NCBI GenBank assembly: GCA_034669905.1
Contig: JAXMOL010000036.1
Span: 19,457 to 83,456, forward strand
Origin: Candidatus Hydrogenedentota bacterium
GTDB lineage: Bacteria; Hydrogenedentota; Hydrogenedentia; Hydrogenedentales; JAEUWI01
DNA: 64,000 bases
Reading direction: 5' to 3'
In this document: piece by piece, positions 1-64,000 of the stretch
Layout: the number at the start of each line of letters is the position of its first letter
Numbering within the stretch: the first letter of the stretch is position 1
The notes under the pieces: generated by a model
Databases searched by the model: none
Told to the model about the DNA's origin: nothing
Seen by the model: the letters and a program-made list of their open reading frames with translations, nothing else
Program-made: the position numbers and the translations under genes

Positions 1-331
1 TCTGCATCAAAATATCCTGCCCGGGAAGGACGTAGGCCTCCAGGGCCGCCAGGTAGGGTGATTCGGGACTCAATGTACGGTTATGGTGCCAAAAGGCATC
101 ATAGGCCTCCCCATACGTCGCCTCGTAGTCCGCCACGGTCATGGCCACGCCCATTTCTCGGGCATCGTGAAATGCACGGTTCAGTTCCGTCTTCTTGCCC
201 AGACGCCAGACCAGCCAGCACCCCAGCAAGAGGGAAAACACCATGACCACGGCCACAGCACGGCGTCGCCGACGTTGCCAGGGAGCCAGCTTTTTCTTCC
301 TCAGATGTCCGCGTCGTTCCCCGTCTGCCAT
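1..331 (-). CDS. Membrane-anchored hypothetical protein, partial (runs off the window start); probable paralog of 1323-2633
   Basis: Not in the ORF track. Manual translation from ATG at 331, with GGAGGG upstream: MADGERRGHLRKKKLAPWQRRRRRAVAVVMVFSLLLGCWLVWRLGKKTELNRAFHDAREMG..., open to position 1. Confidence 0.75.
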   Translation of the reverse strand, partial: MADGERRGHLRKKKLAPWQRRRRRAVAVVMVFSLLLGCWLVWRLGKKTELNRAFHDAREMGVAMTVADYEATYGEAYDAFWHHNRTLSPESPYLAALEAYVLPGQDILMQ

Positions 332-418
332 GTGCCCTCCGTTTCCTGCTTTCCCATTGACCATTGTGCCCCCTGAAACTATGGCAGACCGCACCGAAAT
401 CGATCACCCGGCACCGGA

Positions 419-1213
419 TTATTTCTCGAAGTGAATCTCGGAAAAGAATTCCGGCTGGTGGAAATCGAGGCGCCCCGTAATCTTGGACCAGGAAGCCCAA
501 TGGGGGTGGGAATTATTCTCGGCGCATTTGTAAAAGTTGGCGCGCCAGGTCTGTCCCGCCACATCGCCCAGATCACCAAGGTAGGCTTCGAAAATTTCAA
601 AGGGAATAAAATACTCCACCTGCCACTGGGTGGGCTCGGTAAGCTCGGGATCTACGGACTTGGGCAGGCTGTGATAAATCTTCACCTTCTGTGCCAGTTC
701 CCAGGGTACCGCGCCGGTCTTTCCCAGTGTTTCGCCCTGCCAATCCGCTGCTTCTTTATAGGACAAAAGCATGGTCCCGCCGCCGTTGATTTCAAAATTG
801 AAGTAGCCGCGCTCCGTCCGTGGCTGGACGAAGAACTCGACGCAGGCGTCTTCCCAGACTTTGCCGTGGTATTCCGTCTCAATGACGCGCACATATTGAT
901 CATCCACCCGAAAGTGGATATAGATACCCTTATCCCCATAGAGCACCTTGGCTTCCGTTTTGGGCTTATGGGTGTATTTCTCGGTGCCGTAAAAATGGGA
1001 CACCTTCAAAGGGGATACGCCTTTCCACGCCGCACTCTCCCAGTCGCCTGTGAGTGCGGGCGTCGCTTCCGCACGCTGAATCACATAGCGGGGCGACAGC
1101 GCGGTGGACTTCTCTTTGGCAAAGGCCGACTTCACGGTCATTCCCAAGGCCGCGATGAGTAGGGTTACCGCAACTATCACCATGGTCGTTTTCTCTCTTT
1201 TCATTGACGTCAA
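419..1213 (-). CDS. Secreted carbohydrate-binding family 9-like (DOMON-type) protein
   Basis: Signal peptide; P-x-L-x-G...W...W; WEDACVEFF; YFNFEIN; WRANFYKC; FHQPEFF. Confidence 0.8.
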   Translation of the reverse strand: MTSMKREKTTMVIVAVTLLIAALGMTVKSAFAKEKSTALSPRYVIQRAEATPALTGDWESAAWKGVSPLKVSHFYGTEKYTHKPKTEAKVLYGDKGIYIHFRVDDQYVRVIETEYHGKVWEDACVEFFVQPRTERGYFNFEINGGGTMLLSYKEAADWQGETLGKTGAVPWELAQKVKIYHSLPKSVDPELTEPTQWQVEYFIPFEIFEAYLGDLGDVAGQTWRANFYKCAENNSHPHWASWSKITGRLDFHQPEFFSEIHFEK

Positions 1214-1322
1214 TCTCCCGTATACCGCTCGGTGTGACGGCTTGATCTATTGGTTAATGCGGTCGCTGGCAGACCAGCCACCGCGCATATACTACCCATT
1301 GGCAGAGCACTACTCAACTCCC

Positions 1323-2633
1323 CTATTCCTCCGAGGTTACCGAACCGACGCTCCAGCGACTTTCCAGGGCACCGTTTTTTCCCCGGATCGTCAGTTCACA
1401 GGTAGTCTGTGTCCCTTGGTAGTGCAGCTCGCCTGCGCGGAACACGCCATCCTCCTCGGCCTTTTCGCTCACCCACCCTTCCTCGGGGTAGCTGCCGTGG
1501 GCCATCCGATATGCCTCCACCGCGAAGGCCACCTCAGCCAACACGATCTCGGCCCAGGCCTGGCGCATCACCTCCCAGTCGGCAGGTTGATGGCGCCGCT
1601 GTACGGTGGCGTAGAGTAGGCTATGCTCTCGAATGTCCGCTTGAAGCTCATGGTACGCCTTTTCATAGGGCATTTGCTCCATCCGGCTGAGGCCATAGCC
1701 CGCCCCCATGGGTTCATGGAGTGCAAAGGCCGCTTTCAGGTTCAGGTCCCCCACCCCGGCCGCCAACAGGAGCCCCTGAAACAGCCCCCGATGCTCACCC
1801 TGGCGCATCCGTGCGATGAAGACCGATAGTTCCACGTCGCACGCCCGCTGCCATTGGGCCGTGCGCCGCTCCCGTGTAAAGTACGTCGCGAAATCGGTCA
1901 GGGCTTCGGTGCCGGGAGGTGTCTCGCCCAGTACCCGTTGAACGGCATGGAGCAACGGGGTTTCCAGCGTCCATTGGCGGTAAAGACTGTCCAGCGATTC
2001 ATCGGACCCGAGGGAACGGATGACCGCCAACGCCGTATGGAGCGCGCGCCAAGCCGAAGCCGTGTCCTCGGACTCTGCTTCCAGGACGGCATCACTACAC
2101 AGTAACACCACGAGGGCGCTTAGGGTGCCCACGTGGGGCGTCGGTCCCATACCATCGCTCACCAGGTAGTCTTCGGGATAGCGAATGTATGGTTTTTCGG
2201 CCCCAGCATGCAGGTGTTCTAAGACGTCGAGGTTGGCCGCGACGAGCGCGGCCATGGCGTCCAACTGGTCATCGGCGAAGCTGTCTGCCAGAGGACGTTG
2301 TTGGCCGGGTAGAAAGGGCAACTGCGCCATTTGCTGTTGGGAAAAGAGCTGAAACCCGTTTACTGCTGCCAGGATGTCCCCTGCGCCATTTTCCTCCCCA
2401 GAGAGTGCGTCCGCCCCGCCATGGAGTTCCTCACTATTCAGCGGACGCCCCTGATCACGATGGGTCGCCACCAGCTGATTGACCTCCCGCGCCAGGCGAA
2501 GGCGCCAGATCAGGGCCGGTGACAGCAAGACGACCAGCACCAGAAACATTATGAACACACGTTTACGTTTGCGCGCCCAGGGGGGCGAAACGCCGGGCTT
2601 CCTTGAACTCCGCTTTGATATCGCCTGGCTCAT
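1323..2633 (-). CDS. Membrane-anchored hypothetical protein
   Basis: Basic N-terminus, one TM helix, large helical domain, AVEAYRMAHGSYP motif near the C-terminus; 4-bp overlap with the upstream gene. Confidence 0.75.
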   Translation of the reverse strand: MSQAISKRSSRKPGVSPPWARKRKRVFIMFLVLVVLLSPALIWRLRLAREVNQLVATHRDQGRPLNSEELHGGADALSGEENGAGDILAAVNGFQLFSQQQMAQLPFLPGQQRPLADSFADDQLDAMAALVAANLDVLEHLHAGAEKPYIRYPEDYLVSDGMGPTPHVGTLSALVVLLCSDAVLEAESEDTASAWRALHTALAVIRSLGSDESLDSLYRQWTLETPLLHAVQRVLGETPPGTEALTDFATYFTRERRTAQWQRACDVELSVFIARMRQGEHRGLFQGLLLAAGVGDLNLKAAFALHEPMGAGYGLSRMEQMPYEKAYHELQADIREHSLLYATVQRRHQPADWEVMRQAWAEIVLAEVAFAVEAYRMAHGSYPEEGWVSEKAEEDGVFRAGELHYQGTQTTCELTIRGKNGALESRWSVGSVTSEE

Positions 2634-3640
2634 ACGACCTGATACTGAAGTACGGGATTAACCGCGTGTTCGATCGCCTCATGATTCACCACTTCGAGGA
2701 GACCCCGCTCGTAGAGGTATTCCACGTGGGCACCGGCCTCCAGAATGGCGAGTAGCACATGATAGGACTCCCGAACGCCGAAGAGCTCGAGGGAAATTTC
2801 GGCCAGGGTCTTCGGCTCCTGACAAATCAGACGGGTCTTTTCCAGACGGGCCTCATGGAAGGCCAGGGTCTCGTCGATGCGTTTCGCCACATCGGGGATA
2901 TCGCCCATGTGTCCACCGAGGCCGAGCCGTACCCCTTCGACGGCGCGCACCTGTTTCAGTGCGGAGAAATAGTGTCCCAGCCCCATATTCCGGGTAATAA
3001 ACTCGGGAGACTGATGGGGCGTGATCTTGTCGAGGACATGGTCTGCCGTAAAGAGGATGTCGTCGAGCTTCAGACAGACCTGCCCCGGGCAATGTCCGGG
3101 CGCGTGGAAGACTTCGAAAGGACTGTCATCGAGGGGGCCTTCGCGTAACACGGTGTCTACCTGTACCGAGCGAAAAATCCCTTTGGACCACCGGTTCATC
3201 TCCAGCATGGCCTCGACACGCTCCTCGCTCAGTCCGGAGCGTTGTAGAAAGACCTGAAGATCTTTGGCCACTACAATGCGCCGCTCTTCAAAATTCTGAA
3301 TGGACGACACGTCCAACGCATGGATGGCCACCGTCGCACCCGACTTTTCAACAACGTGGTTGGCCCCCCCGAAGTGGTCAATATGGCCATGGGTGAGAAT
3401 AAGCCGGCCCACATCCTCCAGCCCCACGGAAAGACCGAATTCCGAACGGAGGTTTTCGAAGCACCGATCGAGGGAGTCGGTCGCGCCATCCACTGCGGAG
3501 GAACAATCGATAAGGGTCAGGGCCTCATCCATCACCAGATAGCAATTGGTGATGTGGTTGGTAAAGGCCCAGACAGGCAATTTGTAAATGTCGGTACCGC
3601 CGCTCGAGGTATAGCGCGCGACGACTTCTTGACCATTCAT
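2630..3640 (-). CDS. MBL-fold metallo-hydrolase
   Basis: THGHIDHFGG (HxHxDH), PGHCPG, ADH and GGH motifs; start trimmed to MNGQEV. Confidence 0.9.
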   Translation of the reverse strand: MNGQEVVARYTSSGGTDIYKLPVWAFTNHITNCYLVMDEALTLIDCSSAVDGATDSLDRCFENLRSEFGLSVGLEDVGRLILTHGHIDHFGGANHVVEKSGATVAIHALDVSSIQNFEERRIVVAKDLQVFLQRSGLSEERVEAMLEMNRWSKGIFRSVQVDTVLREGPLDDSPFEVFHAPGHCPGQVCLKLDDILFTADHVLDKITPHQSPEFITRNMGLGHYFSALKQVRAVEGVRLGLGGHMGDIPDVAKRIDETLAFHEARLEKTRLICQEPKTLAEISLELFGVRESYHVLLAILEAGAHVEYLYERGLLEVVNHEAIEHAVNPVLQYQVV

Positions 3641-3761
3641 GGCGTGATTGCTTTCATTGTGGCGTGTCGACGGGCGACCGCGTCTCCATTCAACCGGGCC
3701 TGGTTGCGGGCAAGTGCTGCGTGCCGGGCGCACAGACAGAGCTTCACGCGGTCACCGCTCG

Positions 3762-6440
3762 TTAAAACAACTCGTGGCGCGTGAGCAATCGGGTCACCAA
3801 CGCGGTCCACCCGGTCTGGTGGCTGGCCCCCAGGCCCTTGCCAGAGTCCCCATGGAAATACTCATAGAATAGCACGAGCTCTTTCCAGTGGGGGTCTTCC
3901 GCATAGTAGGGATTCTCACCATGAGCGGGCCGCTTTCCGGTTTCATCGGGTTTGAAGAGTCGTACCAGACGTTGGGCGATTTCGCGGGCGACCTCCTGCA
4001 GGTTCATCATGTTGCCCGAGCCCGTGGGGCACTCCACCTTAAGGTCATCGCCGTAAAAATAGTGGTACCGTTCGAGGGCCTCGATGAGCAGGTAGTTCAA
4101 GGGAAACCACACGGGGCCGCGCCAGTTCGAGTTGCCGCCAAACATGCCCGATTCGGACTCGCCCGGCACGTACGAAACGCTCCACGTATCTTCCGACTGA
4201 TCGTCTTTGTAGGTGAAGGGTTCCTTCGCATGGGCACGGGAAAGGGAACGTATCCCATAGGGGGATAGAAACTCTTCTTCGTCCAACATGTATTTCAGCA
4301 CCCGCTCGAGACGCTCCCGCGTTGGAATGGCGAGCAACTCCCACGTCGACCCGTCGGGCTGTTCCTTCCGCGCCAGATAGGTCGTCGTCCGTGAGAGGTC
4401 TTTCCGGTGCTTCTTGAACCAGTCCAGCCGCTTTCGGAAGCCCGGCAGACGGTCGATAACATCGCTCTTCAGCACTTCAACGGCCAGGAGAGGTACGAGC
4501 CCGACGAGGGAACGTACCCGGATCGGCGTGGCCTCGCCATGGGCAAAGACCTGGTCGTAATAGAACCCGTCTTCTTCGTGCCAGAGACCATTTTCACCGA
4601 GGTGATTCATGGCATCGACGATATGCACAAAGTGCTCGAAAAACTTGGAGGCAATATCTTCGTAGGCCGGATTCTTCCAGGCGAGCTCCAGCGAAATGGC
4701 GAGCATGGTAGTGCAATAAAAGGCCATCCAGGCGGTGCCATCGGCCTGCTCCAACTCACCGCCCATGGGCACGGGCTTGGAGCGGTCAAAGACCCCGATA
4801 TTATCGAGGCCCAGGAAGCCGCCCGTAAACAGGTTGTTCCCATGGGGGTCTTTTCGGTTGACCCACCAGGTAAAATTCATCAGGAGCTTATGAAAAACCC
4901 GTTCCAGGAAAGCCCTGTCCCGATTGCCACGGGTTCCGGTCATCTTGAAGACCCGCCAGCAGGCCCAGGCATGAACCGGCGGATTTACGTCGCTGAAGTT
5001 AAATTCATAGGCGGCCATCTGCCCGTTGGGATGGAGATACCACTCTCGCAGCAGGACCTCCAACTGCTCTTTGGAAAACTCCGCATCCAACTCCGCACAG
5101 GGTAACATGTGGAAGGCCAAATCCCACGCGGCAAACCACGGGTATTCCCAGGTGTCGGGCATGGAAAGCACATCGCGGGCATAGAGGTGGCGCCATTCGC
5201 TGTTGCGACCGTGCTTTCGGGACTCTGGCGGTCGCACGAAATTGGGGTCGCCGGCAATCCACTTGGTCAGGACGTAGTGGTAAAACTGCTTGCTCCACAT
5301 GAGTCCAGCCCAGGCCTGACGCAACAAGCGCTCACATTCCGCATTGGCCTGGCTGGGCATAAGGGCGGCGTAGAAGGCATCACACTCTGCCTTACGGGCC
5401 CGCAGAATTTCTTCAAAGGATTCGCCAAAGACCTCGGCCGGGGCCTGTGCCTTATCCGTCAGGCGCAACTGGATCACCCACTCCTCGCCCGCGGCCAGTT
5501 CCCGTGTAAAGTGGGCGGCCGCTTTGGTGCCCTCTTCTTCGGGGTTCACGGCCTCCGCGTCGCCACGAATCACGAAATCGTGAAAGGCGTCTTTCCGATA
5601 GGGCGTTACGTTGGGCACCCCAAACAGACGGGCACGATTGGAGTCATTGTCGGTAAAGAGCAGCGGTGCAACACCGGTTTTGTCATCGGGCGCCACATTG
5701 AAAACGAACTGTCCCAACGTATCGTGCTCGGTCGCAATACAGCCCGGCCCGACCTTGGCGAGATGGGGTTTGTTCTGCCCACTCTCGTGATGCCCTCCCC
5801 AACGCCAGATATTCCGGAACCACAGGGTGGGCAACACATGCAGGCTCGCGGCGACGGCGGCCCGGTTGTGCACCGTGATGCGGATAAGGATATCGTTGTC
5901 ATCCCCTTTGGCATATTCCACAAACACGTCGAAGTACCGGTTATCTTCGAAAGCACCCGTTTCTTCGAGCTCGTATTCGGGTTCCAGACGGCTACGGCGC
6001 GCATTCTCCTGCACGAGGTCGGCGTAGGGAAATTCACACTGGGGATACTTGTAGAGGGCCTTCATGTAAGAATGGGTCGGTGTGGACTCCAGGAAATAGT
6101 AGCACTCCTTCACGTCTTCGCCATGATTGCCTTCGCCGTTGGTCAGGCCGAAGAGCCGCTCCTTGAGGATACGGTCTTTCCCATTCCAGAGGGCGAGCCC
6201 AAAACACAGGCGGCACTGGCGGTCGGTGATTCCCAACAAGCCATCTTCGCCCCACCGGTAAGCGCGGCTGGGCGCATGGTCATGAATAAAGTGATTCCAG
6301 ACGTCGCCCTGGGAGGAGTAATCTTCTCGTACAGTTCCCCACTGTCGGTCGGCCAGATAGGGTCCCCATCGTTTCCAGTTTTTGACCCGTTCTGCGTCTT
6401 CCTGCAAGCGGGTACGCTCTGCTCCTGATTCCGTAGACAT
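3762..6440 (-). CDS. GH63 / mannosylglycerate hydrolase-like glucosidase
   Basis: WGPYL..RQWGTVREDYS, MPD.WEYPWFAAWDLAFH, NSNWRGPVW, GASHQTGWT. Confidence 0.9.
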   Translation of the reverse strand: MSTESGAERTRLQEDAERVKNWKRWGPYLADRQWGTVREDYSSQGDVWNHFIHDHAPSRAYRWGEDGLLGITDRQCRLCFGLALWNGKDRILKERLFGLTNGEGNHGEDVKECYYFLESTPTHSYMKALYKYPQCEFPYADLVQENARRSRLEPEYELEETGAFEDNRYFDVFVEYAKGDDNDILIRITVHNRAAVAASLHVLPTLWFRNIWRWGGHHESGQNKPHLAKVGPGCIATEHDTLGQFVFNVAPDDKTGVAPLLFTDNDSNRARLFGVPNVTPYRKDAFHDFVIRGDAEAVNPEEEGTKAAAHFTRELAAGEEWVIQLRLTDKAQAPAEVFGESFEEILRARKAECDAFYAALMPSQANAECERLLRQAWAGLMWSKQFYHYVLTKWIAGDPNFVRPPESRKHGRNSEWRHLYARDVLSMPDTWEYPWFAAWDLAFHMLPCAELDAEFSKEQLEVLLREWYLHPNGQMAAYEFNFSDVNPPVHAWACWRVFKMTGTRGNRDRAFLERVFHKLLMNFTWWVNRKDPHGNNLFTGGFLGLDNIGVFDRSKPVPMGGELEQADGTAWMAFYCTTMLAISLELAWKNPAYEDIASKFFEHFVHIVDAMNHLGENGLWHEEDGFYYDQVFAHGEATPIRVRSLVGLVPLLAVEVLKSDVIDRLPGFRKRLDWFKKHRKDLSRTTTYLARKEQPDGSTWELLAIPTRERLERVLKYMLDEEEFLSPYGIRSLSRAHAKEPFTYKDDQSEDTWSVSYVPGESESGMFGGNSNWRGPVWFPLNYLLIEALERYHYFYGDDLKVECPTGSGNMMNLQEVAREIAQRLVRLFKPDETGKRPAHGENPYYAEDPHWKELVLFYEYFHGDSGKGLGASHQTGWTALVTRLLTRHELF

Positions 6441-6591
6441 GGTATGGTAACGCTTTCTCTAATCATGCATTCGGACTGCCGATCCCTCGTGGACGGCCAC
6501 TACGTGACGCGAATGCCCGGAACAAACTTGGTATTCCCGATTGGGGCTGGCAGTCCAGAAGGCGCCAGCGGGTTAACCGGAAAGGAGTTCG

Positions 6592-6996
6592 ATGAAATTA
6601 ACAAAGATCGTTGAAACTTGTTTATATGTCTCCGACCTGGATACAGCGTGCGCCTTCTATGAAGACTTACTCGGGATTTCTCCCTTGTCCCGGGTGGAAG
6701 ACCGGCACGTGTTTTTCCGACTCGAATCGGCCATGCTGCTCTTGTTCAATCCTGTGGCGACCCGCCTGCCCGACGGGGAGCTGCCACCCCATGGGGCCCA
6801 GGGCCCGGGACATGTGGCCTTTCAGGTGCCTGCCCGAGCACTACCTGCATGGCGGCAACGCCTTGCTGAGCTCGGTATTCCGATTGAGTCCGACTGGACC
6901 TGGCCCAGTGGTGCCCAATCGTTGTATTTCCGTGACCCCGACGATAACTCTATTGAGATAACCGTTGGCGCGACGTGGATGCTGCCCGACGCCTAG
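6592..6996 (+). CDS. VOC/glyoxalase family protein
   Basis: ETCLYV.DL, GHVAF, SLYFRDPD.N.IE; GGAG RBS. Confidence 0.9.
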   Translation: MKLTKIVETCLYVSDLDTACAFYEDLLGISPLSRVEDRHVFFRLESAMLLLFNPVATRLPDGELPPHGAQGPGHVAFQVPARALPAWRQRLAELGIPIESDWTWPSGAQSLYFRDPDDNSIEITVGATWMLPDA

Positions 6997-7811
6997 ACGA
7001 CCACCATGCTGTCGCCCTGTTCCGGGTCGCTTTCTTCTCCCAGGGCTTCCCTGAAGACGCCCAGATCCTGTCGGAGGGCATCCCGCACCAGGAAATAGTC
7101 GGTGCTGTGCACGATGAAATTCGCGCCGGCTTTCGCCCAGCTCACCGCATCCTGAATGCCAAAGGAATAGTGAAAGCCCACGCCAACCCCGGCAGCCCGC
7201 CCCTTGTCGATGATGGTCGTCATTGCCTTGGTAAAGGTCGGGTGTTGATATTGCTCGGGAATTCCCAAGCTGATGGACAGGTCATGGGGCCCTACCAGCA
7301 AGGCGTCAATGTCCGGTACGGACAGGATTTCATCCAAGCGCTCGATGGCCGGCGTACTTTCCACGTTGACTATCATGAGTTTATCGGAGGCGTAGTTGCC
7401 AAGGTATTCCGCCAGCGCGCTGTCCAACACTTCCTCGCCGGACAGCACCTGCTGAAGACGCTGGCCTTTCAGGGGGCGGTATTTTACGGCACCGCGAAGC
7501 TGCTGGATATCACTGATTTCCTCCAGGTAGGGGGCCACCACGCCCGAGGCGCCGCCGTCGAGTACCTTACAGGCCTCATAGGGGTCCGGCAGGGGAATTC
7601 GGACGATTGGAGCGACGTTTTTGGCGGCAAAGGCCTGACACATCCAGGCGACTTCAGCACGTTCGAGGGGAATGTGTTCCGTATCGATGAAGGCGAAATC
7701 CAAGCCGGTGCTGGCAATCATGGCAGGCCACAGGGGCGACGGCGAAACCACGCAGGTTCCATAGACCCGTTTGCCCGCCCGCATGGCCGATTTGAGTTCG
7801 AGGCCGTTCAC
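6993..7811 (-). CDS. HpcH/HpaI family class II aldolase
   Basis: DFAFIDTEH, VLDGGA.GV..P, VES, GPHDLS.SLG. Confidence 0.9.
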   Translation of the reverse strand: MNGLELKSAMRAGKRVYGTCVVSPSPLWPAMIASTGLDFAFIDTEHIPLERAEVAWMCQAFAAKNVAPIVRIPLPDPYEACKVLDGGASGVVAPYLEEISDIQQLRGAVKYRPLKGQRLQQVLSGEEVLDSALAEYLGNYASDKLMIVNVESTPAIERLDEILSVPDIDALLVGPHDLSISLGIPEQYQHPTFTKAMTTIIDKGRAAGVGVGFHYSFGIQDAVSWAKAGANFIVHSTDYFLVRDALRQDLGVFREALGEESDPEQGDSMVVV

Positions 7812-7994
7812 GACACGCTCGCTTTCTGAATAGTACCACCGTGTAGGGTAACCATGGACTCTCGGACGTTTTCCGGAGTCCCCACAGGCCCTATCCTACC
7901 TGACGGTGGCTGAGAAAGTCGAATTTTGAGGTATCTGAACGGCGTGGTCCCCCGGGCTGCCTCGGGTGGCATTGACCCTCGTATTCCCCTGGAA

Positions 7995-8447
7995 TCAAGG
8001 ACGCCAATCGGCTAAATCGCAGACGTTCTGATAGAAATCGTCCCGCGATTGGCCCACCAGCATGGCGCCGAAGTGCTCACAGAGGTCGCTGTCCGCGGCA
8101 TCGGCGTAATTGATGACCGCCGCCATGTAGGCCACCAGGTGTGGGAGCGCGGTCGGGTGGAACTGATAACGTGGGTGCACATGGAGCACACACAACATGG
8201 CGCTACCATCCCCCTGAAAAACGGGCTGGGCGAAGAGGTCGCCTTCCAGGGCTTCCTCCGTAAACTTCACCGATGTCGGATAGCGAAGACAGGCGCCATC
8301 ATTCAACAGGGTGGCCAGATTTCGGCCATCAAGGGGACCGCCGAGACGCTCCAGGATGCGCTCGGCGGTCGTGTCGGCATGTGCCCAGAGGAGTTGCCGC
8401 AGCTCCTCCTCATCGGGCAGTGCCTCATTCTCTGGGGTGGTATTCAC
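7995..8447 (-). CDS. Hypothetical protein, last gene of the multiheme operon
   Basis: 150-aa ORF starting 11 bp downstream of the octaheme gene; no signal peptide. Confidence 0.7.
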   Translation of the reverse strand: MNTTPENEALPDEEELRQLLWAHADTTAERILERLGGPLDGRNLATLLNDGACLRYPTSVKFTEEALEGDLFAQPVFQGDGSAMLCVLHVHPRYQFHPTALPHLVAYMAAVINYADAADSDLCEHFGAMLVGQSRDDFYQNVCDLADWRP

Positions 8448-8458
8448 GAAGTCAGGTC

Positions 8459-9904
8459 CTATTCGTAACGTTGCTTAAATTCTTCCATTCGCTGTTGGCG
8501 CTTGGCCTTTTCTTCTGGGTCCATGTCGCCATTGAACCAGCGGTGGTTATTGCTGCTGAGGACTTCTTCGATCTTCGCTTCCAGCACGTCGGCCGCATTG
8601 ATTTTTTCCGGATCCTCGGAAGCCCGGCCTTTTTCAATCAGCTCTTCCAATTCGGGAATGAGCTTGGAGTAAAAGTGCTTGGCCACTTCATAGGTACCGT
8701 GCCAGTGGGTAATGTCCGGTCCCATCATGGAAGCGCCGTGGCGGGCACGGCGACCTTCGTGGTGCCAGAGCTCAAACCAGGTCCAATCGATCTTGTTACC
8801 GAAAGCCACCTGCTTCATGAGCGGCTTGGCGGCCGCCATCAGTTCCAGTCCCGGCTTGGCAAATTTGTCTTCATAGAGCTTAATCAACCCATCATACTGG
8901 GTGTAGAAGGCATCCACATAATTCTGATTGTGGCAATTGGTGCAGACATTCTGCATATTGGCACGGCGCACTTCCCAACTGACGTCTTTTCCGGGCAGCC
9001 CCATCTTGGCATCCGACACTTCGGGGCGAATCGATACGGGCGGCCGGTTGTTCCAACTGATCCGCATACCCACATCGTGGGTCACGGGTTGGTCCTTGGT
9101 GGCGCTCATGTGGCAGGTGGCACAGGTGGGTGCGGCGCTATAGTCTTCGCCCACGATCCACTTGGGACTGTCCATGTTCATTTTGTCTATATTGGCGCGG
9201 AAGGCCACGCCGTGTTTGGATTCGTTGTAAATCTCAATCTGGGGATGGTCGGGGCCCATGTGGCACTTACCACAGTTTTCCGGATTCCGCACCTGCTCCA
9301 CCGAAAACGCGTGGCGCGAGTGACAGGCCGAGCAAGAACCCTCCGAGCCATCGGGGTTTATACGGCCGATACCCGTGTTGGGCCAGGTGGCCGGGTCAAG
9401 ACGCCCATCGTCCATGACCTTCACTTCGGAGCCGTGGCACTGCCAACAACCATTTACCGCCGCCGCCGAGATTCCCATGGGGAACATGGGCGTCACAAAA
9501 TCGTTGTTGCCCTCCACGACTTCCGCCAGCACGTTGTCGAGGGACCCGAGGATGCGACCGGCCTTGGCGTGGTGGGAAGCGACGAACTGCTCTACTTCTT
9601 TTTCATGACAGCGGGCACAGTCTTTGGGACTTACGATGGTGGCGATCACTTCACCGTAGTGGTCGAAGGCATCGATGTCCTCTTTCTCGGCCTTGTGGCA
9701 CTCGAAGCAGCCGATATTTCCCCGGAAGTGTTTGCTATCTCCCCATTGCTCGTAGATAACCGGGCTCTGCATTTTGTGACACTCAATACAGGCCGCCGAT
9801 TCTCCCGAAATCTCGGTCAACATATAACCTGCCGATGCGGGTACGACAAGTAAGACCAGGGCGCTCCCGAGCAGCGCGCCTCGTATTCCGTATCGATGTT
9901 TCAT
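8459..9904 (-). CDS. Octaheme cytochrome c, hydroxylamine oxidoreductase (HAO)-like family
   Basis: Signal peptide; eight CxxCH (CIECH, CFECH, CARCH, CWQCH, CSACH, CGKCH, CATCH, CTNCH); CHMGPDHPQ.EIY.ESKHG; HEGRRARHGASMMGPD. Confidence 0.92.
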   Translation of the reverse strand: MKHRYGIRGALLGSALVLLVVPASAGYMLTEISGESAACIECHKMQSPVIYEQWGDSKHFRGNIGCFECHKAEKEDIDAFDHYGEVIATIVSPKDCARCHEKEVEQFVASHHAKAGRILGSLDNVLAEVVEGNNDFVTPMFPMGISAAAVNGCWQCHGSEVKVMDDGRLDPATWPNTGIGRINPDGSEGSCSACHSRHAFSVEQVRNPENCGKCHMGPDHPQIEIYNESKHGVAFRANIDKMNMDSPKWIVGEDYSAAPTCATCHMSATKDQPVTHDVGMRISWNNRPPVSIRPEVSDAKMGLPGKDVSWEVRRANMQNVCTNCHNQNYVDAFYTQYDGLIKLYEDKFAKPGLELMAAAKPLMKQVAFGNKIDWTWFELWHHEGRRARHGASMMGPDITHWHGTYEVAKHFYSKLIPELEELIEKGRASEDPEKINAADVLEAKIEEVLSSNNHRWFNGDMDPEEKAKRQQRMEEFKQRYE

Positions 9905-11166
9905 TGCACCTCTCCTTCCCGTGCCACGGGCGTCGACAGTGCGATGCCTTTTTCGTGACTGAATTGACCCGACATGATTGGAATAGCCACCCGCAGCATC
10001 CAGGAATACAGGAGTATTCCGAAGGCCCAGGCGCCCATACAGATAAGCAATTCGTTGGTGGTGGGCAAATACTCCACCACATTTCCCAGGGGGGTCGGGA
10101 TAAATCCCGGCACGATAAGCCCCATCCCCTTCTCGATCCAGACCCCTACAATGCAGAAGAAACAGGCCACATCAAGGTAACCCAGTTTTTTCCCCAAGGG
10201 GGTAATCAGAATGATCGCTGCGATGGCTTCCAAGGTGAGGGCGGACCATATCCAGGGCACGAGGGCGTTGTAGGTATGCCCATGGTGCTCCAGGCCCTGC
10301 AAGAGATAGGTCATGGAAGCGCTGTGCAATGCTCCGGAGTAGTACTCCTTGAACACTTCGCAGGAAAAGAGGAAAAGATTGATGAGCAGGGCCGTCGTAA
10401 CGATATTCCGAAGCAGGTGGAGGCCCTTGTCGGGGATTTCGTAGGTAGAAACCCGACGGATAACCTGAAAGGCGAGGATCAGTATCGCCGGACCGGCCAC
10501 AAAGGCCGAGCAGAGAAAGCGGGGTGCAATGATGGCCGCATTCCAGAAGGGACGTCCCACGAGGCCCACATAGAGAAAGGCGGTCACGGTATGAATGCTC
10601 ACGGCCCATACGATCGCGATAAAGACAAAGGGAATATAGAAGACCCAGGTGGGCTTGCGGTCATGGTATTTACAATAGAGCAAATAGCCACAGATGTGGA
10701 GGTTGAGCACGAGGTAGCCGTTGAGCACGATTACGTCCCATGACAACAACGAGATGGGAAAATTGAACTTTCCGATGACCGGTATCAGGTGCCAGAACCG
10801 GTCCGGCCGCCCCAGGTCCACCGTGACAAAGATCAGGCACATGACGATAGCAGAAATGGCGAGCAGTTCTCCGAAGAGCACCACGTCGTGCATTTCCTTG
10901 TTGCGGTAAACATAGGCCGGAATCACCAGCATCACGGCCGCGGCCGCCACGCCCACCAGGAAGGTGAAATTGGCAATGTAGGCCCCCCAGCTCACCTGGT
11001 CGGTCATGCCCGTGGTTCCGAGGCCGTTCACAAACTGATGCATGTAGGCATTGCCCCCGATGCCACACAGCACGGTGAGAAATATCATCCAGGCATAAAA
11101 GGCCGGCCCGCCCATGAAACTGAGCTTGCATGCCCGGGCCAGAAATAGCAGATAATCTCTTAGCAT
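9901..11166 (-). CDS. NrfD/PsrC/DsrP-family quinol-interacting membrane subunit
   Basis: About 10 TM helices; WGAYIANFTF.VGVAA, DLGRPDRFWH, SIHTVTAFL. Confidence 0.92.
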   Translation of the reverse strand: MLRDYLLFLARACKLSFMGGPAFYAWMIFLTVLCGIGGNAYMHQFVNGLGTTGMTDQVSWGAYIANFTFLVGVAAAAVMLVIPAYVYRNKEMHDVVLFGELLAISAIVMCLIFVTVDLGRPDRFWHLIPVIGKFNFPISLLSWDVIVLNGYLVLNLHICGYLLYCKYHDRKPTWVFYIPFVFIAIVWAVSIHTVTAFLYVGLVGRPFWNAAIIAPRFLCSAFVAGPAILILAFQVIRRVSTYEIPDKGLHLLRNIVTTALLINLFLFSCEVFKEYYSGALHSASMTYLLQGLEHHGHTYNALVPWIWSALTLEAIAAIILITPLGKKLGYLDVACFFCIVGVWIEKGMGLIVPGFIPTPLGNVVEYLPTTNELLICMGAWAFGILLYSWMLRVAIPIMSGQFSHEKGIALSTPVAREGEVQ

Positions 11167-11178
11167 GTGCCGTCGCCC

Positions 11179-12096
11179 TTATACATCAAAGTAATAGAAG
11201 AAGGCGGGAATAGTACCCGCTTCTTCCTTCAAGACATAGGTTCGCTTGTTCTGCACGATGTAGCGAATCTCACTTTCCGGGTCGTTAAGATCCCCGAATA
11301 CCCGCGCGCCCGTGGGGCATACTTCCAGACAAGCGGGATTCTTCCCCTCCCGGGTGCGGTGCAGGCAAAAGTGGCACTTTTCCACCACGCCCGCAGGCCG
11401 AATCCGGTTGCTCAGATAGCCCATATTGGGGTTGATATCTTCTTTGGGAATCTCCGGTTTGGTGAAGTTAAAACGCCGGGCTTCGTAGGGACAGGCCGCC
11501 ATGCAATAACGGCAGCCAATGCACCAGTTGTAGTCGATGACTGTCACGCCATCCGGCTCTTTCCAGGTGGCCTCCACGGGGCACACTTTGGTGCACGGTG
11601 GATTCTCACATTGCTGGCATTGGACCGGCAGATAGAATTTCCCCTCCTGGGGTACCTGCTCGTGGTCGTAGTTGTGGTCCGACTTTTCCAGATCAAAGGT
11701 ACCGCTGGGCATCTCCAGTACCTTGATATACTGAATGGCCGGGTCACGGGACTGATTGTTTTCTTTCACGCAGGCCGTCACGCATCGACGCGAACCGTTG
11801 CAGCGACTGAGATTCAGGGCATAGGCAAAACGTACGCCCTTCTTCGGCTTCGGGTCTTTGATAGTAACTTTCGCGCCATAGTCCCGCCCGATTTCGCCCT
11901 CAAGGCGCGTGATGATACCCGCGATGTCCTCTTCGGAAAGTCGCTTATAGTGCTGCTGAAAGAATCCGTCCAGCGCGCCAGCCTTCATGTCGCGCAAGGG
12001 CGCCAGGGTGGCACCAATAGCGCCCGCAATAGCAACACCGGCCCCGGCTTTCAGGAAACTTCGACGTTTTACTGTCTGACGTTCTTCGTCTGCCAT
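11179..12096 (-). CDS. Tat-exported 4Fe-4S dicluster protein (NrfC/DsrO-like)
   Basis: KRRSFLK Tat motif; CQQCENPPC..VCP, CIGCRYCMAACP, KCHFC...C...CP; first cluster reads CNGSRRC (Ser in place of one Cys). Confidence 0.92.
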   Translation of the reverse strand: MADEERQTVKRRSFLKAGAGVAIAGAIGATLAPLRDMKAGALDGFFQQHYKRLSEEDIAGIITRLEGEIGRDYGAKVTIKDPKPKKGVRFAYALNLSRCNGSRRCVTACVKENNQSRDPAIQYIKVLEMPSGTFDLEKSDHNYDHEQVPQEGKFYLPVQCQQCENPPCTKVCPVEATWKEPDGVTVIDYNWCIGCRYCMAACPYEARRFNFTKPEIPKEDINPNMGYLSNRIRPAGVVEKCHFCLHRTREGKNPACLEVCPTGARVFGDLNDPESEIRYIVQNKRTYVLKEEAGTIPAFFYYFDV

Positions 12097-12108
12097 CGAA
12101 AAAGTCCT

Positions 12109-12735
12109 TTAGTGGGGTGGATTCGCGCCCGCGGGCGCATGGGCTTCGGCTTCATCGAATCGGGTCGCAATGGTCGGTGGATCGGGGGCCATGGGCGCAA
12201 AAGCCGGCTGATGGGGATCATGGCATTGGATACACAACAGCTTGGTCCGGTTAGGATTGCCCCGCTCCCAGCTTCCATTCTGGCGACCATGGACACCCAA
12301 CTGCCATTCCCGATAGGTGGGACCGTGACACTTGGCGCACAACTGGGCCGGTTGGTCCGAAGGAATGGGACTCCCATCGTGGGCGACGTAGGCGTTGCGG
12401 TCAGTCTGGTGGTGACAGTTGACACAGTAGGTGTTCATGCCATGGTCAAAGCGGGCGTCGATATCCGCGTGCTCGCCCTTGAGCTCGTTCTGACGGCGAG
12501 GACTATCGAAGTCGTTGTGACACTCCGTGCACTTGTATTCGAAGGAACCCCGACGTTGGCGCAAGGGACGCAAGGGCCCGCGGACCGGGGTGGTATCAAA
12601 GACCTCGCCGACCACCTCCCGCTCATACAGGGTAGACGGGTCCGGCACTTCGGTCGAACAGCCGGAAAGGACCACCAGCTCTCCCACGAGCAGGGTTACC
12701 CACGTAATGTTGCATACCCGGTTACGCCGACTCAT
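12109..12735 (-). CDS. Tetraheme cytochrome c lipoprotein
   Basis: Lipobox LSGC; CTECH, CVNCH, CAKCH, CIQCH. Confidence 0.88.
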   Translation of the reverse strand: MSRRNRVCNITWVTLLVGELVVLSGCSTEVPDPSTLYEREVVGEVFDTTPVRGPLRPLRQRRGSFEYKCTECHNDFDSPRRQNELKGEHADIDARFDHGMNTYCVNCHHQTDRNAYVAHDGSPIPSDQPAQLCAKCHGPTYREWQLGVHGRQNGSWERGNPNRTKLLCIQCHDPHQPAFAPMAPDPPTIATRFDEAEAHAPAGANPPH

Positions 12736-12749
12736 CGCGCACCTGGACC

Positions 12750-12764
12750 TTGATAAATCTCACA
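12750..12764. promoter_or_regulatory. Candidate Crp/Fnr-family binding site
   Basis: TTGATAAATCTCACA combines an FNR half-site TTGAT with a CRP half-site TCACA; lies just upstream of the multiheme operon. Confidence 0.4.
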
Positions 12765-12955
12765 CATGCCCAACAATCTCCATAGCCGCTATGAGCAACT
12801 ACCGTTCCAAAAAAGCAGGGGCCCTGTTCAGGGTGTAAAAACCAACGAAAATAAGGCATTTTACATACACCTTTTAGGCAGAAAAAACACCTTTGCGCAC
12901 TGATGCGTTGCACACTACTGTCCAATGTGCGCAACCATCCCTTGACGTGCTTCGA

Positions 12956-15103
12956 CTACCGATACTCATCTTCGATGGCTTCCCAGAATCCCGCTTTGAA
13001 CTCCGACCAGGCCGACGGCTCTTCCTGCCACGATTGGTAAAGGGCGTCAAAGAACTCCTCGGTCATGGGGAATTTCGCGTTCCGTTCCACATATTCAACA
13101 TGGCCGTCGAGGTAAAGCACATGGCCCCCCGAAGGCTGGTGGTACCCCCACCATTCTATCAGTACCGGAACCTTTTCGGGGTTAGAAAGTCCGCTGTGGA
13201 GTCGGGGCACGTTGCCCGTTGCCGTGGGAATGCTTTCCTGGGCAACAAAAGCTGCCCAATCCTCCTCTGCTGCTTCGCGGGATTCCATAAAGGCCGTCAT
13301 TTCCGCCCGGTTTCGCACGGCGTAACCCAGATAGAGGTAATCGGCATCGTCAATAATATCTTCGTCCGTTTCCCCTTCGTAGCCGCCTTCCGGGCAGCGC
13401 AGTAGTTTTGGGTCAATCGACGACACCAGCCCCCCACCGGGCAGGAAGGTGTCCGGCGTCTCGGTAAGGGGCGGAAATTTACCCTCCGAACGGGCGCTGT
13501 AGGCCGCGAATGCCTTGGCGAGTTCATGGAGGTTGTGCTCACACATTGGACGACTTACCGCATCCGTCGCCCGGCGGACTCCCTCGAAAAACCGGTCGGT
13601 CATCGGAAATCTGCTGTCGTGTTCCAGGAATTCCACGTGGCCATCCAGATAATACACATGGCCTCCGGACTCGTTGTGCAGTCCGCTCCATTCAATCAGC
13701 ACCGGCACGCGTTCAGGCTCCGCAAGTCCTATGACGAGGGGCGCAAGAGGACCCTGGGGGCCCGGAATGGACCCGAGCGCCTGAAAGCGCGCCACATCGC
13801 CTGCTACACCCACATAGGCGTCCACGTATGCATCCATTTCCACGGCATTTCGGACGGCGTAGCCCAGATAAATGTAGTCACTGTCCTCCAGTATGTCCGC
13901 CGCAGTTTCGCCCTCATAGGCCATCGCCGGGCAACGCAGTCGCGTGCGGTCCACCGCCACTGCCGACGGCCCACCAAACAGAAAAGACCCGCCCTCGAGC
14001 GCCAGGGCAGGAAAATATCCCTGGTTCTGTTGCGCCGTATCCAACAGTTGAGCACCCAGTGCGGCTATATTCTCGCGACAGGATTTCAGGTTACCCGCGC
14101 CCCACGCACGACCGGCGGACTCATAGAAGGCTTCGGTCACCGGGAACTGGCTGTTCAGCGCCAGGTATTCGGTGTGGCCATCGAGATAAAGCACATGGGC
14201 CCCATCGGGCTCGTGATAGAGGTTCCATTCCACCAATACCGGGATAGTCTCCGCGTCGGGAAGATCGTTACGTAGCAAGGGGATTGGACCGGACGAGATG
14301 TTAATCTCGGCTCCGTCCATTCGCGGACTCAAATCCCCGCCTTCTTCGACATAGCTATCCATGAACTCATCCATCTCCTGCTGGGTGCGGATGGCGGCCC
14401 CCAGATAGATGTAGTCCGGATCCTGTCGAATGAAGTCTTCCGTCTCCTCTTCGTAGGCCAGGGACGGACAACGCAGCCAATGAATATTCAGGTTATCTAC
14501 GAAATCTCCATGGAACAGCAGGGGGACTTCCGCGTCCGAACCGAGCCGTGGATAGTTTCCACCGTGCTGTCCGCTATACCCCACCAAGGCTCCGTGGAGG
14601 GCCGTCATATTCTCGGCGCAGGCATTCTTTTCCCCCGTTTCCTGCAACTGGATGATACCGGGGAGGATGGAAAGAAATGCCACGCCCAGCACTATGGGGA
14701 CACAGATAAGGCTCACGACAATCATGGCACCCTTGCGGCTCGGCTTGGCCTTCGGGGCAACCGTTGGAATGGGGCGCGCGACGTGGGCCGCCAGACCGGG
14801 TGCTGGCTTCGGGCGGGTCGGAAGGGGAGGCGGCACGGGTTGGGCGCCAGTGGGCGGGAGCGGCGGTGGCGCGGTGACCTGGCCTTGCGCCACGATAGCC
14901 GCTGGACTCCCAAGGGACGCGAGCACCTCACGGGCAAGGGCCTGGGTAACCTGTTCTACCCCTGCCTGGGAAAGACGGGCCTGCACTTCCTTCTCCACCT
15001 CCGAAACCATTCCGTCGGCCCATACGCCTTGTGCCCTGCAGCGGGACCGGATCTCATCCAGGTAGCTTTGAAAGAGATGGCGCGCTTCGTTGGACCACTG
15101 CAT
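12956..15103 (-). CDS. Membrane protein: HAAS-like N-terminus, Pro-rich linker, one TM, three tandem DUF1559/H-X9-DG-like domains
   Basis: Start MQWSNEA...YLDEI...LGSP; three repeats of C..N.....LRCP...DY.YLG.A.R...PVL.EW...H....HV.YLDGH.E. Confidence 0.8.
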   Translation of the reverse strand: MQWSNEARHLFQSYLDEIRSRCRAQGVWADGMVSEVEKEVQARLSQAGVEQVTQALAREVLASLGSPAAIVAQGQVTAPPPLPPTGAQPVPPPLPTRPKPAPGLAAHVARPIPTVAPKAKPSRKGAMIVVSLICVPIVLGVAFLSILPGIIQLQETGEKNACAENMTALHGALVGYSGQHGGNYPRLGSDAEVPLLFHGDFVDNLNIHWLRCPSLAYEEETEDFIRQDPDYIYLGAAIRTQQEMDEFMDSYVEEGGDLSPRMDGAEINISSGPIPLLRNDLPDAETIPVLVEWNLYHEPDGAHVLYLDGHTEYLALNSQFPVTEAFYESAGRAWGAGNLKSCRENIAALGAQLLDTAQQNQGYFPALALEGGSFLFGGPSAVAVDRTRLRCPAMAYEGETAADILEDSDYIYLGYAVRNAVEMDAYVDAYVGVAGDVARFQALGSIPGPQGPLAPLVIGLAEPERVPVLIEWSGLHNESGGHVYYLDGHVEFLEHDSRFPMTDRFFEGVRRATDAVSRPMCEHNLHELAKAFAAYSARSEGKFPPLTETPDTFLPGGGLVSSIDPKLLRCPEGGYEGETDEDIIDDADYLYLGYAVRNRAEMTAFMESREAAEEDWAAFVAQESIPTATGNVPRLHSGLSNPEKVPVLIEWWGYHQPSGGHVLYLDGHVEYVERNAKFPMTEEFFDALYQSWQEEPSAWSEFKAGFWEAIEDEYR

Positions 15104-15255
15104 CGATTCACTCCCCACGTTATCTGGATTGAGCGAGCGCGTGATACGCCGAAACAGGCCGTGATGCACCGCACCCCCCATGTATGGTGGTGCCACTCCC
15201 TCCCCTATACTCCTGTGGAAATCCTACCGAATTCTGGCCCGAGAGACAAGCCCGC

Positions 15256-16704
15256 CTACTCCACCTCCGCAATGGCGACGGCGAGGGTCCGCGTTACGCC
15301 CGAGGCAGGCCGGGCGGCGGCCCAGTACCAACTGGCGGCGTCGGGCCAGGAGCGCACCCCGTCGGTCCAGTCGGAAAGGTCTCCCCCCTGGGCAATTACC
15401 ACCGGGTCGACGCTAAAAAAACACTGCCGAACGGTAAATACACGGCCGTCGGGATGCACCGCGCGGAAACGGCTCCAGAGGTGGCCCTGCGGGTCTTTCC
15501 AGGCCGACAAGTTGCTGCAGTGATAGCCAAAGGCCCGGTAGCATTCTTCCGTGGTATGGAGTGTCAACGTTGGCTCGCCGCACTGGCGCAACAAAATATT
15601 CCGACCACTTTCTTCCAGCACGCCCCGACTCCAATCGCCCAGATAGCTTGCGCGAAAACGTTCCATGGCGGCATCAGGTGGGGTCTCCCGCCAGCGCTCC
15701 CCGTCCACCCGGATGGGCCACACCGCCTCCCCCACGCCCACGTGCCGCTGCTCCCGGGCGCTCAGCGGAATGGTGGCCGCCAACAGCCCCGCGACGAGCA
15801 GCATGCTATAGGTCCAGGGGCCGACCTTGACCGAATCAGACCCCGCGGGCCCAACCTTGGCGCGACGTTGGAGCCACAGGGCGGCCATGACGAGTAAGAC
15901 GGCCGTGCCGCCGAATCCCGCGACGCCGATGCCGCTGTGCAATCCATCGGATACGTCGCCCTGACGGGAAAGGACAAACAACATGCTGACGCGGGCTGTA
16001 TTCCCCACGAAGGCGAGCACGATTCCCAGGCACGCAAGCGCGAAGGTCGCCCCGCACCGCAGTTGGGTCAGCACCGACACGACGCCCACCAACAAGACCG
16101 CTATCCGCAGCATGCGCACCCCACTGCAGGGCGCGTCGATAAACACGGTGTGGGTACCGTCGGTCAGGCCGGCACCAAGGGGTTCAATGGTGCCACCGAG
16201 CACCCAGGAGGCCCCATGCCCCACGATTATCCGTAGGGGATAACCGAAATAGGTGTTGAAGGCAATACCCAGGGGCAGGGACGCCCACATCCACAACAGC
16301 AGGCCCGCACTCTGCCTGCGGCGCGCGGGCGTCAGGGTCCCCAACAGGCCAAAGGCCAGGGCGGACATGGCAAAAAACGAGGAGACCAGGCGGGGCAAGG
16401 GGCCGTAGCTTGCCGCGTAGCACAGGAGACACAGCGCGCAGGCCTGAAGAAGGGACCGGGATGGCGTCCGAGTATGGACGCGGTCCCCATAGACCAGACT
16501 GGCCCAGGTCCCCACTGCCGCGAGCATGCTCCAGAGTCCCGTCGTCGGATAGTCCGGGGCAAGCCATTGTCCCCAAAAGCGGTACAAAACGGCCCAGCAG
16601 GCCAGAAAAAGACCGAGCACCAGCGCGACGTTTCGGAGCGTCTGTATGGGCCATTCCGAAGGCGCTGCGCGGTCTTCTCCAGACCAGGTCGCGACGTTGC
16701 TCAT
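15256..16704 (-). CDS. Exosortase-family transpeptidase with C-terminal extension (dedicated XrtN/O/Q-like type)
   Basis: Polytopic; catalytic Cys (DAPCSG), Arg (GNTARV), His (LHSGIG); ATGA overlap with the PEP-CTERM gene. Confidence 0.88.
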   Translation of the reverse strand: MSNVATWSGEDRAAPSEWPIQTLRNVALVLGLFLACWAVLYRFWGQWLAPDYPTTGLWSMLAAVGTWASLVYGDRVHTRTPSRSLLQACALCLLCYAASYGPLPRLVSSFFAMSALAFGLLGTLTPARRRQSAGLLLWMWASLPLGIAFNTYFGYPLRIIVGHGASWVLGGTIEPLGAGLTDGTHTVFIDAPCSGVRMLRIAVLLVGVVSVLTQLRCGATFALACLGIVLAFVGNTARVSMLFVLSRQGDVSDGLHSGIGVAGFGGTAVLLVMAALWLQRRAKVGPAGSDSVKVGPWTYSMLLVAGLLAATIPLSAREQRHVGVGEAVWPIRVDGERWRETPPDAAMERFRASYLGDWSRGVLEESGRNILLRQCGEPTLTLHTTEECYRAFGYHCSNLSAWKDPQGHLWSRFRAVHPDGRVFTVRQCFFSVDPVVIAQGGDLSDWTDGVRSWPDAASWYWAAARPASGVTRTLAVAIAEVE

Positions 16705-19406
16705 GGCAGAGCCATCCGCTCCCGACGGGGCGCGATACGGGTGCGATAGACCACGAAACACACCGCAGCAAGCGCGACAATAATCAGGAGCCACTCCTCG
16801 GGTTCCGGCACGGCGGGCACGGCATTGAGGTCGGCCTCGTCGTCGAGTCCATGACGCTCGTATTGGGCCTTGGTTTCCAGGACTATCGCCCCACTCACCG
16901 GGGTTACAAGACGGCAACGTCGGGCAATCGTACTCGCAGCGTTGGCCTCCAGGGGCGAATGGGATTGCAGTAAGCCCATCACCTGGTCCAGTGCGGCGAG
17001 ACGCACCAGATGAGAATTGGTACCGTGCTTGCCAGCCGCGCTATCCGACTCCGTTTCGGCGAAGGTAAAGCGCGGCGTTCCCTCGGTGGCTGCCCCGGTC
17101 TGGACAATTCGAGCCACCGTGGCCTCCACAGAGTCCGTTACAAGGACCGGCACCACTTCCGTATAGGCGTCGAGGTTCTCCATAAACTGAACGACGCCCG
17201 GAGCCGCAGCAACAAGGTGGATACGCACGGACTGTCCGTTCCGCTTGCCCGATTCCAGGGCCTGGGTGAGCCGGTCTACGTTGCCGTCTTTCATGGGTTG
17301 GGGACCGTGGATGACGATGACTTCTCGTTCCTTCCCGTCGGTCACTTCTCCGAGCGCCATGACCACACCACCCAACACGGGCTGTCCAAATTCGTAACGC
17401 TGCGCACCCAGCCATGCGGCGAGCCCATCACGTCCGCCCGCGCCATCCCACACGGCCCCTTCTCCCCCCGCAAACACGGCGTGAAGTTCGACGCCATCAG
17501 GGATTGCCTGCAACAGGGCATGCCAGTCTATGCGGGCCTTCCCCACGCCCGCGGAGCCATCGACGACCAGGCAGACCTCGCGCTTCTCGGCCAGGGACTG
17601 GATTCCGTCGCGTTGCATGGTGGCCACATAGCGACCGAGGGCCCCCTGGTGGGGCGCGGTATCGAAGACACGAGGCAGAGACAAGAGCGCGCCTGCACCG
17701 TTGCCGAAGAGTTCTCGCTGGCGGATGGTGCCGAGTTGATTCACCGTACCTGATTCATTGCCCGGCGTGTTGAGCGAGGCATTCGTGAGGATTACGGCTC
17801 CCGGACTGGTGATATTGATCCCATGGGGCAGTCGGTCGGACAGGGTAAAGTTTTCCGAAGCGATGAAGGGCAGGCGGTAATAGGCGCGATCCCCCTGGCC
17901 ATGGAGCGGCGCGGTGATGCCGATTTTTACTTTCATCTGGCCAAAGGCGGGCACAGGAAAGCATTGGAGGAAAACCTGGTCACGTCCGGCGGAAGTGAGG
18001 AGGGCCGGGTCGCGCCGTTGGACGATGGCCACTTCTTTATAGGCAGCCTTCACCTGGCTGCGCCCACCAAAGGCGGCTTCCCGCTCTTCGCCATTTATCC
18101 ATAGGGTCAGCCTACTCGCGACGCCGCCAGGAGGCAGGGCAATAAGGCAGCGGGCTTCATTGGCGATGGGGTTATTGTTGTCGAATTCGAGTATCCACTC
18201 CGTATAGCTTAACCCCTGGGCCGCCATGTCTTCGCCGGAGAAATCCACATTCATGGCACTCTGAATCAGTGACAGATTGGGAATCATGCTGCCTACCCGG
18301 TCACCGCCCTGCTCCCAGCGAAGGCGCAGTTGGGAGCCGAAGTGGTTGTCCAGGTAGAACCACGACGTGAGGTCCTCTTGCGTGGGGACTTCGCCATAGA
18401 CGCGAAAGTAGGCCTCTTGCAGATCGGGCGCACGCGTTGCTCTCAGAAAGCTTCCCCCCATCCAAATATCCGCTATACCATCCGAACGACCGTAATAACG
18501 GGACATGTCGGGCATCCCCAGCCACCGCAACGCGGCCATGGATTCGGCCTGTTCCGCGGGCTCTCCGCGGAGGAGTTGCTCGAGGTGGTGATCACGTGAA
18601 AACTGAAGGCCTACATACCCGCCAAGCAAGACCATCACGAAAAATCCCCCCGCCCAAACCCAACGAAAATACGTACGGGAATGAACGCCGTCGTACTGAC
18701 CGCCAGCCTCTAATCGTAAGGTCGCATGACAGGCCAGGACCAGCGTAATCGCCGGCGACAAACCAATCAACCCGATGCCAAACCAAATGATGGCTATCAG
18801 GGAAATCGGCATCAGGGGTAGAAGCAAGATGCTGTAAAAGAAGGACATTCCAAAGAGGTAACCCAGCCCGAAGGCCACCGCCCGCCGTGTGCTGAGTTCC
18901 TGTTCCGCCGCCGGAGTCGAAGACTTTATCAAGAGATAAAGAAACCACGCGGGCACCCCGAGCAACAAGATAACATGGAGAAAGGTGGGCATGACGCCCA
19001 CGCCGCCGCCCCACGTGCCATTCATCAAACTAAACTCGGTCCCCACGGCGACAAGAGGGAGCAAGACCCCAAAGATAATCGTCAGTGGAGCGTTCATTGC
19101 AATAGGCGGCGCCTTCGCATCAACGGGATTCGTCCCGTGCGCGCCGTTGCCGTTGCTTGGGGCCGTTGCCGCCACGGGCGTATCGACGCCGACGACGTCA
19201 TAGGGCGTTCCGGCGGCGGCGAGGGCACGCTCCAGGTTCTGGGGAGTAACCACGCCGCCCGCACTCTCCTCCGCATCGCTCCGGATGTGGGCCCGCAGGT
19301 CTTCCAGGAAGTCTTCCGCGCCATCGTCCTGCGTCTGGGCGACGGCGAGCACTTCGTCGAGGTAGGCCGCCAGCCGCTCCTCCGCTTCAGGTGTCCAGTG
19401 TTTCAC
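16701..19406 (-). CDS. HAAS-like + multi-TM + VIT + vWA-like protein with PEP-CTERM sorting signal
   Basis: N-terminal WT.EAE..L..YLDEV...DLRAHI...GTP; about 5 TM; VIT-like EARCLIALPPGGVASRLTLWINGEEREAAF; LVVDGSAG; C-terminal VPEPEEW + TM + basic tail. Confidence 0.85.
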   Translation of the reverse strand: MKHWTPEAEERLAAYLDEVLAVAQTQDDGAEDFLEDLRAHIRSDAEESAGGVVTPQNLERALAAAGTPYDVVGVDTPVAATAPSNGNGAHGTNPVDAKAPPIAMNAPLTIIFGVLLPLVAVGTEFSLMNGTWGGGVGVMPTFLHVILLLGVPAWFLYLLIKSSTPAAEQELSTRRAVAFGLGYLFGMSFFYSILLLPLMPISLIAIIWFGIGLIGLSPAITLVLACHATLRLEAGGQYDGVHSRTYFRWVWAGGFFVMVLLGGYVGLQFSRDHHLEQLLRGEPAEQAESMAALRWLGMPDMSRYYGRSDGIADIWMGGSFLRATRAPDLQEAYFRVYGEVPTQEDLTSWFYLDNHFGSQLRLRWEQGGDRVGSMIPNLSLIQSAMNVDFSGEDMAAQGLSYTEWILEFDNNNPIANEARCLIALPPGGVASRLTLWINGEEREAAFGGRSQVKAAYKEVAIVQRRDPALLTSAGRDQVFLQCFPVPAFGQMKVKIGITAPLHGQGDRAYYRLPFIASENFTLSDRLPHGINITSPGAVILTNASLNTPGNESGTVNQLGTIRQRELFGNGAGALLSLPRVFDTAPHQGALGRYVATMQRDGIQSLAEKREVCLVVDGSAGVGKARIDWHALLQAIPDGVELHAVFAGGEGAVWDGAGGRDGLAAWLGAQRYEFGQPVLGGVVMALGEVTDGKEREVIVIHGPQPMKDGNVDRLTQALESGKRNGQSVRIHLVAAAPGVVQFMENLDAYTEVVPVLVTDSVEATVARIVQTGAATEGTPRFTFAETESDSAAGKHGTNSHLVRLAALDQVMGLLQSHSPLEANAASTIARRCRLVTPVSGAIVLETKAQYERHGLDDEADLNAVPAVPEPEEWLLIIVALAAVCFVVYRTRIAPRRERMALP

Positions 19407-19764
19407 CGGCAGGTCCCCTTTCGATCAGGCCGTTTACGCCTGCTTCAATATCTTTCCAACAGCGGTTCATCATTTCCCGTGCCCGCTCCCCTGCGGGACT
19501 CAGCCGGTAATACTTCCGCACCGGACCGCTCGGTGACTCTTCGATGCGGGTTTCCAGGAGGCCACTTTTTCGGAGACGGGATAAGAGTGGGTAGATGGTC
19601 CCTTCGGTGACGACCACCCCCCGGATGGCAGTGACCCGTTTGACCAGGTCATAGCCATAGAGTTCCCCCTCGGCGAGCAGATTGACGATACACAGCTCCA
19701 GCAGGCCCTTGCGCAACTGGGTCGTCCAGTTGCTCAGATTCAGCTCGTTGTCGGAGGTCGCCAT
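19387..19764 (-). CDS. PadR family transcriptional regulator
   Basis: QLRKGLLELC, YGYDL, EGTIYPLLSRL, GPVRKYYRLS. Confidence 0.95.
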   Translation of the reverse strand: MATSDNELNLSNWTTQLRKGLLELCIVNLLAEGELYGYDLVKRVTAIRGVVVTEGTIYPLLSRLRKSGLLETRIEESPSGPVRKYYRLSPAGERAREMMNRCWKDIEAGVNGLIERGPAGETLDT

Positions 19765-19822
19765 GAATTTCGTCCGTGTTAGGGGGCATCGCTATGCGGT
19801 TACACCAAGTACCTTGCATTAC

Positions 19823-19849
19823 ACTATAGCAAAACTTCGTGGGTGTCAA
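19823..19849 (-). promoter_or_regulatory. Putative sigma70 promoter of the padR operon
   Basis: Minus strand TTGACA followed by TGcTATAGT (extended -10; 15-nt spacer). Confidence 0.5.
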
Positions 19850-19973
19850 GAAGTGATCTTACGCTTCTATCAGGCTTCCGTCATTTATGCTTTGTGTTTT
19901 AAAGTTCTTTTGTAATATTACAACAAGATTGTGACCCTGTCAAGGGCGTGGGAGGAATGGGCCGATCCGGCGG

Positions 19974-20182
19974 GTGCCACCCGATCCCGTCCTACGGGTT
20001 CGGGTGCCTTGACCCTCGATTACTGAATTCGCAATAGATGGCTGCACCGTAGCCGCGCAGGGGTAAGAAAGTGTACGAGCCTACCGCAATAGGCACGATG
20101 CGGAAGAAACATTCCCTCCGGCTCAAGGCACCCAAATCCACCACGGCGCAGCTTGGACGTGTGTTACACGATCGGGTGGCAC
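19974..20182. repeat. Nested inverted-repeat element (REPIN/MITE-like or structured RNA)
   Basis: GTGCCACCCGATC 19974-19986 pairs with 20170-20182; GGGTGCCTTGA 20002-20012 pairs with 20123-20133. Confidence 0.65.
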
Positions 20183-20238
20183 GGGGGGCAAAGGGTAGCA
20201 ATCCCCTCTCGCTTCATCACCACAAGGTGGCTCCCCCC

Positions 20239-23200
20239 CTAGTCCCTCATCACCACCACGCCGGCGACGCCCTGGGGTGGCAGGGAGCCCAACAAGACGG
20301 TTGCATCGTCGAGGGAATCCAAGGTCAGGGGCACTCCGTCCACGAGGGATGTGACGGACTTTCCGTCGGCATCGGGCAGGGCGAGCAAGGGCCCGGCAAC
20401 GCTGCGGTCATTGGCGTTGTAGAGGGTGTAAAGGACGTTCCCGTCGTGGGGGAAGGCGTTGGCATAGACCCCCTCGGCCAGGGTGTCGATATGAGGCGTG
20501 GCATCGGCACTCCGGAAATACCGTCCAAATTTCTGGTAGATAGGGTAAAAGTCCCCCGCCTTTTCGCGGAAGCTTTCGCTGTACCACGAAGCTCCCCGCC
20601 CTTTGAGCCAGAGGCCCATGCCGTGGAAGAAGGCCAGCTTGAGGTCATCCTCTTCGGCGGGGATGGGCCGAATTCCGTGGGCCACCATTTCGAAGACGGG
20701 AATACTCGGCTGGAGATAGCGGTGCAGCGGGAGTTTGGTCGGTCCCATGGGATGCATGGTGTGTTTCATCCCCAGGCTAAAGGCACCATCGATGTAGGGC
20801 GTCATGGCGTCGCAGGGGATGTGCTCGATATAGATGGCGCACTCGGGCCGCACCTTGTCGAGTTCCGTGCGAATGCGCTTCAGCAGCGCGATTTCGGTTT
20901 GAATGGGGTTGGAGGGCACGGGATGGTCGTGGTTCGCCGACCAGCATTCCTTGCTCACGTCACAGATACCCAGTTGGTCCACGTAGACCGCATCCGCCTT
21001 GGAAACCCGGGCCACTTCGGCGATATCGGCGGCGAGGGCGTCCTGCCAGCCTTCGGCACCGGGACAGCAGAAGAACTCCATGTCACCCGGCCACCACGCC
21101 GGCTTGTTTCCGCCGCGAATGAGCTGCCATTCGGCAAGCCCCTGGGCGGCGTTTCGTGCCCGTTTGTCGAGGAGGTAGCCTTCAAAGTACAGGCCCACCT
21201 GCACCCCCTTGGCGTGGGAAGCACGGATGCCTTTGCCCAGCGCGTCGAGCCCGCCGAGATCGTTGGTCGTGTAGGTGCCTACCCGGCCCACGGCTTCATT
21301 GTAGGCCCAGCCCGAAATATCGACCATGTCCACCCCACCAAAGGCCCAGCGCGACTCGGCAATGAGCTTTTCAAAGGAGTAGGCCGGTTTCGCCACATCA
21401 AACAAATAGCTCGTGCCGCCCAGGGGATAGTCCCGACGACAGTAGAAGAGGTCGTCCATGGTATTGGGACGGCTCCGCGGAAAAGAACGGCGCACCCAGT
21501 CGCGATAGACTTCGAAGGGGCCATGCCAGTCGCCCTCATGGGGCAGCAGCACCGTCGTGGGCAGGGTATGGTGGGCACCGGGTACCAGTTCCAGCCGCCG
21601 GTAGGTGACCGCCATTTCGCTTTCACCCGACGCATCGTGGTTAAAAGAAAACCACTTTCGCTCGAGGCTGTCATCTTCCACGATACAGGCGAGGCCACCA
21701 CCTGCGGTGCCATCATAGACATCCATCAGCTGATTGGGATAGCGCCCGCCGTAGACTTCCGACAGGGTCACGGGCCGGGTATCCATCATGGTGCTTCGGC
21801 CACCGAGCACATAGGCCGGAGCGCCTTCGTTGCCCACACGGAGGGAACGCAATTGGGGGAAGACGACATCGGGCTTCCAGGTCGTTTCTCCACGATTCGT
21901 CAGGGTGGCGGCACATTCCAGTCCCCCGTCTTTTCGAAGGCGGAGGGACACTTCACAGTGGAGGTCCCCTTCGCCCACTTGCCAGAGGACCACTAATTTG
22001 TCTTTCGTGGGCACCCGGAGGGCATCCAGGAAGGTGAGGGGCAGGACCGCATCTTCGTCCCCCATGATCTGAATAAGGGGCGTGCGGGCCTCGTGGATAA
22101 TCTCCTGTCGGGCCTCACCCAGTTGCAGCCGGTGTACTACGCCCTGCCGGTCCATCACCAGGCGCAGGGAAGGCCCCTCGATAATCAGGGCATCCTCGGG
22201 TATGGTGCCAGTCGGCGCTGCTTTGACGAAGGCAGGCATGGGCGTTTCCTCTTCGACGGTAGCGTTGTTGTGGTCCACCCGGGAGGCCGCCAGCAGGACC
22301 ACCTGGCCAAAGGACATCCCTTCGGTCAGCCGAATGGACGCTAACTCGGCTCCCGGCCTTACCGGAACGGTATAGGCCCCTAAACCAGGTTGCAGTCCGG
22401 TTTTTCCGCTGTCCGCGTGACGGGGGAGCACTTCTTCCTTTTGACCATCCGCATATACCAGGGTGACTTTAAACTGGTGGGCCAGGGGCGCATGACGCCG
22501 GGCCACGAAAGAGCCCTTGGAATACCAGGCCTGGCCACTTCCCCAGAGTCGGGTGGCACACAGGAATGCCAGGGTGTTGCCCGTGCCTGCAGCCTCCAAG
22601 GTCCATTCCCCCGAAGCATCGAGGGGCGATGGGACGGCGTGATTGCCCAACAGGAAGGGGTGCCCCCCCACCATGACCGCCCCGTGAAGCGCCGGGTCCA
22701 GCCCGTAAAATCGACGGACCGCCTCCTGTCCCACTTCGCCTTCCTGGGGCAAGGCCAAGGGCGTATAGGCCAGGGCTTCCTCAACGGGCACAATTACCGG
22801 AAGCGTCACGACCTCCGACTGGGGCTGGGCCAGAAAGGCCAGCTGATTCAGACGCAGCACGACCGGTTCATCGCCGCTCTGCACGGTAATGGTGATTTCC
22901 CCGACCCGTTCCAGGTTGTCTACGCCAGCCAGGTCGATGGTATCGATGTGCAGCCCCGCGGTGAACGTGCCACAGTCGTAGCGACCACCACTGGCCAGGG
23001 GATTCTCGGTATTGGTCGCACCCGGCGTTATGGGGCCCGTGGAGCCATCGAAGAGGCCAAAAGGCGGTGGCGCGTCGGCAGGCACCCCACCTTCGACGAA
23101 ATAGGAGGCCGCCAGGGTGGCGAAGGGGTCCATCCAAAGGGGTTCGGTGGTCAGGGTCCATGCCATGGCGCGGTGGGGCTCAGTGATAACGAAGGCCAGC

Positions 23201-23379
23201 ACCCCATCGACCTCGACAATCATCGCGTCGGGATCCGGGCTCTCCACCCGCCAGCCTTCCATCGCCCAACGGGCCTTGTCGACCCGGGCGAAATCGGTGC
23301 TGTGGCTGAGGAGCCGGTCGTCTGCCCAGCCGGGCAAGGTCAGGAGACAAAGCAAGAGAAAGGATAGTAAAGCGCGCAT
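20239..23379 (-). CDS. Large secreted protein with C-terminal putative glycoside hydrolase TIM barrel (DUF6259-like)
   Basis: Signal peptide; H.GDWH....YRDW, GV.VGLYFEG, ADAVYVDQLG, IYIE. Confidence 0.65.
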   Translation of the reverse strand: MRALLSFLLLCLLTLPGWADDRLLSHSTDFARVDKARWAMEGWRVESPDPDAMIVEVDGVLAFVITEPHRAMAWTLTTEPLWMDPFATLAASYFVEGGVPADAPPPFGLFDGSTGPITPGATNTENPLASGGRYDCGTFTAGLHIDTIDLAGVDNLERVGEITITVQSGDEPVVLRLNQLAFLAQPQSEVVTLPVIVPVEEALAYTPLALPQEGEVGQEAVRRFYGLDPALHGAVMVGGHPFLLGNHAVPSPLDASGEWTLEAAGTGNTLAFLCATRLWGSGQAWYSKGSFVARRHAPLAHQFKVTLVYADGQKEEVLPRHADSGKTGLQPGLGAYTVPVRPGAELASIRLTEGMSFGQVVLLAASRVDHNNATVEEETPMPAFVKAAPTGTIPEDALIIEGPSLRLVMDRQGVVHRLQLGEARQEIIHEARTPLIQIMGDEDAVLPLTFLDALRVPTKDKLVVLWQVGEGDLHCEVSLRLRKDGGLECAATLTNRGETTWKPDVVFPQLRSLRVGNEGAPAYVLGGRSTMMDTRPVTLSEVYGGRYPNQLMDVYDGTAGGGLACIVEDDSLERKWFSFNHDASGESEMAVTYRRLELVPGAHHTLPTTVLLPHEGDWHGPFEVYRDWVRRSFPRSRPNTMDDLFYCRRDYPLGGTSYLFDVAKPAYSFEKLIAESRWAFGGVDMVDISGWAYNEAVGRVGTYTTNDLGGLDALGKGIRASHAKGVQVGLYFEGYLLDKRARNAAQGLAEWQLIRGGNKPAWWPGDMEFFCCPGAEGWQDALAADIAEVARVSKADAVYVDQLGICDVSKECWSANHDHPVPSNPIQTEIALLKRIRTELDKVRPECAIYIEHIPCDAMTPYIDGAFSLGMKHTMHPMGPTKLPLHRYLQPSIPVFEMVAHGIRPIPAEEDDLKLAFFHGMGLWLKGRGASWYSESFREKAGDFYPIYQKFGRYFRSADATPHIDTLAEGVYANAFPHDGNVLYTLYNANDRSVAGPLLALPDADGKSVTSLVDGVPLTLDSLDDATVLLGSLPPQGVAGVVVMRD

Positions 23380-23472
23380 GGATTATCCCGGTAAGGCCGC
23401 CATCAGTAGAACAATTGAGGGCCTCAGTCTACGGCATCCATCGCCTTGTTTTAAATGGGCAGCCTTGCCTGA

Positions 23473-23817
23473 TCAGGAATGCCTGCCCAGACGCTCCTGC
23501 TCGGCTTTCAAGGCCTCCTGGGCCGTGCGGTGATACACGATAGCACTGGGCACAAAGAGTGCCCCCGCCAGCCAGCCCACGAAGAACGCCGGTCCCCACC
23601 AATAAATCCCGACGAACCAGCAGAAGAAGTTGGCAAAAAGACCCAGCGGCGTCGCCACCCAGGAAAACACCGCCCGATACCACCACGGCCCCTTGGGGGG
23701 ACTGAGCAAGTGCATAGCCGCACGAAACTGGCGCTTCCACGTCCGCGCGAGGGGGCCGGGCCGATATTGCATGGCCGACGTATCGGCTATATAAATGGTA
23801 TTGGTTTTCATGTTCAC
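23473..23817 (-). CDS. Small membrane hypothetical protein
   Basis: Two hydrophobic helices; fills the intergenic gap. Confidence 0.55.
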   Translation of the reverse strand: MNMKTNTIYIADTSAMQYRPGPLARTWKRQFRAAMHLLSPPKGPWWYRAVFSWVATPLGLFANFFCWFVGIYWWGPAFFVGWLAGALFVPSAIVYHRTAQEALKAEQERLGRHS

Positions 23818-23989
23818 AACTCCGACAAATTACCAACCCATTGCCCACATTCATTATGAATGGGGCACAAGAGATCTGTCAACCGCTGACCCTATCCGGG
23901 GTGTAAATTCTTGCGCCGCAGGGTCGATGTAGCGTATATCATGCTCCACAGGTCCGTGATTCAACCATCACGACCGGAGCAATCACACG

Positions 23990-25729
23990 ATGATACGAAT
24001 CCGCGCGGTCCAGGGGGGCTCCTTCCTCCTTTCGCAAGACCGCATCGCCCAGGTGCAGGAGATTTTCCGGCACGCCTTCCCCGTTCCCGACATGGCGGGC
24101 TACGAAACCCGCATCCCCGAACTCCTCCGCGACCCCATAGAGCAGGGCTATCACTCCGCCCTCCTGATAGCGGAACGGGCCTTTGGTCGGGTCGAGGGCT
24201 TCGCCCTGGTCATCCAGTTTCCCCAGGCCGCCTGCGCCTTTCTGGACTTCATCGCCGTCCGCCCGGATGTACACGGCAGCGGTATTGGCGGCGCACTCTA
24301 TGAAGCGACCCGGGAACATTGTCAGCAGATGGGCGCCAAGGGCCTCTATCTCGAGATTGACCCCGACGACCCTGCGGACAGTGTGGACCCCGAAAACCTG
24401 GACCAGGCCCGAAAGCGGGTCCGCTTTTACGAGCAATATGGCGTGCGCGTCATCAGTGGCACCGACTACGCCGTGCCGGTGGGTGACCCGCCCACCACGG
24501 CCTATCTTCTTTTTGATGGGCTGGGAGAATCGCAGCCCCTCTCCCGGGCTACCGCGCGGAAAGCGGTGGAAATGATTCTGACCCGTCGCTTTGGGCACAT
24601 TGCCGACCCCAGCTACCGAAAGCGTATTGTAAACTCCTTCCGCGACGACCCGGTGCAATTTCGACCGCGCCTGCGGGCCCGTCAGGAAGCGCCCCGCCAG
24701 GCGGTGGCCACGAAACGATTGGGCCAGCGCTTTGTCATGGTGGTCAGTCCGAAACATGAAATCCACCATGTGCGGGAGCGGGGTTACTTTGAACGGCCCG
24801 CACGGGTGAAAGCCATTGACGAGGTCTTAGGGGAAAGTGGCCTCTTCGAACGCCTCCGTCCCCGCGAGCACGGCGACAAAGCCATCCTGGCGGTCCACGA
24901 CAACGATTTTGTCCAATTCCTGCGCACGGTGACTTCCAGGCTGAAGGATGGGCGCCCCTTCTATCCCGATACCTTTCCCATCCGTCGGCCCGACAAGAAA
25001 CCCAAGCGCATCCCGGATCAGGCGGGCTATTACTGCATCGACACCGGGACGCCCCTCCACCGCAATGCCTTCATCGCGGCGCGGGCCGCTTCGGATGCGG
25101 CGGTAACCGCCGCCGAAGAGATTCTGGCGGGGCGACGTCTGGCCTACGCGGCCTGTCGTCCCCCCGGTCACCACGCGGGGGCCAATTACTTCGGCGGTTT
25201 CTGCTACTTCAACAATGCGGCGATTGCTGCCCAGTTTCTCAGTCCCCATGGCCGTATTGCCATCCTGGATATCGATTTTCATCACGGCAATGGCACGCAA
25301 GACATCTTCTACGAGCGCAACGATGTATTGACCCTATCCGTTCATGGCGACCCGGACTATGAATATCCTTTCTTCAGTGGCTTTGCCAACGAAACGGGGG
25401 CAGGCGCGGGAACCGGCTTCAATGTAAACTTTCCCCTGCCCCCCCAGACCGACGACGCGCGCTATCTCCGTACGTTTCGCCGGGCCTTGGAAAGTGTACG
25501 CGCTTTCAAGCCGGACATTCTCGTGGTCAGCCTCGGATTCGACATCCTCCGCGGGGACCCCACAGGCTCCTTTGTCCTTACCCCGGGTATCTTCCGCACC
25601 CTGGGCGAGCAGCTCATGCAGACCCGCCTGCCGGTACTGGTAATCCAGGAGGGCGGCTACAACGTGCGCAACATCAAGCGTGGCAGCCTGGAGTTCTTCC
25701 ACGGCTGTGCCAAGGGCCTGAACGGATAA
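23990..25729 (+). CDS. GNAT acetyltransferase fused to a histone-deacetylase-family (acetylpolyamine amidohydrolase-like) domain
   Basis: GNAT motif A LDFIAVRPDVHGSGIGGALY; HDAC motifs RPPGHHA, GGFCYFNN, DIDFHHGNGTQ, SLGFD, QEGGY. Confidence 0.92.
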   Translation: MIRIRAVQGGSFLLSQDRIAQVQEIFRHAFPVPDMAGYETRIPELLRDPIEQGYHSALLIAERAFGRVEGFALVIQFPQAACAFLDFIAVRPDVHGSGIGGALYEATREHCQQMGAKGLYLEIDPDDPADSVDPENLDQARKRVRFYEQYGVRVISGTDYAVPVGDPPTTAYLLFDGLGESQPLSRATARKAVEMILTRRFGHIADPSYRKRIVNSFRDDPVQFRPRLRARQEAPRQAVATKRLGQRFVMVVSPKHEIHHVRERGYFERPARVKAIDEVLGESGLFERLRPREHGDKAILAVHDNDFVQFLRTVTSRLKDGRPFYPDTFPIRRPDKKPKRIPDQAGYYCIDTGTPLHRNAFIAARAASDAAVTAAEEILAGRRLAYAACRPPGHHAGANYFGGFCYFNNAAIAAQFLSPHGRIAILDIDFHHGNGTQDIFYERNDVLTLSVHGDPDYEYPFFSGFANETGAGAGTGFNVNFPLPPQTDDARYLRTFRRALESVRAFKPDILVVSLGFDILRGDPTGSFVLTPGIFRTLGEQLMQTRLPVLVIQEGGYNVRNIKRGSLEFFHGCAKGLNG

Positions 25730-25749
25730 GAGAATTCCAACAGCAACGA

Positions 25750-25777
25750 CCCTGTCACGACGGTTGTCGTGGCAGGG
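25750..25777. terminator. Hairpin between convergent genes
   Basis: CCCTGTCACGAC-GGTT-GTCGTGGCAGGG, 12-bp stem with one G-U pair. Confidence 0.55.
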
Positions 25778-25836
25778 CCGTATATTCATGCGCTCATGTC
25801 AACGAAAGTGGCTGGATAGCCGCCTTTCGGTCTGAC

Positions 25837-26520
25837 TCAGTCGAGTTCTTTCACCTTGATGTTCCGAAACCAGATCGGTGCACCGGCGTGCTTGCCCTGG
25901 AAGCCGATGCGTCCTTTGGTAGGCAGTTCCGCGGCGGGCTTGGAAAGCCACGGTGGAACGTCGGAGCCGTCGGGGTTCTTCTTGGCGGAGGTATACTTGC
26001 GCATATCCATGGACGCCACGTGCTCCCCATTCAGGACCACATCAATCTGGCTGTCCTTACAGGTGATGGTGTAGCGGTTCCATTCACCCGCGGCCTTCCC
26101 GGCCTGTTTCGTCGGGGCCAGGTGACCAAAGATACCGCCGCAGCGCCAGTTGGGGGCGCCATCTTTCCACTTGTCGGCCTGGTCATCCTGAATCTGCACT
26201 TCGAGGGAGTTGGGGATCCAATTCTCGATGTCGCTGCAGTAAATCGCCACACCACTGTTGGCCCCCGCCCCCATCTTAAACTCCAGGTCGAGGATGAAAT
26301 TGTCATAGTCTCTCGCGCTCCAGATGGCTTGGTCTTCGCTCGCCGTGAAAACACCCTCCTCGGCCGTCCATACCCCATCGGGTTTTACCGCATCGGACAG
26401 ATCGTCTTTAAAGAGGGGTGCCCAATCGCTTGTGTCCGGGTGGGCGTGTTTTTCGTGGTCATCTGCACTGGCCAGGCCACCGACGAGCAGCATGGTCATG
26501 AGGGCGGATAGAATCTTCAT
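25837..26520 (-). CDS. DUF1080 / 3-keto-disaccharide hydrolase family protein
   Basis: Signal peptide; NSGV, EVQIQD, GEWNRY.I, G.IGFQ..H, FRNIKVKEL. Confidence 0.9.
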   Translation of the reverse strand: MKILSALMTMLLVGGLASADDHEKHAHPDTSDWAPLFKDDLSDAVKPDGVWTAEEGVFTASEDQAIWSARDYDNFILDLEFKMGAGANSGVAIYCSDIENWIPNSLEVQIQDDQADKWKDGAPNWRCGGIFGHLAPTKQAGKAAGEWNRYTITCKDSQIDVVLNGEHVASMDMRKYTSAKKNPDGSDVPPWLSKPAAELPTKGRIGFQGKHAGAPIWFRNIKVKELD

Positions 26521-26617
26521 GGGAATTCTCCAATCACCGTTGGTCGTGAAGCGCCTTACGCGCAATCGCAAAATCGTAGCATAGCCCAATCATTTGGCGG
26601 GCGCAAGCACGCCAAAC

Positions 26618-26655
26618 AAAAAACGGCGTGGGTCGTACAAAGACAACCCACGCCG
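26618..26655 (-). terminator. Rho-independent terminator
   Basis: Stem CGGCGTGGGT/ACCCACGCCG followed by a T6 run on the minus strand, after the acetolactate synthase gene. Confidence 0.8.
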
Positions 26656-26677
26656 AAGCATTCCTTCGACCGGTGGC

Positions 26678-28318
26678 TTAGATAAGAGCCGCCTTGTCGC
26701 GTAGTTCGTTGTTGAGAATGCGATCATTCTCCGTGTAGTCCACGGGGGCGTCGATGAGATGGACACCGGGACTGTTGAGACACTTCTCCAACAAGGGGAC
26801 CAACTCGGCGGCGGCCGCGATACGGTGTCCATGGGCACCGTAGCTCTCGGCATATTTCACGAAGTCGGGATTCCCGTAGTCGAGACCATAGTTGGGGAAT
26901 TCCATGTTGGCCTGTTTCCATTTGATCATGCCGTAGGCATCATCGCGAAGAATCAGCACTACCAGGTCCATGTTCAGGCGCACGGCCGTCTCGAGTTCCT
27001 GGGAGTTCATCATGAAGCCACCATCGCCACACACCGCGAGCACCTTCTTTTCAGGGAAGACCAGTCTCGCCGCCATGGCCGACGGGAGGCCGGCACCCAT
27101 AGAGGCCAGGGCATTGTCTAACAAGACGGTATTGGGCTTGTGGGCCTTGTAGTTTCGTGCAAACCAAATCTTGTAGACCCCGTTGTCCAGGGCCACAATC
27201 CCGTCGGAAGGCATAACCTTACGTACATCGGCCACGAGGCGCTGTGGGTAAACCGGAAAGCGATCGTCGTCAGAACCTTCAAGGATACTCGCTTCCACAT
27301 GCTCGCGCACGGTGGCAAAGCGGCTGAAGTCCCAGGTCGATTGGACCTCGAGACCTTCCTTGATCTGCCAGATGCTGTTGGCAATATCGCCCACGACTTC
27401 CAACTGCGGAAAGTAGACCGGGTCCACCTTGGCAGAAATGAAGTTGATGTGGATTACTTTCCGGCCATCGTCCCCCATGAAGAACGGGGGTTTTTCCACC
27501 ACATCGTGGCCCACGTTGATAATGAGGTCGGCGGCATCAATTGCACGGTGCACAAAGTCGTTGGCCGAAAGGGCGGCGTTCCCCATGAAGAGGGGGTCGG
27601 TCTCATCAACCACGCCCTTGCCCATCTGGGTGGTAAAGAAGGGGATGCCCGTCTTGTCGATAAACTCACGCAACATTTTGGACGTCAGCTTGCGGTTGGC
27701 CGCCGCACCGATGAGCAGCAAGGGACTCTTCGCTTCTTCAATCATCTCGATGGCAAAACGAATGGCCTTGTCTTCTGCAGTTGGTCGGCGCACCCGGCTG
27801 ATGGCCAGCAATGGCAGATCCGTATCTTCTGCGGCGACGTCTTCCGGCAATTCCAGGTGGGTGGCACCCGGACGTTCCTCTTCCGCCGTTCGAAAGGCTT
27901 CACGTACACGGGCAGGAATGTTGTTGCCGCTTACGAGTTGCTTGGTGAACTTCGTGATGGGACGCATCATATCGACGGCGTCAATAATCTGGAAGTGTCC
28001 CTGCTTACTTTTCTTAACGGGCTTCTGCCCCGTAATCATAACGATTGGCATGGCACCCAGTTGGGCATACGCTGCCGAAGTCACGAGATTGGTCGCGCCC
28101 GGTCCGAGGGTACTCATGCAGACCCCGGCCTTTCCGGTAAGACGGCCATACGTAGCCGCCATAAAACCTGCTGCCTGCTCGTGACGGGTCAGGATAAGCT
28201 CGATACTCGAGTTCCGCAGCGAATCCAGCAGGTCAAGGTTTTCCTCACCCGGAATACCAAAGACGTACTCAACGCCTTCCGCTTCCAGCGCTCTAACAAA
28301 CAGATCCGATGCTTTCAT
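26678..28318 (-). CDS. Acetolactate synthase large subunit-like ThDP enzyme
   Basis: FGIPGEEN, TRHEQAAGFMA, GPGATN, GDGGFMMNSQELET. Confidence 0.93.
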   Translation of the reverse strand: MKASDLFVRALEAEGVEYVFGIPGEENLDLLDSLRNSSIELILTRHEQAAGFMAATYGRLTGKAGVCMSTLGPGATNLVTSAAYAQLGAMPIVMITGQKPVKKSKQGHFQIIDAVDMMRPITKFTKQLVSGNNIPARVREAFRTAEEERPGATHLELPEDVAAEDTDLPLLAISRVRRPTAEDKAIRFAIEMIEEAKSPLLLIGAAANRKLTSKMLREFIDKTGIPFFTTQMGKGVVDETDPLFMGNAALSANDFVHRAIDAADLIINVGHDVVEKPPFFMGDDGRKVIHINFISAKVDPVYFPQLEVVGDIANSIWQIKEGLEVQSTWDFSRFATVREHVEASILEGSDDDRFPVYPQRLVADVRKVMPSDGIVALDNGVYKIWFARNYKAHKPNTVLLDNALASMGAGLPSAMAARLVFPEKKVLAVCGDGGFMMNSQELETAVRLNMDLVVLILRDDAYGMIKWKQANMEFPNYGLDYGNPDFVKYAESYGAHGHRIAAAAELVPLLEKCLNSPGVHLIDAPVDYTENDRILNNELRDKAALI

Positions 28319-28539
28319 GATGGCTTCTCCTCCAGGCCATTGAGGTGGCGTCTAATATCACCATGTGACCACGCCATGCTTCTACACGTAACGGGAATGC
28401 AAACCACGGGCCGCGCCCGTATCACTCCCTTATCGCTCGACTCAGTGCGATGCCCGCCCACCATAGCAAAATGGACAGGCACGGGCAACCTATTGCGGGT
28501 GTTATTTGGATTTGTCTGCCAGCACCCGTTCAGATATAG

Positions 28540-28576
28540 AAAACGCGCCAGCGACTTGTTACAGTCACTGGCGCGT
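28540..28576 (-). terminator. Rho-independent terminator downstream of the tRNA
   Basis: ACGCGCCAG...CTGGCGCGT stem with T-tract on the minus strand. Confidence 0.7.
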
Positions 28577-28585
28577 GATTTCTAA

Positions 28586-28662
<77 letters not shown>

Positions 28663-28784
28663 GCATTTAAGAGGGCTGTGCGCTCCCCCCGTCAAGGGAG
28701 CCATAATATAGCATTTTATTTTGGCCCCGTTCAAGCACTTTCTGAATTTTTTTTTATAAATCGGTAATTTTTTTTCGTACGGCC

Positions 28785-30221
28785 TTAAACACGCACCGCA
28801 CCATCGGCATCAATGACCAAATCATCGGCAACGGGCCACGTCTTCCCCGCACTCTTGGCCACGAACTCCTCTTTCGTCAGGGCAAACAAGGGACTGATTT
28901 CAATGGCAATAGCGCTCTTACCCTCGGCGTTTCTTGGAACTGGCGAACCCGCCGCGTCGAGCCAGGCCGCCCAATAGTTGGTCATACTTTCACGGGCGGC
29001 TGTTACGGAGTTATCCCCTTCAAATTGTTTGGTGGGGGTGTATTCTCCAGGTGGGTCGATTTCGAGTGCTACGGGGTCATGATTGGCCATGCGCAGCGAA
29101 TCAAACACGAAGGTCTCGAATTTGTAGCCGTTGGGATTTTCGGGAGAGACGGTCTTCCCCGACGTATCCAGGAACGGTATCTTTTTGTGGGCCAGGTGCC
29201 AGGGGAAGCTATCGAAGTTGTCATAGACGCGCTGCACAAAATCCACCGAAAAAATGTGGATTGCCGGATTGCCCGCGTAATACACCACGTTGCCATCGGC
29301 GTCCGTCTCAAGCAACTGGGGATAGATGTCCAACTCGCTATACTCGATAACGTGGTACACCCCATCGCAAAGACAATGAACGCCCACCGCTTCCCGCGGC
29401 TTGTGTTTGCGGTGGTTCTTCGACGAAATCTCTGCATTGGCCTGAATGTGATAGCCAATGAAATAGGGGTCTGCTACCTTTACCGCCCAGTTGTCGACCT
29501 GAAAAAAGCACAGGGTATCAACGCCCCGCTTCCGCGCATCCGACAGCACGTCGTGTTCGACCATGGCCTGAATACACCCGCCGTGTCCGTTGGGATTCAT
29601 GGCGAGGTGGTCTTTTTCTTCCAGCATGAACTTGCCGTCGTCATCCACGCAGGGCACCATGTGCTGCACGATAAAGTACACGTCTTCCGGCTTGAGGCCA
29701 AAGTAGTTGTTAGCAAGGAAAAAGGCTTCGGTGGCCGGACCGTTGGACTGGCTGACCATGATGTACCACGGCAACACGCAATCATAACGGCGCTGGAGAT
29801 TCAGAATTTTCTCCGCGTGGTATTGAAACAGCGTTTTCTTCGTGAGCCCGCCAATCGGATAGGACCCCTTGGGCCCATCAAAACCGAGTCGGGTACCCTG
29901 GCCACCGGCTACGAGGAAAAGGCCCACGCGCCCGGCACGAAGTGCCTCCTCCCCCACGGCCAGCGCGGCCTGGGCATCGGGACGGTCCGGGTCAACAACA
30001 GGAATCACGGGCACGGGCTCAATTTTCTTGAACGATTCCGCGACGGGAGTCTGCTTTACCCACGTTTCGACGAGTCGCTCCATAAGTGGAAAATCCACTT
30101 GGGCCAAATCTCCGAGGAGACGCTCTCTCCCGGCCGCGTCCAGTTCATCCCAGAAGCGGAAGACGTGTTCCTGCCCGAACTTGCTGGCGGTTTCACGAAG
30201 TGCTTGTTCATTGAGCTCCAT
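28785..30221 (-). CDS. UDP-N-acetylhexosamine pyrophosphorylase (UAP1-like, UDPGP family)
   Basis: AGGQGTRLGFDGPKG, PNGHGG, QVDN, EYSE, KFETFVFD. Confidence 0.9.
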   Translation of the reverse strand: MELNEQALRETASKFGQEHVFRFWDELDAAGRERLLGDLAQVDFPLMERLVETWVKQTPVAESFKKIEPVPVIPVVDPDRPDAQAALAVGEEALRAGRVGLFLVAGGQGTRLGFDGPKGSYPIGGLTKKTLFQYHAEKILNLQRRYDCVLPWYIMVSQSNGPATEAFFLANNYFGLKPEDVYFIVQHMVPCVDDDGKFMLEEKDHLAMNPNGHGGCIQAMVEHDVLSDARKRGVDTLCFFQVDNWAVKVADPYFIGYHIQANAEISSKNHRKHKPREAVGVHCLCDGVYHVIEYSELDIYPQLLETDADGNVVYYAGNPAIHIFSVDFVQRVYDNFDSFPWHLAHKKIPFLDTSGKTVSPENPNGYKFETFVFDSLRMANHDPVALEIDPPGEYTPTKQFEGDNSVTAARESMTNYWAAWLDAAGSPVPRNAEGKSAIAIEISPLFALTKEEFVAKSAGKTWPVADDLVIDADGAVRV

Positions 30222-30302
30222 ACGAATGCATACCCTTTCGTTCGTACTGCAATTCCAGTGTATTGACGATAAAACTAATGGGCCCCGTCCCACGACTGAA
30301 TT

Positions 30303-31508
30303 CTAGTGATTGTGCCCGTCGTGGTTTACCGCTGCTGCCGCCGCGGCGCCGGGCAGGTAGACCACCAGATCTTCGGTGTAGGTCTTTCCATTGACCTCCA
30401 ACATGACCGCTACGTTGCCACTGAAGGGGATTCCCCGCTGAAGCTTGCCATCGTAGGTTACGACGACTTTCACTTCGTTTTCTGATGGGCCAGGCGTCAC
30501 CACAACTCCCAACCGCTCCGAGCTCGGCGTCGTTTCTTTGACGACAAGCGGCGTGGCCGCACTAAAGCTAAACACGACCTCCGAGGTGGCGCCACCTTCC
30601 ACCCGTTTCAACTGTCCTCCCGGCGGGAAGGCCGGATCGACCGCGTAGGGTGCAATGACGGTGCCGGAGAAGCTCAAGCGCAACGGAAAACCACGCTTTG
30701 TATCGGCCACGAGCCGCGCATAGCGGGCGAAGGGCCCTACGGGCAGGTTGGGACCAAAGCTGAATACCAGGTCAAACTCCTGCTTGCCCGCGGCCTTCCA
30801 CTCCGACTCGGGCACGTCAACAATCTCTGCTTCGAGGCCGAGGTCCACGTTGTCTGGAAGCCCTAAGCGCAGCACCTCGAGTTGCTTGATGTCCACCTTC
30901 TCGTCAATCAGCTGGCGGAATCGGATGCGGTGCTCAAAAGCCTCGCCTTTCTGGATATCCCCCAACTCGATTTCCTCGGGGCCGACCTCATATTCCGGGT
31001 CTACGTCGGCGAAGACATCCACTTCGGTAAACATCTGTTCGGGGTCGCTGGACGTAATGGTCAAGACTTTGTGCGAATGAAAGCCCGGAATCCGACGGGG
31101 ATCGATAACGACGTCAATCCAGCTTTCCTGCCCTCCTTGGATGAGGGCATTTTCCGGCGTGATGGACCCCTGTGTGCAGGCACACGTGGTGTCGATCTTC
31201 GTAATCTTCAGGGGCATCTCGCCGTCGTTATACACTTTGAGTTGGCGGCGGGTGAAGTCGTCGTTTGCAATGACGCCCAACTCCATTTTCTGCGTTTCCA
31301 GCCGTATTTTGGCCACCTTATCCATCGATTCACCCTGGGGCGGCATGGTGGCCAAATCTTTTTCGCCGGGCTGTTTCTCCAGCGAAAGCTCGCTGAGAAA
31401 TTCATCGGTCGACTCAAACTCGGAATCACCGCACCCGGTCATCAGCCCACCCAAACACACCATGAGCATCCAACCCGTGACTACCTTCAGTACCTTGTGC
31501 TTCTGCAT
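30303..31508 (-). CDS. DUF1573-domain lipoprotein
   Basis: Lipobox MTGC; N.G..PL.I..IDTTCACT; His-rich tail NHDGHNH. Confidence 0.8.
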   Translation of the reverse strand: MQKHKVLKVVTGWMLMVCLGGLMTGCGDSEFESTDEFLSELSLEKQPGEKDLATMPPQGESMDKVAKIRLETQKMELGVIANDDFTRRQLKVYNDGEMPLKITKIDTTCACTQGSITPENALIQGGQESWIDVVIDPRRIPGFHSHKVLTITSSDPEQMFTEVDVFADVDPEYEVGPEEIELGDIQKGEAFEHRIRFRQLIDEKVDIKQLEVLRLGLPDNVDLGLEAEIVDVPESEWKAAGKQEFDLVFSFGPNLPVGPFARYARLVADTKRGFPLRLSFSGTVIAPYAVDPAFPPGGQLKRVEGGATSEVVFSFSAATPLVVKETTPSSERLGVVVTPGPSENEVKVVVTYDGKLQRGIPFSGNVAVMLEVNGKTYTEDLVVYLPGAAAAAAVNHDGHNH

Positions 31509-31511
31509 TGT

Positions 31512-32522
31512 TTACTCCGTCTTGAACCGTACGTCATACGCGGCTTCGGCAGCGACCAAGGAGTTGGAAAGCTGCGCGTACACCGTGTCGGTCACCGTAC
31601 ATTTCAGTTCCATGCCCAATAACAACGCACCTACAACGGGCTCATAGATGGGCATCACGAGACGCGCCCCCGGGCACTCCCGGTGAACCACGGTAGTCAG
31701 CGCATCCACGAGGACCGGGCTCCGGCCTTTGAACACGCTGCCCGCCATGACCACATCGAAGACGTCCCGCTCCATGCCCAATTGGCGAATGGCCGCATTG
31801 ACCATTTCACCCAGGTAACGGCCACCCCATTCGAGAATGTCGCAGGCAATGGAATCACCTTCCCACGCGGCATCAAAGACCAACTTGGCCATGGGCTGCA
31901 GGTCGCTGTAGGTTATCCTACCATAGTACATTTCGAGGAAAAGCGCCTCAATGTCAGCGCACCCCGATCGGGTCACAAATTTTTCGGTGAGCAGGGTGGG
32001 GCCGGTCACGCCATCACGGGCCCGCCATACGGCTTTCAGCCCGTGAATCCCGATGGAAGAGCCGCTGACCCGATCCCCATAGTCTTCACTGATGCCACCG
32101 ATGCGCACTTCCTTGCCGGCGCTGTTTACACCAGCGCAGACACACCCCGTTCCACAGGCAATCACCACACCGAAGGGGTCTCGGGTACCGCCACGCAGGC
32201 CCCCCATGGAATCATTGCGGAGCAACCGTGGAATATCTCCGAAGATGGGCCCGAAGATCTCCCGCTCCAGCATGTCGTAATCGTCGGGGATATCGGCACC
32301 GGCGACGCCCATACCGACGGCATCAATCTCTTCCAGCCGAATTCCGGCACTTTCGAGGGCCCCTTCCACAGCACGACGTATTTCCTGGTGGGCCGCTTCT
32401 ACCCCATAGCCCTCATAGTTTCCCGTGCCACCGCGACCAAAGCCCTTGATCTCACCGTTTCCATCTCCAATCAGACAGAACGTCTTGGTCCCACCTGCAT
32501 CCAGTCCCAGGTAGTAGGCCAT
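31512..32522 (-). CDS. BadF/BadG/BcrA/BcrD-type sugar kinase (GlcNAc/MurNAc kinase-like)
   Basis: LGLDAGGTKT, GVAGAD, ND, IACGTG, AGSVF. Confidence 0.88.
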   Translation of the reverse strand: MAYYLGLDAGGTKTFCLIGDGNGEIKGFGRGGTGNYEGYGVEAAHQEIRRAVEGALESAGIRLEEIDAVGMGVAGADIPDDYDMLEREIFGPIFGDIPRLLRNDSMGGLRGGTRDPFGVVIACGTGCVCAGVNSAGKEVRIGGISEDYGDRVSGSSIGIHGLKAVWRARDGVTGPTLLTEKFVTRSGCADIEALFLEMYYGRITYSDLQPMAKLVFDAAWEGDSIACDILEWGGRYLGEMVNAAIRQLGMERDVFDVVMAGSVFKGRSPVLVDALTTVVHRECPGARLVMPIYEPVVGALLLGMELKCTVTDTVYAQLSNSLVAAEAAYDVRFKTE

Positions 32523-32565
32523 GCATTCGTTCCTTTTCTTATTTGTATACGGCGCGCCGTATGCT

Positions 32566-32600
32566 AAAAGAAACGCGGGAACATACATTCCCGCGTTTCT
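32566..32600 (-). terminator. Rho-independent terminator of pal-cpoB-cpoB
   Basis: Perfect 13-bp stem AGAAACGCGGGAA/TTCCCGCGTTTCT with T-run on the minus strand. Confidence 0.8.
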
Positions 32601-32660
32601 GCCAATGGATTCGTGTCGGTGTCCACCCGAGGCGGATGGTTATCTGACGCCCCCGCGTGC

Positions 32661-33503
32661 TTAGTTTCCGCTCAGTTTGGCCAGATCGGCCTCGGCCTGG
32701 CGGGCCGCACTGGAGGTCGGATACTTGGCGATAACTTCGCGCAACAGGGCCTCGGCCTCGTCATTCCGTCCCAAACGGGAAAGTGCCACGGCCTGCGATT
32801 GCATGGCCTGAGATACCTTGGAATGATTGTCCGGGTAACCGGAGCGCACCTTGTCAAAGGCGCTGACCGCCTCATTGTACTGCTCCAGCCGGAGGTAACA
32901 CCGCCCCTGCCAGTACTGGGCGTTACCGGCCAGTTCCGTACCGGGGTAGCGGGCCAGAAAATCGCTGAACAGGGCCAGGGCCCCATCGTAATCGTCGTTC
33001 AACCAGACTTCCTGGGCTTTCCGATACACCGCTGCGGAATCATCGCTCGTAATGACGGGCGTCGCGATAGGCGTGTCTGTCACGTCTTCTTCCGGCTCGG
33101 TCGAAGCGGGCGGTTCGATGGCGATAGAATCCGTGCCCGTGCCCGTGCTTGCGGGTGCGGACACCGGAGAAAAACCGGACCCGGATGTGGTGAGATTGAA
33201 CTGCTGGTAGATCGTCGCCGTCAGTTCACCCAATTGCTCTTCGAGCGAATCGAGCTTGACCTGATTCTCTTCGACCATGCTCCGCAGTTTGCGGGTCTGT
33301 TCTTCACTCGCATCCACGCGGCTGACCAAATCGGAGGTCGTCTGATTCAGCTTCTTTATGGTGCCGTCGAGACTGTTATTAAGATTGGTCACCTTGCGGT
33401 GGGTATCGTAGAGCAGGGTCTCCACCTGGTTAGAAGCGGCGCTCACATCCAACGCGACGCTTGCGATGGCGAGTACGCCCGCACACCATGCGTTCCGTCC
33501 CAT
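32661..33503 (-). CDS. cpoB: Tol-Pal associated TPR protein CpoB/YbgF-like, paralog 2
   Basis: Signal peptide, coiled coil, TPRs (F..FLARYP, NAQYWQG, YPTSSAA). Confidence 0.8.
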   Translation of the reverse strand: MGRNAWCAGVLAIASVALDVSAASNQVETLLYDTHRKVTNLNNSLDGTIKKLNQTTSDLVSRVDASEEQTRKLRSMVEENQVKLDSLEEQLGELTATIYQQFNLTTSGSGFSPVSAPASTGTGTDSIAIEPPASTEPEEDVTDTPIATPVITSDDSAAVYRKAQEVWLNDDYDGALALFSDFLARYPGTELAGNAQYWQGRCYLRLEQYNEAVSAFDKVRSGYPDNHSKVSQAMQSQAVALSRLGRNDEAEALLREVIAKYPTSSAARQAEADLAKLSGN

Positions 33504-33567
33504 AACTAATGCTCCTTATTGTATTGTTCAGCCCAGGCCAATAACCCGGGTCAATTCAACGGCTGAT

Positions 33568-34401
33568 TTACTCGCGACCCCGCAACTGTTTCAAGTCACG
33601 CTCCGCATGCGACGCTGCGGTGGAGGTGGGATAGTTGGCCACGACCTCCTCCATCAGGGCAACCGCTTCGTCCCGTTCCCCCAATCGAAAATGACCCACC
33701 GCCTGGTTGTGCAGGGCAAAGGCCATGTAGCTGCTCTCGGGATAGTCCCGACGCAGCACTTCGAAGGCACGAATGGCGCGGGAATACTCGCTTTGGTTCA
33801 AGAGCGTTTTGCCGAGCCAGAACTGGGCCTTATGCCGCTGAGCCGAGCGGGGATAGTCTTCGAGAAAGGCAGAGAAGGCCGCTTCAGCAGCGGCATAGTC
33901 TTCCTGGTCGTACTGCGTTTTCGCCTGGTTGTAGGCGTCCTGATCGCCAGCCGAAGCCGAAGGAGCCACCACCGGTGGTGCGGCCGCCGCGGAATCTCCC
34001 CCCTCCGAATTGCTGCGGGTGGGCGGCACGATTTCAATTCCCGTGCCATTGGTGCTTCCACGTGCAGGACGTGCAGACTCCGATATCCCCCAGTGGCGAT
34101 ACAGGGTCGACTTCAGGTCGGCAAGCATCTTCAGCAGGTTGTCGATTTTGTGCTGATTCTCTTCAATGAGCGAAGTCAGCAAACGCATCTGGCGTTCGTT
34201 TTCATTCACCCGCTGAATGAGGGCGGCGGCGTTCTCGTTGAGCTCAGCCAACGACGGTTCAAGCCCCTCATCCAGCAGGGTAACCCGCTGGTGCATGTCC
34301 GTCACGACGGTTTCCATGTTGCGACCGCCTGTGCTGACACAGCCGGGCATCAAGGTCACCGCCCCGAGGGCGAGCAAGAGTATGGTGTATTGAATACGCA
34401 C
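33568..34401 (-). CDS. cpoB: Tol-Pal associated TPR protein CpoB/YbgF-like lipoprotein, paralog 1
   Basis: Lipobox-like MPGC, coiled coil, TPRs (AQFWLG, YPTSTAA); directly after pal. Confidence 0.82.
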   Translation of the reverse strand: MRIQYTILLLALGAVTLMPGCVSTGGRNMETVVTDMHQRVTLLDEGLEPSLAELNENAAALIQRVNENERQMRLLTSLIEENQHKIDNLLKMLADLKSTLYRHWGISESARPARGSTNGTGIEIVPPTRSNSEGGDSAAAAPPVVAPSASAGDQDAYNQAKTQYDQEDYAAAEAAFSAFLEDYPRSAQRHKAQFWLGKTLLNQSEYSRAIRAFEVLRRDYPESSYMAFALHNQAVGHFRLGERDEAVALMEEVVANYPTSTAASHAERDLKQLRGRE

Positions 34402-34421
34402 GCTAGAACCGCTTCCAACCG

Positions 34422-34982
34422 TTACATGGACCGGGCTTGGAGGAACTCACAACGACGGTTGCGTGACCAGGCAGCTTCGTTGCTGCCGATGGCTTCGGGC
34501 GCTTCTTCACCGAAGCTGATGGTAATCAGCCGGTCGCCGGAGACACCCAACTGACGCAGGTGTTCGCGCACGCTCTGGGCACGGCGTTCGCCGAGGGCAA
34601 GGTTGTATTCCTGCGTGCCGCGCTCATCACAGTGACCCGCCACCTGGATGATGACATTGGGCACTTCTTTGATGCGCTCCGCGTTTTCGCGCAGGATTTC
34701 GAGGGCGCGCGCGTTGAGCGAGGAGGAATCATAGTCGAAGTAGACCGTCTTCAGCCCCTTGTCAGGCGAAAAGAGCAACTGCTCCAGATTCAGGTCCTGG
34801 TTCATGCCGGGATCGCCATCGTCGGCTTCCACGTCCGAAGCATTGGCGCTATCGTCGGTCATCGTGTCGTCCAGGATGGGTCCCTTATCGCCCTTCTTGC
34901 AGCCTGCCATGCTGAAAGCAGCCAGGCCGAGGCAAAGAGAAAGAGTGAGGAGATAACGGAGAGTCGAGAATTGGGTTGGCAT
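34422..34982 (-). CDS. pal: Peptidoglycan-associated lipoprotein
   Basis: Lipobox MAGC; VYFDYDS, GHCDERGT.EYNLALGERRA, NRR. Confidence 0.95.
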   Translation of the reverse strand: MPTQFSTLRYLLTLSLCLGLAAFSMAGCKKGDKGPILDDTMTDDSANASDVEADDGDPGMNQDLNLEQLLFSPDKGLKTVYFDYDSSSLNARALEILRENAERIKEVPNVIIQVAGHCDERGTQEYNLALGERRAQSVREHLRQLGVSGDRLITISFGEEAPEAIGSNEAAWSRNRRCEFLQARSM

Positions 34983-35324
34983 AGTCAGTACCCTTGGTAT
35001 TTTGGTTAAATTACACGCACATCCACAAAATGGGTGGCCAGACGGAAGCCCGTTTTTTATTGCAGATTCATCCCGTTTTGGAGCAACCCAACGCCGCAAA
35101 CGCCGAAGCATTTTCCAGCGTGAGGCTATTCTACCTGCACACCCCTTCGGAACACAACACATATCGTGGAAATCCTTTCGGAGATTTCCAAAAACCTTCT
35201 ACTTCTCTAATGTCCGTTCGGTGCTAAAAGTTCCGAACCGGCCTGACCACCCGCCATTACCGCCTTTTTGGCGACCTCGGCACACACGGACATGGTGGAA
35301 GGCACCGAGTTTCCAGGAGTATTC

Positions 35325-36476
35325 CTAGACCCGCTCTATAATGGTCGCCGTGGCCATACCGTGCCCAATACACATGGTCTGGAGTCCGTAACGCTTTCCG
35401 GTCCGTTCCAATTCGTGCACCATTTTGGTCATGAGAACCCCACCCGTCGCGCCGAGGGGGTGCCCCGTGGCAATGGCCCCACCATTGGGGTTTACCTTAC
35501 TCATATCCGGCTGCAGCTCTTTCGCCCAGGCCAAGACCACACAGGCGAAGGCTTCGTTAATCTCGATCAAATCCATGTCGGCCAGGGTCAGTCCGGCTTT
35601 TTCGAGCACCTTCCGGGTGGCTGGGATTGGTCCGGTCAGGGTCAGGCGCGGGTCACTGCCCACGACGACCCGGGCGACGATTCGGGCTTTTTTCTTCAGG
35701 CCAAACTTCTTGACGGCCGCTTCGCTGGCCAACAGGACGGCCGCAGCGCCATCAGAGATCTGGCTCGCGTTGCCGGCCGTGATCCGACCATCTTCCTTAA
35801 AGATCGTCTTCAGGGTGCCCATCTTTTCCACATCGATACTCTTGCGGAAACCCTCATCCACATCAAGGACCCGGGTCTCGCCATCCACGGTGACGGTCAT
35901 TGGCATGATCTGACTCTTGAATGCGCCTGCTTCCGTCGCGGCAGCAGCACGACGGTGGCTCTGGGCCGAATACTCGTCCAGCTCGTGGCGGCTCAGGTCC
36001 CATTCGGTGGCAATGTCTTCCGCACAGATCCCCATGGGGCGCAGCGGAAACGGGAAGTCGGCAAGGAAGTCTTCGGTGAGCCCCCCCCAGTCGCTGCCCA
36101 TAGGCACCCGACTCATCATCTCAATACCGGAAGCAATCACCAGATCCATGTCCCCACTGGCAATGGCCTGGCTTCCAAAGTGGACCGCCTGTTGACTGGA
36201 GCCACACATGCGGTTGAGCTGTACGCCCGGCACTTCGACAGGAAATCCGGCTTTCAGAAGGGCAAGGCGGGCGATGTTGGCCCCCTGCTCGCCGATGGGC
36301 GATACACACCCCGCGATAATATCATCCACGTGGGCTTTGTCCACGCCCGCGCGCGTACAGAGTTCCTCCAGCACGCCCGCCAACAACGCGACGGGGTGAA
36401 TGGCATGAAGGCCCCCGTTTTCTTTGCCACGGGCCACGGGGGTACGTACGGCTTCCACGATATAAACGTCGGACAT
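35325..36476 (-). CDS. Thiolase (acetyl-CoA C-acyltransferase)
   Basis: NRMCGSS, NEAFA, GHPLGATG, CIGHG. Confidence 0.95.
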   Translation of the reverse strand: MSDVYIVEAVRTPVARGKENGGLHAIHPVALLAGVLEELCTRAGVDKAHVDDIIAGCVSPIGEQGANIARLALLKAGFPVEVPGVQLNRMCGSSQQAVHFGSQAIASGDMDLVIASGIEMMSRVPMGSDWGGLTEDFLADFPFPLRPMGICAEDIATEWDLSRHELDEYSAQSHRRAAAATEAGAFKSQIMPMTVTVDGETRVLDVDEGFRKSIDVEKMGTLKTIFKEDGRITAGNASQISDGAAAVLLASEAAVKKFGLKKKARIVARVVVGSDPRLTLTGPIPATRKVLEKAGLTLADMDLIEINEAFACVVLAWAKELQPDMSKVNPNGGAIATGHPLGATGGVLMTKMVHELERTGKRYGLQTMCIGHGMATATIIERV

Positions 36477-36603
36477 GATTGCTCTCCTTAGCTACGCACG
36501 GGGGTCGATTTCATTGACTTGGGGAACGTGGTGCTGCCCGCACCCGGTCCTAACGGTAAGTATAGACCAGTCCATTCCCCAATGCCACCCGACCGGCGCC
36601 GTC

Positions 36604-37398
36604 TCAGTGCTTCAGGGCGAGGGTTACCAGGTAGGCACAATGGTCCGACGCCACCGCATCCTGGCGCACTTCGGTCGCGATGACGCGCCATCGGGCGGCC
36701 GGAGCATACATGACATAGTCTATTTTTATCTTGGGATCGTCGGAAGGGAAGGTCGGCGGCGGGTTGTCGTCGTGGGCGGCGGTCCAGTGACGTCCCAGGA
36801 TCTCCAGCGTCGAACTGTCGGGCGTGGCGTTAAAGTCACCGGCGAGCAGGGAGGGCAGCTTCGTGTCCGCCACCGCAGCCCGAAGCGCTTCTGCCTGGGC
36901 GTCCCGCTCCGAGGCGGACCCCTGATCGAGGTGGGTGCCCACCAGCTGGATGGTCGGCCCTTCGGGAAGGGTCAAGGTTGCCGCGATGGCCGCCCGGGGC
37001 TCTTTGCCCTCGCTATGGGGCAAGGCAATGCGGCGGGTGGTATCGAAGGAAAAGCGGGACAGCAAGGCCAGTCCATATTCACCCCCATCATAGGCCATGG
37101 CCCTTGCGAAGACCGAAGTCATCCCCGTGCGCTGGCCCAACTCCGTCGCAAGATCGTAGCCCCTGGCGCGGCGGGTCTTGAAGTCCACTTCCTGTAAGGC
37201 CACCAGGTCGGGACTGGCATCCAGAATTACCTTTGCGACACGGTCCAGATCAAAGGTTCCTTCGGTCGTTTCACCGTGGAGGATGTTGAACGAGAGTATC
37301 TTGAGGGTCGTTTCTTTCATAGTCTCCGCCTGAATTCCGACGTTTATGCCCATAACGAGCCATATAACGATTACGAGGGTACGGTGTCTACATTTCAA
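36604..37398 (-). CDS. Secreted endonuclease/exonuclease/phosphatase family protein
   Basis: SFNI, LQEVD, THLD, GDFNA, IDY, SDH. Confidence 0.9.
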   Translation of the reverse strand: MKCRHRTLVIVIWLVMGINVGIQAETMKETTLKILSFNILHGETTEGTFDLDRVAKVILDASPDLVALQEVDFKTRRARGYDLATELGQRTGMTSVFARAMAYDGGEYGLALLSRFSFDTTRRIALPHSEGKEPRAAIAATLTLPEGPTIQLVGTHLDQGSASERDAQAEALRAAVADTKLPSLLAGDFNATPDSSTLEILGRHWTAAHDDNPPPTFPSDDPKIKIDYVMYAPAARWRVIATEVRQDAVASDHCAYLVTLALKH

Positions 37399-37422
37399 GA
37401 CGCCAATCCTTCCGCTGTGGGG

Positions 37423-37758
37423 TTACTCCGCCGTTTCTACCGTGTAGAGCCACCAGCGCCGTTGCACCTTCCCCCCCGATCGGGGGCGCCGCTCAACGTA
37501 GACGCGCATCACCAATGCTTCCGTCGTCTCAAAACGGTACCAGTGTTTTCGCACATACTGCTCACCGCTACCATGGGTACAGGGCCCGAGTCCTCTGCCG
37601 GAAGCGAGCAGCTTCAACACCGGATAGGTGTTGCCTCGCCACACAACCGCCTGGGGCACCAGCGGTTCCCCAGCGACATAGGGAGCGCCGTCCCCCGCTG
37701 CTTGGAACAGGGGTTTCACGTGCTCGCTGACCAGTCGTTCTCGGGTGGAAATTGCCAT
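37423..37758 (-). CDS. Small conserved hypothetical protein (DUF6504-like)
   Basis: GEP..P...VWRG, HGSGEQYVRKHWY, WWLY. Confidence 0.65.
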   Translation of the reverse strand: MAISTRERLVSEHVKPLFQAAGDGAPYVAGEPLVPQAVVWRGNTYPVLKLLASGRGLGPCTHGSGEQYVRKHWYRFETTEALVMRVYVERRPRSGGKVQRRWWLYTVETAE

Positions 37759-37906
37759 GGTGATTACCGGAAGGATAGATTCCAAACATCATTGTCATCG
37801 ATTGATTGGGCTGGCCACGGCCGCAAGAACACGCCCCAGAACCAACGAACTCCACTATAGCAGACGCACGCGTCGTGGCCCAAGCGGCCCGGACTACCGG
37901 CAAGTA

Positions 37907-38557
37907 TCACGCCCGGGCTTTTGCCACCAACTCACCGACTTGCTTGCAGCGCTCTGTAATGGCCTGCCAGTTTCCGGCCGCGAGGTCCTCTTTCTTGGCA
38001 ATCCACGTGCCGCCCACCGCAGCGACAACGTCCAGGGAAAGGAAGTCGGAAAGATTGTCGGCGGTCACCCCGCCGGTAGGCACAAAGCGCACCCCCGTAT
38101 GGGCATAGGGACCGGAAAGGGCCTTCAGCATGGCAGGTCCGCCCAGGGCGCCAGCGGGGAAAAATTTCAGCACGCGGCACCCCGCCGCCATGGCCCCTTC
38201 GATATCGCTGGGAGTCGCCACCCCTGGAACAAAGGGCAAACCCAGCGCTTGGGCCTGGGACACGATGGCGGGATTAAAGCCTGGCGCAAGGGCAAATTGA
38301 GCCCCGCAATCCCGGGCGGCGTGCAGGTTCTCGGCCGTCAACACGGTGCCGGCACCGAGAATCAGGGAGGGGCGTTCTGTCGCAAGCCGGGCGATCACGT
38401 CGGCTGCCGCGGCGGTGCGAAACGTGATCTCGGCAACCGGAAGCCCCCCTTCGAGTAGTGCGTCCGCAAGGGGCAAGGCATCCTCCACGGAATCAATGGC
38501 AATAACAGGAACTACACCGTATTGAGACAGGCGGTCCACGACGGATTCTTGAGACAT
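37907..38557 (-). CDS. eda: KDPG/KHG aldolase
   Basis: EITFRT, GAGTV, PGVATPS, LKFFPA, PTGGV. Confidence 0.95.
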   Translation of the reverse strand: MSQESVVDRLSQYGVVPVIAIDSVEDALPLADALLEGGLPVAEITFRTAAAADVIARLATERPSLILGAGTVLTAENLHAARDCGAQFALAPGFNPAIVSQAQALGLPFVPGVATPSDIEGAMAAGCRVLKFFPAGALGGPAMLKALSGPYAHTGVRFVPTGGVTADNLSDFLSLDVVAAVGGTWIAKKEDLAAGNWQAITERCKQVGELVAKARA

Positions 38558-38964
38558 GATGAGATTCTCCACCAACTTTAATGGGGGTACGAATTAAGGG
38601 ATTGGGTCAAAACGAAGGTTTAAAACATGTGTAGGGGTCAGGCGCCTGCGACTGCCGCGTTGGCCATCGTATTGCGGTGCCACGCGATGCCGGGCTGCGC
38701 GGGCTTTCCTGTGCATAGCGCCCGATTCGCGAGGGGCCAGGGCGGATGATTCCGTTCGGGCATCCGACGCAATACCATGGAGTATACCGGTCGGGAGAAC
38801 AGGTCGCAACGAAGAAACCCAGACCCATGAAAGGTTCACGTCTTAATGCACCTTGGCCCCAAGCCGCTGCGCCTTGCCCCACATCGCCGCGCCACTTGCC
38901 TGGCACGTTGCCCGATGTTAAGGTATCCCATTACGACACCCCAAACCGCTCGGAGAAGTCATCA

Positions 38965-39954
38965 ATGATTCGTACTACTTTCGTCGCCCTGACCATCGCC
39001 CTGGGGGCCCTTGCACCGGCAAAGGACATCCCCAAGATAATTTTTGATACCGACATGACGGGCGATTGTGACGATTGCGGGGCGCTGGCCATGTTGCACG
39101 CCCTGGCCGACAAGGGCGAAGTGGAAATCCTGGGATGTATCGCCAGTTACGGCGGCACCCCCTGGGTACCGGGCTGCATCGACGCTATTAATACATACTA
39201 TGGGCGGGGCGACCTGCCCATTGGGGCGATCCACGAGGAATACGGCCGTATCGAGAGCCGTTACCTCGAAGCCATCGCCACCGACACCGAACGTTACGGA
39301 CACGATATCGTGACCAAAGACCAGGCACCGGACCATGTCAGCGTGTACCGCAGCCTGCTCGCTGCTCAGCCCGACGGCAGCGTAACCATCGTCACGGTAG
39401 GCCGCCTCAAAGCCCTGGTCGACCTGTTGAACTCAACAGGAGATGAACACAGTGACCTGGATGGCACAGCCCTGGTGAAGCAGAAGGTCAAAACCTGGGT
39501 CTGCATGGGGGGCCGCTATCCCAACCCCGAAGAAACTGGCGAAGCCAATTTTCAGACCTGGGGCGGCGCAGGCTATAGCAAAGCCGCCGTCGAAGGCTGG
39601 CCCCTCGACGTCACGTTCTCCGGGTGGGAAATCGGCCGTAACATCATGACGGGCCACCAGCTCATGACCCAATCGGACGACAATCCGGCGGCGCGGGCCT
39701 ATCGCCTCTTTCTCCGTGACAAAAAGAATCGGGAGAGCTGGGACCAGACGGCTGTCCTGGTAGCCGTGCGGGGCGCGGCACCATGGTGGGACGTGGAATC
39801 TCAGGGACATAACGCCGTCCGGGAAGATGGCGTCAACGTATGGAAATCCGAGCCCGATGCCAACCACCACTACCTCATCCCGAAGGTACCACCGCGAGAG
39901 GTCGCGGAACTGATCGAGTCCCTCATGTGCGCGCCCCCGCTGAACTCTAAATAG
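38965..39954 (+). CDS. Secreted nucleoside hydrolase family protein
   Basis: IFDTDMTGDCDD, MGG, EANF, SWD; signal peptide. Confidence 0.85.
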   Translation: MIRTTFVALTIALGALAPAKDIPKIIFDTDMTGDCDDCGALAMLHALADKGEVEILGCIASYGGTPWVPGCIDAINTYYGRGDLPIGAIHEEYGRIESRYLEAIATDTERYGHDIVTKDQAPDHVSVYRSLLAAQPDGSVTIVTVGRLKALVDLLNSTGDEHSDLDGTALVKQKVKTWVCMGGRYPNPEETGEANFQTWGGAGYSKAAVEGWPLDVTFSGWEIGRNIMTGHQLMTQSDDNPAARAYRLFLRDKKNRESWDQTAVLVAVRGAAPWWDVESQGHNAVREDGVNVWKSEPDANHHYLIPKVPPREVAELIESLMCAPPLNSK

Positions 39955-39973
39955 TAACCAGGGGAACGCGCCT

Positions 39974-40966
39974 TCAGAAGAAGCGCATGCGGCGAAAGAG
40001 CCAGACGCCGAGCACGGCCAACAAGATGAGCAAGGCACACACCACCGCGAAGGCAACGTTGCTGTCCGTTCCGGGCATCCCCCCCACGTTGATACCCAAC
40101 AGCCCCGTCAGCAACCCCAGGGGGAGAAAAACGGCGGCCACCAGGGAAAGCACATACATGGTCCGGTTCATTTGCTCGGCCAGGCGGCCTGCAAGCTCCT
40201 CCTGGGTGACAGCCGCCCGTTCGCGGGAAGCGTCCAGATCTTCCACATGGCGGGTCAGGCGGTCCGCCGCTTCTCGCAGTTGGGCCTTGTCAAGATCAGA
40301 CAGCCAGGCGACACGCTCTGATTGGAGGCGGGCAATAACGTCGCGCTGGGGAGCGAGATAGCGCCGCAATGCGATAGCCTGTCGTCGGACTTCCGCCAGG
40401 CGGGTGCGTAGTTCAAAGGTCTGAGCCGAAACCACCAGATCCTCCAGCTCATCCACTTCGTCGTCCAGCGCCACCATCACGGGCCCCATGCGTTCGATCA
40501 ACTGCAGCACAAGGGATGGCAGAAAGGCCCCCGGACCAACGGGGCCCTCGCCTCTTTCAAGTCGCTCATGAATATCCTGCACCGCCATCACCCGCTGACC
40601 ACGCAGGGTAATCACCCGTTCGGCGTCAAACCACGCCCGAATGGACGTCATATTCTCCGGATTCTCTCCCTCATTGAGATTGACCCCGCGAAGTGTCGCG
40701 ACCATGCCGCCTGCAATTACCAGGCTCCGTGGTCGTATTTCTCTGGCAAGCAGGGCCTCACAGGCTACGGCATCCAGACCCGAGCGTTCCCGCAACCAGT
40801 CGACCGCTTCCTCATGGCGACAATCGAGGTGTAGCCAACGGCTGTGCCCCGGGGGCAACGGACGGTCAAAGTCGTCCATCAAGAATGGCCGTGCGCCCCC
40901 CGTACCGTCCATTTCGCACGCCCAGATTAGTCCCGCGTTCTCCGTCATAGTGCTCTCCTGACTCAC
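39974..40966 (-). CDS. zntB: CorA-family zinc transporter ZntB
   Basis: WLHLD, LRGVNLN, LRRYLAPQRD, GLLGINVGGMPG, two C-terminal TM. Confidence 0.9.
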   Translation of the reverse strand: MSQESTMTENAGLIWACEMDGTGGARPFLMDDFDRPLPPGHSRWLHLDCRHEEAVDWLRERSGLDAVACEALLAREIRPRSLVIAGGMVATLRGVNLNEGENPENMTSIRAWFDAERVITLRGQRVMAVQDIHERLERGEGPVGPGAFLPSLVLQLIERMGPVMVALDDEVDELEDLVVSAQTFELRTRLAEVRRQAIALRRYLAPQRDVIARLQSERVAWLSDLDKAQLREAADRLTRHVEDLDASRERAAVTQEELAGRLAEQMNRTMYVLSLVAAVFLPLGLLTGLLGINVGGMPGTDSNVAFAVVCALLILLAVLGVWLFRRMRFF

Positions 40967-41149
40967 GTGACAGGCGTGCCGCGAGACACATCCACGAAAT
41001 GCGCGACAGCACCTTCCTGAGCCTCAGTATGAATCACCTGTACCCAGAAACGCCACCACTCCCCGCGATGGTGGGAAGTGATGGCGTCTCTGAAATGGCG
41101 TTTTGATGGTGAGCCGCTCCCGAGGTGCGGCACGTTGGGACTCATGGAA

Positions 41150-42142
41150 CTACACTTTCGCGCCTCCCAGACGTTTCTTCGCGAGCCGCTCATAGTAGCC
41201 CAGGGTGGACGACCACATTTCTACAACCTGAAGATGGCGCAGCATCGTGTATCTGTCTATATCCATCCGGTAGTAGTCTGGCTGGAACCCTTCGGAGAAT
41301 ACCAGCCCATAGTCCTCTTTAAACTCGTTGCAAAGTATGCCAACTTCCTTGGCGACCACGCTGCGATCATGCAACTCGATGTTACGGTATTTTGTCAGAT
41401 AGCCAAAAAAAGAGGCCAGGTAGGGACTCGGTTCGTCCAGGTTAATCTCGACCTCCTGTACCTCCATCAACAGACCGGGCTCCAGCGCACGAATGCTCCG
41501 AAATACGTCGTAGGACACATCCACCGATTCCACATAGGGCACCACCTCCCCATCCACGAACACCATGGGAACGACCCCATTGCTCACAACGACTTCCGCA
41601 TAGGTCGAAAGCAGCTGAGCCCGGTGATCCCCTTCGGAGGGCCCTCCCCCAAAGGGATGATAGTGCCCCATGGCCACCACGCGGTTACCACGAACCCACA
41701 GATCCACCGTATCGCCCAGATAGGGCAATTCCTTTCGGTCCAGCCAGGCACTCAACCCGTTGGGCAGGGTTTCCGGCAAGAAGGAGTTCCATGTGCGGAT
41801 TGGCTCGTGACGTAGCGTGCCATCCGTGCCCCGTACGATGGCAAAGAGGTGGCCACCGCGCATGTCGGCCAAATCATCCCGCAGTGCGGTTTGATAGCGG
41901 AGCACCTGTACCTGACTGACGAGAAAACGGGCCAACTCGCCGTTATCTTTCGCCGGGTCGGGAAAGAGCAGCCCGGGCACATAGGTAGCCATCAGGTAAC
42001 CATAGACCGCAATGGGCCGGGTAGGCGAGAGCACCATGGGCAAGACCAGTATAAAGGCCATCAAATAGAGCAGGCTTCGGTATCGTTTGGCGCGCCGGGT
42101 CCAGGTCTGGACCGCGTGTGGGGTGTCATGACGTACTTCCAT
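41150..42142 (-). CDS. Membrane-anchored hypothetical protein with JAMM/MPN+-like motif
   Basis: N-terminal TM region; VVAMGHYHPFGGGPSEGD. Confidence 0.6.
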   Translation of the reverse strand: MEVRHDTPHAVQTWTRRAKRYRSLLYLMAFILVLPMVLSPTRPIAVYGYLMATYVPGLLFPDPAKDNGELARFLVSQVQVLRYQTALRDDLADMRGGHLFAIVRGTDGTLRHEPIRTWNSFLPETLPNGLSAWLDRKELPYLGDTVDLWVRGNRVVAMGHYHPFGGGPSEGDHRAQLLSTYAEVVVSNGVVPMVFVDGEVVPYVESVDVSYDVFRSIRALEPGLLMEVQEVEINLDEPSPYLASFFGYLTKYRNIELHDRSVVAKEVGILCNEFKEDYGLVFSEGFQPDYYRMDIDRYTMLRHLQVVEMWSSTLGYYERLAKKRLGGAKV

Positions 42143-42199
42143 GTTACACCTTCATTCCTTTTTTGTTGGAACAACTTTTTTGCATTGTTTTTAGTCACT

Positions 42200-42215
42200 C
42201 ATACCATATGGTATG
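42200..42215. promoter_or_regulatory. Perfect 16-bp palindrome, candidate operator
   Basis: CATACCATATGGTATG in an AT-rich region upstream of 41150-42142. Confidence 0.5.
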
Positions 42216-42865
42216 TAAATGGCAAAATCCGGGCCCAGAAAACCGTTGTCTGAATACAGGGCTGGCCCTTCGTAATGATTGTCATACGGCTGGGTAAGCA
42301 GGCTGAAATGAATCGGAGCGAGCTCCAATCCATTGCGGGGACTTGCCCTGGTGAATCCCTTGGGAACAAACCCACCGTTTGCGTGTGCTCCGCAGTCACT
42401 TCCTACCGTTCGGTAGCTTGCCTACGGCCTTTCAACCGAGAACATCCGAGAAATCCTGTGAGTCTAACACGCTGCTAACACATATCTTATGCACACTATA
42501 GGTGTCGAAACGCGCAACATCACTCAGCGGTACGGATGTTTCTATACCCACCTTATATGCACATATCGTGCCAGAGTTTCGATGAGACCGCGAAGACGAA
42601 AAACGGAACGCGTACGTTCTGCACGGAAGTCATGGAAGGGTGTGGGCAGCTTCCCACCGAAGCCAGGCAGCGGCGGCGTCACGAAGCGCGTGACGTTCGG
42701 GGAAGAAATTGAATTTGGCGCGTTCGTACCCCAGGGTGCGAATGCCCTTCAGGGTCCAGCCCGATAAGTATAGCATAACGAACATGCGTCATACCTCCTC
42801 CCACCGGCCATACTCGGGAGATTCCAATGGTGGCCTTAGCAAGCTGCCCATGGAAACCCGTTGAC

Positions 42866-43981
42866 CTACTCCGTTGCCACGAGCCAGGACAAGGGAAACT
42901 TGGCGAAGGTGACTTTCTGGTAGGGGGTCTCGTCCCCCCGCTCATAGAGGATACCGATTTGTTCGTCGGGCAGGATGGCCAGACAGGAATAGGCGGCAGG
43001 CCCTTCGTGGAGCACGCGGGAAACGGGCCAGGTCACCCCTTCATCGCGACTGAGCCGTATGGTCAGGCGCTCCCGCTTGGTGCTTGCCGGATTGGAGAAA
43101 AGCAATTGCTCTTTCGATTCATCGTTGTACCAAAGCAGGCTGGCCTGGCAGATAGGCTCTATCAGCCCTTCGTGAGGTCGGGCGGTCTCCCAGGTCTTCC
43201 CCCGGTCGTTGGATACCGCCACGTAGCGGTGGTTTTCCTGACGATTGTTGCGCATATTGGCAAGCAGGTCACCATTCTTCCGCTGGACCAGCATCCACTC
43301 CTCGGTGTACTCCCCTGCCGGACCGCCCATGTGCCACGTTTTGCCCCCATCGTCACTAAAGATAAAGTGGCTGTAAAGCGCGTCGCCCGACTTGCGGCTC
43401 AGCGGAAAATAGAGACGGCCCTCCCGGTCCTGATAGCCCCGACCGGGTGACGTCCAGGCAGCCTCCCACGCAGGATCTTTCACGTCGGCGTTAATATTCC
43501 GGGGCTTGCTCCAGGTGACCCCGTCATCGTCGCTATGAATCAGCATCAGCTGAAAAGTATCGCCATCAACACCCGGCTGGCTCGTCTTCACCCCCACACC
43601 ATCGGGCGCGTAGACAAAGAAACACCAGAGCCGCCCCGTGTTCCGGTCCACCAGCAACGACGGGTCCCCCCCACCCTGGGCACCGAAATCGGAAATAACC
43701 TGGACGTCGCTCCATGTTTCACCGGAATCGAAGCTACGGCGCATGACAAGGTCGATGTCATTGGGCAGGTCTTGCCCCCGGTCCGCCCGGGCATCACACA
43801 CCGCCACGACCACTCCCGATTTCGTCACGACGAGCGCCGGAATGCGATACACCGGGACATCATTCATCCCCTGATAAAAGAGGTCGGTCTGTTGCACTTC
43901 TGCGGCGACTCGGGACGCGGTGCAGAGCAGTGCGATGCCGACTACGGAAAGGATCATAAGAGGGCGAAGGCGATACATCAT
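42866..43981 (-). CDS. Exo-alpha-sialidase (GH33)
   Basis: YRIP motif; multiple Asp-boxes S.D.G.TW; AYS; signal peptide. Confidence 0.92.
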   Translation of the reverse strand: MMYRLRPLMILSVVGIALLCTASRVAAEVQQTDLFYQGMNDVPVYRIPALVVTKSGVVVAVCDARADRGQDLPNDIDLVMRRSFDSGETWSDVQVISDFGAQGGGDPSLLVDRNTGRLWCFFVYAPDGVGVKTSQPGVDGDTFQLMLIHSDDDGVTWSKPRNINADVKDPAWEAAWTSPGRGYQDREGRLYFPLSRKSGDALYSHFIFSDDGGKTWHMGGPAGEYTEEWMLVQRKNGDLLANMRNNRQENHRYVAVSNDRGKTWETARPHEGLIEPICQASLLWYNDESKEQLLFSNPASTKRERLTIRLSRDEGVTWPVSRVLHEGPAAYSCLAILPDEQIGILYERGDETPYQKVTFAKFPLSWLVATE

Positions 43982-44345
43982 GTTCTCCTGGTTGGGCTAT
44001 CAGATACATTGTAGTACACGCGTGTACGCGAGTGGAACGGGCAGTGCCAGTCACTTCTCCGCACCTGCCGCACGAATTGCCGATTGGCCGTCGGCCCTCC
44101 AGAGTTCCATGCAAGGGACGGTATCGCGCCCGAATACCCAACCCATCCCAAGGCCACGCCGGACCAGCCCCCCACGCTGCCAGCACCCCCACCACGCTGA
44201 AGCGCGTTCCTGTCCCGGTGGCAGAAGGCTCAGCCCCTCCGCAACGACGAAAAAAAGAGACATTGAGGCACCAACATGCTCCCTTGACCCCATTATAGCG
44301 TCACGCAGCGACACACCCCGGTGCCATCGCGACCCCATCGCGCAC

Positions 44346-44380
44346 TTGCCAGATAGTTACAAATGCGCTACAATTGTAAC
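44346..44380 (+). promoter_or_regulatory. Sigma70 promoter and operator of the TA operon
   Basis: TTGCCA-N17-TACAAT overlapped by inverted repeat GTTACAA-N11-TTGTAAC. Confidence 0.7.
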
Positions 44381-44397
44381 CAAAGGAGAAAACCGCC

Positions 44398-44652
44398 ATG
44401 AGTACCGAACCCACCAACCTGAGACTTGATGCCGACGCCAAGAAAGCGGCCTACGCCGTATTTAAAAAAGTTGGCTTGAAGCCCGCCCAGGCCGTGAATT
44501 TGTTCCTTCGCCAGGTGGCGTTGCACAAGGGGCTTCCCTTCCCCGTCGCTATCCCCAACGATGATACGGTGGCGGCGATGGACGAACTCAATCAAGGCGG
44601 CGGAAAGCAGCTTGATTCCACTGACGATTTCTACCGAGACCTGGGCATCTAA
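44398..44652 (+). CDS. dinJ: RelB/DinJ family antitoxin
   Basis: RHH N-terminus, AVNLFLRQVA...GLPF, PN..T..AM; AAGGAG RBS. Confidence 0.9.
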   Translation: MSTEPTNLRLDADAKKAAYAVFKKVGLKPAQAVNLFLRQVALHKGLPFPVAIPNDDTVAAMDELNQGGGKQLDSTDDFYRDLGI

Positions 44653-44655
44653 CCC

Positions 44656-44931
44656 ATGTACGCAATCCGGCGCTCGACACGCTTCAGGCGGGATGTTCGA
44701 CGCTGCCAGAAGCAAAGCAAGCCCATGGACAAGTTTCGAGCAATCCATGCGCTTCTGGTTGAAGGAGCGCCCTTGCCGGAACGAAACCGGGACCACCAAT
44801 TGAGTGGAGCGTGGGAAGGCTATCGGGAGTGTCACCTTGAGCCGGATTGGCTGCTGATATATAAGGTAGACGAAGTAAACGAAGTGCTTGAATACGTCCG
44901 TATGGGGTCCCACGCGGAACTATTCCGGTAA
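44656..44931 (+). CDS. yafQ: YafQ family mRNA interferase toxin
   Basis: RDH.L.G.W.GYRECHLEPDWLLIY, R.GSHAELF. Confidence 0.93.
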   Translation: MYAIRRSTRFRRDVRRCQKQSKPMDKFRAIHALLVEGAPLPERNRDHQLSGAWEGYRECHLEPDWLLIYKVDEVNEVLEYVRMGSHAELFR

Positions 44932-45067
44932 ACGTCTGCCGACCACCAAGACTGGAGGCAAGACATGGTTCACACCAATGAATTCCAATCATTGACGAGT
45001 CGGGTACCAGAACCACCATGACACCCTTGCACAGGCGTGGCGACATGGAATGCGGACGACCACAGTC

Positions 45068-45492
45068 TCATTCATGCCGTTCTAAGGCATTGGGAAAACC
45101 GTAGTCCATACAGTTAATTCCTTTGAGCTCGAATTTCGGACGAACGCAATAACGCTGTGAGCGCTTCATTCCAGTTACGTCAATGTAGTCTAGCTCGAAT
45201 TGAATACTGTCTTGGGGGAGATCGATTTCTACAGGGACCGTTATCATAATTTGATATGAATCATCCCTGTGCAGTACCAAGGGGCCTTTTCCGCCACATT
45301 CAAGCCCCAATTCTTTCATGCTCTTGTACATTTTGGGAAAAGCTTCAAATACTGTTTCACCTACATTCGTCGCTGTCAGTGTGTTGCCAACCGCCTCAAC
45401 GTCACTCTTGTGTGAGGCACGCCCACATCGTACCCACTAAATGAAAGCTGGAGTGTTTCCCTACGCTGTTCCTGTGCTCTCCGCTCATCCAT
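45068..45492 (-). pseudogene. AT-rich degraded hypothetical gene (probable frameshift)
   Basis: MDERRAQEQRRETLQLSF from 45492 can shift frame into WVRCG...TNVGETVF...MYKS...FELDYIDVTG; composition differs from neighbours. Confidence 0.4.
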
Positions 45493-45560
45493 TTCAGTCC
45501 TCGTTAGCTTACCAATTTCTCCGTGCGCTCCAGCGCTCTTTTTAAGTTCAAGCCATACCT

Positions 45561-46496
45561 TCAGTCGGCGGCAACTACAACGCGCCCCAAGTTGAGGTGT
45601 TTGTCCGCTGGGCCATCGAATTCGTAGGTGAAGTAAGGGGTGCTGTTCTTGTTTTCTTTCAGTGCGATACGAAGGGCATCACGAACGAGAAAGCCATCGG
45701 CGCGGAGCCGCCCTTGGGCATCTGTGCGGGCGCGAAGGCCTTTCAACGGGGTGCCATTCGAATTCTGAACGACGAGCTCATAGGCCTTGTTTGCGAGAGG
45801 ACGATTCGCCTCGTCTACCAGCGTGGCGGAAATTGTGCCAACTTTCCGGAGGGTCAGGGTAATAGCTGAAATCTCGTCGCCCGGTGAAAGGGTGTAGTGT
45901 TTCGAGGTAGTCCAGGTATAGCCGTCTGCGGAGGCGCTTACCCAGATTTCGTGTCCGGCAACGGCAAGCCAATCGCACCGGCCCCATTTATCGCTGCTGG
46001 ACATGATGCTCAACGCGCCGTAGTCCTCCTTATATTCGGGCGTCATTCGGGAGAGGGAGACTTTCGCGCCGACGATTGGTTCGCCGACGGCATCGACGAC
46101 CCGCACGGGAATGGCTACGGGATCGGGAAGATGGAGGTCGTGGACGAATTCTGCTTCCTCGGTATAAACCTCAATGGTCTGAGTCGACTCGAAGTTTCCG
46201 ATGGACGCGGCGTCTTCGCCATACCAGAAACTGCCAAACCGGGTATCGATCTGATATCGGCCTTCACCGGGCAAGGCGACGCTGTAGGATGATTTGCCCC
46301 GAGACGCCAGGTGCAGGGTGGCCCAATGGTCGCGGTCCAGGCGACGGACAGCAACCCAGGTTTCCATGTCGAGGGGTGTTCCAGATTCCTGACCCACAAT
46401 GCTTCCCGTCAACGTAAGGGGTGCTGGTGACGCGGGGACTGCCCACATCAATGCAAGGAGTATTGTAGTAAGTCCTGCAGGGTATCGCATGCGCAT
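45561..46496 (-). CDS. Secreted carboxypeptidase-regulatory-like (beta-sandwich) domain protein
   Basis: Signal peptide; RVVD..GEPI.GA.V, SADGY, LVDE..RPL, TD..G. Confidence 0.7.
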   Translation of the reverse strand: MRMRYPAGLTTILLALMWAVPASPAPLTLTGSIVGQESGTPLDMETWVAVRRLDRDHWATLHLASRGKSSYSVALPGEGRYQIDTRFGSFWYGEDAASIGNFESTQTIEVYTEEAEFVHDLHLPDPVAIPVRVVDAVGEPIVGAKVSLSRMTPEYKEDYGALSIMSSSDKWGRCDWLAVAGHEIWVSASADGYTWTTSKHYTLSPGDEISAITLTLRKVGTISATLVDEANRPLANKAYELVVQNSNGTPLKGLRARTDAQGRLRADGFLVRDALRIALKENKNSTPYFTYEFDGPADKHLNLGRVVVAAD

Positions 46497-46828
46497 GGTT
46501 GTTGCCTCCAGTGTAGACGCCTAGTCTAGGGGAAACATGGTGCACCGTCAACTCGTGGTGTGTAAAAAATGGCGGCTCCTTTGATTCGCTTGAAGCGGTG
46601 GAAACCGTGAAATTAAATCCTCTCCCAGGAGGGGAGTGAAACAATCCCGGGACTTCCAGGCTCCTACAGGCGAGATGACGGCATTGAAGGTAAACCTTGC
46701 CGGGAGGATGCCGGATGTCCCGGAAGACTCCGGTGGGTCCCCCTTGGATCTCGCCGGCGACTTGGGTAGAGTAGGTGACTTGGTATATCCGCAAGAGCGC
46801 AATGGGCAAGAAAAGGAGCATCGCGACC

Positions 46829-47335
46829 ATGGAGTGCCCGGTTTGTAACTGTCCGGTAAGGCAAGAGGAGCAGGGTGATGCGTTACGCGTCTGGTGCTCC
46901 TCGTGTGGTTGGGGTACGGAGACGGAGCAGGTCGACGAGGTGGCTCTACCGGTAGAGAAAGCCTCCGTCGGGCAACTGGCGCTCTGGTGGGCCGGTGCGC
47001 TTTTGGTGGTCGTGGGTCCCTACTTCGCGTTGCGTTACGGGCTGCCGTCCCTCTTCGACATTGGCCTGAGCGGTGCGGAGGAGGCCTACGCGCGCTATCT
47101 CGCGGTGCTCAACAGCTGGTATGCGCTGGTCATGGCGCTCTATCTCGGTGCGGCGGGCGCGCTTACACCCACCTACGATCCGAACAACGTGGGCTGGTTT
47201 GGCGGCATGATCGACAACCCGTTCAGCTTTCAGGACGATTTTGAGCGCGTAAAGAGGACGCTGGTTCTTGTACTGCTCCCGGGCAAGGTCTTCTGGGTGG
47301 CCGTCAAGCTCACCTGGAGTCGCTTTCGGGATTAG
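46829..47335 (+). CDS. Membrane protein with N-terminal zinc ribbon
   Basis: CPVC...CSSCGW, then TM helices and GWFGGMIDNPFS; AGGAG RBS. Confidence 0.7.
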   Translation: MECPVCNCPVRQEEQGDALRVWCSSCGWGTETEQVDEVALPVEKASVGQLALWWAGALLVVVGPYFALRYGLPSLFDIGLSGAEEAYARYLAVLNSWYALVMALYLGAAGALTPTYDPNNVGWFGGMIDNPFSFQDDFERVKRTLVLVLLPGKVFWVAVKLTWSRFRD

Positions 47336-47926
47336 GAGGACAAAGGAACAGTCTGTGAAATAGCTTGCGAAAAGTTGTTTCCTGCTCCGCCCTGAGTACA
47401 GGCACCGTATAGCCACTGTTATCATACGGCAACACGGGGGCCAAAGAGCCATCTTCCATTCTGTCCACGTGATATCCCCAACGTTGCGTAATCCCATCGC
47501 ACTGCCGCCCCCCCATTCAATCCCGCCCGCGATGCCCATTTATGCAGCTACTATACCTCGGTTTCCCTCAATGACCTATGGCGATACCGGTCGCGCACTA
47601 CGCCCGAGGTCTCCCTCGCCCCTCATGTGCTCGCGGTTCGCCAGGACGTAGTGAAAGCACTTCCGGAGGAATGCCGTCGAGACCCTATCCGAGGCGTGTC
47701 TCGATCCATTTTGCTGAGCGCTTCCAGCTTTTGACCCGGGATTCCCCAACCTATACAATCATCGTCTATTGTCTATCAGCGACGGCCCCTTTCATGGGTG
47801 TATTGTGGTGTCGTGAAGGACTATTCAGGAGGGGAACCGGACGTGCGCCATACGATGCACCCAGACCAGCTACTGCCTGATGGATCAATTACCCCACTCA
47901 GGCGTAACAACCAGAGACGGGGGACG

Positions 47927-50464
47927 GTGTCTTCCCGATACGCCTTGCTGACCGGTTCCGCGCTGGCGCTGCTATCACCCGTCGACACGTCGTCACTCTA
48001 CGCCCAGGAAATGCCCAACGCCCTCCGCACTATCATTGCCGACACCTGTTATGAGTGTCATGACGATGCCCTCGCGCGCAATGATCTCGCCCTGGATTCT
48101 CTGTCTTTCGATTTGGACGACCGCGCCCTCCGCGACCGGTGGACCTACATCCATGATCGGGTTGCGAAGGCCGAAATGCCCCCGGACCTCACCGATCTCT
48201 CGGACGAAAATCGCCAGGACTTTGTGCAGCTGCTCGGCGCAGCCCTGGCCACGGCAGATCGGGCGGACGTGGCGGCCAACGGGCGCGGGCCCATGCGGCG
48301 CCTCAACCGCGAGGAATATGAAGAGAATTTACGGGACCTGCTGCAACTCCCCCACCTCGACATCAAGACCATGTTGCCCCAGGATAGGGAAGGGCACCGG
48401 CTGAACAAGACGGCCGAGACGCTGGACATGTCCCGCGTGCAACTCGCCGCCTACCTGGATGCCGCCGACGCCGCATTGCGTCAAGCCATGGCAAGCGGTT
48501 CCGAGCCACCGCCGGTGACCACCTATCGCGCCATCGGCGTCCAGCTTTTTGCGGAGAACCACACCTTTGGCAATCGGGAGGCCATGTTCTTTGCAAAGGA
48601 CAACCAGGCGGTCGACACCAAAGCCCTGGGTCCGCTCAAGGAGGACCCTGCCCTGGAGATGGCCCTCTTTCGCTCCGCCCATTGGCCCTACTACGGCTAT
48701 CCACGCGGCTTCGTCGCCCAATTGCCGGGTCAGTATCGCGTCCGCTTTTCGGCCCGCGCTGTGTTGCAGCAACCGGGCTACACGCTTGAACCGGCGACCC
48801 AGCCCGTGCCCATGACCTTTCGGGCCCGCAAGCCTTCGGGTGCCGATGTTTCCGGCGATGTCCGGGCGACGGGCGGCCTCATGGATATTCAACCGGAAGC
48901 CCAGGTCTATGAAACGGTCATTCGCCTGTTGCCGACGGAAACCTTTGAATACAGCCTGCTGGGACTGCCCGTGCCCCTGGCACGCAATGTCGATGGTGGG
49001 CCACCCACCTACCGCTATCCGCCCTTCCCCGAAGGCGGACAGCCGGGCGTGGCCTTTCAATGGCTTGAAGTGGAAGGCCCCCTCCCGCCCGAGACCTGGC
49101 CCCCGCCGTCCCACCACGTCTTGTTTGACGAGCTGGACGCAGAGGTCCATACCGAAGACCCGGTCGCCGACGCACGACGGCTGATGCGTCGCTTTGCAGC
49201 GCGGGCCGCACGGGAGCCCGTGTCGGAGGAAGTCCTTCTGCGTTTTGAAAACCTCATCCTCGGCCGGCTGGTTGAGGGCAATTCCTTCGTTGAATCTATG
49301 CTCGCGGGCTACAAGGCCTTCCTCGCATCGAGTCATTTCCTTTACTTACGAGAACCGGTAGAACCTAAAGTAGGCCGCACCAATCACTATGCCATCGCCT
49401 CACGCCTCTCCCATTTCCTCAGCAACACCCGACCCGATGCCACCCTCATGGCGCTGGCCCGGGAGGAACAGCTTCGTGCGGCGGACATCCTCCATCGCGA
49501 GACGGACCGCCTCATCGACACCCCCGACTTTGAGCACTTCGTCGAAAACTTCACCGACTACTGGCTTAACCTGCGCTACATCCGGCGGGATGACGCCGAC
49601 ATCCGCCTCTATCCCGAATATCGCTTTGACGAGTATCTCGTCGAGTCCATGGCCCGCGAATCGCGGTCTTTTTTCGCCGCCATGATTCGCGACAATCTCC
49701 CGGCTTCGGTCGTCATCGATGCGGACTTCATCTATGCCAATGACCGCCTTGCCAAGCACTACGGTCTGGAGCCCCTCGCCGGCTCGGCCATGCGCAAGGT
49801 CCCCGTGCCGGAAGACAGCCCCTATGGCGGACTCCTGACCCAGGCGGCGGTACTGAAGGTCACGGCCAACGGTACGTCCACCTCCCCGGTCATACGGGGC
49901 GCGTGGATCATGGAGCGCCTCCTCGGACAGGAGCCACCTCCGCCACCACCCAGCGTCCCCGCCGTAGAACCGGACATACGCGGGGCCACGACCATTCGTG
50001 ATTTGCTCGCCCTCCACACCAAGTCCAAAAAGTGCGCCTCCTGCCATGCCCACTTCGATCCTGTGGGCCTCGCGCTGGAAAACTTCGGCGTCCTGGGCAA
50101 CTGGCGCGAGCGCTATCGCGGCGTGGAATCGGGCGATCCCGTCACGGGCATCGACCCGGCGGGCCACGACTTCGCCTACACTCTCGGGGCACCGGTGGAC
50201 GCGAGTGGTAGCCTGGTCGACGGACGGAGCTTTGAAAACATTCAGGGGTTGAAGGCAATTTTCGCGGACAATTCGCGCCAGCTCGCCCGCAACCTCCTCC
50301 ACCAGTTTACCCTCTACGCGACGGGAACTCCGGTGCGTTTCGCCGACCGGGACGCCATCGAATCCATCCTTGATGATTGCGCGGAAATGGGGTATCGTGT
50401 CCGTGACCTGATTCATGGTCTGGTCGCGAGCGACATTTTCCTTGGGAAGGAATTAGACCCCTGA
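47927..50464 (+). CDS. DUF1592/DUF1588 (PSD/PSCyt) planctomycete-type cytochrome domain protein
   Basis: CYECH, RRLNREEY...LRDLL, ASRLS.FL, TSPV.RGAW, CASCH, D..G.ALENF; start uncertain (47798-47927). Confidence 0.88.
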   Translation: MSSRYALLTGSALALLSPVDTSSLYAQEMPNALRTIIADTCYECHDDALARNDLALDSLSFDLDDRALRDRWTYIHDRVAKAEMPPDLTDLSDENRQDFVQLLGAALATADRADVAANGRGPMRRLNREEYEENLRDLLQLPHLDIKTMLPQDREGHRLNKTAETLDMSRVQLAAYLDAADAALRQAMASGSEPPPVTTYRAIGVQLFAENHTFGNREAMFFAKDNQAVDTKALGPLKEDPALEMALFRSAHWPYYGYPRGFVAQLPGQYRVRFSARAVLQQPGYTLEPATQPVPMTFRARKPSGADVSGDVRATGGLMDIQPEAQVYETVIRLLPTETFEYSLLGLPVPLARNVDGGPPTYRYPPFPEGGQPGVAFQWLEVEGPLPPETWPPPSHHVLFDELDAEVHTEDPVADARRLMRRFAARAAREPVSEEVLLRFENLILGRLVEGNSFVESMLAGYKAFLASSHFLYLREPVEPKVGRTNHYAIASRLSHFLSNTRPDATLMALAREEQLRAADILHRETDRLIDTPDFEHFVENFTDYWLNLRYIRRDDADIRLYPEYRFDEYLVESMARESRSFFAAMIRDNLPASVVIDADFIYANDRLAKHYGLEPLAGSAMRKVPVPEDSPYGGLLTQAAVLKVTANGTSTSPVIRGAWIMERLLGQEPPPPPPSVPAVEPDIRGATTIRDLLALHTKSKKCASCHAHFDPVGLALENFGVLGNWRERYRGVESGDPVTGIDPAGHDFAYTLGAPVDASGSLVDGRSFENIQGLKAIFADNSRQLARNLLHQFTLYATGTPVRFADRDAIESILDDCAEMGYRVRDLIHGLVASDIFLGKELDP

Positions 50465-51747
50465 TGGGCAAACGAGATATAAGCCGCCGGCGCTTCCTCC
50501 GGGGCGCGGGCGTTGCGATGGCCCTGCCGCTGTTGAATGTAACCCGGCCGGCCAAAGCCCAGGCCGCGGAAACACCGAAGCGGATGCTCCTCATTTCCAA
50601 CAACCTCGGGGTCCTGCCCAAGCGCTTTTTCCCCGAGACCACGGGGCGGGACTATGAACTCTCGCCCTATCTACAGGACCTGGCCGAATTTCGTGACGAC
50701 TTCACGGTCATCGGCGGCCTCTCCCACCCCGATGTGGATGGCGGACACAGCACGGAGAACTGCTTCCTCACGGCGGCCCCCGGCCCCACCAAGAGTGGCT
50801 TTCGGAACTCTATTTCGCTGGACCAGTATGCCGCCGAACAGCTCGGCCCCGTCACCCGCTTTCCCTCGCTGAACCTCGGCGTGAATATCGACAAGGCCAA
50901 CCGCAGCCTCTCCTGGACCCGCGACGGAGTATTGCTTCCCGCAGAAGATAGTGCAGCGGCCCTCTTCAAGAAAATGTTCATCCAAGGGGATGATGCGGCA
51001 GTCCAACGCCAGCTTCACAAGCTCGAAGAACGGGGCAGCATCCTCGACACCCTCCTCGACGACACGGCCCGATTCCGCCGCGACCTGGGCCGCGATGACC
51101 AATCCCGCCTGGACCAGTACCTGACCTCCGTCCGCGAAATCGAAGAGCGCCTGGGCACGGCCCGCGAGTGGGAGTTGACGCCCAAGCCAACCACCGAACA
51201 AGTGCCGCCCGAAGAGATTCACGACCAGAAGCTTTTCTTCGAGAAGTTTGACCTCATGCTCTCCATGGCCCGCCTGGCCCTGGAATCTGACTCCACCCGG
51301 ATCGTCACCCTCATGGTCGACGCCTTCGCCACGCCTGTCTTCAAGCTCCATCCCGACCAGAACACGACCGACGGGTACCACAACCTCAGCCACCACGGCC
51401 AATCGGAAGAAAAGCTCAAGCAACTGGTCGACGCCGACCACCAGCAAATGGCCCTCCTGCACAAGCTATTCCGCCAGCTTTCCGAAACGCCCGAAACCGG
51501 AAGCCGCCTCCTCGACAGCACCATGGTCCTTTTCGGCAGCAACATGGGCGACGCCAACACCCACAACAACACCAACCTCCCCATCCTCCTCGCTGGCGGT
51601 GGCCTTAAGCACGGCCAACACCTCGCCTTTCCCAAAGACCACAACAAGCCCCTCTCCAACTTATTCGTCACCATGCTCCAACAGATGGATGTCGAGACGG
51701 AGAAATTCAGCAGCAGCTCAGGGACGCTGAACGAATTGCGGGCATGA
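50464..51747 (+). CDS. DUF1552 Tat-exported protein
   Basis: SRRRFLRGAG..MALPLL, SLDQ, L.QYL.SVRE.E, H.LSHH, NLPILLAGG; 1-bp overlap with the upstream gene. Confidence 0.9.
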   Translation: MGKRDISRRRFLRGAGVAMALPLLNVTRPAKAQAAETPKRMLLISNNLGVLPKRFFPETTGRDYELSPYLQDLAEFRDDFTVIGGLSHPDVDGGHSTENCFLTAAPGPTKSGFRNSISLDQYAAEQLGPVTRFPSLNLGVNIDKANRSLSWTRDGVLLPAEDSAAALFKKMFIQGDDAAVQRQLHKLEERGSILDTLLDDTARFRRDLGRDDQSRLDQYLTSVREIEERLGTAREWELTPKPTTEQVPPEEIHDQKLFFEKFDLMLSMARLALESDSTRIVTLMVDAFATPVFKLHPDQNTTDGYHNLSHHGQSEEKLKQLVDADHQQMALLHKLFRQLSETPETGSRLLDSTMVLFGSNMGDANTHNNTNLPILLAGGGLKHGQHLAFPKDHNKPLSNLFVTMLQQMDVETEKFSSSSGTLNELRA

Positions 51748-51941
51748 GATGGCAAGCTACGCTGAATATTTACGGGGGCTGAGCGGTACTATTAACAGGG
51801 TGCTTTCGTGCGCGTCCTATCAAGGTTTTACCGGGGCACGTCAATCGCAACGGGTCGATACTCACCACAGCCTTCCGAGAGAAGATTGTGGTCGGGGGAC
51901 CGGGGTTTGGGCTGGGGATGACGAATGAGGAGACACCCGCA

Positions 51942-54900
51942 ATGCAGTTTGCTACGCGAAGCTTTCGACGCAGGACGTTAAGAATCAACACCCTGTTTCC
52001 GCCCCGGGTCTGCGGAGCGTTCCTATGGCTGGCCGCGCTGATTTTCGCGTGGGGCCCCGTCGGAATGGGCCTTGCCCAAGCGGAAGGGCAATTTCTCCGC
52101 TTTGATACCCCCGATGAATTGGTGGAAAGCTGGCGGCCGGATGTCCACCTGTATGTCAAAGGACAGGTCGGGAAGTTGGGAGAGGCCGAGCTTGAGCGTA
52201 TCGCGGCATTCCTCGCGGACAAGCACTGGGTAGTGGTATTGATCGATACCTTCCGGGGCGGTCGCTACGACGGGCATCGGGACAAGGAAGCCTTTGAATA
52301 CGCGCTGGGGTCGGGCATTCGGAACAAGGCAGATTTCAACGCGTGGGCCCACCCGGAAACGGGCGAGCGGGATGGCGCGTTTCTTTTCATCAGCGTAGCC
52401 GACAAGCACCACAACTATACGGGGTCTGCGGCCCAGGATAGCCGCCGTCTGGGTACGAAGCAATATCCGGGCAAGCTGGACCGATGGGTCAAGACTGCCA
52501 TGCGTGCGGGATTGGATATTCAACGGGCCGTGGAGGACTCGGTCACCAATATCGACCAACAGCTCAACGCCGCCATTGCCGACGAGATTCGCGGTGCACA
52601 GGCGCAGGTCACTTCGGCGAAGACGGCGGTGTCCCGTCTCCAGCTGGCACTGGAAGGGCTGACAGTACGATATCCCGAATCCCGGCTGGGTCCCTACGAC
52701 ATCGCGGGTATGGAAGCCCGCATTACCGAGGCCGAAAGGCAAATCGCACGAAAAGATTATGGCAACGCCCGTCCCCTGCTCTCCGGGGTCATTGTTGACG
52801 CCCGATCCGCAAGCGAATCGATTGACGCCTACGAGAAGGAAGCGGGTGTGGCCATCCAGGCGATTACGAACGCCGCTGCGGCCATCGAAGAATTGGACGC
52901 CGCTGCGGCCTCGCTCCGCGAAAGTGCCCCGGAAGTGACCGGTGACCTGGCCTCCCCTCCCATCGCCGAATGGGAAGGGACGTTGAACAGTGCCCGGGGC
53001 GCCCTCGCAACCGCGCCGAAAGACGCGCGGGTAACCGCTCAGCGGGTCCTTCACGAGGCACAGTTACAGATTCGCTCACTGAAGCAATACGTTGTTGATG
53101 CGTCTCTTTTCCCCACATTGCGGGAGCGTTTCGCAACGGAAAAGGCACGGCCGGGTGCCACCGGTATGGAGACCAGGCTTGGCCAAATCGACACGGAGCT
53201 TGAAACAGCTCATGCCTACTACAAACAGGCCGACTCCCGCTATGTCGGCGCGCTGAATACCGTCCAGCGTCAGTTGGATTCGGTGCGCCAGCGCATCACT
53301 TCGGCGGAGGAATTGGCGGCATTAGAACGCCTGGTGGCCATCGTCAGTGCCACACTGGCCCTGCTTATCACCCTCATTCTCTTCATTTACCTGAACCGCC
53401 GGCTCCAGGGGCTCAAAAAGAAGGCCGAGCGCCACCTTGCCACATGGAACTCGGCCCTCGATGCCAAACTGGATGCCCTGCAGGAAGACCTGGAACAACA
53501 AACCCAACTCTACGTGGGCAGCTGGAAACACAATCCCTATGCCCCCGATTCCGAATCGGCGCTCATGGCGGAATCGATTCGCGATGATGTGGGCTTTCTT
53601 TCGCTGGCCTGGGTGCAACTCAACGACCAGTACGAGAAGGCGGCAAAGCTCATCTGTCCCGATGCCTTCGGGTCCCGCGTCTATAACCTGTTCTGGCGGG
53701 GCAATTATCGGGCGGCCCTCAAACTCAGCGAGCAGCCCATCGAGCTACGCCAAGACGATGCGCTGAACCGCATGGTCCGTGGAAAACAGCGTACGTGGCA
53801 GGAATCGCTCTGGGGCAATCTGTCGGATTACCGACCGGAAGCCCCCATGACCTTTGCGGAACTCTTTGAAGCCTTTAACAGGCGGGCCGAGCGGGCCACG
53901 GAAAATCTCCGTGCCCTGGAAAAGGCCCTCACCGAAACCGGTCCCCGGCTGGATGCTATCACGGTAGCGCTGCAGGAATTGGCCGAGAAGGAATCGGACT
54001 TTGAGGAACGGGCAAAGGCGAATGGCTACTTTGCGGTGTCCGCCCTCTTCGAGGAATTGGTGCCCGCCGCCAGTGATTCGGTGTTGGAGGCACGCAAGGG
54101 ATTGGACAAGGACCCCATCGGCATTGAGCGAAGTGCCGCGGCCACGGCGCAACGACAACAGACAGAGGCCACGGAACTGGCACGAATTGTGGAGCAGGCC
54201 CAGCTCCACCTGATGCCCCCCATAGGGTCCCGCTCCCGCGCCCTGGCGGAAGCGGGTGTCGAAGTGGCGTGGATCGGTGTCGAGCAAAGGCGCCTGTCGG
54301 AATGGGCTGAGCAGATCGCGACTGAGGCCGTGGCCACCACGCAGGCGGGCGCCATTGCGGCCCTGTCCGACGCCCTCGATACGCTCGCGGCACGGGTAGA
54401 CAAGGCCCAAGGGCTGGATAGCCACCGACGGGAACTCACCCTACCCGCCATCTCGGAGGGCAGGGATGCCATCGCAACTACACGCCAGACTATCGGCGCA
54501 CGTCTACAGATTGAACCGGAATTGACCCTGCGTGACACCCTCCAGCGCCCCGAAGGCGCACTGGACTTGGACCCCTCGTTGCGCATTGCACGTTCGGAAG
54601 CAATGGCTCAGGTGGCCCTGGAAGCGCTTGGGAGGGGCCGCGTGGCTGATGCTGAAGGCACCCTGGATGAGATAGACCGGGCTATTGCGGAAGTCCACCA
54701 TATCCTCCAGGCCAGTACCACCGCCCTGGACGAACACGAGGACCGGGTCGCCCGTTATGGACAGGAAACAGACCAAATCGCCGGGGAAGTCCCCGCGCAC
54801 CGTGACGTACTGGAAGGCATACGCCAGGAATTTGCCCACACGGTCTTGGCACTTCAGGCGGGTGACCCGGAACACCCCCAGGCCAACGGCACGATTGACG

Positions 54901-56033
54901 ACAACATCCTGGAGGCGGAAGAACAGCTGAACATGGCCCGCACCAAGCGACAGCAGGCCGAAACCCAGTTCCGGGAAGGCCGGGTCCTTCAGGCCGCCAA
55001 TCTGCTCGAACAGGTCGCTGCGGGGAACACCTTCGCCCATGACCGGCTTCGGGAGATTGCCCAGAAACGCTCCCGGCTCGACCGCACCGTGGCAGCCAAT
55101 GGCGCCACGCTCGAACGGCTGGAGAAGGAGTTGACGGCCATTGGGACGGAGGTGGCCGATGGCCGCACCATGCCACCGACGGGCGACGCCTTTACCGCCG
55201 CGAAGTCCCACCTCACGGGCGCCCGGGGGGAAGTGGATGCCCGCCAAGGGGACCCCTTTCTGGCAGCCAACACCCTGGCAGACGTCGAAGAAGAACTCGG
55301 CCGCCTCCGGGTCATGCTGCAAAACGACCGGGATGCCAACGCCGAGGCGACGCGCAGTCTCCATGCGGCGGAACGGCAGATTCAGGTGACACGACAGGCC
55401 GCCGACCGGGCACGTAATGATGGCTATGGCGACAGTGCGGAGACCCAAATGGCCTATCGGAGCCTGGACATCGTGGAAGACACCTTCGCACAGTGCCAAG
55501 AGACCCTGCGCACCGACCATTCCGACTGGAACCGCTTGGATGAGCAAGCCGACCAGATGGCGTCCGAAGCCAGTGCCATCGCGGCGACCCTGGTGCAGGA
55601 AATGGATCAAGCCGCCCTATCCAACGCAGAAATACACCTCGCCGCGAAGGAAGTTCGCCGGGCAAGCAATTGGACCGGTCGCTATGGGGTCTACGTTTCC
55701 GGATCGCCCGGTTCCGATGAGCTGGAGAACGCCCGGGCCCTCCTCGCCCAGGGCCACTATGCTGCCGCCATTCGCGCGGCAAAGAGCAGTAATGCCCAAG
55801 CCCAAAACGCTATCGCCCAGGCCATCGCCCAAGAGGCGCGCAAGCGGCGTGAAGAAGAACGGCGCAAACAGGCGGAGCGGCGACGTCGCGCAGCCGCAGC
55901 CTCCGCCCTGAACAACAGCATCAGCTCTGGCAGCAGTTTTGGGGGTGGGTCGAGTTCCAGCGGTGGCTCCAGCTTTGGGGGCGGGTCCAGCTCCAGCGGC
56001 GGATCGAGTTTTGGCGGTGGTTCGAGTTGGTAG
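51942..56033 (+). CDS. Very large membrane coiled-coil protein with TPM-like N-terminal domain and Gly/Ser-rich tail
   Basis: Signal peptide, alpha/beta domain, helical region, TM (LVAIVSATLALLITLILFIYL), long helical C-region, ends SSFGGGSSW; GAGGAG RBS. Confidence 0.8.
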   Translation: MQFATRSFRRRTLRINTLFPPRVCGAFLWLAALIFAWGPVGMGLAQAEGQFLRFDTPDELVESWRPDVHLYVKGQVGKLGEAELERIAAFLADKHWVVVLIDTFRGGRYDGHRDKEAFEYALGSGIRNKADFNAWAHPETGERDGAFLFISVADKHHNYTGSAAQDSRRLGTKQYPGKLDRWVKTAMRAGLDIQRAVEDSVTNIDQQLNAAIADEIRGAQAQVTSAKTAVSRLQLALEGLTVRYPESRLGPYDIAGMEARITEAERQIARKDYGNARPLLSGVIVDARSASESIDAYEKEAGVAIQAITNAAAAIEELDAAAASLRESAPEVTGDLASPPIAEWEGTLNSARGALATAPKDARVTAQRVLHEAQLQIRSLKQYVVDASLFPTLRERFATEKARPGATGMETRLGQIDTELETAHAYYKQADSRYVGALNTVQRQLDSVRQRITSAEELAALERLVAIVSATLALLITLILFIYLNRRLQGLKKKAERHLATWNSALDAKLDALQEDLEQQTQLYVGSWKHNPYAPDSESALMAESIRDDVGFLSLAWVQLNDQYEKAAKLICPDAFGSRVYNLFWRGNYRAALKLSEQPIELRQDDALNRMVRGKQRTWQESLWGNLSDYRPEAPMTFAELFEAFNRRAERATENLRALEKALTETGPRLDAITVALQELAEKESDFEERAKANGYFAVSALFEELVPAASDSVLEARKGLDKDPIGIERSAAATAQRQQTEATELARIVEQAQLHLMPPIGSRSRALAEAGVEVAWIGVEQRRLSEWAEQIATEAVATTQAGAIAALSDALDTLAARVDKAQGLDSHRRELTLPAISEGRDAIATTRQTIGARLQIEPELTLRDTLQRPEGALDLDPSLRIARSEAMAQVALEALGRGRVADAEGTLDEIDRAIAEVHHILQASTTALDEHEDRVARYGQETDQIAGEVPAHRDVLEGIRQEFAHTVLALQAGDPEHPQANGTIDDNILEAEEQLNMARTKRQQAETQFREGRVLQAANLLEQVAAGNTFAHDRLREIAQKRSRLDRTVAANGATLERLEKELTAIGTEVADGRTMPPTGDAFTAAKSHLTGARGEVDARQGDPFLAANTLADVEEELGRLRVMLQNDRDANAEATRSLHAAERQIQVTRQAADRARNDGYGDSAETQMAYRSLDIVEDTFAQCQETLRTDHSDWNRLDEQADQMASEASAIAATLVQEMDQAALSNAEIHLAAKEVRRASNWTGRYGVYVSGSPGSDELENARALLAQGHYAAAIRAAKSSNAQAQNAIAQAIAQEARKRREEERRKQAERRRRAAAASALNNSISSGSSFGGGSSSSGGSSFGGGSSSSGGSSFGGGSSW
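55926..56030 (+). repeat. Coding tandem repeat, about 3 x 36 bp (GSSFGGGSSSSG)
   Basis: Protein-level repeat with synonymous codon variation between units. Confidence 0.85.
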
Positions 56034-56137
56034 CGTCGGGGACCGCCTCGTGCTGAACATCATGTAAGAAACCGTGAGCGCGTCGCCAATAAAGAGCCTT
56101 CAACACGTGCACAACGCCCCTGGATGCACGAATCTGG

Positions 56138-57751
56138 TTATCGCAATCGAGAGATTCCCATGCTCTTCATACGAGCAGAAAGTGTATTCGCTTTTATTCC
56201 AAGTAATTCTGCCGCACCACCCCTTCCTGACACCTTCCCTTTGGTCCGCTGTAGTGCTCTTTGAATGTTCTCCCGCTCAATCTCCTTGAGTTCCTGGTAT
56301 GTATAGACACAATTCAAGGGCTCCGGCTTGGGTTGATTCCAGGACGTACCTGGATAGAGGCCCGGTATTTCAAAATCTACTATGCCGCCTTGTGCAACGA
56401 TAACGGCCCGCTCGATAACATTTTGTAATTCGCGAATATTTCCGGGCCAATCGTAGGTACACAGGTGCTGCAGGTGCTCTTCACTCAGACGACGCGTGGG
56501 AATGCCGTGCCTTCCACCGACTTTGTTCAGGAAGTGATTAACCAGTCGGGGAATGTCTTCAAGACGTTCCCGCAGCGGCGGTACGCTAAGAGGAAAAACA
56601 CTGAGGCGGTAGTAGAGATCCTGTCGAAACAGGTTCTTCCCGATGTCGGCAAAAAGGTCTCGATTGGTGGCCGAAACGATTCGGACATCGGTTTGACGGG
56701 TCTCCGTACCACCTACGCGTTCGAAGGTACCCTCCTCCAGTGCTCGGAGCAGTTTACTTTGAAGGTCTAAGGGCACCTCTCCTATTTCGTCGAGAAATAA
56801 CGTGCCGCCATCCGCCAGTTCAAAGCGTCCCATTCGATCACTTACTGCGCCGGTGAAAGCGCCTTTAACATGCCCAAAAAACTCGCTTTCAAACAGCTCT
56901 CTGGGTATTGAGGCACAATTCACGCGAATAAAGGGTTTTCCATTCCGTTTGCTTGCGTTATGAATGGCCTCAGCAACAAGTTCCTTCCCCGTGCCAGACT
57001 CACCCTGTATAAGGACCGCGCTATTCGTCGGCGCTACCAGGTCGACTTGACGGAGAACGTTGCGAAGCGCCGCGCTTTGGCCCACTATCGTGCCGCTCTC
57101 GGACTTAGATCTCGCCTCCTCGCGCAGGAACGTATTCTCCTGCGCCAGTCTGTCCCGCAATCGATCGATTTCCTCAAAGGCCTGTGCGTTCGCGAGCGCC
57201 GCGGCTGCATGGTCAGCAAATTGACGAATCAGGCGAAAGACATCCACACAAATATATTCTCGAAAGAAGACGCCTAAAACACCGTAGTTGTGTCCGTGAA
57301 ATATAAGGGGATGTCCCGCAAAAGAAATCACCCCCTCGGCTCGCACCCAAGATTCGTTGAGGACCCAGCTGGGCTGTTCACGCAAATCCCGTATATGAAT
57401 GCCCTCCCCTGAGGCACCGATCATCCCGATCTTCCGCGCCCCCAGGGGAAATCTCTTGGTGTTTCCATCCGTGCGCTCCCAACTTGGCCCGGCTTGCTGA
57501 CGCGACGTACCAGCACTGGCGACCAGGTGGAGGCACTCCGTTGGGTCAGTACACTCACTCGCTATGCCGCATGAATCACATATGTCACCGGGTCGCCGAA
57601 GCCATATTCTGGCAAGGGCAACTCCTTCCAACGCTGCAAGTCCATCGACCACTCTCTTTATCAAGTCGCTTGAAGTACGGACTTCGGATGTTTCGATGGC
57701 TAGCCTATGAAGATATTCGGTGTCCAACAGAGACCCTCTCGCGCGGTTCAA
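56138..57751 (-). CDS. Sigma54-dependent activator (GAF-AAA+-HTH, FhlA-like)
   Basis: GESGTGKE, GAFTGA, FLDEIGE, WPGNIRELQN, C-terminal HTH. Confidence 0.95.
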   Translation of the reverse strand: MNRARGSLLDTEYLHRLAIETSEVRTSSDLIKRVVDGLAALEGVALARIWLRRPGDICDSCGIASECTDPTECLHLVASAGTSRQQAGPSWERTDGNTKRFPLGARKIGMIGASGEGIHIRDLREQPSWVLNESWVRAEGVISFAGHPLIFHGHNYGVLGVFFREYICVDVFRLIRQFADHAAAALANAQAFEEIDRLRDRLAQENTFLREEARSKSESGTIVGQSAALRNVLRQVDLVAPTNSAVLIQGESGTGKELVAEAIHNASKRNGKPFIRVNCASIPRELFESEFFGHVKGAFTGAVSDRMGRFELADGGTLFLDEIGEVPLDLQSKLLRALEEGTFERVGGTETRQTDVRIVSATNRDLFADIGKNLFRQDLYYRLSVFPLSVPPLRERLEDIPRLVNHFLNKVGGRHGIPTRRLSEEHLQHLCTYDWPGNIRELQNVIERAVIVAQGGIVDFEIPGLYPGTSWNQPKPEPLNCVYTYQELKEIERENIQRALQRTKGKVSGRGGAAELLGIKANTLSARMKSMGISRLR

Positions 57752-57877
57752 AACTTACAAGATCTTGGGAAAAGGCTCCCAATATTTTGTGTCTTCCCAG
57801 TTTATTGAAAAGCAAAGTCGTTCGCAAGACAGGTGCAAACGCTTGTAAACGTGCCACTTACGAAAGATCCTCTGACT

Positions 57878-57893
57878 TGGCATAGAGTTTGTT
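57878..57893 (+). promoter_or_regulatory. Putative sigma54 -24/-12 promoter for azoR
   Basis: TGGCATAGAGTTTGTT (GG-N10-GT; consensus is GG-N10-GC). Confidence 0.55.
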
Positions 57894-58129
57894 TACTAAG
57901 CTTCATGAACGGTCTATCGCCTGTACGGAATCGAAGCTACATCTTCGGGTGCAACGCGATACCGTCTTACTATCGCGTTGCCCTTCCAACCCCGGTTGCA
58001 CAGGGCTCCAAGTCAACACAAGGCCCATAGAAGTCTACCCGGCAGGGAGAAACGCCGCGTGGCTCCCGGCTTCTGACTTTACGGTAGAAAAAAAACAAGA
58101 CCCTGTAAGGGGGGAAAGGAGAGAAGACT

Positions 58130-58786
58130 ATGACCCAAATACTCATCATACAAGCGAGTGCCCGAAAAAACCGCTCGTTGACCCGAGCGCTAAGCGAGGA
58201 ATTCCTCACCGCGTGGCGGTCGCACGAGCCGGACGTTAGCGTCGTAAAACGCGACCTTGCGGACAATCCGCCGCCGTTCCTGAACGAAGCTTGGATTGCA
58301 GCGGCATTCGCGAAAGACCCTGATAAAGTATCCGCAGAAGAGCTCGCCGTGCTCAAATTCTCAGACGAGATTATCCGCGAGGTAGAGGCAGCAGACGTAA
58401 TTGTAATTTCGGCACCAATGTACAACTACGGTATGCCAGCGGCGCTGAAAGCCTGGTTCGACCAGGTAATACGAATAAACAAGACGTTCACTTTTGACCT
58501 CGAACGTGGAGACAGACCGATTGAGCCCGTGCTCTCTGGAAAATCTCTTGTCATTCTCTCGTCCCGTGGAGAGGCGTATTTCGGGCCCGGCGAGGTGAAC
58601 TTTCCACACAATCACCTTGAAACGCATATCACTTCCTGCAAGCATTTTCTCGGTGTCGACACGGACCCCTTCGTGATTCACATCGACTTTCAAGAATTCG
58701 GTGACCACCGTCATGCAGCTTCAAAAGCCGCTGCCCACGAGCGTGCAAGAACGTTGGCCGGAGAGTTCGCCCGCCAAAGGCATTGA
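58130..58786 (+). CDS. azoR: FMN-dependent NADH-azoreductase / quinone reductase
   Basis: AS.R...SLTR.L, PMYNYGMPAALKAWFDQ, SSRG. Confidence 0.9.
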   Translation: MTQILIIQASARKNRSLTRALSEEFLTAWRSHEPDVSVVKRDLADNPPPFLNEAWIAAAFAKDPDKVSAEELAVLKFSDEIIREVEAADVIVISAPMYNYGMPAALKAWFDQVIRINKTFTFDLERGDRPIEPVLSGKSLVILSSRGEAYFGPGEVNFPHNHLETHITSCKHFLGVDTDPFVIHIDFQEFGDHRHAASKAAAHERARTLAGEFARQRH

Positions 58787-59042
58787 ACAAAACAGGGAGA
58801 ACACGGAAACCGTGAACATTGTTCTTCAAAACGGATCGCGCTACGTTATCCTTTGTTGTTCCCTGAGTAATGTTGGAAAACGATTCAGGAACTCTGCTTC
58901 GTTGCGTTTGCACGATTGGCCCCGTATTTGCCAGATGGGCCTGTGCTGCCATCTGGATTCTCGGATAATTGCGCCAACTTGGGCGTACTATCCGTTGAAG
59001 TTAAGGGTCGCGAAGGTGCTCCTCGTTGTCAATCGTGTGGTA

Positions 59043-59615
59043 TTACCATTCTTTCTTCCGCAACATGGGTATCTTTAACGCGGCTTCCGAAGAAGATATC
59101 AGTATGCCCAGCCTTTTTAATCGTGTTTCTTCTTTCTTGGCGCTCATGACCCACCAGATGGAATCTCTCTTGTAGGACGATGCCAGGTTGTAAAAATAGG
59201 TCCAGGCGCGCTGGTTCGCCTTGAGCCGCAGCTCATACGCGGGAGCAAGGGAAACGTTTCTGTCTTCCACAGAATAGCCCTGCGCGTCGCTTCTGTTATT
59301 GAAGAGGTGCAGTCCCGCGGGTTTCATCTTCCCGAGCGCTATCAGGGCGTCGACCTTCTTGACGTTCCTGGCGCTCCAGACGCTATTCATCTTACGCGGT
59401 GCAAATCGGATTGTATAACGGTCTTCGTCGATGGATTTACGAATTCCATCAATCCACCCATAACAGAGTGCGACATCCACCGAAGCGGACCACGTGAGGC
59501 TTGGGCGTCCGGTACTTTTCTTGTAGTAACCCACCCAAACTTCACGGGCATCACCATGTGCTTCTAACCAGTCCCTGAAGGCATCAGGGCTTGCGAAGAA
59601 AACCAACGGTTCCAT
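59043..59615 (-). CDS. YdeI/OmpD-associated family protein
   Basis: FRDWL, ALCYGWIDG, WSARN, SAKKEETR..R. Confidence 0.9.
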   Translation of the reverse strand: MEPLVFFASPDAFRDWLEAHGDAREVWVGYYKKSTGRPSLTWSASVDVALCYGWIDGIRKSIDEDRYTIRFAPRKMNSVWSARNVKKVDALIALGKMKPAGLHLFNNRSDAQGYSVEDRNVSLAPAYELRLKANQRAWTYFYNLASSYKRDSIWWVMSAKKEETRLKRLGILISSSEAALKIPMLRKKEW

Positions 59616-59646
59616 GCTTTGGACTCCTTGTTAATGAAGGGCGTTA

Positions 59647-60591
59647 CTAATGGGCCGCCTGCTTTTCCAACCACTTCAAGATCATCTGGTTCGTTTCTTC
59701 CGGTCTTTCCTGCTGAATCCAATGGCCGGCGTCCAGACTGACGACCTCGACATGGGGCACGAAAGCTGCCAGCCTTTCAAACTTCGGAATCCCATCACGG
59801 TCACCATAAATCATGAGCGCGGGGTGTTCAATAATGGGGTTCGCGTCCGCCAAGAGGTGCCAGTTTCGGTCAAGATTTCTATACCAGTTAATACTCCCGG
59901 TGAATCCGGCTGATTCGAAAGCCGCGACGAAGACAGCCTGTTCGCTGTCGCTCATGAGGGGTTCTCCTGCCGCAGTGTCTGCGCGGGCGAGGTTGATCAT
60001 TTCCATGCCCGGCTGAGGCGGTGCCGGGGGTACATTCTTGCGAAAGAGATTTCGAAAGAATCGCGCGGTATTCTCTTCCAATATGGCGTCCGCCACACCC
60101 GGCTGCCGATTAAAATGAACAAAATAGAATTCGCTGCCAAACACCGCTTCCATGGACTCGACCCAGGGTTTTTCGGTGCGCTCCTGGTACGGCAAGGCAA
60201 GGTTTATCACCTGAGTTACCCGAATGGGATGCAATAAGGCCAGTCCCCAAACGACAAAGGCCCCCCAATCATGACCGACAAAGGTGGCCTTCTCGTATCC
60301 AAAGTAATCGAGGAGCCCGACGAGATCCCCTGACAACTGTTCGATGTCGTAGGCGCGCACTTCCAAGGGGCGGGAGGAGTTGCCATAGCCCCGCTGGTTG
60401 GGCACAATGACATGGTAACCCGCTGCGGCAAGGGCCGGCATCTGGTAACGCCAGGAAAAGGCATGTTCGGGCCAGCCGTGACAGAGCACAATAGGGTTTC
60501 CTTTGTTTTCCAGGCCTGCTTCGTAGACTTCAAGTTCAATTCCATGGACGGCAATCCGGGTGGGCTTGGGAAAATCGGCGGGATTAAACAT
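59647..60591 (-). CDS. Alpha/beta hydrolase, epoxide hydrolase-like
   Basis: HGWPE, RGYG.S, GHDWGA, NWYR, GHWIQQE. Confidence 0.9.
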   Translation of the reverse strand: MFNPADFPKPTRIAVHGIELEVYEAGLENKGNPIVLCHGWPEHAFSWRYQMPALAAAGYHVIVPNQRGYGNSSRPLEVRAYDIEQLSGDLVGLLDYFGYEKATFVGHDWGAFVVWGLALLHPIRVTQVINLALPYQERTEKPWVESMEAVFGSEFYFVHFNRQPGVADAILEENTARFFRNLFRKNVPPAPPQPGMEMINLARADTAAGEPLMSDSEQAVFVAAFESAGFTGSINWYRNLDRNWHLLADANPIIEHPALMIYGDRDGIPKFERLAAFVPHVEVVSLDAGHWIQQERPEETNQMILKWLEKQAAH

Positions 60592-60732
60592 AGTATCTCC
60601 TCTCGTTCTATTCGGGACAGTCGAACGCCGCCCTCTCTTTCGAAGCGACACGCGCCCAGGCCAGGGGTTGAGCGATGGGCATTGAAGCCCCCGTCTCGCC
60701 TTGCGGCCTTAGGTCCCTATAGACTACCCTCT

Positions 60733-60757
60733 AATGGTGACAAATCCTGGCACCATT
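60733..60757. promoter_or_regulatory. Inverted repeat, candidate operator of the WYL regulator
   Basis: AATGGTGACA-AATCC-TGGCACCATT (9/10 symmetric) between divergent genes. Confidence 0.6.
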
Positions 60758-60775
60758 TAAGGGTAGACTTACGAA

Positions 60776-61495
60776 ATGAATGTACGCCTTCGACATGACG
60801 CCATCGTGCGCAGCCTTCGCCGCAATGGCACATCGACCGTCGCTGCCTTGGCGGAGGAGGTCGGCGCATCCCGACGTACCGTGTTGCGCGACATCAGCGC
60901 CTTGCGGGATGAGGGCTTTGTTATTCACTCAGAACCAGGGCGCGGTGGCGGACTCCAACTTGATCCCCTCTCGATTCAGACCACCGCGCGCCTCTCGGTC
61001 TCCGAGGTCTTTGCCCTGCTCATCTGCGTCGCATCCATGCGCGCCGCCGGGAATCTCCCCTTCTCGGGTCTTGCCGACGCGGGGCTTGCGAAAATCGAGA
61101 AGGCCTTGCCACCGGACAAGGTACGCGACTTGCGCCGATTCCTGGATTGCCTCTATGTGGGGCAACTTGCACCCCAGGTAGACTTGTCCACGATGGGCGT
61201 GATGGACCCCATGTTACTGCCCGCCTTTGAGACCGCCTTTCTCCAACGGCTGCACCTCCGTTTCGAGTACCGTGACGCGAAAGGGAACGTAAGCCACCGC
61301 AAGGTGGAACCCCAAGCCATGCTGATCTTGCCACCACTCTGGTATTTGGTGGCGTGGGATCCGGCGCGCGATGACTTCCGTCATTTCCGAATGGATCGGA
61401 TCAGCGGACCAGAATGCATCGAAGACAAGCCCTTTCGGCGACGGCATGTACCCTTCGCGGATGACGTCTACCCCATTCGCGATTTACCCCGATGA
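60776..61495 (+). CDS. HTH-WYL (YafY-like) transcriptional regulator
   Basis: LAEEVGAS.RTV.RDI..L, G.GGG, WYLVAW, FRMDRI. Confidence 0.93.
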   Translation: MNVRLRHDAIVRSLRRNGTSTVAALAEEVGASRRTVLRDISALRDEGFVIHSEPGRGGGLQLDPLSIQTTARLSVSEVFALLICVASMRAAGNLPFSGLADAGLAKIEKALPPDKVRDLRRFLDCLYVGQLAPQVDLSTMGVMDPMLLPAFETAFLQRLHLRFEYRDAKGNVSHRKVEPQAMLILPPLWYLVAWDPARDDFRHFRMDRISGPECIEDKPFRRRHVPFADDVYPIRDLPR

Positions 61496-61617
61496 CCGCC
61501 GCATCGCCCCGGAATTCCTTCTACCCGGTCGGGCCCTTCGCTTGCCTTGACCACATTCCCCACGGCGGCTACACTACGGCCTGACCCGCCCTATTGGACT
61601 GGCCGGGAACAACCACG

Positions 61618-62412
61618 ATGAAAGCTGGGAACACCATGAATTTCTCTCTTCGAACTTCCCCCTTATTGAAGCACAGTCTATTTCTCGGCGTTATGGCCAC
61701 TGCCCTTGCGGCAGCCCTCTCAGGCAGCAATCCCGTTCGCGCGGAAGAACCGGAAACGGCGCCCCAGGCCGATCTCCCCAAGGCCATGGTAGACGGCAAC
61801 GGTCCGGGCTGGCGTGTCCTCACGCTGGAGGACTTCGTCAACGTGAATTGCGACGAGGACACCTGGACGTGGGAAGACAATATGTTCAAGTGCACCGGTA
61901 GCCCAGTGGGCGTCATCCGCAGTCACGAGTTCGTGAAGAATCTCGAGATCGTCGTCGAGTGGCGCCACCTCAAGTCCGGTGGCAACTCGGGCGTCTTCGT
62001 GTGGGTCACCAAGGAGTCGGTCACCGACCTCCCCAAAGGAAAACTGCCCCACGGCATCGAGGTGCAAATCCTCGACCACGGCTATACGGAGAACTATGAG
62101 AAGTCCGGCAAGAAGGCCGACTGGTTCACCAGCAACGGCGATGTCTTTCCCGTGGGCGTCTCCGACATGACCCCCTTCCCACCCACCGCGCCCAACGGAA
62201 AACGGAGCTTCCCCTCCAAGAATCTCTCCAAGGGGGTGGGCGAGTGGAACCACTACTACATCCGGGCCATCAACGGTGAAGTGCGCCTCTGGGTCAATGG
62301 CGAGGAAGTCTCTGGTGGCACGGGGTGCACGCCGAGCACGGGCTACCTGGCCCTGGAGTCGGAAGGCTCCCCGGTGGAATTCCGCAATCTCCGCATCCGC
62401 GAACTGCCTTAA
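61618..62412 (+). CDS. DUF1080 / 3-keto-disaccharide hydrolase family protein
   Basis: Signal peptide; GNSGVF, EVQILD, GEWNHY, LESEG, FRNLRIREL; start uncertain. Confidence 0.88.
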   Translation: MKAGNTMNFSLRTSPLLKHSLFLGVMATALAAALSGSNPVRAEEPETAPQADLPKAMVDGNGPGWRVLTLEDFVNVNCDEDTWTWEDNMFKCTGSPVGVIRSHEFVKNLEIVVEWRHLKSGGNSGVFVWVTKESVTDLPKGKLPHGIEVQILDHGYTENYEKSGKKADWFTSNGDVFPVGVSDMTPFPPTAPNGKRSFPSKNLSKGVGEWNHYYIRAINGEVRLWVNGEEVSGGTGCTPSTGYLALESEGSPVEFRNLRIRELP

Positions 62413-62429
62413 CGGCACTGGGAAGTATT

Positions 62430-63878
62430 ATGAAATCACGTCTAGCGCAATCACTCATCCTTAGTTGTCTGATAGTGACCGGTGGCACCGTGTGGGCAGA
62501 TGCCCCCGCGCCCGACGAGGCCGTGGCCATTGGCTCACGCCTGGAGTTGTTTGTCGATAAATTGCTCGTCGACCAAATTGAGGGGGTCCGCTTCCAGCTG
62601 CACCACCCCCAGAAGCTCCCCCTGGCGGACTCCCCGTTGGTGGGGTATTACGCGACGATTATCAAAGATGGCGATCTGTTTCGTGGATACTACCGGGGGG
62701 ACGACCCCGCCTATACGGGGAAGAAGGACTACAGCGGCCATCCCGGCGAAACGACCTGCTACGCCGAGAGTAAAGACGGCCACGAGTGGACTTTCCCGAA
62801 GCTTGGGCTCCATGAGGTCGGCGGCACCCGGGAAAACAATGTCATCCTGGCGAACAATCCCCCGTACTGTCATAACTTTTCGCCCTTTCTGGACACGCGC
62901 CCTGGTGTAGACGAGAAGGAACGGTTCAAGGCACTGGCGGGCCACCCCGGCTACGACCGGCGGAACCATGGGGAAGGGCTCCACGCCTTCGCCTCACCCG
63001 ATGGTATTCATTGGACCAAGACCGGTGACAAGGAAGTCATCCCCTTTGACCCCGCGTGGCCCCATGCCTTCGATTCCCAGAATGTTTCCTTCTGGTCGGA
63101 AGCGGAACAGCAGTATGTCTGCTACTTCCGCACCTGGAAAACCAAGTTCGGCCAATTGCGGACCATCAGCCGGAGTACGTCGCCGGACTTCCAGACCTGG
63201 AGCGCACCGGTGGCCATGGCCCCCAACCTCCGGGGCGAACACCTCTACACCAGCAACACCCACCCCTATTTTCGCGCCCCCCATCTCTATATCGCCTTGC
63301 CCACCCGCTTCCAGCCCGACCGGGGCGATTCGACGGATATCCTTTTCATGGCGACGCGGGCAGGCTCAGAATCCTACGAGCGTCTCTTCACCGAAGCCTT
63401 CATCCGGCCTGGACGCGACTCGGCACGGTGGGGCAACCGTTCGAACTACGCCGCCCTCAACGTGGTGCCCACGGGCGAGGGGGAAATGTCCATCTACCAC
63501 GCCGTAAGCGGACACCGCTATACCCTGCGCACGGATGGCTTCATCTCCGTCAACGCGGGTAGTGGCGAAGGTGAACTGCGGACCAAGCCCCTGACCTTCG
63601 AAGGAAGCGCGTTGGTGCTGAACGCCAGCACCTCAGCAGCGGGCAGCGTCCGGGTCGAAATACAAAACACCGACGGCACACCCGTGGCCGGGTTTGGCCT
63701 GGACGACGCGACGCCGGTAGTCGGTGATTCCATCGCCCAGCAGGTTGGTTGGACAGGCAATCCCGATCTCGGTGCGCTGGCAGGAAAGCCGGTTCGGCTA
63801 CGCTTTGTGATGACCGAGTGCGACCTCTATTCCTTCCAGTTCAAACCGGCATCCGCCGGTGGGAACACCCCGAAGTAG
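62430..63878 (+). CDS. Secreted beta-propeller glycosyl hydrolase-like protein
   Basis: ELFVD, YAES.DG..W, S.DGIHW, FDSQN, LR.DGF.S, LYSFQF. Confidence 0.7.
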   Translation: MKSRLAQSLILSCLIVTGGTVWADAPAPDEAVAIGSRLELFVDKLLVDQIEGVRFQLHHPQKLPLADSPLVGYYATIIKDGDLFRGYYRGDDPAYTGKKDYSGHPGETTCYAESKDGHEWTFPKLGLHEVGGTRENNVILANNPPYCHNFSPFLDTRPGVDEKERFKALAGHPGYDRRNHGEGLHAFASPDGIHWTKTGDKEVIPFDPAWPHAFDSQNVSFWSEAEQQYVCYFRTWKTKFGQLRTISRSTSPDFQTWSAPVAMAPNLRGEHLYTSNTHPYFRAPHLYIALPTRFQPDRGDSTDILFMATRAGSESYERLFTEAFIRPGRDSARWGNRSNYAALNVVPTGEGEMSIYHAVSGHRYTLRTDGFISVNAGSGEGELRTKPLTFEGSALVLNASTSAAGSVRVEIQNTDGTPVAGFGLDDATPVVGDSIAQQVGWTGNPDLGALAGKPVRLRFVMTECDLYSFQFKPASAGGNTPK

Positions 63879-63895
63879 GGCTCGCCCAGACAACG

Positions 63896-63937
63896 CGTGA
63901 AGAGGGGGACGGCCCCGACTGTCCCCTCCACTTCACG
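63896..63937. terminator. Hairpin after the last gene (terminator or REP-like)
   Basis: CGTGAAG..GGGGAC...GTCCCC..CTTCACG imperfect stem. Confidence 0.45.
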
Positions 63938-64000
63938 ACGACATAGACCAACCGTCCGCCAAGTCGGATACCCCCTGTTTCGGGCGCTTGTCGTCGGTGC

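Follow-up and report, generated by a model that had tools for sequence, protein, structure and literature searches.

The locus described here is a variant form of the HAAS-PadR dyad, a conserved set of three genes in which the dyad is joined to a dedicated VIT-exosortase pair; a genus-restricted pilin-fold passenger accompanies it. It lies on the minus strand of the window, the whole stretch of 64,000 nucleotides that was analysed, with padR as gene 1, a 901-aa protein as gene 2, an exosortase as gene 3 and a 715-aa protein as gene 4. We give a probability of roughly 0.6 to the reading that the first three genes form a switch made of an autorepressing PadR, a HAAS anti-repressor receptor and a tail-cutting exosortase, from which gene 4 is decoupled. 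The features are as follows.

19387..19764, minus strand: padR (gene 1), a PadR-family winged-helix regulator of 125 aa (PF03551, E 2.3e-19, above cut-off).
16701..19406, minus strand: gene 2, the 901-aa putative receptor, with a HAAS head, five TM spans, a VIT and vWA-like ectodomain and a PEP tail.
19185..19406, minus strand: HAAS head of gene 2 (residues 1-74), predicted to bind PadR via helix 2 and the GxP region.
16701..16811, minus strand: variant PEP-CTERM tail of gene 2, with PEP, then acidic residues, a TM helix and a basic end.
15256..16704, minus strand: exosortase (gene 3), with a C-terminal soluble domain and Cys193, Arg238 and His256.
12956..15103, minus strand: gene 4, the 715-aa protein, with a degenerate HAAS head, a Pro-rich linker, one TM, three DUF1559/H-X9-DG pilin-fold repeats and no prepilin leader.
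14885..15103, minus strand: degenerate HAAS head of gene 4 (PF22564 E 0.026; D/E32, L37 and H40 lost).
19810..19828, strand-neutral: candidate PadR operator, an imperfect 19-bp palindrome over a promoter-like -10, with TTGACA at 19849-19844.
19914..19943, minus strand: second sigma-70-like promoter match further upstream of padR, a 10/12 consensus match only.
15221..15249, minus strand: promoter-like site of gene 4 (TTG-N3, 17 nt, TA-N3-T).

All four genes and their spacings are as the sequence-only reading had them: padR and gene 2 overlap by 20 bp, gene 2 and the exosortase share an ATGA at 16701-16704, and gene 4, read from its ATG at 15103, begins 152 bp after the exosortase stop (the list of open reading frames also holds an alternative GTG start upstream, giving 746 aa). 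Elsewhere in the window, an operon on the minus strand (8459-12735) encodes a multiheme cytochrome c, a TAT 4Fe-4S protein, an NrfD-type membrane subunit and a second multiheme cytochrome, and a GNAT acetyltransferase fused to a histone-deacetylase domain is encoded on the plus strand (23990-25729).

The conserved unit consists of padR, a protein combining HAAS head, five TM spans, VIT-vWA part and PEP tail, and an XrtT/XrtQ-like exosortase. Across the phylum, a profile of the head gave 78 matches in 41 of 135 genomes, and 40 surrounding regions were examined. A HAAS-VIT gene was present in 17 Hydrogenedentota loci; it is followed directly by an exosortase in all 17 and preceded by padR in 16, which makes the triple complete in 16/17, the exception (G015) retaining only a padR remnant. 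The top 120 homologues of gene 2 carry the head in 110 cases and the PEP tail in 119, and 54 distinct padR/HAAS pairs are separated by intergenic gaps of -34 to +56 bp. With its 20-bp overlap and this co-occurrence, gene 2 is coupled to a standalone padR in the manner of a HAAS-PadR dyad. Of 80 metagenome VIT loci, 57 were informative: padR stands upstream of 18 of the 20 VIT genes with a HAAS head and of 1 of the 37 without one, and the single exception has a HAAS-like start by eye. Outside Hydrogenedentota (52 informative loci) an exosortase adjoins 38/38 HAAS-negative and 4/14 HAAS-positive VIT genes, the latter figure arguing that the exosortase is not essential to the switch. Because these co-occurrence counts differ, we regard PadR-HAAS and VIT-exosortase as separable modules that have been joined in Hydrogenedentota, and since related genomes are not independent samples, the counts are to be read as patterns and not as p-values. 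Two observations on individual loci may be recorded here. In one (L106:4621-7410, G010) HAAS head and VIT body are split by a stop, which could be a mutation, a real split or a sequencing error; in three others (L098, L104, L105) a short tandem repeat array, with a 7-base period suspected from translations, lies between exosortase and ompA.

The two non-enzyme membrane proteins of the locus, genes 2 and 4, share an N-terminal module of about 70 aa (16/70 identical, 23%; E 1e-6) and, as the sequence-only reading had proposed, have unrelated extracytoplasmic parts, a VIT/XrtN-target-like one in gene 2 and three H-X9-DG repeats in gene 4. A profile of 19 such N-terminal domains, both window heads included, matched only those two in the 7.44-Mb genome, and a broader head profile returned the same two domains. 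Against the Pfam HAAS family (PF22564) both window heads fall below the cut-off (15.3 bits, cut-off 27), but with E<=10 as limit the family model matched 16 of the 19 aligned heads, the best at 3.7e-7, and its cut-off is passed by 9 of 41 relatives. The modelled gene 2 head (pLDDT 86.6) has helices at 6-24, 30-49, 55-65 and 68-72, that is, three helices with the third kinked at GxP, and G66 and P68 are present in both window heads. The sequence profiles thus support the assignment of both as HAAS-type. A fold search with this model returned AAA+ lid-like bundles as best rows (Z 8.3, rmsd 3.0, 71 aligned); the PDB fold search gave nothing at E<=0.001, the DUF1048 structure 2O3L was not among its matches, and a sequence search of the PDB found no HAAS-like chain. 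The weak likeness of the head model (window 19173-19406) to AAA+ lid bundles and to PCP_red (2L09) recurs in fold and Pfam searches. In three further loci (L132, L133, L122) the same head sits on ankyrin or HEAT-repeat bodies behind padR.

Behind its head, gene 2 has five hydrophobic spans, read from family hydropathy, the loops that follow spans 2 and 4 being rich in K/R and the one behind span 1 poor in them; from this bias the head would lie inside and the VIT/vWA-like part outside. The protein matches TIGR04477 (E 6e-45) below its curated cut-off (153.7 bits, cut-off 250) and VIT (E 1.6e-4), and the family profile gives a weak match to human ITIH1 (6FPY, E 2.9e-5). The canonical MIDAS motif of vWA domains is DxSxS, and the family departs from it: D616 is invariant, S618 is found in 23/29 and position 620 is mostly G. 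The PEP tail occurs in gene 2 only, not in gene 4, and has the features of a PEP-CTERM substrate, namely the PEP motif, a TM helix and a basic end, in a variant flavour that lies outside the 27 PF07589 matches of the genome. The exosortase scores above cut-off for PF09721 and TIGR04178 and carries the Cys-Arg-His residues. By sequence it is nearest to XrtT (71 bits, curated NCBIfam cut-off 250) and XrtQ (60, cut-off 270), below both cut-offs, as also for XrtN (28/200) and XrtO (24/250). A separate exosortase of high score (197 bits) is encoded elsewhere in the genome, along with a third weak match. Adjacency and the tail's own flavour point to gene 2 as the target of the window enzyme, and where an exosortase is adjacent, 60 of 70 VIT tails have an acidic residue no more than two positions after PEP, compared with 1 of 16 where there is none. 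The exosortase therefore looks dedicated to the gene 2 protein, as the sequence-only reading held. One-to-one dedicated exosortase systems are on record, and transpeptidation by exosortases is described as suspected, not demonstrated, in the parts of the source available to us (Haft, 10.1101/2023.06.07.544157). The known pairs, XrtN/TIGR04477, MSEP-CTERM (TIGR04286), XrtQ (NF012182), XrtT (NF033770) and XrtO (TIGR04489), likewise combine a multi-TM VIT protein, a PEP-type tail and its own exosortase; the present locus differs from them in scoring below all curated cut-offs and in the added HAAS head and padR.

How the head might act on PadR is suggested by structure prediction. For the gene 2 head, the contact with PadR proposed by the sequence-only reading is supported by the model, a complex with the PadR dimer scoring 0.65 where the best of three controls reached 0.01. 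At least 96% of the contacts are common to the runs, and the partners have pLDDT of at least 84. The score mark is reached by 116/157 solved complexes and 2/215 mismatches, a calibration that holds only roughly here, with custom alignments and a PadR dimer unlike the calibration set. Head residues 32-44, 64-66 and 70-73 are predicted to contact PadR residues 37-41, 53-62 and 81-84, which we take to be the recognition helix and wing. The model suggests that helix 2 of the gene 2 head sits on the PadR recognition helix, pointing to an anti-repressor: if the pose is right, it covers that helix and HAAS-bound PadR would be unable to hold DNA. A memorised complex is less likely, since the sequence search of the PDB had turned up no chain resembling HAAS. 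What counts against the predicted complex is that modelling easily places an acidic helix on a DNA-binding face.

Upstream of padR a motif sampler recovered a 19-bp palindrome, TACCTTGCAwTGCAAGGTA, kept in 46 of 54 loci, the eight loci without a clear site having been dropped by eye. With a model built without this genus, the window site (19810-19828) has the top score of the genome (23.9 bits), although for 2 of 25 permuted matrices a higher-scoring site exists somewhere in it. The window site overlaps the promoter-like -10 of padR. PadR likely represses its own operon at this candidate operator. A wider PadR regulon was considered and rejected: genome site counts at 15-19 bits equal those of permuted matrices. 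In Listeria, LltR is followed by a DUF1700 gene and represses its own operon about 150-fold, according to the part of the report available (PMC6624303).

A regulon that looks like the operon alone would also suit a system without signalling, in which PadR-HAAS only sets the dosage of a sorted surface protein (adhesin or scaffold) and of the enzyme that sorts it, and VIT-exosortase pairs without head or padR are indeed common, as in all 38 informative HAAS-negative loci above. We consider this improbable; heads of this one type sit on a wide range of outer parts with no relation to one another (pilin, ankyrin, HEAT, VIT), which is what one would expect if the sensors were interchangeable. Somewhat less improbable, though still unlikely, is a switch of opposite polarity, in which HAAS holds PadR at the membrane at rest and a signal releases it to DNA, possibly via receptor cleavage. 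Such release was proposed in section 28 of Ravi et al. (10.1101/2020.09.24.301986) and appears also in the accessible part of PMC12419801, and the same predicted HAAS-PadR contact is compatible with it. Against it stands the operator: as it overlaps the promoter-like -10 and every other genome site stays within the permutation background, the main effect of released PadR would be to silence the operon that encodes it. In Listeria, moreover, related operons are strongly repressed at rest (PMC6624303, in the portion seen).

We thus return to the anti-repressor switch. PadR would repress its own operon via the palindrome over the promoter, and the cytoplasmic HAAS head of the receptor would bind the DNA-recognition helix of PadR, acting as a membrane-tethered anti-repressor. 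A cue at the outer VIT/vWA part would change the availability of HAAS, and because captured PadR could not bind DNA, the operon would be induced; extra receptor would then give positive feedback and extra PadR negative feedback. The exosortase likely cuts the PEP tail of the receptor, and this cleavage is probably maturation, not signal. The cue may be guessed, by analogy with the ITIH-like ectodomain, to be an envelope polymer or a protein contact. Direct observation behind this mechanism comprises gene order, coupling, co-occurrence, motif, catalytic residues and tail; the HAAS-PadR contact is predicted.

Gene 4 joins a HAAS head to a leaderless type IV pilin-fold body. It scores above cut-off for TIGR04294 and has three repeats of about 180 residues each, 37-45% identical. 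The first is confidently folded in the model (pLDDT 92.9), and in the fold search the top 21 rows are all type IV pilins or pseudopilins at modest Z (3.5-5.9), the best being Z 5.9 (rmsd 5.7, 121 aligned) and Z 5.7 (rmsd 3.5, 121 aligned). Foldseek gave no clear match with the pilin domain, a homologue search with a single repeat returned only two proteins, and relatives of gene 4 match DUF1559. With DUF1559/H-X9-DG prepilin-like proteins (PF07596, TIGR04294) gene 4 shares the hydrophobic helix, the pilin fold and the H-X9-DG end; it differs in that the leader is replaced by a HAAS head and Pro-rich linker and the domain is triplicated. The prepilin-peptidase leader motif was found in 0/24 HAAS/H-X9-DG proteins among 150 representatives listed, and is likewise missing from gene 4; 45 DUF1559/H-X9-DG copies in the same genome have the full motif.

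The sequence-only reading had taken all four genes as one system with two receptors converging on one PadR. The four-gene unit is not supported by the neighbourhood survey, as a second HAAS gene follows the exosortase in 4/4 loci of the window's genus and 0/13 others (10 with at least 5 kb in view), and other genes intervene in 4 of 6 genus loci: gene 4 is exosortase-adjacent in G000 and G007, whereas in G001, G006 and G008 an OmpA gene on the opposite strand lies between the two, and in G004 they are 5 kb apart. Convergence, with the gene 4 head also binding PadR and a pilin-fold sensor supplying a second input, would be in keeping with several facts. HAAS-pilin genes lie directly behind padR in G003, G009, G016 and G056, and in G035, G109 and G110 they take the second place of a tandem; in six genomes of the genus no more than 5 kb separates gene 4 from the exosortase; and the gene 4 head keeps its core residues. 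The genome itself has two further padR loci (C67:308-5277 and C5:152681-155405), each followed by two HAAS-type genes, near-duplicate membrane genes of other subfamilies. The gene 4 heads nevertheless form a separate long-stemmed clade in the head tree (90/90). H40 is found in 0/8 of them, compared with 53/54 padR-adjacent and 5/5 tandem heads, and their scores with the head profile are 26-50 against 70-112 bits. In a conservation table compiled before the predicted interface was available, the eight gene 4 heads keep 9/40 cells at five conserved interface positions, eight of them G66, and 63/88 at the eleven conserved positions outside the interface; where a second receptor stands in tandem in another genus, 25/25 interface cells are kept. 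The window copy has lost the four conserved predicted contact residues, and both the conserved helix-2 face and direct padR coupling are absent.

Regulation tells the same way. The operator palindrome precedes 0/9 padR-detached HAAS-pilin genes, and a promoter-like pattern stands 134-146 bp before the start of gene 4 in 7/8 genus copies (3-42/1000 shuffles each, for a pattern chosen post hoc). Two genomes, G005 (94% complete) and G020 (96%), keep a gene 4-type gene, and a cognate-clade PadR was not found in either; family f5 genomes with both receptor types have one padR per receptor. Against decoupling, the 152-bp gap after the exosortase holds no terminator-like site among those listed, and read-through into gene 4 is possible. 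Gene 4 is linked to the triple only within one genus, is preceded by a promoter-like site of its own and not by the operator, and no longer carries the conserved predicted contact residues, so convergence on one PadR is unlikely here. Tandem loci with two or three HAAS genes, intact contact residues and one padR (L127 in G097; L124-L126 in G109, G035 and G110) are better candidates for it than the present locus.

Since intact HAAS-pilin genes follow padR in G009, G016 and G056, pilin-derived HAAS receptors are a real class, of which gene 4 is likely a drifted copy. Its head is still under purifying selection (dN/dS about 0.2-0.4), which speaks against decoupling. In our reading gene 4 descends from PadR-coupled HAAS-pilin receptors and has likely been decoupled in this genus, being separately transcribed and membrane-anchored, with the fold kept and the PadR face lost. 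In G003 (L101:4787-6194) the gene directly behind padR joins a head of the VIT clade (100/100) to a pilin body of the genus type, and a related exosortase was not found in that genome; as RpoB nests G003 among VIT-bearing genomes (weakly, 81/82), origin of the chimera by a deletion between two HAAS genes is favoured.

Ravi et al. (10.1101/2020.09.24.301986; PMC11237479) defined HAAS and its constant link to padR, and propose, in the sections available, that the pairing could stand in for two-component systems, the factor being released when a signal arrives. The kinase-free idea of the sequence-only reading is therefore already published. Their HAAS-PadR-like wHTH dyads (PF22564) likewise place a standalone PadR beside an N-terminal helical HAAS with GxP and membrane domains, with signalling proposed to run without a kinase; VIT/vWA, exosortase and pilin partners are absent from the text seen and one supplement of that paper, and its proposed polarity is the opposite of the anti-repression implied by our model. 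The Listeria LltR-Lmo0600 (DUF1700) operon similarly has an autorepressed PadR followed by a HAAS-superfamily membrane protein, and differs in its other sensor and lack of exosortase, being known there from autorepression, as far as the accessible text goes (PMC6624303). In a literature that was mostly open-access we found no description of VIT-exosortase pairs with PadR, of HAAS-pilin fusions or of PadR anti-repressors, and the anti-repressor geometry and pilin-derived HAAS receptors have no counterpart that we found in print. Tentatively, and with clear reservations, HAAS domains in general could be tethered anti-repressors over the PadR recognition helix, which Hydrogenedentota graft onto an exosortase-processed ITIH-like protein and onto leaderless pilins turned transmembrane receptors; in the boldest form of this idea the pilin receptor may report pilus-assembly contacts and tail cleavage may switch the VIT receptor.

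The HAAS-PadR dyad has been put forward as a signalling route other than two-component systems, and the locus offers a testable model of it: the predicted contact residues are named, the operator is conserved, a polarity is predicted and the gene 4 head can serve as a natural negative control. The locus is also a case of sorting substrates and pilins being taken up as sensors.
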